In this document: positions 1 to 49,813 of the stretch, in pieces
Layout: every line of letters begins with the position of its first letter
Numbering within the stretch: the first letter of the stretch is position 1
Assembly (NCBI GenBank): GCA_031414535.1
Contig: JANNVQ010000024.1
Span: 1-49,813 of the forward strand
Length of the DNA stretch: 49,813 nt
Source: Gemmatimonas sp.
Lineage (GTDB): Bacteria > Gemmatimonadota > Gemmatimonadetes > Gemmatimonadales > Gemmatimonadaceae
Direction of reading: 5' to 3'
Position numbers and translations under genes: made by a program
The notes under the pieces: model-generated
What the model was told of the DNA's origin: nothing
Database searches by the model: none
Seen by the model: only the letters and a program-made list of their open reading frames with translations

Positions 1-49
1 GCGGGGTCGGCGCGCGCGCGGTGGCCCCCCCCCCTCTTAACGTGAACCC

Positions 50-84
50 GCGGCGCGGACCTCGCGCCCCGCGCCGCTCTTTTT
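50..84 (+). terminator. GC-rich hairpin followed by a T-tract; probable intrinsic terminator of a gene upstream of the window
   Basis: GCGGCGCGG (50-58) pairs with CCGCGCCGC (69-77), followed by TCTTTTT. Confidence 0.45.
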
Positions 85-99
85 GTTGCTCCGATTCGC

Positions 100-534
100 T
101 TAGGCGCGAAGCCAATCCGCTTGCCAATCCGTGATGGCGGCCTTGATGGCCTTGGCGTTCTCGAACTCGCCCTTGAGCGTGCGCTCCACCAGCGCCGGGA
201 GTTCGGCGTCCCCAGCAAAGCGCAGCGCGATGAGTTGACGGACGGTCAGCGCCTTGGCGCGCGTGGCGAGTTCGGCGGAGAGCACTTCCTTCATCCGCAG
301 GCGCATCTCGAGACGAATGAGTCGGTTCTGCACCGTGATGGCCATGACGCGAGCGGCGACAACTCCGGCGGAGATGGCTGCAGCCCAGAGCGCGTGGAGA
401 ATCGTGGCTTGCGACGGCGCCTTCACGGCCTGCGTGATGGCATACACGGCGTAGATGGCCGTGACCGGCGAGGCGAAGTAGTGATAGATGGGCAGCCAGC
501 GCGCGTGGCTCTGGAACGACTGCTTGTCTGACAT
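100..534 (-). CDS. DUF6526-like small membrane protein
   Basis: 144 aa with two hydrophobic segments; N-terminal QSFQSHAR and C-terminal QLIALRFAGDAEL...IKAAITDWQADWLRA resemble DUF6526 (recalled, not searched). Confidence 0.6.
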   Translation of the reverse strand: MSDKQSFQSHARWLPIYHYFASPVTAIYAVYAITQAVKAPSQATILHALWAAAISAGVVAARVMAITVQNRLIRLEMRLRMKEVLSAELATRAKALTVRQLIALRFAGDAELPALVERTLKGEFENAKAIKAAITDWQADWLRA

Positions 535-615
535 GGAGACCGGGGGTGGGAGTAGGACTACGTTCAGGGTAACTAACGCAGGAACAAGCCGAGAGGTTCA
601 GCACTACATTCTAGT

Positions 616-1563
616 ATGACCATTCCCAAGCTTCCGTCCAGCGAAATCACCCCGGAAGGGTGGTACGTCGATCGTCGCAAATTCCTAGCCGCTGCCGGCA
701 TTGCCGGAGCAGGCCTGCTCGGCGCTTCCAAGCTCGGCGCATCGGTGCTGCAGGGCCAAGGCCAGCAGGGACCGCAGGCGACCGGCACACCCTACGGCCT
801 GCAGCCGGATGATCGCCCTACGCCCTACGCGGACGTGACGGGCTACAACAACTTCTACGAGTTCGGCACGAGCAAGGAAGATCCGGCCAAAAACGCCGTG
901 AACTTCGTGCCGCGGCCGTGGACGGTGAAGGTGGATGGGCTCTGCGATAACCCTGGTGATTTTCAGCTCGAGGATTTCCTCAAGCCTTCGCGTGTGGAAG
1001 ACCGGATTTATCGCATGCGTTGCGTGGAAGCGTGGAGCATGGTGATTCCCTGGCGCGGCATTCCGCTCAAGGACGTGATTGATCGCGCGCGTCCGCGTGC
1101 ATCGGCACGCTTCGTGGAGTTCACCACGCTGAATGACCCGCGGCGCATGCCGGGCCAGCGCTTTCCGGTCCTTGAGTGGCCGTACAAGGAAGGCCTGCGA
1201 CTCGATGAAGCGCGGAATCCGTTGACCTTGCTCGCGACTGGCGTGTATGGTCGTGATTTGCCGAACCAGAATGGCGCGCCGCTGCGTCTCGTGACGCCCT
1301 GGAAGTATGGCTTTAAGGGCATCAAGAGCATCGTACGCATTCGCTTCACGGAGACGATGCCGACGTCGTCGTGGACGCAGGCGGCATCCAACGAGTACGG
1401 CTTCTACGCCAACGTGAATCCGCAGGTGGATCATCCCCGCTGGAGCCAGGCCACGGAGCGTCGCATCGGTGAGTTTCGTCGTCGGCCGTCGCTCATGTTC
1501 AATGGCTATAGCGATCAGGTGGCCGCGATGTACTCGGGCCTCGATCTGCGCCGGAACTACTGA
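616..1563 (+). CDS. msrP: Protein-methionine-sulfoxide reductase catalytic subunit (molybdopterin)
   Basis: Tat motif [59 protein letters not shown]. Confidence 0.95.
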
Positions 1564-1599
1564 GGCTCTTGCTGAAACGTTTGCGAGGCGATCGCTGAG

Positions 1600-2250
1600 A
1601 TGACAGTACTCGGAGGAATTGAGCGGCAGCCGCGCGGGTTCGGCGTGGTGCTCATTGCCGTGGCGGCCGCGCCGGCATTCTGGCTCGCCTGGGCGATTTA
1701 CTCCGACTTCACCATGGGCACGAGCTATTTGGGTTCAGATCCCATCAAGGAGGCCGAGCATTCCTACGGCGAGATGACGCTCCGCATGCTGATTGCGACG
1801 CTGGCGATCACGCCGATACGGCGTATCACGGGTTGGAACTGGCTCGCGAAGCACCGCCGTACGCTCGGGCTTTTTGCGTTTTCGTACGGTGTGCTGCACC
1901 TGTCGGTGTGGATGTTTCTCGACGTGCAACTGATTATCTCGGAGTACGTCGGCTGGGACGTGGTGAAGACGGATTTGTTCAAGCGTCCGTACATCACGAT
2001 TGGCATGTTGGCATTGCTGTTAATGTTGCCGCTGGCCATCACGAGCACGAAGGGGATGATTAAGCGACTGGGGAAGAAGTGGACCAAGCTGCACCGGCTG
2101 ACGTATGTGATCGTCATCCTCGGCCTGATTCATTTCTTCATGGCCGTGAAGCTCGATTGGCGTGAGCCGCTGGTGTACGCGCTGGTGGTGGCGGCGCTGT
2201 TGGGCTGGCGAATCTACGAATCGCGACGCCGCGCGGCCGTGACCGCGTAG
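1600..2250 (+). CDS. msrQ: Protein-methionine-sulfoxide reductase heme-binding membrane subunit
   Basis: Ferric-reductase-like TM protein with RRTLGLFAFSY, KRPYITIG, PLAITS, WTKLHRLTY; follows msrP. Confidence 0.92.
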   Translation: MTVLGGIERQPRGFGVVLIAVAAAPAFWLAWAIYSDFTMGTSYLGSDPIKEAEHSYGEMTLRMLIATLAITPIRRITGWNWLAKHRRTLGLFAFSYGVLHLSVWMFLDVQLIISEYVGWDVVKTDLFKRPYITIGMLALLLMLPLAITSTKGMIKRLGKKWTKLHRLTYVIVILGLIHFFMAVKLDWREPLVYALVVAALLGWRIYESRRRAAVTA

Positions 2251-2260
2251 ATTCATCGGG

Positions 2261-3676
2261 GTGAAGAGACCCCCGTACATTCCCGTGAAGCAGGCTGCGA
2301 AGCCGCGAGCGAAGGTTACGCCGAAGGTTACGCCGAAGGCTGCGCCGAAAAGTGACTCGGGTGCAGGCTCAGGCTCCGGTTCGAAATCCAGCGCAAAGCG
2401 GGGTGCGAAATCGGCCGATGCGCAGTCCTCACCTGAGCTTGAGGCAAAGACCGGACGACAGCCGGCTGCCAAGCCCGCGCCGAAGTCTCAGCGCGACGAG
2501 TCGCAGAAGTACGAGGCTTGGGCGGTGGCCGCACCGGGTCTAGAGCCGCTGCTTGAAGCCGAGTTTCGCGCATTGGGATTTGCCGATGCAACAGCGAGCG
2601 CTGGCGGCGTTCGCTTCACGACGAATGCACGCGGACTCGCGCTCGCGAACCTGCAGTCGCGGTTGGCGAGTCGTGTGGTCGTGCGCCTCTCGGAATTCAA
2701 GGCACTCGCCTTCCACGAACTCGAGCGCGCCGCGCGCCGCGTGGAGTGGGGTCGCATGCTGGCACCAGGTGCGACGTTCCGCCTGCGAGTCACCGCGAAG
2801 AAGTCACGCCTGTATCACTCGGACGCAATCGCCGAGCGAGTGGCGGACGCGATTTGCCGCAGCGTGGCAGGCGCGCGGCGCGTGGACGGGCCCGCGAAGG
2901 ATGAGGACGAACAGGACGATGCCGCGCCGCACTCGCTGGGTGTGGCGCCGGATTCTGAGAACGCACAGCTGTTTGTGGTGCGCTTTGATCACGATCGCTG
3001 CACGGTGAGCGCGGACGCTTCGGGCGCCTTGTTGCACCGCCGCGGATACCGCCAAGCGGTGGCCAAGGCGCCTCTGCGTGAGACGCTTGCTGCCGCCGTG
3101 CTCGTGGCGCTGGGCTACGATGCCACGAAGCCACTGGTTGATCCATTTTGTGGATCGGGCACGCTGCTCATCGAGGCGGCGATGATGGCGCGTCGTATCG
3201 CGCCAGGATCTCAGCGCCGCTTCGCCGCAGAACGTTGGCCGGAGATGGGTGCCAAAGCCTGGCGCGAGGTGCGCGAGGCGGCGCTTGCCGCAGAGCTTCC
3301 GCATGCGCCGGCGGTGATTGTTGGGAGCGATCGCGATGCTGGTGCCATTGAAGCGGCGATATCCAACGCCGAGCGAGCCGGCGTGCGCGCGGACATCGAG
3401 CTCGTGCATCGTCCGCTCTCAGGGCTGGTGTTGCTCAGTGACGAGGGATTACTCGCGACCAACCCGCCCTACGGTATGCGTCTGAGTGAGAAGGGGCCGC
3501 TACGCGACCTGTATGCGCGCTTAGGGCAGGTGATACGACAGAGTGGTCGTGGCTGGCGTTTGGGAATGATTTCGGCGGACCGTCAGCTCGAAGGACACAC
3601 GGGGCTGCGTTTCGCGGAGCGGGTGCGCACGAGTAATGGCGGGATATCCGTGCGCATTATTGAGGCCGCGCAGTAG
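2261..3676 (+). CDS. THUMP-domain class I SAM-dependent RNA methyltransferase (RlmL-like)
   Basis: LHRRGYR, APLRETLAA, DPFCGSGT, NPPYG; ~80-aa low-complexity N-terminus, so the start is uncertain. Confidence 0.85.
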   Translation: MKRPPYIPVKQAAKPRAKVTPKVTPKAAPKSDSGAGSGSGSKSSAKRGAKSADAQSSPELEAKTGRQPAAKPAPKSQRDESQKYEAWAVAAPGLEPLLEAEFRALGFADATASAGGVRFTTNARGLALANLQSRLASRVVVRLSEFKALAFHELERAARRVEWGRMLAPGATFRLRVTAKKSRLYHSDAIAERVADAICRSVAGARRVDGPAKDEDEQDDAAPHSLGVAPDSENAQLFVVRFDHDRCTVSADASGALLHRRGYRQAVAKAPLRETLAAAVLVALGYDATKPLVDPFCGSGTLLIEAAMMARRIAPGSQRRFAAERWPEMGAKAWREVREAALAAELPHAPAVIVGSDRDAGAIEAAISNAERAGVRADIELVHRPLSGLVLLSDEGLLATNPPYGMRLSEKGPLRDLYARLGQVIRQSGRGWRLGMISADRQLEGHTGLRFAERVRTSNGGISVRIIEAAQ

Positions 3677-3705
3677 CAGCTACTGCGCGGTGGCGCTGTT
3701 CGGGC

Positions 3706-4983
3706 CTAGAACGTGAAACCGAAGGCGAGGTTGATGTGATCGGCGTTGCGAACACCGCTTGCGTATGTCGTCGCGAGCTTGCGCCACTCCACTCCAACAA
3801 TGATTGGGCCGGTCGGCGTCCACTGCGCACTCAGCGATTGCACTTCGTTGCGGCGACGCCCCGTGGCGACTGGCACATCGGCGAGTTCGGGCTCGTCGGA
3901 GCCGTAGCCGAGTCCGAATTGCCAGCGCATGTTGGGACGCAGGTTGAGTTGGGCCCAGCCGCCGGTGGTCTGCAGGGCTTCGCCTGATGCGCTGATGCCT
4001 TGGCCGATGCCGCCGCCGCCGAGCCCGCTGAGTAGCTGACCACTGAAGAACTCACCGCGAAGTTCGAAGATGCGTGCAAATGGGATGAGCGCACTCAGGG
4101 CAATCGCCTCGCTCTTGAGTTCGACGGAATCTGCCTGCGTGAGCACTCGGCCGCTGTGCACACCGAATCCGATTTCGCCGATGCGATCCTCTTGGCCCCA
4201 CTTGGTACTCACGCGCGCCTGCAGCGAGGGCCAGCGTGAACGCTCAGCGGGGTCGAAGCCCGCGTTGAAGGTGTTGACGGTGCTCTGTACGACCGGTGCG
4301 AGGATGGCGCCTTGCACACCGAAGCGCACCGCGCCCGGTGTTTCGTAGCTCGCGCGGAGCTGTGGCAGCCAGAGCCAGAGGTTGCCCGCATTGGCGAAGC
4401 CTGGAGTTCCGATGGTCGCCAGTGAAACGGGGTCGAGGTCGGTGATAAGTGGCTGGTCTTGGCCGGCCATGAGCGTGACACGATCCCACATGAGCGCGGC
4501 GCGCGCGGTTCGTAAGCGAACAAGTGGGAAGTGGCGCCCTCCGCTCGACGCGAACTGGCCGCCAAAGAAGTCCACGTCCATATCGCCCACGAAGGTCCCG
4601 CCGAGGATGTCGGAGGCGGTGACGGCGAGGCCGAACATGGATTGGCGCATCGAGAGCGTGCTCCCCCCAGGCCGTTCGTTCGCGATTGCCGGTGAAACGA
4701 AGAGCGGCAGGTCCGCATTGTTGGTAGCGGCGCTGGTGTGCAGCGCATGCACGAGCACGCGCCCGTGGAACTCCATTCCGATGCGTGAGCGGGTGCGGAC
4801 GGCGGTGCTCGCGTCCGCCGCGAGCTGCTCCTTAAGCGCTTGAACGGTGGCCTCGAGATCCTCGAGGCGTTGGCGCAGGGAATCCACCGCGGGTTCCGGG
4901 GTAGGATCCTGAGCCTGAAGCGGCGTACGTAGCGATGGTGTGACGAACATCACGCCAAGCGATACAGCAGCGAGGAATCTCAT
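3706..4983 (-). CDS. Outer-membrane beta-barrel porin-like protein (DcaP-like)
   Basis: Start at MRFLAAV with GGAG upstream; signal peptide, coiled coil (LRQRLEDLEATVQALKEQL), amphipathic strands, C-terminal AFGFTF. Confidence 0.7.
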   Translation of the reverse strand: MRFLAAVSLGVMFVTPSLRTPLQAQDPTPEPAVDSLRQRLEDLEATVQALKEQLAADASTAVRTRSRIGMEFHGRVLVHALHTSAATNNADLPLFVSPAIANERPGGSTLSMRQSMFGLAVTASDILGGTFVGDMDVDFFGGQFASSGGRHFPLVRLRTARAALMWDRVTLMAGQDQPLITDLDPVSLATIGTPGFANAGNLWLWLPQLRASYETPGAVRFGVQGAILAPVVQSTVNTFNAGFDPAERSRWPSLQARVSTKWGQEDRIGEIGFGVHSGRVLTQADSVELKSEAIALSALIPFARIFELRGEFFSGQLLSGLGGGGIGQGISASGEALQTTGGWAQLNLRPNMRWQFGLGYGSDEPELADVPVATGRRRNEVQSLSAQWTPTGPIIVGVEWRKLATTYASGVRNADHINLAFGFTF

Positions 4984-5047
4984 TAACTTCTCCGGATGGC
5001 GGCGCCCGCTCGTGGCGGCGCAACGGGGCAACAATTAGGAGGTGACT

Positions 5048-5746
5048 GTGCAAAAAATGGAACACCGGCTCAACGGATTGAAGCTACTCGCGGCGCTGGC
5101 GCTGCTGGGTCTGCCCACTATTTCCGTGGCGCAGGGAAGCGTCGCGGGCCGAGTGACGATTGCAGAGCGCCCAGGCGAACAGACCGCGGACCTTGGGAAC
5201 ACCGTGATTTACCTCGTGCGCAGGGGCGGCGCCACACCGCGGCTCGCGGCGACCAACACGAGCATCGCGATGAATGGCCGCGCCTTTGTACCCCGTGTGC
5301 GCGTGGTGATGACGGGGAGCAAGGTAGATTTTCCGAACCAGGATCCGTTCAGCCACAACATTTTTTCCACCACGCCGGGCGCAGTGTTCGACCTCGGCCT
5401 GTATCCGGCGGGTCGGTCCAAGGACGTGACGTTCCGGCGGGGTGGCGAGTTTCCTGTGTACTGCAACATCCATCCGCGGATGACGGCGTTTGTGATTTCC
5501 GTCCCCACGCCGCACTATGCGATGGCTGGCGCAGATGGCCGGTTCAACATTTCAGGCGTGCCCGCTGGTGAGTACACGCTCACCGTGTGGCACGAGCGCA
5601 CGCGGAAGGTTGAGCAGCCGCTGACGGTGGCGGCTACCGGTTCGGCCCTGCCGGATGTGGCGCTTGATGCACGTGGGTTCCGTTTTGTGCAGCACCGCGA
5701 CAAGAACAACCGCGAGTACACCAGCTCCGGCCGCGACCGCTACTAG
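5048..5746 (+). CDS. Secreted cupredoxin-like protein with a carboxypeptidase-regulatory-like domain
   Basis: AGGAGG at 5037-5042 then GTG; signal peptide; FPNQD..SHNIFS and YCNIHPRM (His, Cys-x2-His-x2-Met); GRFNISGVPAGEYTLTVWH. Confidence 0.75.
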   Translation: MQKMEHRLNGLKLLAALALLGLPTISVAQGSVAGRVTIAERPGEQTADLGNTVIYLVRRGGATPRLAATNTSIAMNGRAFVPRVRVVMTGSKVDFPNQDPFSHNIFSTTPGAVFDLGLYPAGRSKDVTFRRGGEFPVYCNIHPRMTAFVISVPTPHYAMAGADGRFNISGVPAGEYTLTVWHERTRKVEQPLTVAATGSALPDVALDARGFRFVQHRDKNNREYTSSGRDRY

Positions 5747-5770
5747 CCTTCCCCCTCCGCCAACCCCACC

Positions 5771-7789
5771 GTGGCCAAGCGTACTCTATCCCTCAACGTC
5801 AAGATCTTCATTGGCATCTCGGTGGTCGTGCTTGTGGTATTGGGCGCGACGCTGGCAATCACGGCGCGGTCGGCCCGCACGGCGGCCGAAGCGAGCGTTG
5901 GGCGAGTGGCGGTGGCGGCGCGTGAAGCCTTGAATGCACAGCTCGCCGGGCGCAGCGAGGGACTGCTTAAGTCCGCGCGCGCCTTCACGGAGAACTCCCA
6001 GTTCCGCGATCTCGTGCGACAGAGTCGCGAAGACCAGTCGTCCAGTTTGCTCGACCAAGCGACGGTTGCCGTCGAAAGCACCGGGTCTGATTGGGTGCAG
6101 ATCACGGATGGCCAAGGCGTACGGCTTGCGAAGAGCGATGAGCCGCAGGCGGCGAACGACACATTGGCGGGTTCGCCAGCCATCGGCGGGGCCCTCGAAG
6201 GACGTGAGATCGAGGCGTACGGCATCACGGCCGATTCACTGATCACGCAGATTGCCGTCGTGCCAATCGAGGACAATTCGGTAGTGTACGGCACCTTGAT
6301 GGTCGTGCGGTATATCGACGACGCATTCGCGGCGGTCGTGAAGCAGGCGGCAGTGGATCAAGTGGAGGTCGTGTTCTACGCCTTGGATGCCGATGACGTC
6401 CCGCGCGTGAACGGCACGACGATGGATCGCGCCGGCCTGACGCCCGAACTCATGGCGCGGCTGCATACCATCGCGTCGTCGGAAGTCGCGGATGAGCGCA
6501 TTGATGTCGAAATGGGTGGTAAGCAGTACGTCTCGCTCGGCGGCCTCCTGCGTTCTGCGGGTGGCACGCCCTTGGGCGGGTTTGCGCTCATGCGTGATCG
6601 CGACGCGGAGTTCGCGCTCTTCAACGAGCTCGAGCGCACGATTCTCTTCAGCGGCGCTGCCGGGCTCATCTTCGCATTTTTGTTTTCGTTGCTGGTGGCC
6701 AAGTGGGTCACGGGTCCGGTGACCAAACTTGCCGCGGCCGCACGCCGCGCCTCGGACGGTGACTACGAAGCGGAAATCACTGCGAGCTCCAAGGACGAGA
6801 TTGGCGCGCTGGCGAGCGCATTTCGCCGCCTGCTCGGCGATTTGAAGGAAAAGCAGGCCCTCGTCGAGTTCCTTTCGTCGACCGACGAAGCGAAGACCGT
6901 GACGATCAACACCGGGCAGATCACGGGCACGCAAGCGAATCGAGTGGCCGCCGTAGGCCTCGTGCCGGGCCACACCTTCGCGAGCCGCTACGAGGTGAAG
7001 GAGATCCTCGGCCAGGGCGGCATGGGCACCGTGTTCAAGGCCGTGGACCGCGAGCTCGGCGAAGTCATCGCCATCAAGACGCTCAAGCAAGAGTTCCTGA
7101 AGGACGATCCGACGGCGCTCGAACGCTTCAAGAGCGAGATTCGCCTCGCGCGAAAGGTCTCGCATCGCAACATCGTGCGCACCCACGACCTCGGCGAGCG
7201 CGACGGCGTGTACTTCATCACGATGGAGTACGTGGAAGGCACCTCGCTCAAGCAGCTCGTTCGCTCCCGCGGGCGGTTGCCGATCGCGGTGGCCTTGAGC
7301 GTGGGCAAGCAGTTGGCCCGTGCACTCGAGGTCGCGCATGACCAAGGCATCATCCACCGCGACATCAAGCCGCAGAACATGGTGGTGGAGGCCGACGGCG
7401 TACTGAAGGTGATGGATTTCGGCATCGCGCGCCTCGCGACGCGACCGCAGGAGAGCGGGATGACGCAGGCCGGTGCCATCATCGGGACGCCTGAGTACAT
7501 GGCCCCCGAGCAGGTGACGGCGGGCGACGCCGTGGACCATCGCGCGGACCTGTACGCGATGGGCGCGGTGCTGTACGAGTGCGTGACGGGGCGGCCGCCG
7601 CTGACGGCGGATACGCCGTATCAGATTATTGCGCGCTTGCTGGAGGATACGCCGGATGCGACGCGGTCGATCAATGATGAGGTGCCGGCCGGATTCGACG
7701 CGTTGATCATGCAACTGCTGGCGAAGAAGGCTTCCGGGCGTCCGCAGTCGGCGTTGGAGGTTCACGATCGGCTGGCGGCGATCGGCTAG
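5771..7789 (+). CDS. Membrane Ser/Thr protein kinase with periplasmic (Cache-like) sensor and HAMP domain
   Basis: TM - periplasmic region - TM - HAMP (DEIGALASAF) - kinase (GQGGMG, AIK, HRDIKPQN, DFG, GTPEYMAPE). Confidence 0.9.
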   Translation: MAKRTLSLNVKIFIGISVVVLVVLGATLAITARSARTAAEASVGRVAVAAREALNAQLAGRSEGLLKSARAFTENSQFRDLVRQSREDQSSSLLDQATVAVESTGSDWVQITDGQGVRLAKSDEPQAANDTLAGSPAIGGALEGREIEAYGITADSLITQIAVVPIEDNSVVYGTLMVVRYIDDAFAAVVKQAAVDQVEVVFYALDADDVPRVNGTTMDRAGLTPELMARLHTIASSEVADERIDVEMGGKQYVSLGGLLRSAGGTPLGGFALMRDRDAEFALFNELERTILFSGAAGLIFAFLFSLLVAKWVTGPVTKLAAAARRASDGDYEAEITASSKDEIGALASAFRRLLGDLKEKQALVEFLSSTDEAKTVTINTGQITGTQANRVAAVGLVPGHTFASRYEVKEILGQGGMGTVFKAVDRELGEVIAIKTLKQEFLKDDPTALERFKSEIRLARKVSHRNIVRTHDLGERDGVYFITMEYVEGTSLKQLVRSRGRLPIAVALSVGKQLARALEVAHDQGIIHRDIKPQNMVVEADGVLKVMDFGIARLATRPQESGMTQAGAIIGTPEYMAPEQVTAGDAVDHRADLYAMGAVLYECVTGRPPLTADTPYQIIARLLEDTPDATRSINDEVPAGFDALIMQLLAKKASGRPQSALEVHDRLAAIG

Positions 7790-7852
7790 CCGAGGCCGAC
7801 GGCGGGAACAGGGGACGACCATCTTGAGGGGGCAATCATTAGATTACCTCCT

Positions 7853-10606
7853 ATGGCACAGGACACGCCCCCCATCGCCAGCGTCTTCAATGACGCCTAC
7901 GCCGCCGAACAATTTGAGCGCTTCCGCGAAGACCCCTCATCCGTTGAGGAGTCTTGGCGCCAGTTCTTTAAATTCGCCGAAGAAGCGCTCGGCAAATCCG
8001 CCTCCGGAGCGGGTTCGGCCGAGTACGCGCGCATCGTCGCCGCGGCCTCGCGCTACACCTCCAACATCCGCTCGTACGGACATCTCGCCGTACAGCTGGA
8101 TCCCCTAGGATCCCCGCCGCCTGGCGCCCCGGAGCTGACGACCGAATTCCACGGCATCACGGAAGCGGATCTCGAGCAGGTGTCGGGTGCCGCACTCGGC
8201 TTCCCGCATCTCGCGACGGCCAAGGACGTGGCCGAGCGCCTGCGGAAGCGCTACACGCGCAACCTCGCGGTAGAAGTCGGGCACGTGGCCTGCGAGGAAG
8301 AGCGCCAGTGGTTCCGCGAGCTCTTTACGCAGGAGCAACTCACGCGCCCGCTCACGGCTGACGAAAAGCACGCGATGCTGCGTCGGCTCACCGAGGTGGA
8401 CGGTTTCGAGCGCTTCTTGGGCCGCACCTTCGTGGGCTACAAGCGTTTCTCGGTGGAAGGCACGGATGCGCTGATCCCGATGCTCGATACCGCCATCAGC
8501 GAGAGCGCTGCGCATGGCGCGCGTCACGTCGCCATCTCGATGGCGCATCGTGGCCGCATCTCCGCGCTTGCGCACGTGATGGGCAAGCCGCTGCCACACA
8601 TCCTCGGTGAATTCCAGGGCAAGCACGGTCACCTCGCGGATTCGTCCACGGGTGACGTGAAGTACCACTTGGGTTTTGATGGCATGAAAAAGGCGGGCGA
8701 GCACAACGTGCACGTCGCGCTGATGCCGAACCCGAGCCATCTGGAGATTGTGAACCCGGTACTGACGGGCGCGGCTCGCGCACTGCAGCGTGATGAGAAC
8801 GATCGTTCCAAGCGCGACGAGTCGCGCGTGGTGCCAATCTGCATTCACGGTGACGCGGCGTTCCCGGGCGAAGGTATCGTGCCGGAGACGTTCAATCTCT
8901 CGCGTCTACGCGCGTATCGCGTGGGCGGCACGCTGCACATCATCGTCAACAACCAGATTGGCTTCACGACGAATCCCATTGATGCGCGTTCGACGCGTTA
9001 CGCGTCCGACATCGCGAAGGGCTTCGAGATGCCGATCATCCATGTGAACGCCGATGACGCCGAGGCCTGCGTCATCGCGATGCGCATTGCGGTGGCGTAT
9101 CGCACAAAGTTCCAGAAGGATTTCCTCGTGGATCTCGTGGGCTACCGCCGCTGGGGCCACAACGAAGGCGACGAGCCGACGTACACGCAGCCGTTGATGT
9201 ACGAGAAGGTGAAGGCGCATCCGACGCCGCGTCAGGTGTTTGGAGCCAAGCTCGTTGGCGAGGGACTGGTGACCGCCGAGCAGGTGGAGGCGCTGGACAA
9301 GGAAATTGCGGCGGTGTTTCAGGCGGCGTACGAGGAGTCCAAGGCGCCGGAAGCTCCGCATCATCCGCATCCGGTTGAGGCCATCACGGCCTCCGTGGCG
9401 ACGGCGGTGCCGGCGGACAAGCTACGCGCTTGGAATGAGGCGCTGCTAAGCTATCCCGGCGACTTCACGGCGCATCCGCGTCTCGCCAAGCAGCTCGAGC
9501 GTCGTCGCGAAGCCTTGGGTGGCGATGCGGCGGTTGATTGGGGCCACGCCGAGCAGATGGCCTTCGCGAGCATTCTCTCGGAAGGCACCAATATCCGGAT
9601 GTCTGGTCAGGACGTGGAGCGCGGCACGTTTTCGCATCGCCACGCGGTGTTGAACGACGCCAATACGGGCAAGAAGCACACGCCGCTTGCGCATCTGCCA
9701 GGCGCTACGGGCAAGATAGAGATCTATAACTCCGCCCTGAGCGAGATGGCGGTGTTGGGCTTTGAGTATGGCTTCAACGTGGTCGCCACGGACACGCTCT
9801 CGCTGTGGGAAGCGCAGTTCGGCGACTTCGTGAACGTTGCGCAGCCGGTCATTGACCAGTTCATCGCGTCGGACCGCGCGAAGTGGGCGCAGGACTCCGG
9901 ACTCGTGATGTTGCTGCCGCACGGCTACGAGGGACAAGGCCCGGAGCATTCGAGCGCCCGTCTTGAGCGCTTTTTGCAGATGTGCGCCGAGGGCAACATG
10001 CGCGTGGCGTATCCGAGCACGCCGGCGCAGTACTTCCATATTCTGCGTAGGCAGACCAAGGTGTCGCGTCGGCCGCTGGTGCTGATGCAGCCCAAGTCCT
10101 TGCTGCGTTTGGCGCAGGCCTCGAGCAGCATCAAGGATCTGTCGGAAGGCAACTTCCGCCCGGTCATTGATGATCCAACGGGAGCCGAGAAGCGCACGAG
10201 CGTGAAGCGCCTCATCTTCTGCACTGGCAAGGTGTACTACGACATTCTCGCGGCGGGCATTCCCGAGAGCGTGGCGGTAGTGCGCGTGGAAGAGCTCTAC
10301 CCTTGGCCGCACGAGGAAGTGGCGCGTGTGGTGGATCTGTACCCGAGCATTGATGAAGTGGCCTGGGTGCAGGAAGAACCGAAGAACATGGGTGCGTGGA
10401 CCTTCGTGGCGCCGCGCCTGCGCGTGTCCACGGGCAACGCGTTGGTCATTCGTTACTACGGCAGACCCGAGCGGGCGAGCCCGGCGGAAGGGTATCCGGC
10501 CACGCATGCGGAAGAGCAGACGCGCATCGTCTCCGATGCGCTCTCAGCACCGGTTCGACAGACGGGAGCGCGTCGCGTGACGGCGATGTCGATGAAGGCT
10601 CCATGA
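7853..10606 (+). CDS. sucA: 2-oxoglutarate dehydrogenase E1 component
   Basis: KRFSVEG, MAHRGR, GDVKYHLG, NPSHLE, HGDAAF, WEAQFGDF, LPHGYEGQGPEHSSARLERFLQ. Confidence 0.96.
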   Translation: MAQDTPPIASVFNDAYAAEQFERFREDPSSVEESWRQFFKFAEEALGKSASGAGSAEYARIVAAASRYTSNIRSYGHLAVQLDPLGSPPPGAPELTTEFHGITEADLEQVSGAALGFPHLATAKDVAERLRKRYTRNLAVEVGHVACEEERQWFRELFTQEQLTRPLTADEKHAMLRRLTEVDGFERFLGRTFVGYKRFSVEGTDALIPMLDTAISESAAHGARHVAISMAHRGRISALAHVMGKPLPHILGEFQGKHGHLADSSTGDVKYHLGFDGMKKAGEHNVHVALMPNPSHLEIVNPVLTGAARALQRDENDRSKRDESRVVPICIHGDAAFPGEGIVPETFNLSRLRAYRVGGTLHIIVNNQIGFTTNPIDARSTRYASDIAKGFEMPIIHVNADDAEACVIAMRIAVAYRTKFQKDFLVDLVGYRRWGHNEGDEPTYTQPLMYEKVKAHPTPRQVFGAKLVGEGLVTAEQVEALDKEIAAVFQAAYEESKAPEAPHHPHPVEAITASVATAVPADKLRAWNEALLSYPGDFTAHPRLAKQLERRREALGGDAAVDWGHAEQMAFASILSEGTNIRMSGQDVERGTFSHRHAVLNDANTGKKHTPLAHLPGATGKIEIYNSALSEMAVLGFEYGFNVVATDTLSLWEAQFGDFVNVAQPVIDQFIASDRAKWAQDSGLVMLLPHGYEGQGPEHSSARLERFLQMCAEGNMRVAYPSTPAQYFHILRRQTKVSRRPLVLMQPKSLLRLAQASSSIKDLSEGNFRPVIDDPTGAEKRTSVKRLIFCTGKVYYDILAAGIPESVAVVRVEELYPWPHEEVARVVDLYPSIDEVAWVQEEPKNMGAWTFVAPRLRVSTGNALVIRYYGRPERASPAEGYPATHAEEQTRIVSDALSAPVRQTGARRVTAMSMKAP

Positions 10607-13281
10607 ACGTGACGCGACTGCGGCGCGGCGTATCAGCCGCGCTCGCGCTCGCGGTGATGTGCGCGCCGCGCCTCGCCCTTGGGCAAGAGCGCGGCGCGGC
10701 TGCGTTGGACCAGCTCCTGCGTGGCATCACCGTGACGGGGCGTGTGCTGATGGTCGCGGCGCATCCCGATGACGAAGACACGAACCTGCTCGCGCAGCTG
10801 GTGCGCGGACATCAGGTGCAGGCGGCGTACCTCTCGCTCACGCGTGGGGACGGCGGGCAGAACTTGATTGGTAGCGAACTCGGTGAATCACTGGGTGCCA
10901 TTCGTACGGAAGAGCTGCTGGCTGCTCGCCGCGTGGATGGGGCGCAGCAATACTTCACGCGGGCCTACGACTTCGGTTTCTCCAAGAACGCCGAGGAGAC
11001 GTTCACGCAGTGGGATCGCGAAACGATACTCGGCGATGTGGTTCGAGTCGTGCGCGCATTCAAGCCGCATGTGGTGGTGGCAGTGTTCAGTGGTACGCGT
11101 GCTGACGGGCACGGACACCACGAGGCGAGCGGAATTCTCGCGCGCGAAGCCTTCGAGCTTGCGATGGATACATTGCGGTTTCCGGTTGCGACGCACGGCA
11201 TGCCGTGGACGCCGAGCAAGTTTTATCGCGGGGCCTGGGCACGGAATCGCCCGGCGACGATGTCTCTCGAGGTGGGTGACTACGACCCGGTGCTCGGACG
11301 GAGCGCGGCGGAGATTGCCGGTGAGAGCCGCTCGCAGCATCGCTCGCAAGGCTTTGGCGTTGTGCAGCGGCGCGGTGCCACGCAAACACGAGTGACGCGA
11401 GAGCTGACGCGTGTGAATGAGCGCACGCCAGCGGATTCCGAGCGCTCGCTGTTTGATGGCATTGACACCTCGTTTGCGCGCTTGGGGGGACTTGGCGGTG
11501 ACAGAGGCCGAGCACTGCTCACCTTGCCAGCGCGACTGGACTCGCTGCGCCGCGTCCTTGATTTGCGCGCACCCGGAGCCATCGTGCCGGGGCTGTCGCG
11601 CCTCGTGTCAATGCTCGAATACACGCGAGTCGCCGTGCCGCGTTGCCAACTCGTGCCTGTGACGCGCTACCCCGGCGTCACCGGTCCGCCGGTGGTCTGC
11701 GACGCGGAGACACGCGAACTGGATGCCGCTCTTGAGACTGTTCTCGCGCGTGCCCGTGCGGCACTCGCCGAGGCGGCGGGCGTCTTGATTGAAGCCACGG
11801 CCCAGCAGGAACTCGTCGCCTTCGGTGACTCGCTGTCCGTGCGCATCAACGTCTACAACCGCGGCACGCAGGCACTCGAATTACGTTCGCTGACGATGAC
11901 GGGCGCGCGACCCGTGACGTTTGAGACGCCAATCGCCGTCGCAGCAGGACGCGACACCACGCTCAGCGCGTGGGTCGTGGGCCTCGTGGATTCACGACCG
12001 TGGTGGGTAGGCACGCGCCAAGGTTCGGCGCTGTTCCGCGATCAGCAGTCGCCGGCCGATGGCTTGGCGCGCGTGTCGGCGGGCGTTGGACTTGAGATGA
12101 TTCCGAGCGTCAGTGTCGCTGAAGACACTCGACGCGTGACGGACTTGAAAGTAGGCGTGCTGATTGCGGGTGGAGCAGCGAACCTCGACGTGGGCGAAAT
12201 CATCTACCGCTTTGCCGACCCCGTGCTCGGCGAGCAGAACCGTCCGGTGGGTGGCGTACCGCCCATCACCATCGCGCTCGATCGTACGCTTGAGTACATG
12301 CGTGCCAACACGCAACTCGAGCGCCGTATGCGCGTGACGGTTCGCTCGCACACGACGCGGCCGCGCACGCTGCGGTTCCGCTCGCTAGTGCCGCCGGGCG
12401 TCCGCCTCGGTGGGCTCCCAGACTCCATCGTGTTGGCAGCAGGCGAGTCCCGAGAGCTCTACGCCACGCTGACTGGCCGTCTGGCAGCGGGGCGTCACGA
12501 GTTTGGCATTGGCGCCGAGAGCGAAGGTACGGTCTTCGTCGAGGGCTTCAGCAGCATTGAGTATCCGCACATTCGTCCGCAGCGGATGTATCGTCAGTCC
12601 GCCGCGTACTTGCAGGCGGTGCCGGTGAACGTGCCACGCGCTCTCCGTGTGGCCTACGTACGCGGTGTGTCGGACGCCATTTCGCCGATCCTCACTCAGC
12701 TCGACATTCCGCTCACGGTGATTGATCCGTCGCAGATCTCGCTCCTGGACCTCTCGATCTACACCACGGTGGTCATTGGCCCGCGCGCGTACGAGACCAG
12801 CGAGGAACTTCGGGCGGCCAATCCCCGATTGTTTGAATGGGTGCATGGCGGCGGAACGCTCGTGGTGCAATACGGGCAGTTTGAGATGGCGCAGCCTGGC
12901 ATGATGCCGCGCCCCGTACAGTACACCCGCCCCGCCGCACGCGTGACGCTTGAAGGCGCTCCGGTTCGCATTCTGGACGCACAAAGCAAGCTGTTGCGTT
13001 GGCCCAACCGCATCACTGACGCTGATTGGACTGACTGGGTGCAGGAGCGCGCCCTCTATATGCCGAGCACGATTGATTCGCTGTACCGCACACCGATTGC
13101 CATGAACGATCCCGAAGAGCCCGAGCAGCGTGGAGCCATTCTCGATCTCCCGCTCGGCCGCGGACGCTATGTGTACACATCACTCTCGCTCTTCCGTCAG
13201 CTTCCGGCTGGTGTTCCTGGGAGTGCGCGACTGTTCGTGAACTTGCTGTCGGCAGGACTTCCTGTGGAGGCTACGCCGTGA
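10603..13281 (+). CDS. Secreted PIG-L/LmbE family deacetylase with C-terminal accessory domains
   Basis: ATG overlaps the sucA stop (ATGA); signal peptide; AHPDDE, TRGDGGQN, DFGFSK, HGHH. Confidence 0.88.
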   Translation: MNVTRLRRGVSAALALAVMCAPRLALGQERGAAALDQLLRGITVTGRVLMVAAHPDDEDTNLLAQLVRGHQVQAAYLSLTRGDGGQNLIGSELGESLGAIRTEELLAARRVDGAQQYFTRAYDFGFSKNAEETFTQWDRETILGDVVRVVRAFKPHVVVAVFSGTRADGHGHHEASGILAREAFELAMDTLRFPVATHGMPWTPSKFYRGAWARNRPATMSLEVGDYDPVLGRSAAEIAGESRSQHRSQGFGVVQRRGATQTRVTRELTRVNERTPADSERSLFDGIDTSFARLGGLGGDRGRALLTLPARLDSLRRVLDLRAPGAIVPGLSRLVSMLEYTRVAVPRCQLVPVTRYPGVTGPPVVCDAETRELDAALETVLARARAALAEAAGVLIEATAQQELVAFGDSLSVRINVYNRGTQALELRSLTMTGARPVTFETPIAVAAGRDTTLSAWVVGLVDSRPWWVGTRQGSALFRDQQSPADGLARVSAGVGLEMIPSVSVAEDTRRVTDLKVGVLIAGGAANLDVGEIIYRFADPVLGEQNRPVGGVPPITIALDRTLEYMRANTQLERRMRVTVRSHTTRPRTLRFRSLVPPGVRLGGLPDSIVLAAGESRELYATLTGRLAAGRHEFGIGAESEGTVFVEGFSSIEYPHIRPQRMYRQSAAYLQAVPVNVPRALRVAYVRGVSDAISPILTQLDIPLTVIDPSQISLLDLSIYTTVVIGPRAYETSEELRAANPRLFEWVHGGGTLVVQYGQFEMAQPGMMPRPVQYTRPAARVTLEGAPVRILDAQSKLLRWPNRITDADWTDWVQERALYMPSTIDSLYRTPIAMNDPEEPEQRGAILDLPLGRGRYVYTSLSLFRQLPAGVPGSARLFVNLLSAGLPVEATP

Positions 13282-14606
13282 GCAACAAGAAAGCACGTGT
13301 TGTTATCATCGGTGGCGGGTTCGGGGGATTGAATGCCGCGCGTGCGCTCGCGAGTGCCGACCTCGAAGTGATGTTGATTGACCGCACGAACCATCACCTG
13401 TTTCAGCCGCTCCTCTATCAGGTGGCGACAACGTCGTTGGCGCCAAGTGACATCACGGCGCCGATTCGCTGGATTCTCCGCGACCAGAAGAACGTGACAA
13501 CGCTCTTGGGAACGGTGGAGAAGATTGAGCGCCGCAATCGCGCCATTCGCGTGGTGGGCGAACCGGAACCGGTGCACTACGACTATTTGATCGTGGCACC
13601 GGGAACGCGGCACTCGTACTTCGGCAACGATGAGTGGGAGCGCTGGGCGCCGGGCCTCAAGAGCGTCGAGGACGCGCGTCGCATCCGTAAGCGTTTCTTG
13701 CTGGCATTCGAGCGCGCCGAGTGGGAAGACGATGTGGCGGCGCGTCGCGCGCTGTTGACCTTTGTGGTGGTGGGCGGCGGTCCGACGGGCGTGGAGCTCG
13801 CTGGCGTGTTACCAGAGATGTGTCGCGTGGCTTTCCGTCCTGACTTCCGGCGCATTGATACGTCGATGGTGCGCGTGATTCTGCTCGAGGGCGGGCCGCG
13901 CATCCTGCCGGCCTTCCCGGAGCGGTTGTCTGAGCGCGCCAAGCAAGATCTTGAGAAGCTCGGTGTGGAGGTGCGTGTGAACACGATGGTGACGAACATC
14001 GTGGAACATGGCGTGCATATCGGGAATGAGTTCATCCCAACGGAGTCGGTGTTCTGGGCGGCGGGTAATGCGGCGTCTCCGTTGGTGCGCACGCTCGATG
14101 TGCCGCTCGACAAGGTCGGGCGTGTGTTAGTGGAGCAGACCCTGAACGTGCCGGACGATCCGCGCGTGTACGTCATTGGCGATGTGGCGGCGGTGCACCA
14201 ACCTGATGGTCGCTGGGTGCCGGGTGTCGCGCCGGCGGCGAACCAGATGGGGAAGTGGGCGGCGCGCAACATTCTTCGCCACATCGAGGGAGAGCCGCTT
14301 GAGCCCTTCCTCTACACCAACAAGGGCGACCTCGCGACCATTGGTCGTCATAAGGCGGTGGCGAGCTTCTTTGATGGGAAGCTGCAGTTCCGCGGATACA
14401 TCGCGTGGTTCCTGTGGCTCTTCGTGCACATTGCGTACCTCGTCGGCTTCCGCAATCGCATCAGCGTGCTGCTGCAGTGGGCGTACAACTACATCTTCTT
14501 CGAGCGCGGCGTGCGGTTGATCACAGAGACGGAAGACGCATCAATGTCTCGGCATCCGGCGACGCAGGGGCGCACGGGGGAGTTTCACGCGCGGTCAGGC
14601 ACTTAG
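13278..14606 (+). CDS. ndh: Type II NADH:quinone oxidoreductase
   Basis: IIGGGFGG, HLFQPLLYQVAT, VVGGGPTGVELAG, KGDLATIGR, AWFLWLFVHI. Confidence 0.9.
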   Translation: MSNKKARVVIIGGGFGGLNAARALASADLEVMLIDRTNHHLFQPLLYQVATTSLAPSDITAPIRWILRDQKNVTTLLGTVEKIERRNRAIRVVGEPEPVHYDYLIVAPGTRHSYFGNDEWERWAPGLKSVEDARRIRKRFLLAFERAEWEDDVAARRALLTFVVVGGGPTGVELAGVLPEMCRVAFRPDFRRIDTSMVRVILLEGGPRILPAFPERLSERAKQDLEKLGVEVRVNTMVTNIVEHGVHIGNEFIPTESVFWAAGNAASPLVRTLDVPLDKVGRVLVEQTLNVPDDPRVYVIGDVAAVHQPDGRWVPGVAPAANQMGKWAARNILRHIEGEPLEPFLYTNKGDLATIGRHKAVASFFDGKLQFRGYIAWFLWLFVHIAYLVGFRNRISVLLQWAYNYIFFERGVRLITETEDASMSRHPATQGRTGEFHARSGT

Positions 14607-14620
14607 GACTGCAGCTGCAA

Positions 14621-14759
14621 TCACCACGGAGACACAGAGGCACGGAGACTGCAGGAGCAGAAAACTTGGGGGCTCGCGCCGGAAATTTCGTTGCGAGCCC
14701 CCTCCTTTCGTCGTCGTGCTGGCAGTTGAAGTCTCCGTGACTCCGTGCCTCCGTGGTGA
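14621..14759. repeat. Gene-less octamer inverted-repeat cassette (same arms as the GxxExxY element)
   Basis: Left TCACCACGGAGACACAGAGGCACGGAGACT (14621-14650) vs reverse complement of 14730-14759, TCACCACGGAGGCACGGAGTCACGGAGACT (27/30); inner hairpin GGGGGCTCGC...GCGAGCCCCC (14668-14702). Confidence 0.9.
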
Positions 14760-14800
14760 ATCGCAGTTCGCTGTGCCGCCGCGAACTAGGCCGCCGCAAA

Positions 14801-16015
14801 CTAGGCCGCCGCGGGCTCGTAGCCTGGGATGTGCTTCTCGATTCCCAGCCCGAGGAAGATTGTAAACCCGGCGAGCGCCGCACCGGTGAAGAACGGCACA
14901 CCGGTCCCGAAGTAGTCAAAGGCGAAGCCCGCCCAGAGCGGTCCCACGACTCGGGCCATGCCACCGAAGGTCTGCTGCACACCCATGTACAGGCCGCGCT
15001 CGTGATTCGGGATCACCTGTGAGAGCATCCCCGTCACGCAGGGGAAGGTGAAGGCTGTGCCGAGCGGGATGAGAAAGATGGCGAGCGCGAGCGAGGTCAG
15101 GTTGGTGGTGAACGGTATCGCCAGCATGCCGAGCATGAGGAATGCACCACCGTACCGTGAGAGCCGCGGTTCTCGGTAGCGATCGACCAAGGGCCCGAGG
15201 AACAAGGCGCGTGTCAGCACCGAGAGTACGCCGATGTAGACGAAGACCCAACCGATTGTGGTTTCGTCGATGCCGTGCCGCTCCGCGAGGAAGAGCGCGA
15301 GGATCGCCGTCATCCCTTGGAAGGCACCCATGCCGATGGCGTAGATCCAAATCAGTCGGCTCGCTGGCAGCGCCGGATGCGTCGTGACGCGGAGCAGTGT
15401 CTCTCTTGAACCAGAAATCTTCGGACGGTCGGCTGTCTTGACGCCGGCGTGCTCATTGCTTTCGGTGAGATACTTCCACGCGAAGCCCACGTTCACCAGC
15501 GTAATCATCGCGGCGATGAGGCCCGGCCACTGCGAACCATAGCGCGCAGAGAACGAACCAATCGCTGGGCCAAGTGCCACACCGGCGTTTGTCGCTGCCG
15601 AGAGCCATCCCAATGCCTTGGCGCGATTCTGGGGCTCGGTGGCATCGGCCACATAGGCCTGGATGACGCCCACGGTGCCGCCCCCAGCGCCCTGCACGAT
15701 GCGCGAGAGAAACAGTAGCTCCAGCGATCCCGCAAACGCGAACACCACATACGCGATGCCTGAGCTCGCGAGCCCAATCAAGAGAGCGGGGCGACGGCCA
15801 TAGCGATCGGAGACGCGGCCCCAGAGCGGCGCGCTCACCAACTGCGCGATGGCGAAGCTCGAGACGAGTAGCGCGATGACGCTGCCCTCGCCGCCAAGTC
15901 CAATGGAATCGAGCGCGTTCCACAGCGGGCCGTGGCCCACGAAGCGCTGTGCGTAGAACGGGAGCAAGGGGAGCACCATCAGGAGCCCCACCATGTCCAC
16001 GAACGCCGTCACCAT
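14801..16015 (-). CDS. MFS transporter (TetA/DHA1-like)
   Basis: ~12 TM; motif A GRVSDRYGRRP; true start may lie slightly upstream (CTG at 16057). Confidence 0.88.
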   Translation of the reverse strand: MVTAFVDMVGLLMVLPLLPFYAQRFVGHGPLWNALDSIGLGGEGSVIALLVSSFAIAQLVSAPLWGRVSDRYGRRPALLIGLASSGIAYVVFAFAGSLELLFLSRIVQGAGGGTVGVIQAYVADATEPQNRAKALGWLSAATNAGVALGPAIGSFSARYGSQWPGLIAAMITLVNVGFAWKYLTESNEHAGVKTADRPKISGSRETLLRVTTHPALPASRLIWIYAIGMGAFQGMTAILALFLAERHGIDETTIGWVFVYIGVLSVLTRALFLGPLVDRYREPRLSRYGGAFLMLGMLAIPFTTNLTSLALAIFLIPLGTAFTFPCVTGMLSQVIPNHERGLYMGVQQTFGGMARVVGPLWAGFAFDYFGTGVPFFTGAALAGFTIFLGLGIEKHIPGYEPAAA

Positions 16016-16177
16016 CAGAACTACGAGCTTGCCCAGTTTCCCTTCCGGATTACGCAGACCGGAGCGATGCGCTCATCGGCGACAGGTAAAGTAACACGGC
16101 GGCTAGTAAATTCGGGTTCTATTCGGTATGGTCGATTGCCCTCTGGCTCGCACCCTCCGCAGGCGTAACTTCCCGAT

Positions 16178-16954
16178 GTGCTAGAAAAGCTGGGGAAGGG
16201 GCTCCGCATGGGGCTCGGAACGATTGGCACGGCGAGCCGCCTCACAGCGGAATCGGCGCGCGCGTTGCGTGACGTCAGCACGTGGCGCCCAAATTTTGCG
16301 CAGCAAGCTCGGCAGCTCGGTGTGGACTCCATTCCGATCGGGATTCTCATCGCTGGCTTCACAGGCATCGTGCTGGCGCTGCTCGCCAGCTACTCGTTCA
16401 CCGGCGCAGTCCCGAGATACCTCGTCGGCACGCTGGTGCAGAAGACCATCATGTTGGAATTGGCACCGGTGCTCACGGGCCTCGCGTTGGCGGGGCGGGT
16501 GGGCGCGAACATCGCAGCGGAGATCGGGACGATGCGGGTGACCGAGCAGATTGATGCCCTAGAGACTCTGGGCTATGACCCCGTGGCCTACCTCGTCGTC
16601 CCTCGGGTACTGGCAGGCGTGCTGATGTTCCCAGTGGTGGTCGGCGCGGCGATGGCCGTGGGAATGGTTGCAGGCTGGCTATGTTCGCTCTTGCTCTTGC
16701 AACTGTCCACGCCGGAGTTCTTGAAAGGCGTGCGTCTGTTCTTCGATACCTTCGATGTGCGGTACGGGCTCGTGAAGTCCGCGAGCTTCGGATTTGCAGT
16801 GACAATCCTCGCGTCTGCGGCGGGACTGCGCACGCGCGGCGGCGCGCAGGGCGTGGGTGGAGCGGCGACTCGCGCAGTAGTGCAGTCCTGCGTGATGATC
16901 CTCGTGCTCGACGCGTTCTGGGCCATGGTGTGGTTACTCGGGAGAGCACGATGA
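16178..16954 (+). CDS. mlaE: MlaE family ABC transporter permease
   Basis: ELAPVLTGL, GANIAAEIGTMRVTEQIDALETLG, LVVPRV, GVGGAATRAVV. Confidence 0.9.
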   Translation: MLEKLGKGLRMGLGTIGTASRLTAESARALRDVSTWRPNFAQQARQLGVDSIPIGILIAGFTGIVLALLASYSFTGAVPRYLVGTLVQKTIMLELAPVLTGLALAGRVGANIAAEIGTMRVTEQIDALETLGYDPVAYLVVPRVLAGVLMFPVVVGAAMAVGMVAGWLCSLLLLQLSTPEFLKGVRLFFDTFDVRYGLVKSASFGFAVTILASAAGLRTRGGAQGVGGAATRAVVQSCVMILVLDAFWAMVWLLGRAR

Positions 16955-17961
16955 GTAAGCGAAGAGGTGACTGGATCGTCGGCGCGGTCGTGCTCGGCAC
17001 GATGCTCGTACTCATTGCCGGCACGATGTTCCTGCAACAAACGGAATTCGGAGGGCGGCGCACGTCAGTGACGGCACGCTTCCGCGACGTCGGCAACATG
17101 CAGGTGGGCAATGGCGTGGTGATTCGCGGCGTGAACGCAGGCCGCGTCGAACGTCTCGCGCTCGCTGATGGCGGTTGGGTGACGGTGGAGATGAAGCTCA
17201 ACGACGGCATTGATCTCCCTCAAGATCCGGTAGTCTTGATTCAGGCGGCCACGCTCTTTGGCGAATGGCAGGCTGTAATCACGCGTCGCGGTGCGGCGCC
17301 GTCTATCCGTGAAGTGGCCATGCAACTTGAGGATACCATTGCGGCGCCACCCGCTACGCTTCCAGGAGCGGTGCTCCCAGACATCGCACAGCTGACCTCC
17401 GTGGCCGGCGGCATCGCCGGCAACGTAGCATCGGTCGCCGAGCGCGTACGCTTAGCCTTCGACGACAGTGCGGCGCGCGAGTTGCGCGGCACCATCCGAA
17501 ACTTCAACTCGATGTCCACGCAGCTGACGGCGACGGTGCGCACGCAGTCTCGCAACCTGGATTCCGTGGCCACTGATGTGCGATTGGGCGCCCGCGAACT
17601 CTCGACGGGCATGTTGGCCTTTCAGCGCAGTGTCTCTCGCCTCGACTCCGCCACCTCGCGCGGTGAGGTGGAGCGCATTATTGGCGAGACGCAGCAGGCC
17701 GCCATCAACTTGCGAGCCATCAGTGAACGCCTCGCCAGCATGTCCATATCGCTGGAGCGCTCGGAGGTTTCGCTCCGCGGTGCCCTTGGGAAGGCTGACA
17801 CGGTCCTCGGCCGGATTGAGCGCGGCGAAGGCTCCCTTGGCCTGCTCGTGAACGATCCATCTCTGTACAGGAATTCGGACTCGCTGATGGTGGACCTCCG
17901 CTCACTGATTGCAGATTTCCGACGGAACCCCAAGCGCTACGTGAATCTCAGTATCTTCTGA
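16951..17961 (+). CDS. MlaD/MCE family protein
   Basis: ATG overlaps the mlaE stop; N-terminal TM, MCE motif (GNGVVIRGVNAGRV), helical region, C-terminal GSLGLLVNDPSLY...NPKRYV. Confidence 0.85.
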   Translation: MSKRRGDWIVGAVVLGTMLVLIAGTMFLQQTEFGGRRTSVTARFRDVGNMQVGNGVVIRGVNAGRVERLALADGGWVTVEMKLNDGIDLPQDPVVLIQAATLFGEWQAVITRRGAAPSIREVAMQLEDTIAAPPATLPGAVLPDIAQLTSVAGGIAGNVASVAERVRLAFDDSAARELRGTIRNFNSMSTQLTATVRTQSRNLDSVATDVRLGARELSTGMLAFQRSVSRLDSATSRGEVERIIGETQQAAINLRAISERLASMSISLERSEVSLRGALGKADTVLGRIERGEGSLGLLVNDPSLYRNSDSLMVDLRSLIADFRRNPKRYVNLSIF

Positions 17962-17963
17962 GT

Positions 17964-19475
17964 ATGACGCAGCGCATCCGTACGCGGTTCGTGGTAATTG
18001 GCTCGGGCATTGCGGGCCTGCAGACGGCTTGGCGCGCCTCCGATCACGGCGATGTGGTGGTGCTTACCAAGCGCACCCTGCGCGACTCGGCTACCGCCTG
18101 GGCACAGGGCGGCATCGCCGCTGCGCTCGGTGCTGGTGATTCGCCGGAATTGCACCGCATTGATACGCTTGCCGCCGGTGCGGCGCTCTGCGATGCGGCC
18201 GCCGTGGAAGTATTGGTGGCCGAAGGCCCAGCGCGCGTGCGCGAGTTGGCGGACGCGGGCGCCGTGTTCGATACCGACGTGAGCGGCAAGTTCACCCTTG
18301 GGCGGGAAGCCGCGCATTCGCGCAAGCGCATCGTGCATGCCAAGGGCGATCAAACGGGCGCTGAGGTGTCGCGCGCGCTGATTCACCGCGTGTTGGAGCG
18401 GAAGAACATCACCGTGCTTGAGATGGCGCGCGCGCTTGATCTGGTGATTGTGAATGGTCGCTGCTGTGGCGTGCGGGCCAATGTTGGCGGCAAGGCCGTG
18501 GAGATTATTGCGGATGCCACGGTGATTTCTGCCGGTGGCTGTGGCCAGTTGTATCGCTACACCACGAACCCGCTTGTTGCGACCGGCGACGGCTATGCGA
18601 TTGCGCATCGTGCCGGTGCCAAGCTCGCCGATATGGAGTTTGTGCAGTTCCATCCCACGGCATTGGACACGCCGGAGAATCCGCTGGCCTTGATCTCGGA
18701 GGCCGTGCGCGGCGAGGGCGCGGTGCTGCTGAATGACCGCGGTGTCCGCTTCATGACCAAGAAGCACAAGCAGGCGGAACTCGCACCGCGTGACATCGTG
18801 GCGCGTGAGATCTACCGCGTGCAGATGTCGGGCAGTCGCGTATGGTTGGATGCCCGCAAGCTCTCGCGCACCTTCGCGCGGCGTTTTCCTGGGATCCTGC
18901 AACTCTGCTTGGCCCGTGGCATTGATCCGCGGCGCGATTTGATTCCGGTCACACCGGCGGCGCACTACATGATGGGTGGCATCGTGACGGATTTGGCTGG
19001 CCGCTCGAGCGTGGAACGACTCTACGCCTGCGGCGAGGTATCGCGCACGGGCGTGCACGGTGCGAATCGTCTGGCTTCGAATTCCCTGCTCGAAGGCTTG
19101 GTGTTTGCCGAGCGCGTGGCCAGAGATATGGTGAATCAGCCGCGCCTCCCCCGCGTGCCGCGGGCCACGAAGTTCGAGGTCCCGAGCCTCGGCGATCGCG
19201 GCGCCGCGCAGGTGGCCGCTGACGAGATTCGGCAGCTGATGTGGACGCACGTGAGCATTGATCGCAATGCCAAGGGTTTGCGTGAAGCCCGGAAGACCCT
19301 CGATGCCATCCGCTCGCGGCTCGCGCCAGGTGCCACCGAGGAAGTGAATATGGCCGAGACGGCCCGGATGATCGTGGACGCCGCGCTCCTGCGTCGCGAG
19401 TCCCGCGGTGGGCACTTCCGCAGCGATTTCCCCAAGCCCAAGAACAAGTGGCGGGGGCGGCACATCGAGTGGTAG
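17964..19475 (+). CDS. nadB: L-aspartate oxidase
   Basis: IGSGIAGL, WAQGGIAA, QFHPT, LISEAVRGEG, ELAPRDIVAR, GVHGANRLASNSLLE, ESRGGHFR. Confidence 0.95.
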   Translation: MTQRIRTRFVVIGSGIAGLQTAWRASDHGDVVVLTKRTLRDSATAWAQGGIAAALGAGDSPELHRIDTLAAGAALCDAAAVEVLVAEGPARVRELADAGAVFDTDVSGKFTLGREAAHSRKRIVHAKGDQTGAEVSRALIHRVLERKNITVLEMARALDLVIVNGRCCGVRANVGGKAVEIIADATVISAGGCGQLYRYTTNPLVATGDGYAIAHRAGAKLADMEFVQFHPTALDTPENPLALISEAVRGEGAVLLNDRGVRFMTKKHKQAELAPRDIVAREIYRVQMSGSRVWLDARKLSRTFARRFPGILQLCLARGIDPRRDLIPVTPAAHYMMGGIVTDLAGRSSVERLYACGEVSRTGVHGANRLASNSLLEGLVFAERVARDMVNQPRLPRVPRATKFEVPSLGDRGAAQVAADEIRQLMWTHVSIDRNAKGLREARKTLDAIRSRLAPGATEEVNMAETARMIVDAALLRRESRGGHFRSDFPKPKNKWRGRHIEW

Positions 19476-19494
19476 GACGAGGCTAGATTTCGTC

Positions 19495-20505
19495 ATGGCT
19501 CAGACTGCTGACCGCGAGACCGCAGAGCTCCAGCGCCGCATCAAGGCGCTCGCTAAGGAGCGCAATGCCGTCATCCTCGCGCACAACTACGAGCGTCCTG
19601 AAGTGCAGGACGTTGCCGATTACGTTGGCGATTCGCTCGGACTTTCCCGCGAAGCTGCCAAGACCGACGCACAAGTGATTGTGTTCTGCGGCGTACACTT
19701 CATGGCCGAGACCGCCGCGATTCTTTCCCCGAGCAAGACCGTACTGCTGCCGGACCTCGCTGCAGGGTGTTCGCTCGCGAGCACGATTGACGCCGAGCAA
19801 TTGCGCACTTGGAAAGCTGAGCATCCGGGCGCAGTCGTGGTGGCCTACGTGAACACCACCGCCGAAGTAAAAGCCGAGAGCGACTACTGCTGTACCTCGG
19901 GCAACGCGGTAGAAGTGGTGAACGCGATTCCTGCCGACAAGGAGATTCTGTTTCTCCCCGACATGTTCCTCGGCGCGCATGTGCGGCGCGTGACGGGCCG
20001 CAACAACATTCACGTGTGGATGGGTGAGTGCCATGTGCACGCGGGCATTGATCCTGAGAACATCCGCTTGCAGCGGAAGTTGCATCCCGAAGCCGAGTTC
20101 CTGATTCACCCCGAGTGCGGTTGTGCGACGAGCGTCGTGGAAGCCATCAGCGCCGGCGATGTGGATCCTGAGGGCGCGCACATCCTTTCTACCGAAGGAA
20201 TGATCAAGCGCCCCGGCGAGTCGAGCGCCAAGAGCTTCATCGTCGCGACGGAAGTGGGCATCCTGCACCGGCTCGAGAAGGCGTATCCGGGTAAGAGGTT
20301 CTACGCGGCTAACGAGCGCGCCTCCTGCGCATACATGAAGGTGACGACGCTACCCAAGGTACTCGCGGCGCTCGAGAACCTGACGCATCGGATTACCGTG
20401 CCGCCTGACGTCGCGGCGCGCGCCAAGCTGGCGATCGAGCGCATGGTAAGCATCGGTGGGACCAATCCTACGCCGCCGGGACCGGGCGTGGATCCCGGAG
20501 AGTGA
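19495..20505 (+). CDS. nadA: Quinolinate synthase
   Basis: ILAHNY, GDSLGL, FCGVHFMAETA, AGCSLA, YVNT, HPEC, CAYMK; ATG at 19495. Confidence 0.95.
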   Translation: MAQTADRETAELQRRIKALAKERNAVILAHNYERPEVQDVADYVGDSLGLSREAAKTDAQVIVFCGVHFMAETAAILSPSKTVLLPDLAAGCSLASTIDAEQLRTWKAEHPGAVVVAYVNTTAEVKAESDYCCTSGNAVEVVNAIPADKEILFLPDMFLGAHVRRVTGRNNIHVWMGECHVHAGIDPENIRLQRKLHPEAEFLIHPECGCATSVVEAISAGDVDPEGAHILSTEGMIKRPGESSAKSFIVATEVGILHRLEKAYPGKRFYAANERASCAYMKVTTLPKVLAALENLTHRITVPPDVAARAKLAIERMVSIGGTNPTPPGPGVDPGE

Positions 20506-21368
20506 GCGTGCCGAGCGCGGCGCAGGATTTTCCGCTGCACGATGGCGCCGTAATCGCGCTTGTGCGCGCCGCGCTGGAGGAGGACAGGGCCTTTGAGGAT
20601 GTCACGACCCTCGCGACCGTCACACCCGGCCACCGCGCGCGCGCCGATTTTGTGGCGCGGCACGACGGTGTGCTTGCCGGACTCCCGCTGGCCATCGCCG
20701 CGTTCCGGCTTCTCGATGCGCACGTAGACATCCGCGTGGACGCCCAAGACGGTGCAGCAATCACGAAGGGGCAGACTCTCTTGCATCTCTCTGGCTCGGC
20801 GCGCGGGCTCCTCTCCGCAGAACGAGTGGCGTTGAATTTTGCGCAGCGGCTGTCTGGCGTAGCTACGATGACCGCTCGCTACGTAGCATTGGTGCAGGGC
20901 ACGTCGGCCAAGATTCTCGACACGCGGAAGACCACCCCCGGCTGGCGCGCGCTGGAGAAGTACGCCGTGCGTTGCGGCGGCGGCACCAATCATCGGGCAA
21001 CGCTGGCCGACGCGGTGCTCATCAAGGACAATCACCTCGCCGCCTGTGGCGGGGACGTGGCTGTGGCTATTCGCCGCGCACGGGAGTTTGCTCCGTCAGG
21101 AATGCTGGTGCAGGTGGAGTGCGACACGATTGCTCAGGTGCGGGCGGCCCTAGGGGCCGGCGCCGGGGCGCTGCTGTTGGACAACATGCCGAACCACGCG
21201 CTGCGCGAATGCGTTGATTTGGCCAAGGGCCGAGCCTGGACCGAGGCCTCGGGAGGCGTATCGCTGGAAACGGTCCGTGGCATCGCGGAGACGGGTGTAG
21301 ATCGTATCTCGATCGGCGCGCTCACCCATAGTGCGGCTTCGTTGGATCTGGCGCTCGACTTCGAATAA
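20502..21368 (+). CDS. nadC: Nicotinate-nucleotide diphosphorylase (carboxylating)
   Basis: ERVALN, DTRKTTPG, NHR, LIKDNH, LLDNM, EASGG, ISIGALTH. Confidence 0.95.
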   Translation: MSVPSAAQDFPLHDGAVIALVRAALEEDRAFEDVTTLATVTPGHRARADFVARHDGVLAGLPLAIAAFRLLDAHVDIRVDAQDGAAITKGQTLLHLSGSARGLLSAERVALNFAQRLSGVATMTARYVALVQGTSAKILDTRKTTPGWRALEKYAVRCGGGTNHRATLADAVLIKDNHLAACGGDVAVAIRRAREFAPSGMLVQVECDTIAQVRAALGAGAGALLLDNMPNHALRECVDLAKGRAWTEASGGVSLETVRGIAETGVDRISIGALTHSAASLDLALDFE

Positions 21369-21554
21369 AGAGCGAAGAGCGACAGAAGAAAATCGAAGCG
21401 TGAAGAACGAAGAACGAAGAGCGAAGAACGAAGAGCGAGCGGAGAAGATGCGAAGCTCGAAGTCTTCCCCGTCTTCCCCTTCGTCCCTTCGTCCCTTCAC
21501 CCCTCGCGCTTCACTACTTCGCTCTTCTCTTTCGCTCTTCGCTCCTCGCTCCTC
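21367..21554. repeat. Heptamer tandem repeats (GAAGAAC/GAAGAGC) with inverted copies (GCTCTTC/GCTCCTC) between nadC and cydA
   Basis: Five tandem units at 21402-21436; inverted units at 21521-21527 and 21534-21554. Confidence 0.8.
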
Positions 21555-21555
21555 C

Positions 21556-22875
21556 ATGACTGATCTTCTTGCGGCACGCACCCAAATGGCCCTTTCCTTG
21601 GGCTTTCACATCATCTTCGCGGTGATCGGCATTGGCATGCCCGCCCTGATGGTGCTTGCGGAGCGGAAGTGGCTCAAGACCGGCGATCCGGTGTGGCTGG
21701 ACCTCGCGAAGCGTTGGAGTAAGGGCACGGCCATCCTCTTCGCTGTCGGCGCCGTGAGCGGCACGGTGCTCTCCTTCGAGCTCGGCCTTCTTTGGCCGAA
21801 GTTCATGGAGTACGCGGGGCCGATCATCGGCATGCCCTTCTCGCTCGAAGGTTTTGCGTTCTTCACCGAGGCCATCTTCCTCGGCATCTACTTGTACGGA
21901 TGGACCAAACTTTCGTCGCGTGCCCATTGGTGGGCGGGTGTGGCGGTCGCGGTGAGTGGCACGGTATCCGGCATCTTCGTAGTGTTTGCGAATGCTTGGA
22001 TGAATGCGCCGACCGGTTTCGAAATCGTGAACGGCAAGCCGACAAACATTGATCCAATCGCGGCGATGTTGAACCCGGCGGCGTTCCATCAGACCCTGCA
22101 CATGACAATCGCCGCGTTCGCCACGACGGGCATCGCAGTGGCGGGTATTCACGCCTGGATGTTGCGCAAGAATCCGCGGGACCATTTTCACCGTTCGGCG
22201 CTACACATCGCGTTGTTGGTGGCAATCCCGGCCAGCCTGCTTCAGCCGCTGAGCGGCGACATCAGTGCCAAGTTCGTGGCGAAGTGGCAGCCGGCGAAGC
22301 TCGCTGCGATGGAAGGCCAGTTTGAGACGGAGCGCGGTGCGCCACTGCGCATCGGTGGCATTCCCAACGAAACGACGCGCGAGACCAAGTATGCGCTCGA
22401 GATTCCGAAGGCACTGTCCTTTCTCGCGTTCGCGGACTTGAACGCCGAAGTGAAGGGGCTCGATGCCTTCCCTGAGGAAGAGTGGCCTCCGGTGGCGATC
22501 ACGCATTTTGCGTTTCAGATCATGATTGGGCTCGGCAGCCTGATGATGCTGGCCTGCCTCTGGGTGCTCTTGCTCTGGTGGCGCAAGCGTGAGGTCGCCG
22601 AGTCGAGACCGCTGTTGACGTTTCTGGCGCTGCTGACGCCCGCGGGCTTCATTGCGGTCGAGGCTGGTTGGATTGTGACGGAGGTGGGCCGGCAGCCCTG
22701 GATTGTGTACGGCTTCATGCGCACCAAGGATGCACTGACGCCGATGCCAGGCTTGGTGATTCCGCTCGTTGGCATCTCGCTGTTGTATCTCTTTCTCGGC
22801 GTGGTGGTGGTCTACCTGTTGCACGCGCAGATCTTCAAGACCAAGCCGATGACCGAGGAGATGCGCACACCGTGA
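21556..22875 (+). CDS. cydA: Cytochrome bd ubiquinol oxidase subunit I
   Basis: ARTQMALSLGFHIIF, GAVSGTVLSFELG, EGFAFFTEA, QPAKLAAMEG, GWIVTEVGRQPW. Confidence 0.95.
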   Translation: MTDLLAARTQMALSLGFHIIFAVIGIGMPALMVLAERKWLKTGDPVWLDLAKRWSKGTAILFAVGAVSGTVLSFELGLLWPKFMEYAGPIIGMPFSLEGFAFFTEAIFLGIYLYGWTKLSSRAHWWAGVAVAVSGTVSGIFVVFANAWMNAPTGFEIVNGKPTNIDPIAAMLNPAAFHQTLHMTIAAFATTGIAVAGIHAWMLRKNPRDHFHRSALHIALLVAIPASLLQPLSGDISAKFVAKWQPAKLAAMEGQFETERGAPLRIGGIPNETTRETKYALEIPKALSFLAFADLNAEVKGLDAFPEEEWPPVAITHFAFQIMIGLGSLMMLACLWVLLLWWRKREVAESRPLLTFLALLTPAGFIAVEAGWIVTEVGRQPWIVYGFMRTKDALTPMPGLVIPLVGISLLYLFLGVVVVYLLHAQIFKTKPMTEEMRTP

Positions 22876-23921
22876 CGCTCGCCTACCTGCTCGCCGGGGT
22901 GACGATGGTGGCCTTGAACGCCTACGTGCTCTTGGGCGGCGCGGACTTTGGTGCGGGCGTGTGGGATCTCTTGGCGCGTGGACCTCGTGCCGCACGGCAG
23001 CGGGCGGCGATTGAGCAAGGAATCGGGCCGATTTGGGAAGCCAATCACGTGTGGGTGATTCTCGTGGTGGTCTTGCTGTTCACCTGCTTTCCGCCCGTGT
23101 ACGCGCATCTCTCGGTGGCGCTGCACATCCCCATCAGCGTGATGCTCGTTGGCATCGTCTTGCGTGGTTCGGCGTTCACGTTCCGCGCCTACGATTCCAC
23201 GAACTCGCCGGTGCAGAAGTACTGGGGCCGCATCTTTTCCATTTCGAGTACTATTACACCGGTCGTGCTAGGCGTTTGTGTGGGTTCGTTGGTGAGCGGC
23301 GCCTTGGCGCTCCCGGTGAACGCGAGCTTTGCGGCCACCTACGTGATGCCATGGTTGACGCCCTTCGCCTTCGCCGTGGGATTTCTGACGCTGGCGGTAT
23401 TCGCGTTCCTCGCCGCCGTGTATCTCACAGTGGAAGTGAAGGAGCCCGAGTTGCAGGAGGACTTCCGCCGTATGGCCTTGGGTGCCGCGGTGGCCGTCGG
23501 TATCTGTGCCGGTGCGGCATTGTTTCTCGGCCGTGCATCCAAGCTTGGTGTGACCGAGGCGCTACTCACGCGGGCTTGGGCGGTTCCGTTCCAACTCTTC
23601 ACCGCCGCCACGGCGATTACGACTATCGTGGCCCTGCTGCGACGTCGCTATGCCTTGGCCCGACTGGCCGCAGGCGCACAGGTGAGCGCGCTGATGTGGG
23701 GCTGGGCCGGCGCGCAATTTCCAGCGCTGGTGCCTGGCGTGCACACGATTGAGAGTGCGGCGGCTCCGTTTATCACACTCAAGCTTGTCTCGCTCGGATT
23801 GCTCGGTGGCGCGGTGGTCTTGGTGCCTTCGCTTTGGTACCTCTTCCGCGTGTTCAAGTCCGATACCCTAAGCGCGTTTGAGCGCGTGGACACCGCGGAG
23901 TATCGAGGCCCCAAGCACTAG
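22872..23921 (+). CDS. cydB: Cytochrome bd ubiquinol oxidase subunit II
   Basis: GTG overlaps the cydA stop; YVLLGGADFGAG, GPIWEANHVW, LRGSAFTFR. Confidence 0.93.
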   Translation: MTLAYLLAGVTMVALNAYVLLGGADFGAGVWDLLARGPRAARQRAAIEQGIGPIWEANHVWVILVVVLLFTCFPPVYAHLSVALHIPISVMLVGIVLRGSAFTFRAYDSTNSPVQKYWGRIFSISSTITPVVLGVCVGSLVSGALALPVNASFAATYVMPWLTPFAFAVGFLTLAVFAFLAAVYLTVEVKEPELQEDFRRMALGAAVAVGICAGAALFLGRASKLGVTEALLTRAWAVPFQLFTAATAITTIVALLRRRYALARLAAGAQVSALMWGWAGAQFPALVPGVHTIESAAAPFITLKLVSLGLLGGAVVLVPSLWYLFRVFKSDTLSAFERVDTAEYRGPKH

Positions 23922-23972
23922 GGCGGGCGCGGTTATCTTTCAGCAGACTATCCTCTGCCTTCATCTGCCCAC

Positions 23973-24857
23973 GTGCCCAGCGCCTTCGTAGCCCTGCAGT
24001 ATCTGTATCCTAAGCAGCTTATCACGGAGCTTGCTGGTCGCTTCGCGTCAGCGAAGCTCGGGGGCCTCACGAGCTCGGCGATTACGTGGTTCGCGGGACG
24101 GTACGGCGTGAACATGGCAGAGGCGGCGAACCCAGACCTCACGAGTTACAGCAGCTTCAACGAGTTCTTCACGCGTAGCCTGAAGGACGGCGCGCGTCCG
24201 CTGGCCGAAGCTGATCTCATTTGCCCCGTGGACGGCGCCATCAGCGTGGTTGGCGCACTTGTCGGTGCAGTGGCCGGCGCATCTGGTGGCGCAAGAGCTG
24301 GCGATCGGCTCGTGCAGGCCAAGGGCCACAGCTACACGACGACGGCACTCGTTGGCGGCGACGCCGAGATGGCGAAGCGATTTGCCGGCGGCAGTTTCGC
24401 GACCATCTACCTCAGTCCGCGCGACTATCATCGAATCCATATGCCCTGCGCGGGGCGGCTCGTGCGAATGATCCACGTACCTGGTGATCTCTTCAGCGTG
24501 AATCCGGCGACGGTCGCCGGCGTACCCGGACTCTTTGCGCGCAACGAGCGCGTGGTCTGCCTGTTTGAAGGCGAGCGCGGGCCGTTCGTGATGGTGCTTG
24601 TGGGTGCGACCATCGTCGGCTCCATGGCCACGGTGTGGCATGGTGTGGTGAATCCGCCCCGACCGGGAGTCGTGCGGCACTGGGACTACCCGCAAGACGG
24701 CGCAGCCGCGGTGTATCTCGCCAAGGGTGCGGAGATGGGACGCTTTCTGCTCGGCTCAACGGTGGTGATGCTATTTCCGGCGCCCGGTGTGGCGTTTGAG
24801 CGTGATTGGGCGCCGGCGCGGCCAGTGCGTATGGGTGAGGCGATGGGGTCGCGTTGA
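23973..24857 (+). CDS. psd: Phosphatidylserine decarboxylase proenzyme
   Basis: FNEFFTR, PVDG, QAKG, YLSPRDYHRIHMP, RNER, VGATIVGS, autocleavage motif LGST. Confidence 0.92.
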   Translation: MPSAFVALQYLYPKQLITELAGRFASAKLGGLTSSAITWFAGRYGVNMAEAANPDLTSYSSFNEFFTRSLKDGARPLAEADLICPVDGAISVVGALVGAVAGASGGARAGDRLVQAKGHSYTTTALVGGDAEMAKRFAGGSFATIYLSPRDYHRIHMPCAGRLVRMIHVPGDLFSVNPATVAGVPGLFARNERVVCLFEGERGPFVMVLVGATIVGSMATVWHGVVNPPRPGVVRHWDYPQDGAAAVYLAKGAEMGRFLLGSTVVMLFPAPGVAFERDWAPARPVRMGEAMGSR

Positions 24858-26368
24858 TGCCTGACACGGCCACGCTTCGTCGCCACACGCGCGCCATCAT
24901 CCTAGGTGCAACGGCCCTGCGACTGCTCCTCGCAGCCGTGCTGCCGCTCGTGGCCGACGAAGCCTACTACTGGGAGTGGTCGCGGCGTCTCGCCTTTGGC
25001 TACTTCGATCATCCGCCAGTAATTGCGTGGCTGATTGCAAGTGGCACCGCAATCTTTGGCGACTCAACGCTCGGTGTGCGCTTCCTCCCCGTGCTCTGCG
25101 GAGCGGTCGCGGCATTCGCTTTGGCTGACGCGGCAGAACGTCTCGCCGGTGCCTCCGCCGCGAGGTTCGCCGCGCTGTTGCTGGCGGTGACGCCGTTCAC
25201 GGTGAGTTTCGTGCTCGCAACGCCCGATGCGCCCTTGCTCGCTGCCGTCGCGATGACCTTTGCCGCCCTCGCGCGCGCCGCTGACCCCGCGGCATCGGCG
25301 CGCGAGTCCTTGCTCGCGTGGACGGCCGCCGGCGTCGCGATTGGCTTGGGAATGGCCTCGAAGTTCACGGCCGTGCTCGTGCCGATGGGAGCAACGTTGG
25401 CTATCGTCGTGCATCCGACGCTCCGGCAGCATCTGCGCAAGCCTGGTCCATACGTCGCGGTGTTCGTCGCCTCGCTCGTGATGCTGCCCGTGCTGTTGTG
25501 GAACGCCAATCATGAGTGGATTGCCTTTCGCTTCCAACTCGGCCACGGACTTGGCGCACCGGCAAGTGGCAGTTGGTGGATGCGCGAGCTTGAGTTGATT
25601 GGCGGGCAAGCAGGCTTGGCCACGCCCATCCTATTTGTGCTGCTCCTCGCTGCCATACGGCGAAACATCGAACCCAAGCTCGGCGCGCAGAGATTCCTGC
25701 TCGCGTTCACCGCGATGTTCTGTTTGGGCTTCTTCGTCTACAGCGCGACGCGTCGCGGTGTGGAAGCCAACTGGCCGGCCATCGGCTGGATGCCTGCACT
25801 CATCTTGCTCGCCTCTGCGAGCGCCGCCGCTCGCACGGCTTGGGAACGGCGCGCGCTCTGGTTGTCGGGATCGCTCACGGCGCTTGCGCTCGCGCACGTC
25901 TCGGTGCCCTTCCTGCCGATTCCCGCGCGCAAGGATCCCGCCGCACGACTGCGCGGCTGGGAGTCGCTCGCAGGCGCCGTGCGCAACAAAGGCAATGCGG
26001 AGGCGCCCGGCACACGTTTCGTTGCGGCCGCGCGCTATCAAGAGGCGGCCTTCATTGCGTGGCACGACTCCGCGCACCAAGAAGTAAGCGCAGTGAATCT
26101 CCTCAGCCGTCGCAACCAGTATGACATCTGGCCACGCTTTCAGGATCGTGCGAAGGTGGGCGCCACACTCGTGCTCGTTGTTCCCGACACATCCGCTGCT
26201 CCGGCTCTTGTAGATTCGCTGCGCCAACACTTCGCTGACGCGACGCCGGGTCCGCTCGTCGCCGTGGTGTACCGCGGTGATACGCTGACCATGCGCCGTC
26301 CGTGGACGCTCTCCGGCTGGCGTGGAACGTGGCCGGATGATCCCAACGATCCCATCACTCGCAAATGA
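24857..26368 (+). CDS. ArnT/PMT-like (GT-C fold) membrane glycosyltransferase
   Basis: DEAYYWEWS, GYFDHPP, TPDAP, SKFT; multiple TM helices. Confidence 0.85.
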   Translation: MPDTATLRRHTRAIILGATALRLLLAAVLPLVADEAYYWEWSRRLAFGYFDHPPVIAWLIASGTAIFGDSTLGVRFLPVLCGAVAAFALADAAERLAGASAARFAALLLAVTPFTVSFVLATPDAPLLAAVAMTFAALARAADPAASARESLLAWTAAGVAIGLGMASKFTAVLVPMGATLAIVVHPTLRQHLRKPGPYVAVFVASLVMLPVLLWNANHEWIAFRFQLGHGLGAPASGSWWMRELELIGGQAGLATPILFVLLLAAIRRNIEPKLGAQRFLLAFTAMFCLGFFVYSATRRGVEANWPAIGWMPALILLASASAAARTAWERRALWLSGSLTALALAHVSVPFLPIPARKDPAARLRGWESLAGAVRNKGNAEAPGTRFVAAARYQEAAFIAWHDSAHQEVSAVNLLSRRNQYDIWPRFQDRAKVGATLVLVVPDTSAAPALVDSLRQHFADATPGPLVAVVYRGDTLTMRRPWTLSGWRGTWPDDPNDPITRK

Positions 26369-27750
26369 TCTCCAAAGCCAAGCTGGATCCGGCACTCGGT
26401 TCGTGGTTGGACGCAAACGACCAGCGTCTGCACGACGACCTCTTCGCCTTCCTGCGCATTCCCAGCGTGAGTGCACGTTCCGAACACGCCAAGGATGTGC
26501 GCGCCGCCGCCGATTGGCTGCACAAGGAGTGTGCTCGCATCGGTATGACGGTGGAGACGCTCGAGACGCCGGGCCACCCGATTGTGCTCGCCGAGTGGCG
26601 AAACGCCGGGCCTGACGCCCAGACGATTCTGGTGTACGGCCACTACGATGTGCAGCCGGCCGAGCCGCTGGAACTCTGGACCTCACCGGCGTTTGAACCG
26701 ACGATTCGCGATGGCAAGATCTACGCGCGCGGAAGCGTGGACGATAAGGGTCAGCTGTGGCTGCACATCGCCGCACTCGAAGCGCATCTCGCCACGCGCG
26801 GTTCGCTGCCGGTGAATATCATCGTACTCGCGGAAGGCGAAGAGGAAGTCGGTTCGGAGAACCTTGCCACGTTCGTTGCGGCCCACCGCGAGCGCCTTGC
26901 CTGTGATGCCGTGGTGATTTCTGATAGCACAATGTTCGCGCCGGGCATTCCAAGCATCCTTAGTTCACTGCGTGGGCTCGCCTATCTGCAGGTGGATGTC
27001 ACCGGCCCGAACTCAGACCTGCACTCCGGCATGTACGGCGGTGCGGTAGTGAATCCGGCCACCGCACTCGCGCGCATCATCGCCAGCTTCCACGATGCCG
27101 AAGGCCGCATTGCCATCCCAGGCTTCTACGAGAAGGTCCGCCCCTTCCCCGACGCCGTGCGCGCCGGCATGCGCGAGTTGCCCTTCGATGAAACGGAATT
27201 CAAGAAGCATCTCGATGTGAATGCGCTCGGTGGCGAACCGGGCTACACCACGCTTGAGAAGCTCTGGACACGTCCCACCTGCGAAGTGAACGGCTTACTC
27301 AGCGGTTACACGGGCGAGGGCGCGAAGACGGTTCTCCCTGGCCACGCGATGCTCAAGGTGAGCTTTCGCCTCGTGCCGGATCAAGATCCCAAGGAGATCG
27401 CGAAGCTGGTCGAGAAGCACATACAATCGGTGGCGCCAGCAGGCATCACCGTGAAGGTGACCGAGTTGCACGGCGGTCACGCTTGGCGCGCCGATCTCGA
27501 TGGCCCGCTCTACGATGCCGCGTCACGCGCATTGGAATCGGCATTCGGCCGCGCGCCGGTCATCATTGGCGAGGGCGGTTCAATTCCCGTGGTGAACGAC
27601 TTTGCGAAGATTCTGAACGCGCCGGTGTTGCTCATTGGCTTCGGACTCCCGGGCGAGAATGCGCATGCCCCGGACGAATGGATCAGCCAGGAGAACTTTC
27701 GGAAGGGGATGCGGGCGGTGGCGGCGTTGTGGGATGAACTGGGGCGATGA
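26365..27750 (+). CDS. M20 family dipeptidase
   Basis: YGHYDVQP, ARGSVDDKGQ, EGEEEVGS, DLHSG, GGSIP, HAPDE. Confidence 0.9.
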   Translation: MISKAKLDPALGSWLDANDQRLHDDLFAFLRIPSVSARSEHAKDVRAAADWLHKECARIGMTVETLETPGHPIVLAEWRNAGPDAQTILVYGHYDVQPAEPLELWTSPAFEPTIRDGKIYARGSVDDKGQLWLHIAALEAHLATRGSLPVNIIVLAEGEEEVGSENLATFVAAHRERLACDAVVISDSTMFAPGIPSILSSLRGLAYLQVDVTGPNSDLHSGMYGGAVVNPATALARIIASFHDAEGRIAIPGFYEKVRPFPDAVRAGMRELPFDETEFKKHLDVNALGGEPGYTTLEKLWTRPTCEVNGLLSGYTGEGAKTVLPGHAMLKVSFRLVPDQDPKEIAKLVEKHIQSVAPAGITVKVTELHGGHAWRADLDGPLYDAASRALESAFGRAPVIIGEGGSIPVVNDFAKILNAPVLLIGFGLPGENAHAPDEWISQENFRKGMRAVAALWDELGR

Positions 27751-27751
27751 A

Positions 27752-27906
27752 AACTGGACGGATGACGGATGACGGATGACGGATGACGGATGACGGATGA
27801 CGGATGACGGATGACGGAAGCGAAAGACAGCGGCGGCGCAATCTCTGAAGATCGCGCCGCCGTTGCAGTTAGCACTTCTCATCCGTCATCCGTCTTCCGT
27901 CCAGTT
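27752..27906. repeat. GACGGAT heptamer inverted-repeat cassette with inner hairpin, between convergent genes
   Basis: AACTG + 9 units (27757-27819); inner stem CAGCGGCGGCGC...GCGCCGCCGTTG (27828-27865); 3 inverted units + CAGTT (27881-27906). Confidence 0.92.
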
Positions 27907-27910
27907 GACC

Positions 27911-29677
27911 TTACAACCCAGCCAAAAGCGCGTCATTGGAAGTGGTTCCCGCAATGCGCTTAATCAGCCACTCCATCCCCGACTGCGGTGGCATCTGCTG
28001 GAGTCCGCGGCGTAGCGTGTAGATGGCATCAATCTGCTCCGCCTTGTAGAGCTTCTCCTCGCGACGCGTGCCGCTTGTCGCAATGTCAAACGCGGGGAAG
28101 ATGCGCTTTTCGGAGAGGCCACGGTCGAGCTTAATCTCGCAGTTGCCGGTGCCCTTAAACTCCTCGAAGATTACATCATCCATACGCGAACCCGTCTCCA
28201 CCAGTGCCGTGGCGATGATGGTCAGCGAGCCGCCACCGTGCTGCTCTAGGATGTTGCGCGCCGAGCCGAAGAAGGCCTTGGGCTTGGCCATCGCAGAGGT
28301 ATCGAGACCGCCAGACAGTGTGCGGCCAGTGCCGCGCTCTGCCGTGTTGAATGCACGAGCCATACGCGTGAGCGAGTCGAGCACGATGATGACGTCCTTG
28401 CCCTGTTCAACGAGACGACGCGAACGCTCGATCACCATCTCTACCACTTCAACGTGACGCTTGGCCGGCTGGTCGAATGACGACGCAATGACTTCGCCAA
28501 CGCCCCACGAAATCGCCTCGCTCACTTCTTCCGGACGCTCGTCCACGAGGAGGATGAGCAGGGTTGCCGTCGGGTGATTGATGGCGATGCCTTCCGTGAT
28601 GGCCTGCATCAACATCGTCTTGCCAGCGCGGGCCGGAGCCACAATTAAGGCACGCTGACCGAAGCCGATTGGCGAAATGAGATCAATCGCGCGGCGTGTA
28701 AGCTCGGGTCCGCCCTTGGCGGAGCGCCCGGTTTCGAGCGTCAGGCGACGCTCGGGATATGAAGCGATAAGCGTCTGGAAATCGACGCGGCGCTGTCCCT
28801 CAACAGGGTCGGCACCATTGATAGAGACGAGCTCGGCCACCGCAATACGACCGCGGGAATCGCGTCCCGTACGCGCCACAAGCGCATCACCACGGCGAAG
28901 CGAATACTGGCGCACCAAGTGCGGTGGGACCCAAGCATCACCCGCTTCGTTCAGATAGCTGTACTCAGGGCGGCGAATGAAGCCGGAATCGCGCGCTGGG
29001 TCAAACCAGCCGCTGGACTCTCCGTCCACCACTAAGATGATTGGCGGGCCTTGGTCGCGGGGCTCGTGATTGTGTCGGTCGCCACGGTCCGGACGCTCGC
29101 CACGCGGCGGACGCTCACCACGCTCGGGACGCTCACCACGCGGCGGACGCTCGCCCTGCTCCGGCCGTTCTCCGCGACGCCCACGTCCTCGCTGACGTCG
29201 GCCTCGGCGGCCACGTCCGTTGCGGTCAGGACGATCCGGGCGCTCACCGCGATCCTGCCAGGGGCGCTCGCCACCCTCTCGCGGAGCGCTGTCACCTTCA
29301 GCACGCTCACTGACCGGCGCATCGCCGCTTGGCGCAGCGCTGGGCCCAGCGTTTGGTGGTGCACTTGGTGGTGCGCTTGGTGGTGCGCTTGGCGGTGTGT
29401 TTGCCGCGCTTATCGAGTCGCTGCTGGGCGTGTCGTGCCCGTTGTTGCTCGGGTCGCTGTCAGGCTTGTTGCCCGCCTTGCCCGCCGCTCCCCTTCTGGG
29501 GCGGACTCCGCGCGCTGGCCGCACCGGAGCCTCGGGGTCAGCAACGGGTTCGGGACGTGATTTGGGCTCGGTCGGTGACGACTCGAGGTATGGATCGGCA
29601 TCCGAAGTAACATCCGGAGCTTCGCCGCTACGCGGCTTGCCGCGCCCGCGACGGGGTGAACGGGGACGATCTGTCAT
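27911..29677 (-). CDS. rho: Transcription termination factor Rho with a long low-complexity N-terminal extension
   Basis: PIGFGQRALIVAPARAGKT, LLVDERPEEV, LDSLTRMARAFN, GSLTIIATALVETGSRMDDVIFEEFKGTGN, SGTRREE. Confidence 0.95.
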   Translation of the reverse strand: MTDRPRSPRRGRGKPRSGEAPDVTSDADPYLESSPTEPKSRPEPVADPEAPVRPARGVRPRRGAAGKAGNKPDSDPSNNGHDTPSSDSISAANTPPSAPPSAPPSAPPNAGPSAAPSGDAPVSERAEGDSAPREGGERPWQDRGERPDRPDRNGRGRRGRRQRGRGRRGERPEQGERPPRGERPERGERPPRGERPDRGDRHNHEPRDQGPPIILVVDGESSGWFDPARDSGFIRRPEYSYLNEAGDAWVPPHLVRQYSLRRGDALVARTGRDSRGRIAVAELVSINGADPVEGQRRVDFQTLIASYPERRLTLETGRSAKGGPELTRRAIDLISPIGFGQRALIVAPARAGKTMLMQAITEGIAINHPTATLLILLVDERPEEVSEAISWGVGEVIASSFDQPAKRHVEVVEMVIERSRRLVEQGKDVIIVLDSLTRMARAFNTAERGTGRTLSGGLDTSAMAKPKAFFGSARNILEQHGGGSLTIIATALVETGSRMDDVIFEEFKGTGNCEIKLDRGLSEKRIFPAFDIATSGTRREEKLYKAEQIDAIYTLRRGLQQMPPQSGMEWLIKRIAGTTSNDALLAGL

Positions 29678-29955
29678 TCAATGGGGTGTAGGACCACGCT
29701 GGGTCGTTGCGGAGGGGAACCCGCGGTACAGCGACAGCGATGTGTAGAGAGCAAAGCAGCCCTGACAAGTCCAGCCGAATCTCGGCGCATCTGGCCGAGG
29801 GACGTCGCGCGAATCGGCGCAACGGGGGAGTGTCTGGGAGCGCGGCCATCCGGTGGGCAAAGGGCCTCACCACGACGGGGCGGTTGATTGAGTATGCCCG
29901 TTCCCGAGCCGTTTGGCAACCCTTCTGTGCCGCAGAGTGTGCCGGAACATTCCCG

Positions 29956-30141
29956 TTACATCTCCGGCGGCACCTGCTCGCGGACAATTTGGACCATCCG
30001 CCGGGTGAGCCCGATGCAGCGCTCTACCGCCGCGCGGTGTGCGTCCGGCAAGTCCTCCATCTCTAGGAGCTGGAGCTCAGCGAGGATGCCGGCGAGAGGA
30101 TTATTCAGGGTGTGTTGCAGTGACTTCTTGTAAGCGTCCAC
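29956..30141 (-). CDS. Stand-alone HisKA-like (phosphoacceptor/dimerization) mini-protein, 61 aa
   Basis: GGAG then GTG at 30141; LQHTLNNPLAGILAELQLL is an H-box pattern, followed by a second helix; no ATPase domain. Confidence 0.6.
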   Translation of the reverse strand: MDAYKKSLQHTLNNPLAGILAELQLLEMEDLPDAHRAAVERCIGLTRRMVQIVREQVPPEM

Positions 30142-30186
30142 GCCAGCTCCGGTGCCGTGGGCGCCTGGCGCCCGATAACTTTGGGA

Positions 30187-30783
30187 ATGGTTCAATCTGC
30201 ACAAAATGCGCGGACAGCCGTTGCGGCCGTCGTGAAAGCTTATCGGCAGGATGGCGATATCGCCAAGCTCCTCGCCACTCTCGACGCGGTCGTGACGGCC
30301 ACCCCGTCCACCAGCGAACTCATCGCGGCGGTGGAGCCCTACCGCGAAATGCACGAGGTAGCAGGTCCGGTTTACGAGCGTGTCGTAGAGCGCGAGCCCG
30401 ACAACGCGGCCGCCCTCGTGGCGCTTGCCAACGCCTACTGGCTTACCGGGCGGGGACCTGATGTGGTGGGCGAAATCGCCGGGCGCGCATTGGCCTCTGA
30501 CCCTTCCAACCGTGCGGCTTGGCATCTGTGGGCGCTCACGGAATCCTCGCCACGGGGCCGCATGAGCCGTTGGCAACAGGTGACGATGCGCTTTCCCGAT
30601 GACAAGCTGGCCTTCGCGTCCATGGCCGACAACGCCGCAAGTGTGGCGAGCGCCGAGAACGATCCCGTCGCGCTCAAGCTGGCCATCGGTACTTACGAAC
30701 TCCTGATGGCAACGGCCAGCGAAGATCGCGAGAAGGAAGCGCTCGCTTCGGCGCTTACGACGCTGAAGAACTGGAAGGTGTAG
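30187..30783 (+). CDS. TPR-like helical hypothetical protein
   Basis: Ala-rich helices with EPDNAAALVALANAYW and ALASDPSNRAAW; TAACTT box 5 nt before the ATG. Confidence 0.65.
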   Translation: MVQSAQNARTAVAAVVKAYRQDGDIAKLLATLDAVVTATPSTSELIAAVEPYREMHEVAGPVYERVVEREPDNAAALVALANAYWLTGRGPDVVGEIAGRALASDPSNRAAWHLWALTESSPRGRMSRWQQVTMRFPDDKLAFASMADNAASVASAENDPVALKLAIGTYELLMATASEDREKEALASALTTLKNWKV

Positions 30784-31555
30784 GCGCCACGCGCGCCACG
30801 ATCATCTGCACGAACTCATCCGGCGCGATTCGCGCCCGCGCCCGCGCCGTCGTCATGCCGCTGGCCCAACGCATGATTTTGGCCAGATGATGCGGACTCG
30901 AGAAGCCGAGCGCCTCGGCCACGTCCTCGATGGCCATGTCGCCTTCGCGCAGTAAGGCATAGGCACGCAATGCACGGGCGGCGGCGAGGATCTCTCGGGG
31001 CGACGCCAGCGCGGCTCGTTCGCATTCGCGGTAGATAGTCCGACGCGAGACCTTCGCGGCCGCCGCGAAGTCGGGGACGGAATCGAAAGCCGCTGGCGTG
31101 TGAATCACGCGTTCCAGCGCAGACGCGACGTCCGGCGGGAGTTGCGATAAGTGCGGGGCCAGCGCCAATGCGAGACTATCGGAGACTCGCACGCCAGGCT
31201 GACGCTCAAAGATGGCGCAGAGCTGCAGCGGATGATCGTCCACATCGGCGATAATCAGCTGATTGATGCCGGAGAGGCTGAGCGTGACGATTGCCGGAAG
31301 CGTCTTCGCGTCCAGCGTTGTGTAGATGACAAACGGGGTGGCCGGGTAGATGCGGCGCAGTTCCAGCACGGGCGCGAGCGTGAGCGTGGCGGGGCTGCCG
31401 AAGCGGGGATCCACCACGATCACATCAACCGGGTGCCGCTCCACGGCGCCAGCCACGTCTTCCCAATCGAGGGCCGCGTACACGCGGTGCGCTCCATCGC
31501 AATCGGCCCGCAGGCGTGTCAGGAGTTCCGCAGGAACGCAGGCGAGAATGTTCAT
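30755..31555 (-). CDS. AraC-family regulator with a receiver-like N-terminal domain
   Basis: C-terminal VSRRTIYR and IEDVAEALGFSSPHHL; N-terminal VDVIVVDP...PFVIYT. Confidence 0.8.
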   Translation of the reverse strand: MNILACVPAELLTRLRADCDGAHRVYAALDWEDVAGAVERHPVDVIVVDPRFGSPATLTLAPVLELRRIYPATPFVIYTTLDAKTLPAIVTLSLSGINQLIIADVDDHPLQLCAIFERQPGVRVSDSLALALAPHLSQLPPDVASALERVIHTPAAFDSVPDFAAAAKVSRRTIYRECERAALASPREILAAARALRAYALLREGDMAIEDVAEALGFSSPHHLAKIMRWASGMTTARARARIAPDEFVQMIVARVAPTPSSSSAS

Positions 31556-31992
31556 ACTGCTGCCTCCGTCGGCGCAGATGCTCGCGCGGCCAGCACGGCC
31601 GGACTGCCGACGAGCAGGTCAATGTCGGCCGCCAGTGCAGGTTGGCCGCGCCGCGCGAAGAGATCGGCAAGAGCCGCGAGTCGCGGCAACACGGCGCTGG
31701 GATGCGAATCGCGCAGCATCAACATGCCGTCCACGATGCGCCCGAGCAGGTACTGGAGATCGCCATCGTCCTGCAATCCTTCAACCGCGGCACGGGTGGC
31801 GCGCAGCATCGGTGACGTGCCGTCTGTGACCATCGCGCCTTGGAGCATCCACTCATCGAACAGGCGCAAGGTCAGAAAGCTGGCACGCAGCGCCCTCGCC
31901 TGGATGGATTGCTCGCGCTGCTCAATCATCGCCTCCAGAAAGGCGAGGTGCTTCAGTGCGGGCTTTGGGCCGCGAGGCCGACGAATGGACAT
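31552..31992 (-). CDS. Hypothetical helical protein, translationally coupled to the AraC gene
   Basis: 146-aa ORF with a 4-nt overlap to the AraC start; no recognised motif. Confidence 0.55.
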   Translation of the reverse strand: MSIRRPRGPKPALKHLAFLEAMIEQREQSIQARALRASFLTLRLFDEWMLQGAMVTDGTSPMLRATRAAVEGLQDDGDLQYLLGRIVDGMLMLRDSHPSAVLPRLAALADLFARRGQPALAADIDLLVGSPAVLAARASAPTEAAV

Positions 31993-32056
31993 GCGCTGTG
32001 GGCGTTGAGGGTATGCACATAGTATCGGCTTGTGCCTCTAAGCCTTGATTCGTGCG

Positions 32057-33001
32057 TCACCTCGTGATGCGACCCGCACTCACATAGCGCGAATTGTTGC
32101 GATCAAGCTGGTCGAGCAAGCGCTCAAGCTCATCGGCAAATACCTGCACCCGGGGAATGCGCATCGGGTCGAACTGCGGATCCTTGGGCGAGCGCGAGGG
32201 GCCGCCCGCCACCATCAGCACCGCGTTGAACTCGTAGCGCATCTCGCGCTTGCTGCGAGGGTCGGTCCAGCGGCCGGCGCGGATGAGGGAGCGGTCGGCA
32301 GGCCACTCGCCCAGGGGCAGCGCAAAGGTGGTCGTACGGTAGCCGCTGACCGCGGAGTCCACCGCGAGTTGCGCGCGCGCAATCTGCTCCTGTGCGAGCG
32401 CCGAGCCGGCTCGCGCGAGGTTCACGTGGTAGAGCGTGTGATTGCAGATCTCGTGGCCCTGCTCCACGAGGTAGCGGACCTTCCGATGCCGCCATTCGCT
32501 CTTTTGGCCCTGAATGTTGCGCTCGCCGAAAAGGGCGTGGCCCTCGCTGGCCGCCGTGAGCACGCAAAAGGTGCCGCGGCCTCGCCACTCCGGATGCCTC
32601 GCCGCGAAGGCGTCCCAGATGCCGACGGCCGAGCGCGGGTCCACCTTCAGCTGACCGTTCTCCTCGATGTAGCGAAACTGGCCAGGTGAGGCGTCGTCGA
32701 AGGTGATGACTACCGGCGAGAGGCCTGCGGGTAAATCGAAGTTCCCGCTCACCATCTGCCGCACCGTTATTGGGCGGTATCCGCGCGCGTGCAGGAGCTC
32801 CAGATCCCGGGCGAAGCGCTGCCAGTTGCGCGACCAGCGGCTCTCTCGTTCTCCGATGAGGTGGTACTCGAGGACGGGAATACGACCCATCTCGTTGGCT
32901 ACGCGCGAAACGGCCCGGGTCGGCTGAGTGCTACGGCCTGGGCTGGCTTGCGCTGTGAGTAGGACGGGGAGAAACGCGAGCGTGATGACGATGCGGAGCA
33001 T
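32057..33001 (-). CDS. Secreted polysaccharide deacetylase (NodB/CE4-like)
   Basis: Signal peptide; PVLEYH, ITFDD, GHEICNHTLYH, ALPLG. Confidence 0.85.
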   Translation of the reverse strand: MLRIVITLAFLPVLLTAQASPGRSTQPTRAVSRVANEMGRIPVLEYHLIGERESRWSRNWQRFARDLELLHARGYRPITVRQMVSGNFDLPAGLSPVVITFDDASPGQFRYIEENGQLKVDPRSAVGIWDAFAARHPEWRGRGTFCVLTAASEGHALFGERNIQGQKSEWRHRKVRYLVEQGHEICNHTLYHVNLARAGSALAQEQIARAQLAVDSAVSGYRTTTFALPLGEWPADRSLIRAGRWTDPRSKREMRYEFNAVLMVAGGPSRSPKDPQFDPMRIPRVQVFADELERLLDQLDRNNSRYVSAGRITR

Positions 33002-33160
33002 GGGTGAAACGTATCGGAGTGGTCTCGATTGCCCATCCCCTCCTAGGAATGAGAGTGCCTACCGACACTTTTCTTGGTGGATTACGGAACAACCCGTGAC
33101 ATAACCCGATTGCTCTGGGGTAGTAATAGCACAACCCCGCCAAGCAGAATGGAGCAGTAA

Positions 33161-33673
33161 ATGGACGTGATGGTGCAGTGGGATCCAACCGAAGAGGCGC
33201 GCGCCGCATTTGCAAGCGTGAACGCCGTGGCCTCTCCCGAGACGCTCGAGTCGCCGACGCGCGAAATCGTGACGCTGTACGGAGAACCAACTCCCGAGGC
33301 CTTCGCGATGGCGTTGGCCGCCTCCGTTGAAGCGCGCAAGCGACTGGGCGTGGGCTACACGACCGGAGAAATCCGCCTCACGGCTGCCGATGGCGCCGTT
33401 GGTGAGACCTCGTTTCGCGATGTGTCCGGCGAGATTATCCGTCGCGAACTCACGATTCCATTCACGGTGTTAAAGGAGACGGCGGCAGAAATTCTCGCCG
33501 AGGGTGGCCAGAGCATCCGCCGCCTGCTTGCCGGTCTGCAGATGCCGGACTGGCCCGAAGGCGCACGTCGCGCGCTGGGCTTTCAGTTTGCGACGGCGTC
33601 CGCGGTTGGGACTGCGGATACGCTGGCCGCGCACCGCGAGGCTGACGCCGAGAACTTCCAAGACGAAGACTGA
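33161..33673 (+). CDS. Hypothetical protein
   Basis: 170 aa; GGAG upstream; followed by a hairpin. Confidence 0.6.
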   Translation: MDVMVQWDPTEEARAAFASVNAVASPETLESPTREIVTLYGEPTPEAFAMALAASVEARKRLGVGYTTGEIRLTAADGAVGETSFRDVSGEIIRRELTIPFTVLKETAAEILAEGGQSIRRLLAGLQMPDWPEGARRALGFQFATASAVGTADTLAAHREADAENFQDED

Positions 33674-33692
33674 GTCTCGTCGAGTGAGGTCC

Positions 33693-33724
33693 ACGGGCGC
33701 CCCTCGGGGCGCCCGTTTGCGTTT
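33693..33724 (+). terminator. Probable intrinsic terminator
   Basis: ACGGGCGCCC-CTCG-GGGCGCCCGT followed by TTGCGTTT. Confidence 0.6.
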
Positions 33725-33837
33725 GGGGCAAACCCTCACAGCGCCGTCCTGAACCACCCGATTGCACGGCCTCGCGCCGAGGGCGAACATCCAATCCCCA
33801 GACGCGCCCGCCTGAAGGCGGGAGGAGGGATGGCCCA

Positions 33838-35919
33838 ATGCGGGAGTACAAGAGCGCGGAAATCCGCAATGTTGCGGTGGTCGGACACGGAGCGAGCGGG
33901 AAGACCACACTGGTCGACGCGCTCGCTTTTGTTTCGGGCTCCACTCGACGACACGGCAACGTGCGAGACGGTAGCACCCTCACGGATACGTCTCCCGAGG
34001 AAATCGCCCGCGGCTATTCCATCGCGCTCGGCTGTGCGCACGCCGAATGGCGGAACTCCAAGATCAACCTGCTCGACACCCCAGGCTATGCGGACTTCGC
34101 CGGTGATGCGATGGCGGGTCTCGTGGCGGCGGACGGCGCCTTGGTCACGGTGGCCGCAAACAGCGGCGTGGAAGTAGGCACCGAGCGCATGTTCCGCGAG
34201 GCGGTGAAGCGTCACGATCCCGTGCTCTTCGTGGTCTCGATGATGGATAAGGACACCGCCAACTTTGATGCGGCCTACCAGTCCATCAAGACCAAGCTGA
34301 CCGACAAAGTCGTGCCGGTGGAGATTCCCATCGGTTCAGGTGCAGGATTCAAGGGCATCATCAACCTCTTCACCAAAAAGGCGCACACCTTCAAGCCAGG
34401 CACCAAGGCCGGCGAGTTTGAAGAAGGCCCTATCCCGGCGAGTGAGCAAGCGCGCTTTGCGCGTTATCACGCGGAGATGGTCGAGGCCGTCGCCGCCACA
34501 GACGATGGCTTGCTCGAGCGATTCTTTGCAGGCGAGGAACTCCCCGGTGACGACGAGATGCGCGCAATGAAAGAAGCCATGAAGCGCGCTGAGCTCTTTC
34601 CCCTCCTGTGCTGCTCGGCACAACTCACCTACGGCGTCCCCGCGCTGCTGGATCTCCTCGTGGCGCTGATGCCCAATGCCTACGAGATGGAAGAGCTGCA
34701 CGCGCTCCGCGGTGCCGAAGGGGAGCATACGGTGGAAATACATCCCCGAGACGATGCGCCATTTACGGCCCTGGTGTTCAAGACCACCACCGAACCACAC
34801 GTGGGCGAGGTGAGCTACTTCCGCAGTTATGCTGGCTTGGTGCGCAACGGCAGCGATGTCTTTAACGCCACGCGCTCGGCGCCGGAGAAGCTGTCACACC
34901 TCGCGATTCCACAAGGCAAGGAGCGCCTCGAAGTCACGGCGCTACATCCCGGTGACATCGGCTGCGTGGCCAAGCTGCGCAACACGCACACCAACGATAC
35001 GCTGAGTACCAAGGAGCATCCGGTGCGCATGCCAGCGATTCCGTTTCCCGATTCTCTGGTGAGCTTTGCCATCGAAGCCGCCTTCCGGGTGGACGAGGAG
35101 CGGCTGCAGAACGGCTTGCATCGCCTACACGACGAAGATCCAACCATCCAGACGCATTACGAGTCGGAGACGCACGAGACAATCATCGAAGGTCTGGGCG
35201 AGCGTCACCTTGAACTCGCGCTGGCGCGACTTGAGCGGCAGTTCGGTGCCAAGGCCAACTTGCACCCGCCGCGCGTACCTTATCGCGAGACCTTACTGGG
35301 TAAAGCCGAGGGCCAGGGTCGCCACAAGAAGCAGACGGGCGGCAAAGGCCAGTTCGGCGATTGCTGGATTCGCATCAAGCCAGTGGCTCGCGGCGCCGGT
35401 TACCGCTTCGTGGATAACATCTCTGGCGGCGTCATCCCGCGGCATTACATCCCCGCAGTGGATAAAGGCGTGCAAGAGGCCGCCGAGCGTGGCGTGTTGG
35501 CGGGCTTTCCCGTGGTGGACTTCGAGGTGGAAGTCTTCGATGGCAGCTACCACGCGGTGGATTCCAACGAGGCCTCGTTCAAGATGGCCGGAATCCTCGC
35601 GTTCAAGAACATCGCGGCGCAGGCGCGGCCCGTGCTACTGGAGCCCTTGATGCAGGTGGAAGTGCTCACGCCGGACGCGCACCTCGGCGATGTACTCGGC
35701 GATCTCTCTGGGCGTCGCGGGCACATCGTGGGCACGGAGCCGCGCGGCGACGGCAGTGGATCGGTGGTGAAGGCCGTGGTGCCCATGGCCGAGTTACATC
35801 TGTACGCCACGCGTCTGCAGAGTCTCACGCACGGGTATGGAACCGTCTCGTACCGGATGCACGGGTTTGAGCAGGCGCCGGCTGAAGTGTTGCAGAAAGT
35901 GATGAAGGCGCAGCGTTAG
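33838..35919 (+). CDS. Elongation factor G paralogue (EF-G2-like)
   Basis: GHGASGKTT, divergent effector RGYSI, DTPGYADF, GLGERHL, HKKQTGGKGQFG, DGSYHAVDS; not in an rps/tuf operon. Confidence 0.9.
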   Translation: MREYKSAEIRNVAVVGHGASGKTTLVDALAFVSGSTRRHGNVRDGSTLTDTSPEEIARGYSIALGCAHAEWRNSKINLLDTPGYADFAGDAMAGLVAADGALVTVAANSGVEVGTERMFREAVKRHDPVLFVVSMMDKDTANFDAAYQSIKTKLTDKVVPVEIPIGSGAGFKGIINLFTKKAHTFKPGTKAGEFEEGPIPASEQARFARYHAEMVEAVAATDDGLLERFFAGEELPGDDEMRAMKEAMKRAELFPLLCCSAQLTYGVPALLDLLVALMPNAYEMEELHALRGAEGEHTVEIHPRDDAPFTALVFKTTTEPHVGEVSYFRSYAGLVRNGSDVFNATRSAPEKLSHLAIPQGKERLEVTALHPGDIGCVAKLRNTHTNDTLSTKEHPVRMPAIPFPDSLVSFAIEAAFRVDEERLQNGLHRLHDEDPTIQTHYESETHETIIEGLGERHLELALARLERQFGAKANLHPPRVPYRETLLGKAEGQGRHKKQTGGKGQFGDCWIRIKPVARGAGYRFVDNISGGVIPRHYIPAVDKGVQEAAERGVLAGFPVVDFEVEVFDGSYHAVDSNEASFKMAGILAFKNIAAQARPVLLEPLMQVEVLTPDAHLGDVLGDLSGRRGHIVGTEPRGDGSGSVVKAVVPMAELHLYATRLQSLTHGYGTVSYRMHGFEQAPAEVLQKVMKAQR

Positions 35920-36671
35920 ATTTTGTGGTACGAAATCCGCGCCGACTCGGCGCGGTCCGCCGCCGTGTACACTTCGAAGTCATTGAAGAAGGCCGGTGCC
36001 TCGGCCTGCATCGTGCGCAGAATCATCAAAGCCGCCCGGCGAATTTCAAACTCCGCGCCCTCGGCCGAGCGCAGTTCGAGCATCGTGCGCCACGCGCGCA
36101 CATTGCCCGTAACGACGATTTTCGTCTCCGTGGAGTTCGGCAACACCCCACGCGCCGCTTCGCGCGCCATCTTCCGGCGGTGGATTTTGTCGTCCACCCA
36201 CTGGTAGCGCGTCATCAGCTTGTCTACGAGGGCGACGTAGGTGGCCTGCGCGCTCTCGATTTGTGTCTTCCAGGCCTCCACGAGCGCCTCGTCGCCGATG
36301 ATGGCCGGCGGAATCACGAAGGCCGCGTCGGATTCATCTACGTAGCGCTGCGAAAGCTGCGAGTACGCAAATCCTGCGCGATGACGCACCAGTTCGTGCG
36401 TCAGCGAGCGCGACACACCTTCGAGCAGCAACGAGTAGTTGGCGTGCTCAAATACCGAGCCGTGCCCCTGCTTCTTGATGTTCTCGAGGTAATCGTGCGT
36501 CGTGCGTGAGGCCGGATTCTTCTGGCTCATATAGCAGAGGCGTCCCGCAAACTCCGCGAGCTTCTCGCCATCGGTGCTCTCGCCAATCCAGTTGACCGGC
36601 AAGTGCTCGGGCTGGAGGAAGACGGGGCGGGAGAGGACGGTGACCCGCGGAGCGGTGTAGAAATGAGGCAT
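35916..36671 (-). CDS. thyX: FAD-dependent thymidylate synthase
   Basis: GHGSVFEH, ThyX motif SRSLTHELVRHRAGFAYSQLSQRYV, EAARGVLP, EIR. Confidence 0.95.
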   Translation of the reverse strand: MPHFYTAPRVTVLSRPVFLQPEHLPVNWIGESTDGEKLAEFAGRLCYMSQKNPASRTTHDYLENIKKQGHGSVFEHANYSLLLEGVSRSLTHELVRHRAGFAYSQLSQRYVDESDAAFVIPPAIIGDEALVEAWKTQIESAQATYVALVDKLMTRYQWVDDKIHRRKMAREAARGVLPNSTETKIVVTGNVRAWRTMLELRSAEGAEFEIRRAALMILRTMQAEAPAFFNDFEVYTAADRAESARISYHKI

Positions 36672-36777
36672 TGTTTAGATGACGGATGACGGATGACGGA
36701 TGACGGATGCTACGGCGGAGCAGACTTCGGCTCAACGGTGCAGTTTGCATCCGTCATCCGTCATCCGTCCAGAAACA
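36672..36777. repeat. GACGGAT heptamer inverted-repeat cassette directly upstream of thyX
   Basis: TGTTT..4 units (36681-36708) GC ... GC 3 inverted ATCCGTC units (36749-36769) ..AAACA. Confidence 0.9.
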
Positions 36778-36780
36778 AAC

Positions 36781-38448
36781 TTATTGCTGGTCGAATCTCG
36801 GTATCAGGTCTAGCCGGAACTTCCCCCACGCTTTTTCCCTGACGACTTGGTCGAGCGCGCTTCGGGCCGCCTTGGGCAGCGCGGGCAGTAACGGGTCGTA
36901 CTTCACATCGGCAATCGGAGCCGTGCCCTCTGGGGCGACAATTACGCCGGGATTCAGAATGCCGAGCGGGTCGAATGCGAGCTTGGTGGCAGCGAACGCC
37001 GCGCGCGCCTCGGGTGACCACACGGCATCGAAGAGCGCAGCGCGTAGGCGCCCATCGCCGTGTTCGCCGGCGAGCGTACCACCGAGCCGAGCCACGAGTG
37101 CTGTGACGTCGCGGAGTAACTGCTCCACACGGGGCCGCCAATCTGGTTCGCGTACATCCACGAGTGGGTTCACGTGCGCGTGGCCGTCGCCGGCGTGACC
37201 GAAGATGACGCCGCGAATGCGCGCTGCATCAAGCGCGCGGCGCACACCGAGCACATACTCGGCAAAGCGCTCCGGCGGCACACAACCATCCTCAATGAAC
37301 TGCATGCTCTGCACACGGGGGGCGAGGCGATTCAGAATGGGGCTCGCGGCGTGGCGTAACTGCCAGAGGCGCGTCTCCTCGTGCGGGCTGCGCGCTTCTT
37401 CCACGTACGTGGCGCCACCAGCCTCGCACCAGCCGGCAAACTCTCGCAAGCGTGCGACGGCGTCCGCCTCGGAGTGGCCTTCCACTTCGAGGATGAGCAC
37501 CGCCTCAAGACCCGGGGGCAGGGTCACGGGCAATGGATCACCGCCGCTCGCAGCAATCTCGAGGAAGGTGCGATCCAGCAACTCTACCGCACTCGCACCA
37601 TGCGAGGCGAGCCGCACCGCGGCCGCAGCGGCACCCTCGAGATCAGGGAAGCCAGCGAGCAGGCCTGCCGTGCCACCAGGCAGCGGCGCGAGTTGCAGTT
37701 CTACGCCAACGATGATGGCCAGCGTCCCCTCGCTGCCGATCAGCACGTCCACGAGGTCGCCACTATCGAGCCACTCGGCGAGTCCGTAGCCTGATGATTC
37801 TTTGCGCACACCAGCGTGTCGCAGCAGGGCGGCGTCCGTAGAGCGGATGGTCGGACCCGCATCGTACAGAAAGCGTCCGACGGGACCGATTTCATCGGGC
37901 GGATCCTCGCCGCGCCGCACCCAGACGCGCGCGCCATTGGCGAAGACGCAGTCGAGCCCCGTGACCCAACGGCGGGTGGCGCCGTATTTCACGCTGCGTG
38001 CGCCCGCCGCGTTGGTGGCGCACATGCCGCCGACCGTGGCAAAGGCGCCGCTCGAAGGATCCACAGGAAAAACCAGCGCGTGCTTGAGGGCTTCGCGTTC
38101 CACGCGATTGCGGGGTACGCCGGGGCCCACCATCACGCGACTGGTGGCCGGGTCAATCTTCCCGAAGCTGTCGAGAAGGTTGAGGTCCACGATCACGCCT
38201 TGTCCGATGGCCCCATTAGCCATTGAGCTGCCGGCACCCCGCGGTGTCAGCGGCACACGCGTCTCCGCCGCCCAGAGCACCAGCGCCACCACATCGTCGG
38301 CATCCACGGGTACGGCGACCGCCGACGGGATGAGACGACCGATGCCTGCCGCCTCAGAGTATACGGCGCAGGCATCGGCGTCGCTGCGAAACACGCCGCG
38401 GAAGCTGGGAGGTGCCTGCATTACGCTCGCGGTGGACGCGACGCTCAT
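36781..38448 (-). CDS. FAD-binding oxidoreductase (GlcD/D-lactate dehydrogenase-like)
   Basis: PRGAGSS, DPSS, TVGGM, GSEGTLA, GHAGDGHAH, GEHGDG, FDPLGILNPG. Confidence 0.88.
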   Translation of the reverse strand: MSVASTASVMQAPPSFRGVFRSDADACAVYSEAAGIGRLIPSAVAVPVDADDVVALVLWAAETRVPLTPRGAGSSMANGAIGQGVIVDLNLLDSFGKIDPATSRVMVGPGVPRNRVEREALKHALVFPVDPSSGAFATVGGMCATNAAGARSVKYGATRRWVTGLDCVFANGARVWVRRGEDPPDEIGPVGRFLYDAGPTIRSTDAALLRHAGVRKESSGYGLAEWLDSGDLVDVLIGSEGTLAIIVGVELQLAPLPGGTAGLLAGFPDLEGAAAAAVRLASHGASAVELLDRTFLEIAASGGDPLPVTLPPGLEAVLILEVEGHSEADAVARLREFAGWCEAGGATYVEEARSPHEETRLWQLRHAASPILNRLAPRVQSMQFIEDGCVPPERFAEYVLGVRRALDAARIRGVIFGHAGDGHAHVNPLVDVREPDWRPRVEQLLRDVTALVARLGGTLAGEHGDGRLRAALFDAVWSPEARAAFAATKLAFDPLGILNPGVIVAPEGTAPIADVKYDPLLPALPKAARSALDQVVREKAWGKFRLDLIPRFDQQ

Positions 38449-38457
38449 GATCGCGTA

Positions 38458-39534
38458 TCAGGCCCCGACGGGGACCAACGTGAAGGGCCGCACCTTCACG
38501 CGTTGCACCAGCCGGCGGAGCGCGCGATTGCTCACCAGCGCGAGCACGCCCACCACCATCAGGGCCTTCACTTCGCGGCGCGAGATTTTCACCTTGCCGC
38601 CGGGCGTGAGCATCGCGCGCGAGCGGGACAGGTCGCGCAGAGTGGCGTAGGCAAAGAGCAGGGGCAGGACGCAAAACGCGCGAATCGCAAAGGCCCGACG
38701 CGGAATCAGCAGGATGTACTCCAAGGCGTCGTCCAAATCCTTGCGCGCAAGCTCGATGAACCCTTGGACTGCTGCGTGGTTGTGTTCCAAGTGCTGCGGC
38801 GAGAGCAGGGTTTCGTGCGAGCTCCCCTGCGCCTTCAGGTCGTGCGCGGGGATATAAATGGAGTTCTCGTGTTGCGCGTCGTGCGCGATGTCCTTCAAGA
38901 TGTTCACAGTCTGCAGCGCCTCGCCAAAGGCTTGGCACTTCACCCACAGCTTCTCGAACTCAACCTTGCCCACGGCCGGCGCGTGCAGATGCCAGAGCTC
39001 GGTGAGCATGCAGCCCACAGTGCCCGCGACGTAGTAGCAGTACTCCTTGTACTCCGCCAGGGTCTGGATGCGGATGCCACGCGGATACGTGCGCACGAAC
39101 TTCGCCATCCCGAGTCCCATCTCGCGCACCCAATGCGCCACGCGCTCCTGCGTGCGCGGCGGTAGCGTACGGAAGGTGACGAGGACGAGATCCGTGCGTG
39201 CCATCAATGCAAGATGCGCGGCGTCACCCTTCAAGTGCGCGACCTTGGCTGGAAATGCGTCCGCGGCATTACGATCTATTAGTGTGCGCAGGAACGCTTC
39301 AAGCAACTCAGCCCGCTCAGCAGGCGGCGTCGCGTTGTCGTCCTCGATGGTGTCGGCAATCCGGCAGAGCAAGTAGGCCGTTAGCACTGCGCGACCGAGG
39401 TCCCCAGGCAGAAAGCGGATGCTGATCGCAAAGGTGCGCGAGACCTCGGGCAAGACGTTCTTGCCAAAGGCCTCGGCCTCGCGGATGCGCGCCAGCGGGT
39501 CAGCTGCGGGAATGAATGCTTGGGTGCCGCTCAT
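38458..39534 (-). CDS. Squalene/phytoene synthase family protein (squalene-synthase-like)
   Basis: VSRTF, YLLCRIADTIEDD, YCYYVAGTVG, LQTVNILKD, VKISR. Confidence 0.85.
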   Translation of the reverse strand: MSGTQAFIPAADPLARIREAEAFGKNVLPEVSRTFAISIRFLPGDLGRAVLTAYLLCRIADTIEDDNATPPAERAELLEAFLRTLIDRNAADAFPAKVAHLKGDAAHLALMARTDLVLVTFRTLPPRTQERVAHWVREMGLGMAKFVRTYPRGIRIQTLAEYKEYCYYVAGTVGCMLTELWHLHAPAVGKVEFEKLWVKCQAFGEALQTVNILKDIAHDAQHENSIYIPAHDLKAQGSSHETLLSPQHLEHNHAAVQGFIELARKDLDDALEYILLIPRRAFAIRAFCVLPLLFAYATLRDLSRSRAMLTPGGKVKISRREVKALMVVGVLALVSNRALRRLVQRVKVRPFTLVPVGA

Positions 39535-40304
39535 TACAGGGAAAATAGCTTCCCTTTGCTCGCTTCGCCGAACTCGAGGCGGTCCAAGATCTGCTCCAGC
39601 GCCAATTGTGCCAGGCTGGCGTCGCGGCGGTAGCTGCTACGGCTGCTCACAGCGGCCCCCGCGGCCACCGCGACGCCCGCCAGCACCGCCACCGGGAGCA
39701 TGATGTTCAGCAACCCAAAGACGATGGCAGTCGTAGAGCCACCGAAGATCCCGATTCCGGTTGCCTGGGCAGCGCTGTTGCGCCGTGCGCGGAGGGTGGA
39801 TTCCAGTCGCACATGCACGCGGCCGCTGTCGGCCGCCACGGCCACAGCGCTGACTTCGTCGGCGCGGGCCAGCGGGAAGCCGCGTCCATCAAGACGCGTG
39901 AGGGCGCGAACCGTACCCGCAAAGCCACCGCGCGGGCCCCAGACCACACGGTCCGGAAAGCGGCGGAGTTCGCGGAGGTTCTCGCCCTCGTCCATCATCC
40001 GGTGGAGCTTCGCGAGCACCTCGCGCGGGCTGCCCGCCACCACGCGCGTCGCCACGAAGCTTGCCGGACCCCAAAGCTTCGCCTGCGTTCCGCGCTCCTC
40101 GGGGAGCACCACACGCATGCGCTCCTCGACCAGCGCCTGCTTGAGCGCTGTGGAGCTGATTCCGACTTCGGCACCCAGCGAGACGAGCTCGTCTTCGGTG
40201 AGCGTCTCGGGCACTTCAGTGCTTGCCGCCTGTAGCTCGGCCGCGCGCTGGAGTACTCGCTCGAGTGCCGCGCGATGCAGGACCGGCGGTGTGGGATCCG
40301 CCAT
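39534..40304 (-). CDS. Hypothetical membrane protein
   Basis: 256 aa; two C-terminal hydrophobic helices; tightly packed in the operon. Confidence 0.7.
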   Translation of the reverse strand: MADPTPPVLHRAALERVLQRAAELQAASTEVPETLTEDELVSLGAEVGISSTALKQALVEERMRVVLPEERGTQAKLWGPASFVATRVVAGSPREVLAKLHRMMDEGENLRELRRFPDRVVWGPRGGFAGTVRALTRLDGRGFPLARADEVSAVAVAADSGRVHVRLESTLRARRNSAAQATGIGIFGGSTTAIVFGLLNIMLPVAVLAGVAVAAGAAVSSRSSYRRDASLAQLALEQILDRLEFGEASKGKLFSL

Positions 40305-41408
40305 CTAGATGCCTTGGAAGGAGAGCGCGATCTGCCGTTTCATTTCCTCAATCATCACTGCAGGCATTGGGAAGGCCTCGGCGAGCGCGGCCAAGGCTCC
40401 ACCCTCTGGCGCGGTCTTGCCCGTCTGCGCGAGATACCAGCGTGCATAGCGTTCGCCGGCACCAGGCTCCACCTGCTCGACGAGCAAAGCCCCGCCACGT
40501 ACCAACCCATTGGACTCGTACTGCGCGCCAATACCGGAGCGCTGCTGCGCCGGCGTGAGATGATCGCTCACCGCCACGCGGGCGATGCTGCTGGCCGCTT
40601 CGTGTGCAAATGCAAAGAGCAGGATCTCGGCCGAATCCGCCGTGGCCGGGAATGCCACGGCGTACTGGCTGCTGCGATCCCCCGCCGGCACAGCACGGCC
40701 CTCGCCGCCGAGTGTGATGGCGAGGATGAGATCGCCGCTGTTTTGCTGCGTGTAGTTCAGGAAGCGCTGCAGACCGGGACGCCACGTGTTCTGCCAGAGC
40801 GAATCCGCACGCGCCAACGCTGGTTCGCGCGCGCGGAACTGCTCCAACCAATAGGCCTTATAGAACCCATCGTACTCCGCCTGCACGGCGTCCACGAGCT
40901 TGCGCACCCAAGCGCGATCGTCGGCCTTCGGAAATCGTTGCGCGAGGAAGGCCACAATCGCCTGCACCTCGCGATTGTTGGCGTTGCGCGGATTGCCCTC
41001 AGCGCGGAGGAAGTACTCAAAGGCCTGCTTCATCTCCGGCCAAGTGCCAAAGCTCAGGGCGAGAAACTGTCCGTCGAGCAGGTGTCGTGCGGTCACTGGG
41101 TCGGCCGTGAGCGCGGCCCGCTGCTCGTCGAACTTGGTATAGATGCTGCGCGAGTTCTTCACGATGGTGATGCGTTCGCGATACCCGCGTTCGAAGAACG
41201 GCACCTTGGCGGTGTCGTCCTGCATGAGCGCAAAGACGTGGAACCACAGGTCCACGTGCTCGCGCGTCTTCACCGGCCATTGCGGGCCCGGTGCGGGCAA
41301 GGCCTCGCCACGCCGACGCTGTGCTTCGGCCGGCGCGGCCAGGAAGGCCAGGGCCGAGGCAGCGAGAATTAGGGTGCGGAGCGGCCGCAGGTTACGCAAA
41401 ACTTCCAT
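40305..41408 (-). CDS. Hypothetical secreted protein
   Basis: Signal peptide ending APAEA; abuts the downstream gene. Confidence 0.7.
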   Translation of the reverse strand: MEVLRNLRPLRTLILAASALAFLAAPAEAQRRRGEALPAPGPQWPVKTREHVDLWFHVFALMQDDTAKVPFFERGYRERITIVKNSRSIYTKFDEQRAALTADPVTARHLLDGQFLALSFGTWPEMKQAFEYFLRAEGNPRNANNREVQAIVAFLAQRFPKADDRAWVRKLVDAVQAEYDGFYKAYWLEQFRAREPALARADSLWQNTWRPGLQRFLNYTQQNSGDLILAITLGGEGRAVPAGDRSSQYAVAFPATADSAEILLFAFAHEAASSIARVAVSDHLTPAQQRSGIGAQYESNGLVRGGALLVEQVEPGAGERYARWYLAQTGKTAPEGGALAALAEAFPMPAVMIEEMKRQIALSFQGI

Positions 41409-42067
41409 TCGGCTTCCATCTCGGCGCTACACCCGGGACAGCGCCGGATGCGCAGGTTGATGCCACAGTGCGGGCAGTATTTGAGCGGACGGTCTGTCGC
41501 GATGTCCTTAGAGCAATACGGACACACAGCGCTGACTGATTCGTCCACAGGGGCAGCTGGCAGGGTCGCCGCTGGTACCTGTGGAATGGGCAGCGCTTGA
41601 ACCGTCGGCGCTATGGGAGTTACTGGCTGTCCAGCGAGCTCCGCGCTTGTCCGTGATACCCCGCGCGGCTCCGTTGGGGTCGTAGACGGAATCGGCGTCG
41701 GCGCCCGCAGGTCAATGCTGGTGTCGCCCGTGAGCACCTGTTCGGCCTGCGTGCTCGCAATCCGGACCTTAGCGTTGCGGTAGGTATTGAGCACGCCCAA
41801 GTCAGGGTTCAGCGCTGTCAACTCGTTCTTCAAATCGTCCTGCATCAGATCATCGGCGAACAAGTAGCCGCGCTCGCCGGCGAGCAGTTGCATCACCGCG
41901 TGCAGATAGTCGTCGTTGGTGTCGAGCAGGCCGTCGCGGCGCGCGGCGCGGTAGGGCACGAGCCGCTCGAGGATCTCGCTCACCTCGATGGGACGCGCCA
42001 AGGCGCCGGCCTCTTGGGCGGCGAGCACGAGACGACGGAAGAGGAGGGCGAGGGCGTCGGCAGTCAT
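41369..42067 (-). CDS. Double zinc-ribbon domain protein
   Basis: Four C-terminal CxxC pairs (CPYC, CPHC, CPGC, CVTC) after a Pro-rich linker. Confidence 0.8.
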   Translation of the reverse strand: MTADALALLFRRLVLAAQEAGALARPIEVSEILERLVPYRAARRDGLLDTNDDYLHAVMQLLAGERGYLFADDLMQDDLKNELTALNPDLGVLNTYRNAKVRIASTQAEQVLTGDTSIDLRAPTPIPSTTPTEPRGVSRTSAELAGQPVTPIAPTVQALPIPQVPAATLPAAPVDESVSAVCPYCSKDIATDRPLKYCPHCGINLRIRRCPGCSAEMEAEWKFCVTCGRSAP

Positions 42068-42685
42068 TCAGGGAACCCGCGGCAAAGATGCCGAGGCCTT
42101 GAAGATGGCGCTATCGGGAAATCGTGCGGTTTCGGAAGTGCGCCCGCCCTTGGCTCGATACGCCGCGAGCCACGCATCAAAGTCGCTGTCCACGGCACCG
42201 GCGGACGTCGATTGATCGGCTGCCGCACGCGTGGCAAGATGATTGGCGTACTCGTTCTGCGGGTGGCCGTTGTGTCCGCGCACCCACTGCCACGACACGA
42301 GGTGCGGCGACGCGGCGCGGATGGCGTCGTGCCAGAGTGCGAGGTTCTCGATGGCTCCGGTCTTTCGCTTCCAGCCGGCGCGGGCCCAACCGTGAATCCA
42401 ACTGGTCATACCATCCACGATGTAGCGCGAATCGGTGGTGAACTGCACGCGAAAGCGCTGTTCCTTTGCGCCGAGCGCGCGGAAGGTATCAATCACCGAG
42501 CGCAGGGCCATCTTGTTGTTGGTGGTACCTGGCTCGCTCACCCAGAGGTCGCGGCGCGAGATGCGACCATCGCCGTGTTGGTATTCCACGAGGACGCCGG
42601 CACCACCGGGATTCGCGCCTTCCTTCCCGTTCCCCAAGCAAGACTCGTCGGCGTACACGGCCACGAGTGGAAGACTCTCGCTCAC
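42068..42685 (-). CDS. rnhA: Ribonuclease HI
   Basis: YADESCLGN..NPGGAG, TTNNKMAL, TDSRY, WVRGHNGHPQNE. Confidence 0.9.
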   Translation of the reverse strand: MSESLPLVAVYADESCLGNGKEGANPGGAGVLVEYQHGDGRISRRDLWVSEPGTTNNKMALRSVIDTFRALGAKEQRFRVQFTTDSRYIVDGMTSWIHGWARAGWKRKTGAIENLALWHDAIRAASPHLVSWQWVRGHNGHPQNEYANHLATRAAADQSTSAGAVDSDFDAWLAAYRAKGGRTSETARFPDSAIFKASASLPRVP

Positions 42686-42900
42686 GCTACGACCTCGAGC
42701 GCATCGGCCTCGTCGAGGTAGAGCGTGAGAGAGGCGCCGGTGGATGGATGGCGCGCGATGATTGCCTCGCGTCCGCGGATCAAGGTGAGCCGCTCGGGGA
42801 TGACGAGATACTCCGTGCCGCGACGCATCACCATGATCCGTTGATGCTTCGTGACCGCCTGCTCCAAGGCATCGTACTGTTTAACGCTCAACTGCCCCAC
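42682..42900 (-). CDS. Small Sm-fold-like protein (Rof-like or stand-alone WYL-like)
   Basis: GTG after AAGGGGG; 72 aa; overlaps both neighbours; YDALEQAV...VIPERL...LYLDEA. Confidence 0.55.
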   Translation of the reverse strand: MGQLSVKQYDALEQAVTKHQRIMVMRRGTEYLVIPERLTLIRGREAIIARHPSTGASLTLYLDEADALEVVA

Positions 42901-44075
42901 GCGACCCCCTTGGGACCGCACCAGTCCACCACAAAGCGCCGGAGGACCTCAGTCGCGGTCGTAATGTCCTGAACCGGAACGTACTCCTCGGCGGCATGCG
43001 CGAGGCCGATGTCTCCGGGGCCGAAGCAGATGGCGGGGATTCCCGCGGCGGTGAAGAGCGCAGCGTCCGTCCAGCAACTCAGTCCCTCGATGCTCGCGGC
43101 GTGGCCAGCTGCGGACGCGGCGGCAGCGAGGCCAGTGACGAGCGCGTGATCGTGCGGCACTTCGTTGGGCTGCTGAATGAGGCCTGGGGTCACCGAGGCA
43201 TTGAAGTGCGGCGTGCGCGCGGTGACGCGCGCGATGGCGTTCTCAATCTCGCGCACGAAGTGTGCGCCGTCTTCGCCCGGGAGTGTGCGGCGCTCGAGGC
43301 CCACGGTGCACCATGCTGGATACGAACTCAGAGTGCCATCGCTGGTGATGGGCCCCGCGTGAAACGAAGCGCGCCCCAGCAAGGGATGCGTGATGCCTGG
43401 CAGCACTTCTTGCTGATAGCGATCGAGTTCGGCGAGCAACAGCGCCGCGTGCGTGACGGCATCAATGCCGATGTCATAGCGCGAGCCGTGTGCCGCGCGG
43501 CCTTCGACGCGCACATCTGCCCAGGAGAAGCCGCGGTGGGCCGGGCAAATGGCGAGTCGGGTGGGCTCGGTGATGATGGCCGCGTGCGCCGTCACGCCGG
43601 CCTCGAGCAGCGTGCGAGTACCGATGCTCGCCCACTCTTCGTCGGCCACGGCGGTGATGATGACTTCGCCGCCGAGTCCGGTAGCCGCGGCTCGGAGTGC
43701 GGCGGCACACATCGCGGCCACGCCAGCCTTCATGTCGCAGGAGCCGCGGCCGTAGAGTTTGCCGTCGCGCTCTTCGGCGGCGTAGGGATCGTGCGTCATG
43801 CCGGCCACGCCGACGGTGTCGAGATGGCCGTTCAGGATGAGCGAGCGTCCACCGTGGCCACCGCCAATGCGTGCAAGCACGTTGGGGCGTCCCGGTGCGG
43901 ACTCAAGGATGTCTACGGTGAAGCCCCAACTCCTCAGGACGCCGGCGAGGAGTTGGGCTGCGGCGCCTTCGCCCGGAGCATCCGAGGCGAAGGCTGGGTT
44001 CCGCGAATCACACGCGACGAGTGCCCGTGTGAGGGCGAGGGCATCGCCGGGCGCGACGTTAGCATCACGCCGCAC
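42888..44075 (-). CDS. ArgE/DapE family M20 deacylase
   Basis: LNGHLDTV, YGRGSCDMKAG, ADEE, EPT, GRAAHGS, AHAAEE. Confidence 0.9.
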   Translation of the reverse strand: MRRDANVAPGDALALTRALVACDSRNPAFASDAPGEGAAAQLLAGVLRSWGFTVDILESAPGRPNVLARIGGGHGGRSLILNGHLDTVGVAGMTHDPYAAEERDGKLYGRGSCDMKAGVAAMCAAALRAAATGLGGEVIITAVADEEWASIGTRTLLEAGVTAHAAIITEPTRLAICPAHRGFSWADVRVEGRAAHGSRYDIGIDAVTHAALLLAELDRYQQEVLPGITHPLLGRASFHAGPITSDGTLSSYPAWCTVGLERRTLPGEDGAHFVREIENAIARVTARTPHFNASVTPGLIQQPNEVPHDHALVTGLAAAASAAGHAASIEGLSCWTDAALFTAAGIPAICFGPGDIGLAHAAEEYVPVQDITTATEVLRRFVVDWCGPKGVAWGS

Positions 44076-44093
44076 GGCAGCCGCCCTCCGGCA

Positions 44094-44573
44094 TCACTTC
44101 TTTGCTGCGGGCTTCTTGGCGACCGGCGCCTTCTTTGCAGCCGGTGCGGCCTTCTTGGCGGCGGGAGCAGCGGCCTTCTTCGCCGCAGGAGCAGCCTTCA
44201 CGGGCGCGGCGGCGGCAGGCTTTGCTTCAACCTTGGCCGGCGGCAGCTTGCCCTTGTTCTTCTTCATCCAGGCCGCTTCGGCCTCGATCAAGAGCTTGTC
44301 GGCTTCTTCCTGCGTCATCTGGCCACGACGCACCATGAACTGGATGAGATCGCGGGCGGACTCGATGGAGAACGCGACGAGGCCGGAGGCCGCGCCGATG
44401 ACATCCTTCATCGCAGCGGCCATCTTGCTACCAGCCTCAAGCGAGATTTCGTGTGCCTTAGCCGCCATTTCAGCGACGGTGTCACGGACATCTTGGCCGC
44501 GATGGCCGGGGCTGCGCTTTGGGGGAACTGGCTTGTCGGCGAGGACTTCATCCGACTTTTCAATGTCTGACAT
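44094..44573 (-). CDS. Phasin/PhaF-like protein with a histone H1-like AKK/AAP tail
   Basis: MVRRGQMTQEEADKLL helix; C-terminal KAAPAAKKAAAPAAKK repeats. Confidence 0.55.
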   Translation of the reverse strand: MSDIEKSDEVLADKPVPPKRSPGHRGQDVRDTVAEMAAKAHEISLEAGSKMAAAMKDVIGAASGLVAFSIESARDLIQFMVRRGQMTQEEADKLLIEAEAAWMKKNKGKLPPAKVEAKPAAAAPVKAAPAAKKAAAPAAKKAAPAAKKAPVAKKPAAKK

Positions 44574-44734
44574 TTTTGATTGAGCTCAGGTGCGAGGTAC
44601 TGCGAGAGATGAACGGCGGCAAGTATATGATTTTTCTGCGGATAAGCAAGTGATGGGAGGGCCTAAATTTGCGGCACTTTTCACTCTACGGGCCTAGTTT
44701 TATAGCAACTTCACAAAGCCATTTAAGCGCCACT

Positions 44735-45829
44735 ATGACGTCACTAACGCTCGAAGGACTCAAAATACTCGATCTCTCGCGTGTTCTCGCTGGACCGCTT
44801 GCGTCAATGATTTTGGGCGATTTGGGCGCAGATGTCATCAAAGTTGAACGTTCGGGCAGCGGTGACGACACGCGCGGGTGGGGGCCGCCCTTCGATGGGC
44901 GGGGCGAAAGCGCCTACTTCCTGTCCGTAAATCGCAACAAACTCTCCGTTGCCGCGGACCTCAATCGGGTGGAAGATCGCGCGCTCATCGAGCGCCTCAT
45001 CGCGGAAGCCGACGTGGTGCTGGAGAACTTCCGGCCAGGCACGCTTGAAAAGCACGGCCTTGGCCCCGCCGCCATGCTCGAGCGCCACCCGCGGCTCCTG
45101 TGGTGCACCATCACCGGTTTCGGTCTCGCCAGCCCTCGCCCCGGCTACGACTACGTGGTGCAGGCCGAGAGCGGCTGGATGGCGATTACCGGTGAAGCGG
45201 ATGGAGCGCCCATGAAGGTGGGCGTTGCGCTTGCCGATGTGCTCGCCGGTAAGGATGCCGCGATCACGATTCTGGCGGCTCTCGCTGGCGGACGTCGAGG
45301 CGAACGGCACCTGAGTGTGTCGCTCCTGCACTCGGCCACTGCGGCGCTCGTGAATGTGGCGCAGAACGCGCTCGTGACCGGACGCGAGGCGCAACGCTGG
45401 GGCAACGCGCATCCGAACCTAGTTCCGTATCAGTGCTTTGAGGCGGCGGACCGCCCCATCGTGATTGCCGTGGGTAGCGATGCGCAGTGGGCCGCCTGTG
45501 CGCGCGCGCTCGGTCTTGACGCTCTTGCGCGCGACGACGCACTGGCCAGCAACGCGGGCCGCGTGCTCGCGCGTGAGCGTGTGGTGCAGGGCATCGCCGA
45601 GCGCGTGCGCGGGCAGCCCGCGACGGAGTGGCTACGCGTCCTTGAGGCGGCCGGTGTGCCCTGCGGTGTGGTGAAGCCGGTGCTCGAGGCCCTGCAGGAA
45701 GTGGAGGCCTCTGCACTGAGCGGAGTCGCGCCACAGCGGCCTGGGTCGGTGCGGCGACCGCCGCCGCGCCTCGATGAGCACGGGACGCTCGTGCGCGCCG
45801 AGGGATGGAAGGCCTTCACTGTGGCCTAG
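44735..45829 (+). CDS. CaiB/BaiF family III CoA-transferase
   Basis: LDLSRVLAGP, LGADVIKVE, NRNKLS, ENFRPG, GYD, PPRLDEH. Confidence 0.92.
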   Translation: MTSLTLEGLKILDLSRVLAGPLASMILGDLGADVIKVERSGSGDDTRGWGPPFDGRGESAYFLSVNRNKLSVAADLNRVEDRALIERLIAEADVVLENFRPGTLEKHGLGPAAMLERHPRLLWCTITGFGLASPRPGYDYVVQAESGWMAITGEADGAPMKVGVALADVLAGKDAAITILAALAGGRRGERHLSVSLLHSATAALVNVAQNALVTGREAQRWGNAHPNLVPYQCFEAADRPIVIAVGSDAQWAACARALGLDALARDDALASNAGRVLARERVVQGIAERVRGQPATEWLRVLEAAGVPCGVVKPVLEALQEVEASALSGVAPQRPGSVRRPPPRLDEHGTLVRAEGWKAFTVA

Positions 45830-46041
45830 TCGCAAGTTCCGGCGCCCTGCGCGGGCGCGTAGCGGGCTGCGTTCTAAGCCGTGTATCGGGTCAGGTTCGG
45901 GAGTGGTTCCGTGGCACTGTTACGGCGGTGTGACGCGGAGCATGGTCGCCTCGTCTTCTGGATGCGACGAACCTGGAGTCGAAGGTCATTTGGAATCGCG
46001 CGGCCCTGTCCGCGACGCGTGTGTTGAATTACACTAGCGTC

Positions 46042-46614
46042 GTGACCGTAAGACAGACTGAGCCCGCTACCCCGGACGATCTCCTCGACGCCGATCAGGC
46101 GGTCATTGACCGCGTGCTCGCTGGGGACCGTAATGCTTTTGGCATCCTTATCGAGCGGTACAGCGATCCGCTGTATCGTCACGCCTACGGGATGACGGGC
46201 AGTGCGGACGTCGCGGAAGACATCCTGCAAGTGTCGTTCATCAAGGCGTTTCACCATCTCGCCGAAGTGCGCGGCCGGTTCGATGCGTGGGTGTTCCGGA
46301 TTGTGGCCAATGGTTGCAAGGATTGGCTGAAGAACATCCGGCGCACGCACCTGAGCTACGAGGACGACGACCAGCCTTCGGGATTCGAGACGCCGGAGGA
46401 AGAGTTGGACCGCGGGGAACTGCGGCGCGATCTGGATGGCGCGCTGGGGGCACTCCCGGACTCGTTGCGGGAAGCATTCGTGATGAAGCACGTCGAGGGC
46501 CGCTCGTACGAAGAGATGGCGGTGTTGCTCGACACGACGGTCGGAGCCCTGAAGATGCGTGTCCACCGCGCCCGTGAGGCGCTGCAGAAGCTGCTCGAGG
46601 AGCGATACTCGTGA
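46042..46614 (+). CDS. ECF RNA polymerase sigma factor
   Basis: AEDILQVSFIKAF, WVFRIVAN, SYEEMAVLL, GALKMRVHRAR; start placed at the GTG 6 nt after TACACT (the ORF could extend to 46021). Confidence 0.9.
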   Translation: MTVRQTEPATPDDLLDADQAVIDRVLAGDRNAFGILIERYSDPLYRHAYGMTGSADVAEDILQVSFIKAFHHLAEVRGRFDAWVFRIVANGCKDWLKNIRRTHLSYEDDDQPSGFETPEEELDRGELRRDLDGALGALPDSLREAFVMKHVEGRSYEEMAVLLDTTVGALKMRVHRAREALQKLLEERYS

Positions 46615-46910
46615 TGCATGACCCGGTAGATCCCAGAAGCGAGACGGCCCAGCCGTCCACCGATTCGCGCACGCCGGCCCAGGCGGAGCCGCAGGCACTC
46701 GACCGCGAAGTGCCGATTGCCTCGCGCGAGCTTTCGTCGGCGGTGCACTCGTGGCTCGACGGCGAGCCAGTCGCCGAGGCCTCGTTGTCCGGCGCCGAGC
46801 GCGAAGTGCAGCTCTGGACGAAGATCAGCGAAGAAGCGGGGCGTCGTCGCCGGATGGTCACGCCGGCGCATGTGCCGGTGCAGATCCTCTCGAAGCTCGC
46901 GGACGACTGA
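46614..46910 (+). CDS. Small hypothetical protein, possibly a soluble anti-sigma partner
   Basis: Overlaps the sigma stop; HSWLDGE resembles the anti-sigma 'YLDGE' segment; no TM and no HxxxCxxC. Confidence 0.55.
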   Translation: MHDPVDPRSETAQPSTDSRTPAQAEPQALDREVPIASRELSSAVHSWLDGEPVAEASLSGAEREVQLWTKISEEAGRRRRMVTPAHVPVQILSKLADD

Positions 46911-46932
46911 GTTTTGCTGAGTTCTGTGGGTG

Positions 46933-46966
46933 AGGCCGGCTTCGCGATGAAGCCGGCCTTTTTTTT
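46933..46966 (+). terminator. Intrinsic terminator of the sigma operon
   Basis: AGGCCGGCTTC-GCGAT-GAAGCCGGCCT followed by 7 T. Confidence 0.9.
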
Positions 46967-47402
46967 CACCACGGAGGCACGGAAGCACGGAGACTGCTAG
47001 AGGCGCATTCGGACGATGCCCTCTTTGAGGGTGGGATTGTTGAAGTTCAGAAGTAGGCCAATTGGGAGCTTCGTGAGTCTTAGGTAAGTAAGCAGTTGCG
47101 CTTTGTGGATGAGTTCGACTTTCGAGACGCACTTAACTTCGATGATCAGTTGGCCGGCAACGACGAAGTCCGCGCGGTACGCTGGCTCAATCGTTATCCC
47201 TCTGTAGATGATGGGAATGGTGACCTCGCTCTCGAAGAGAACTCTTCTCGCGTGAAGCTCAATTGCCAGACACTTCTGATACGCGCTCTCCGGCAAGCCA
47301 GGGCCCAACGCGCGGTGCACGGCAATCGCCGCGCCAAGTACCGTCTCGCAGAGTTGATCAATCTCCATTGCAGTCTCCGTGGCTCCGTGCCTCCGTGGTG
47401 AA
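46965..47402. mobile_element. Putative GxxExxY nuclease cassette bounded by 33-bp octamer-built inverted repeats
   Basis: 46965-46997 TTCACCACGGAGGCACGGAAGCACGGAGACTGC vs reverse complement of 47370-47402, TTCACCACGGAGGCACGGAGCCACGGAGACTGC (31/33); mobility is inferred. Confidence 0.65.
46997..47368 (-). CDS. GxxExxY protein (PD-(D/E)xK nuclease-like), 123 aa
   Basis: LGPGLPESAY (GxxExxY), RADFVV...IEVK, AQLLTYL, GLLLNF; ATG at 47368 with GGAG supplied by the repeat arm. Confidence 0.92.
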   Translation of the reverse strand: MEIDQLCETVLGAAIAVHRALGPGLPESAYQKCLAIELHARRVLFESEVTIPIIYRGITIEPAYRADFVVAGQLIIEVKCVSKVELIHKAQLLTYLRLTKLPIGLLLNFNNPTLKEGIVRMRL

Positions 47403-47493
47403 CGCAGTTGTAGTTCAGCCACCCCAACACCCCCAAACCAGAATCCCGCAGCCCGTGTAGATTCTCAACTACACGCAAAGCACGGAGCATTCG

Positions 47494-48018
47494 ATGAGCG
47501 CCCATCGTCGCATTCGGCCCTCGGCCGACGAGTTCAACCCATACTATGCCGGCTACATCGCACAGGTGCCCGACGGCGATGTGGTGGAGGCATTGATTGG
47601 TGGCGCCGAGATTGCCTCGGCACTCCTCGGCGATCTTGACGAAGCCACCGCCGCGCACGCCTACGCGCCCGGAAAGTGGACGCTCAAGGAAGTGTTGCTC
47701 CACTGCGCCGACGCCGAACGCATCTTTGCGTATCGCGCGTTGCGCATCGCGCGCGGTGATTCCATGCCGCTGCCGGGCTTCGACGAGAATGCCTACGTGC
47801 CGCTCAGTGGCGCGGCGAATCGTGGCATTGATGACATCCTCGATGAGTTCGAGTCCGTGCGTGAGTCCACGGTCACGCTCTTCTCAGGATTGCCTGCCGA
47901 CGCCTGGACCCGGCGCGGGACGGCCTCAGATCACCCCGTGTCGGTGCGAGCAATCGCGTGGATCTCAGCGGGGCATTTGTTGCATCACATGGGCGTGATT
48001 CAAGACAGATACTTGTAA
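47494..48018 (+). CDS. DinB family protein
   Basis: YAPGKWTLKEVLLH, ERIFAYRALRIARGD, LPGFDEN, GHLLHH. Confidence 0.88.
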   Translation: MSAHRRIRPSADEFNPYYAGYIAQVPDGDVVEALIGGAEIASALLGDLDEATAAHAYAPGKWTLKEVLLHCADAERIFAYRALRIARGDSMPLPGFDENAYVPLSGAANRGIDDILDEFESVRESTVTLFSGLPADAWTRRGTASDHPVSVRAIAWISAGHLLHHMGVIQDRYL

Positions 48019-48097
48019 CTGGACGGAAGACGGATGACGGAAGCTTGAAGGGTGCGCCGAGCTGAGCTTGGCGCACCCTTGTAGCATCCGTCTTCCG
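48017..48097. repeat. GACGGA(T/A) heptamer inverted-repeat cassette with inner hairpin, between the convergent dinB-family gene and lpdA
   Basis: AACTG + 3 units (48022-48042); inner stem AAGGGTGCGCCGAGC-TGA-GCTTGGCGCACCCTT (48048-48080); inverted ATCCGTCTTCCG. Confidence 0.88.
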
Positions 48098-48099
48098 CG

Positions 48100-49509
48100 T
48101 TACATGTGAATCGCGCGCCCGAGCGCCGCCAACGCCGCTTCCTTCACCACTTCGCTCAGCGTGGGATGCGAGTGCACCGTCTCGCCTACGTCGTCGGCGG
48201 TGCCGCGGTACTCCATCGCCAACACGATCTCGCTCAAGAGGTCGCCGACGTTCGGGCCAATCATGTGGCAGCCGAGAATCTCATCGGTTGCCGCATCGGT
48301 GACGAACTTTACGAAACCCTCGGTGCTGCCCATCGAACGCGCGCGGCCGTTGGCGCTGAACGGGAACTTGCCAATCTTGATCGCTCGGCCGCTGGCGCGC
48401 GCCTCTGACTCAGTGAGTCCGGCCGTCGCAATCTCGGGCCAGGTGTACACGATGCCGGGCATGTTGTGGTAATGCATTGAGGCGTGGTGACCCGCGATCA
48501 CCTCAGCGGCAACCACGCCTTCTTCTTCGGCTTTGTGCGCGAGCAACTTGCCACCCACGGCGTCGCCAATGGCGAAGACGTTCGGAAGGCTGGTGCGCAT
48601 CTGCGCGTCCACCACGATCTCGCCGCGCTTGCCGAGCGCGAGGCCGAGCGCTGCCGCGTCCACGCCCGTGAGCGACGGCTTGCGGCCAACAGAGACGAGC
48701 ACGTAATCGGCTTCGAACGACTGCTGTCCACCGTCCTTCTCGGTCTCGATGACCACCGTGGTTCCCCGACGTCCGCCGCCAACAACCTTCGTGGCGACGT
48801 GAATCTCTAAGCCCTGCTTGCTGAAGATCTTGTGCGCTTCCTTGATGATGTCGTCGTCGTTGCCAGGCAGAATCGTCGGTGCGTACTCGATGACGGTGAC
48901 CTTGGCGCCAAGGCGACGCCACACGGAGCCAAGCTCGAGGCCAATGACGCCACCACCGATGACGATGAGATGCTTGGGCACTTCCGGGATGCGCAGCGCA
49001 CCGACGTTGGAGAGCACGCGCTCTTCATCGAAGGGCAGGAAGGGCAACTGCACCGGCACGGAGCCGGTGGCGAGAATGACGTGCTTGGGCGTGTAGGTGG
49101 TGAGGGTGCCGTCGAGCGCCTTCACTTCCACCACGTTGCCGGCCTTCAGCGTCCCAACACCCTTGGCCCAAGTGACCTTGTTCTTCTTGAAAAGGAACTC
49201 GACGCCCTTGGTGTTCTGCGAGACCACGTCGTCCTTGCGCTTCAGCATCTGCGCGAGGTTGAGGCTGACGCCGGCGAGTTGGATGCCGTGCTCGTTTGCG
49301 TGCTTGAGGGCGAACTCGTAGTGCTCGCTCGACGCGAGGAGCGCCTTGCTCGGAATGCAACCGACGTTGACGCAGGTGCCGCCGAGGGTGCGGTCGAACT
49401 CCACGCAGACGACGCTCAGGCCGAGCTGCGCGGCGCGGATTGATGCGACGTATCCGCCGGGTCCGCCGCCGATGACGAGGAGGTCGGGGGAGAGGTTCTG
49501 GTCTGCCAC
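48100..49509 (-). CDS. lpdA: Dihydrolipoyl dehydrogenase
   Basis: GGGPGGY, GGTCVNVGCIPSK, GGGVIGLE, LAHKAEEEG, HSHPTLSE. Confidence 0.95.
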   Translation of the reverse strand: MADQNLSPDLLVIGGGPGGYVASIRAAQLGLSVVCVEFDRTLGGTCVNVGCIPSKALLASSEHYEFALKHANEHGIQLAGVSLNLAQMLKRKDDVVSQNTKGVEFLFKKNKVTWAKGVGTLKAGNVVEVKALDGTLTTYTPKHVILATGSVPVQLPFLPFDEERVLSNVGALRIPEVPKHLIVIGGGVIGLELGSVWRRLGAKVTVIEYAPTILPGNDDDIIKEAHKIFSKQGLEIHVATKVVGGGRRGTTVVIETEKDGGQQSFEADYVLVSVGRKPSLTGVDAAALGLALGKRGEIVVDAQMRTSLPNVFAIGDAVGGKLLAHKAEEEGVVAAEVIAGHHASMHYHNMPGIVYTWPEIATAGLTESEARASGRAIKIGKFPFSANGRARSMGSTEGFVKFVTDAATDEILGCHMIGPNVGDLLSEIVLAMEYRGTADDVGETVHSHPTLSEVVKEAALAALGRAIHM

Positions 49510-49570
49510 TGGGGGGAATCTCGTGTTGGAGTCTTGTCTCGGAATCTAAGCGTCTAAGCCGCGAACTTCA

Positions 49571-49709
49571 TTCACCACGAAGGCACGAAGGGTCCCCAGC
49601 AAGCTTTCGGCCCCGCGACCCCAAAGAAGAAATGCTTCTCGGGGTGGCGGGGCCGTCGGATTGATGCGGCTCCCTTCGTGCCTTGTATGTCTCCTAGTGT
49701 TCGTAGTAA
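49571..49709. repeat. Degenerate gene-less octamer (CACGAAGG) inverted-repeat cassette with inner hairpin
   Basis: TTCACCACGAAGGCACGAAGGG (49571-49592); inverted CCCTTCGTGCCTT (49672-49684) and TTCGTAGTAA (49700-49709); inner hairpin 49608-49655. Confidence 0.7.
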
Positions 49710-49813
49710 GTCTTCGGGGCGGCGGCAGCTCGATCAAGGTGCCACGGGGCGCGTGAGCCCGACACGAAGTGGGAGCGCCGTCGAACCGATCGCGGGAAGC
49801 CCGAACAGCCACT

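Follow-up and report, generated by a model that had tools for sequence, protein, structure and literature searches.

A GxxExxY nuclease gene enclosed by arms of a dispersed hairpin-repeat family in Gemmatimonas: an apparently undescribed system with REPIN/RAYT-like behavior

The window considered here is a 49,813-nucleotide stretch of DNA from Gemmatimonas sp. (assembly GCA_031414535.1, contig JANNVQ010000024.1); the genome that carries it is designated G000, and other G-numbers denote the relatives with which it was compared. Close to one end of the window, a short gene for a putative nuclease is held between two inverted arms, its neighbors being, by profile matches, an ECF sigma gene, a 98-aa partner gene without a family and a DinB-family gene (dinB). 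Arm pairs of the same kind that enclose no gene (doublets) occur elsewhere in the window. The relevant features are as follows.

14621 to 14759, no strand assigned: gene-less doublet of the same family, with G-type arms and the common GC-rich core hairpin
46932 to 46960, plus strand: terminator-like stem of the sigma/sigma-partner operon; host sequence, also present in cassette-free relatives
46965 to 46997, plus strand: left arm, a TCACCAC tag and three octamer units, with a one-base overlap with the stop codon
46997 to 47368, minus strand: GxxExxY/PDDEXK_3 nuclease gene of the site-1 clade, 123 aa, ATG to TAG
47370 to 47402, minus strand: right arm, bearing a GGAG that is the likely ribosome-binding site
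47403 to 47409, minus strand: AACTGC tag outside the right arm; the element probably ends here
49572 to 49683, plus strand: gene-less A-type doublet upstream of lpd, its right arm cut by an IS110 end
49684 to 49813, plus strand: left end of an IS110-family element inserted into the arm; a parasite of the repeats, outside the system

The initial annotation described a 123-aa open reading frame occupying the interval between two inverted 33-bp arms, identical at 31 of 33 positions and each composed of TTCAC, three octamers and CTGC, and this anatomy is confirmed throughout: the left arm and the stop codon have one base in common, and the right arm stops 1 nt short of the ATG, with the GGAG located 6 nt upstream. 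The cassette had also been placed at the T-tract of a terminator, and the T tail of the stem at 46932–46960 does extend into the left arm; comparable stems are present in most empty-site loci of relatives. The true right end of the cassette probably includes the outer AACTGC tag at 47403–47409. The GC content of the gene is low (54.6%, versus 62–69% in five neighbors), as had been pointed out; the range of 47–57% proposed from three 60-nt windows describes five of the six windows of the gene (48–57%), but the full range of the six is 48–70%. Because GC3 is lower in all alleles at this site (median 0.74 versus 0.83–0.87), recent acquisition is rejected as the cause of the low GC content. No sigma-70 promoter was found at the cassette and no Rfam family matches it, apart from one chance match (E 0.95).

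Positions 46566–48367 are covered with zero differences by a metagenome contig of run X1, possibly the source of the window DNA. No credible empty-site or excision joint was found in four sequencing runs, in which contigs show presence only; the joints near arms in these runs have sides under 30 nt and probably derive from other doublets. Contig 29 of run X5, from a relative, is aligned at approximately 90% over 47383–47903, i.e., the right arm and dinB, and 212 of its letters inside the arm are not aligned at 85%, which is consistent with a sharp change at the arm. The 98-aa partner gene (46614–46910), which follows the ECF sigma gene, is kept in the genus at 52–78% identity, has no Pfam or NCBIfam match, and possibly encodes an undescribed anti-sigma factor.

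Assignment of the encoded protein to the GxxExxY family, originally made without database searches, is supported by matches to PF13366 (E 1e-39) and TIGR04256 (E 1e-40), both well above the cut-offs, and the PD-(D/E)xK-type D..ExK motif is intact, as claimed, with the GxxExxY motif present too. Across 56 sequences, E27, Y30, D67, E77, and K79 are invariant and H18, E37, Q91, and Y95 are at least 90% conserved; no conserved Cys was found among them. The structure model of the window protein is confident (pLDDT 95.7) and matches PD-(D/E)XK folds, the best being Cas4 SSO0001 (Z 8.0, rmsd 4.3, 100 aligned), which lies within 1 Z of BpuSI and other restriction enzymes; Hjc is also among the fold neighbors (Z 6.8, rmsd 3.2, 86 aligned). 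The PDB holds no sequence match, Foldseek returned no match for the model at E ≤ 0.001, and no DDE fold is found among the fold matches. Judging from the model, the protein looks like an active nuclease with an intact PD-(D/E)XK site and a Cas4/RecB-like fold. It resembles the Cas4/RecB nucleases (SSO0001, 4ic1) in fold and in having D..ExK plus the QxxxY motif. Cas4 contains a four-cysteine Fe-S cluster, whereas the window protein is only 123 aa long and has no conserved Fe-S cysteines; moreover, the Z score is middling and a common fold shows no function. The gene is under purifying selection (dN/dS 0.04–0.13 in the six computable pairs of nine). No match was found to PHROG or, at E 0.01, to the PADLOC defence models, which cover described systems only. 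In PMC3424549, the function of PDDEXK_3 is listed as "Unknown," with multiple transfers.

Not noticed in the first reading was that the cassette arms are members of a many-copy, genome-wide family. A pattern search of G000 returned 126 arms, comprising 83 G-type and 43 A-type arms, so that A-type arms exist beside a G-armed cassette, whose own left arm is outside the search pattern and hence missing from this total. These arms form 54 inverted gene-less doublets of 68–201 nt and 18 singles. Two arm patterns have 41 and 69 matches in the genome and 0 and 0 in the reversed genome. The cassette is the single pair of these arms found in G000 to enclose a gene, and the cores of the dispersed doublets are not gene remnants. 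According to crude gene calls, none of the 54 doublets lies inside a called gene, 24 of 54 lie between convergent genes (versus 84 of 942 comparable gaps), and 3 of 54 lie between divergent genes (versus 301 of 942 gaps). Their median distance behind a stop codon is 13 nt; REPs, for comparison, are reportedly located within 15 nt of stop codons. TAA accounts for 35 of the 76 stops that adjoin arms and for 410 of 2047 otherwise, and an AAC[T/G/A]GC tag that merges with TAA or TGA stops is located outside 73 of the 126 arms; therefore, the element probably supplies part of the stop codon.

The doublets fold as entire hairpins around cores specific to each subtype, and core pairing is kept by compensatory change (230/266 versus 214.8 shuffled; 125/144 versus 118.5 shuffled). 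The arms themselves are tandem octamers that pair with each other and are not self-paired. Nearest-neighbor identity among doublets is 62–94% and no two are identical; there is therefore no sign of a recent burst. Arm identity within a doublet is not above that of shuffled pairs (p 0.56, 0.97), indicating that dispersed arms are homogenized in the genome. Target duplication at the TCA ends of the 54 doublets was found in none for 3, 5, 6, or 8 nt and in one for 4 nt, the true ends probably being 6–8 nt further out. Doublets may also be nested, A inside G and the reverse (G000 C54:79718-79944 and C58:11471-11671; L127), and arm switching could possibly proceed through such nesting.

G000, which is 98.4% complete, has no GxxExxY gene besides that of the window, and genomes elsewhere in the family contain up to 10. 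A survey of 151 family genomes, one row of which is the unpublished genome G007 and no claim from which depends on that row alone, included 106 gene-bearing and 45 gene-less genomes, 25 of the latter having been taken as the complement. A generalized arm pattern was present in at least 5 copies in 38 of the 106 gene-bearing genomes versus 1 of the 45 gene-less ones; the 68 other gene-bearing genomes are without this repeat pattern, and other arm words account for some of them. The one family-level exception, G018, has 27 arm copies and no GxxExxY gene found in its 180 contigs (97% complete). In the genus, represented by 55 genomes (26 with the gene and 29 without), a level of at least 10 copies was reached by any of four repeat patterns in 22 of the 26 with the gene, as opposed to 4 of the 29 without it; two of these four genomes have contigs that end at the cassette site, and no sigma gene was found in the remaining two. 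Fisher p-values for this association are overstated because the genomes are kin and not independent. Four gene-bearing genomes of the genus (G170, G171, G183, and G196) have few or no repeats. In G168 (L085), both GxxExxY copies are in pieces (C118:52093-52439 and 49606-49827) and 34 octamer and 14 nonamer matches remain; this is a decaying system. Inverted arms beside GxxExxY genes, for which the initial annotation proposed a test, were found with a score of at least 18 at 17 of 28 top-scoring family loci (one further locus was dropped for a short flank, and in 2 of these 17 a doublet on one flank matches a doublet on the other, so that the arms do not enclose the gene) versus 1 of 150 control ORFs. 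The same score was reached at 11 of 18 loci from other phyla, two having been dropped and the remainder being mostly Bacteroidota and in several cases kin. The arm unit words vary by lineage.

Comparison of the sigma-partner/dinB junction (site 1) drew on the 30 best-matching genomes out of 52 in which sigma had a match; 29 of these 30 are relatives. The empty site that the initial annotation proposed to look for exists in 11 of these 29; in another 11 the gene and its arms are present (broken in one case), a gene-less doublet occupies the site in 2 and a remnant arm in 3, and the last 2 are uninformative. A second site (site 2) is located approximately 2.5 kb away, upstream of lpd, and in G000 the doublet at 49572–49683 appears, judging from its position, to occupy the place of the site-2 paralog of other species. 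Just these two sites accommodate 29 of the 31 informative gene loci of the genus, a count made up of 27 assigned among 29 intact or partial loci and the two broken copies of G168, which were judged from coordinates. A tree of 28 proteins contains a site-1 group of 11 rows (UFB 83), a site-2 group of 16 rows (UFB 81), one of which comes from another site, and one long branch; support for two paralog clades is moderate, and the copies are not sisters in genomes with both sites filled.

The two clades are associated with different repeat periods. Octamer repeats in at least 10 copies occur in 8/8 site-1-only, 4/4 both-site, and 2/13 site-2-only genomes, and nonamer/GGG-type repeats in 0/8, 2/4, and 10/13, respectively; summed, octamers occur in 12/12 site-1 genomes and nonamer/GGG-type repeats in 12/17 site-2 genomes. 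Regarding the two site-2-only genomes with octamers, the G164 contig ends at site 1, and the G177 arms themselves begin with an 8-nt step. G162 and G169 have site-2 genes, yet only 0–3 nonamers. A prediction made beforehand from cassette arms held for the five CACAGGG-armed genomes, which have 8–72 dispersed copies, versus 0–1 in site-1-only genomes. In G140, whose sigma gene ranks in the top two matches to that of G000, site 1 is empty and octamers number 0, against 50 nonamers; the sisters G152 and G200 differ in cassette arm type and in the A/G balance of their repeats (12/70 versus 62/17). The two arms of a cassette are alike within a locus (26.7 versus 22.6 shuffled, of 28, n = 9; 25.6 versus 19.3, n = 13; 0/5000 shuffles), and both change together. 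Overall, repeat type tracks the gene version carried, and this relation is correlational.

Individual doublet sites are also in flux. When 14 doublet sites of G000 were followed into as many as five relatives, joining of the two flanks succeeded in 50 cases; by visual count, 23 of these have a family doublet and 27 do not. Occupied sites usually bear the host's own arm word, including nonamers at both occupied sites of G140; among the cases without a family doublet, several are empty, with gaps no longer than 11 nt, and approximately eight contain an unrelated heptamer family. Sites are thus reused, with doublets appearing, disappearing, and giving way to others.

The interior of the cassette diverges much faster than its surroundings. 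Synonymous difference of the gene exceeds that of the sigma, partner, and dinB genes in 54 of 55 site-1 pairs, and that of lpd in 91 of 91 site-2 pairs. Four-fold-site mismatch, pooled over seven close pairs, is 0.24–0.28 in the partner gene, 0.64–0.66 inside the arms, and 0.29–0.35 in dinB, where no co-conversion gradient is observed (0.30, 0.29, 0.35); the weaker codon bias of the gene raises the mismatch ceiling, but not sufficiently to produce the jump at the arms. G152 and G200, which are sisters by sigma with a flanking pN of 0–0.05, have genes that differ at a pN of 0.27. AU tests on the gene tree, weakened by saturation, reject both the G152 + G200 pair (p 0.011) and a four-species host clade (p 0.041). 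Four-fold sites are near saturation and the gene tree contradicts that of the host, a combination that plain vertical descent does not explain; alleles would have been swapped in place or hypermutated. Exchange of the interior bounded by the arms fits best, with local hypermutation of the interior as the alternative. As for a vehicle of exchange, no phage match was found, and GxxExxY occurs in only 8 of 72,556 plasmid records.

The arms are also targets of other elements. Inside arms, an IS110-family element is inserted after a CT, always at the same position, at six sites in G000 (window 49684–49813; C8, C12, C43, C46, and C57) as well as in the right arm of the G200 cassette, which a full element interrupts (L091:896-2050); such insertions are the cause of several contig breaks. 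A second IS110-type element is located at a different arm position in two G200 doublets (L129, L125). As for other candidate movers, Y1/RAYT (PF01797) was found neither in G000 nor in any of the 55 genus genomes (0/55; the control was positive in 6/14), and RAYT is rejected in this role. So are a reverse transcriptase, present in 1 of 5 genomes; IS110, absent from the repeat-rich G153; and the integron integrase, present in 35 of 55 genomes, among them ten repeat-free ones. G000 does contain large integron-like cassette arrays (C3, C6, C9, C15, C36, C51, and C52) with attC-like repeats of approximately 140 nt (80–90 pattern matches), an integrase at C31:45625-46566, and, among these arrays, its single reverse transcriptase gene (C9:45871-46395).

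Other genes in G000 are similarly enclosed by arms. A four-helix-bundle gene (PF05635) lies between inverted GACGGAT heptamer arms (L001, C27:29657-30248) and constitutes a parallel gene-in-arms system; approximately 300 such heptamer arms are dispersed in the genome, including a doublet at window positions 48020–48097, between dinB and lpd. A second four-helix-bundle gene lies between inverted GAAGAGC-type arms (L002, C29:98794-99382), which yielded 41 pattern matches genome-wide. Two of 20 occurrences in G000 of the GC-rich core hairpin known from G-type doublets lie between heptamer arms (C14:285504 and C29:5523), and heptamer arms at times bracket ordinary terminator-like stems (L112), as if arms and cores recombined or arms were added around hairpins.

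The analogy with RAYT/REP systems drawn in the initial annotation is strengthened by the dispersed gene-less doublets, the negative search for a Y1/RAYT enzyme, and the tracking of the gene by repeat presence and type. The system exhibits considerable similarities to REPIN/RAYT as presented in PMC3337134 and PMC3686654: a short gene between inverted repeats, doublets that form extragenic hairpins, a single gene for each repeat type, abundance dependent on the cognate gene, syntenic genes with different repeat classes (the "orthoswitch"), and targeting of the repeats by IS110, which PMC11208160 likewise reports for E. coli REPs. There are also significant differences. The enzyme is a PD-(D/E)XK nuclease, whereas RAYT is an HUH/Y1 transposase; the arms are tandem, purine-rich 8- or 9-nt units, whereas REPs are self-palindromic; and the gene is held tightly inside a single doublet, no doublets are identical, and interior divergence is very fast. 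Considered against the REPIN/RAYT definition, the flanking of the gene by inverted cognate repeats, the dispersed extragenic hairpin doublets, and, correlationally, an abundance and type that follow the gene are all present; an HUH/Y1 enzyme beside the repeats and a short palindromic unit with a GTAG/CGTC-type tag, which REPs are said to carry, are absent.

The description of the cassette as a minimal autonomous element does not stand in the IS sense, the gene being single-copy and at the same site in 11 of 29 relatives. Synteny with vertical inheritance had been named as a finding that would count against the element; the gene is indeed syntenic, but it is not plainly vertical. Since RAYT genes are also syntenic, as stated in PMC3686654, synteny weakens IS-like mobility and leaves the RAYT analogy standing; the gene is single-copy and syntenic like RAYT, yet its tree rejects host groupings. 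The doublets also resemble integron attC sites in being imperfect hairpins of 70–200 nt that start at TAA-type stops. However, they lie between housekeeping genes, an integrase is not co-distributed, and none of the 54 has ends of the attC consensus RYYYAAC...GTTRRRY, which rules out attC identity. A search of the literature on GxxExxY, its family accessions, and repeat-term combinations, with subscription journals and supplements outside its scope, returned no description of a link to repeats. This nuclease-plus-repeat system is apparently undescribed, REPIN/RAYT-like in behavior and outside REPIN/RAYT membership.

On balance, it is somewhat probable that, within a dispersed family of hairpin repeats, the cassette is the member that bears the gene and leads a RAYT-like life in which one gene per arm type would reside at a fixed chromosomal site together with dozens of gene-less doublets. 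The protein would bind the tandem units of the arms and would nick or cut extruded cruciforms or single-stranded DNA hairpins at the ends of the element or close to them, and host repair would probably then copy another family member into the break. PD-(D/E)XK enzymes hydrolyze DNA without strand transfer, so host repair probably completes the process. Speaking against this reading, no PD-(D/E)XK enzyme is known to mobilize DNA unaided. Cutting and copying would account for new doublets behind stops, for doublet replacement at the same site, for the joint change of both cassette arms, and for interior exchange with sharp borders at the arms. The anatomy, co-distribution, arm-type matching, doublet turnover, purifying selection, and bounded divergence on which this reading draws are direct observations, and the links between gene and repeats are all correlational. 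A merely permissive role for the protein is rather unlikely: here it would resolve or process the hairpins, as cruciform DNA or as 3′-UTR RNA, repeats would survive only with a matching enzyme, and host recombination would spread them. Such a role agrees with the compensatory change in cores, with junction resolvases among the fold neighbors (Hjc, Z 6.8), and with the location of doublets at a median of 13 nt behind stops and often between convergent genes (24/54 versus 84/942), so that they are probably transcribed. It accounts poorly for the place of the gene inside the arms and for the change of cassette arms that accompanies a new dominant dispersed type.

Alternatively, the gene might be a passenger, doublets being spread and homogenized by an unknown or host mechanism and one of them happening to carry a gene, its arms converted to the local majority type. 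Homogenization of dispersed arms within the genome (p 0.56, 0.97) would be expected in that case, and the two unrelated four-helix-bundle genes in their own inverted arms in G000, together with the core hairpin that occurs with either arm family (18 versus 2 of 20), hint at a shared host mechanism. This is nevertheless unlikely, as the cargo is specific, with no other gene found inside these arms in G000, the arm period follows the protein clade, and repeats are nearly absent without the gene (1/45; 4/29, all four with the site-1 region unassembled or the sigma gene not found). Homing endonucleases likewise have site-specific alleles in filled and empty states, and PD-(D/E)XK examples exist, according to PMC3424549. 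A free-standing homing-type endonuclease, which would cut empty or foreign alleles of its own site and be copied in by gene conversion with doublets as decay products, would suit the site-specific clades, the filled, broken, gene-less, and empty alleles at one site, and the conflict with the host tree (AU p 0.011, 0.041). The flat mismatch across dinB (0.30, 0.29, 0.35), the dozens of doublets scattered over unrelated sites, whose cores are no remnants of a gene, the lack of a phage match, and the count of 8/72,556 plasmid records make this quite improbable. Least probable, and already largely refuted, is the literal reading of the initial annotation, transposition of the whole cassette as an IS-like autonomous element whose MITEs would be the doublets. 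Terminal inverted arms, gene-less derivatives, lower GC content, empty sites in 11/29 relatives, and gene counts that reach 10 in other genomes of the family recall IS/MITE pairs, but there is no DDE fold or HUH or serine transposase, the gene is single-copy and at the same site in many species (29/31 informative genus loci at two sites), no copies are identical, and no target duplication is seen at the TCA ends, beyond which the true ends probably lie by 6–8 nt.

Beyond this genus, and more tentatively than the favored reading of the cassette, it is possible rather than probable that GxxExxY proteins are the engines of a widespread, RAYT-independent repeat class, in which a minimal nuclease would cut its own tandem-unit arms and repair would copy, replace, or mutate exactly the DNA between them. 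The near-saturated divergence bounded by the arms would then be the mark of an undescribed mechanism of site-bounded exchange or diversification, and a parallel branch would be formed by the four-helix-bundle genes with arms of their own.

Finally, it should be noted what such a system would imply. If true, a very widespread family of unknown function would gain a function, and a major class of intergenic repeats would be accounted for in lineages in which no RAYT was found. The "domesticated gene plus hairpin population" lifestyle would have arisen with unrelated chemistry, and what maintains REPIN/RAYT-like pairs would become testable by comparison. In addition, the natural pairs (site-1 protein with octamers and site-2 protein with nonamers, as well as G152 versus G200) offer ready specificity tests for this 123-aa nuclease.
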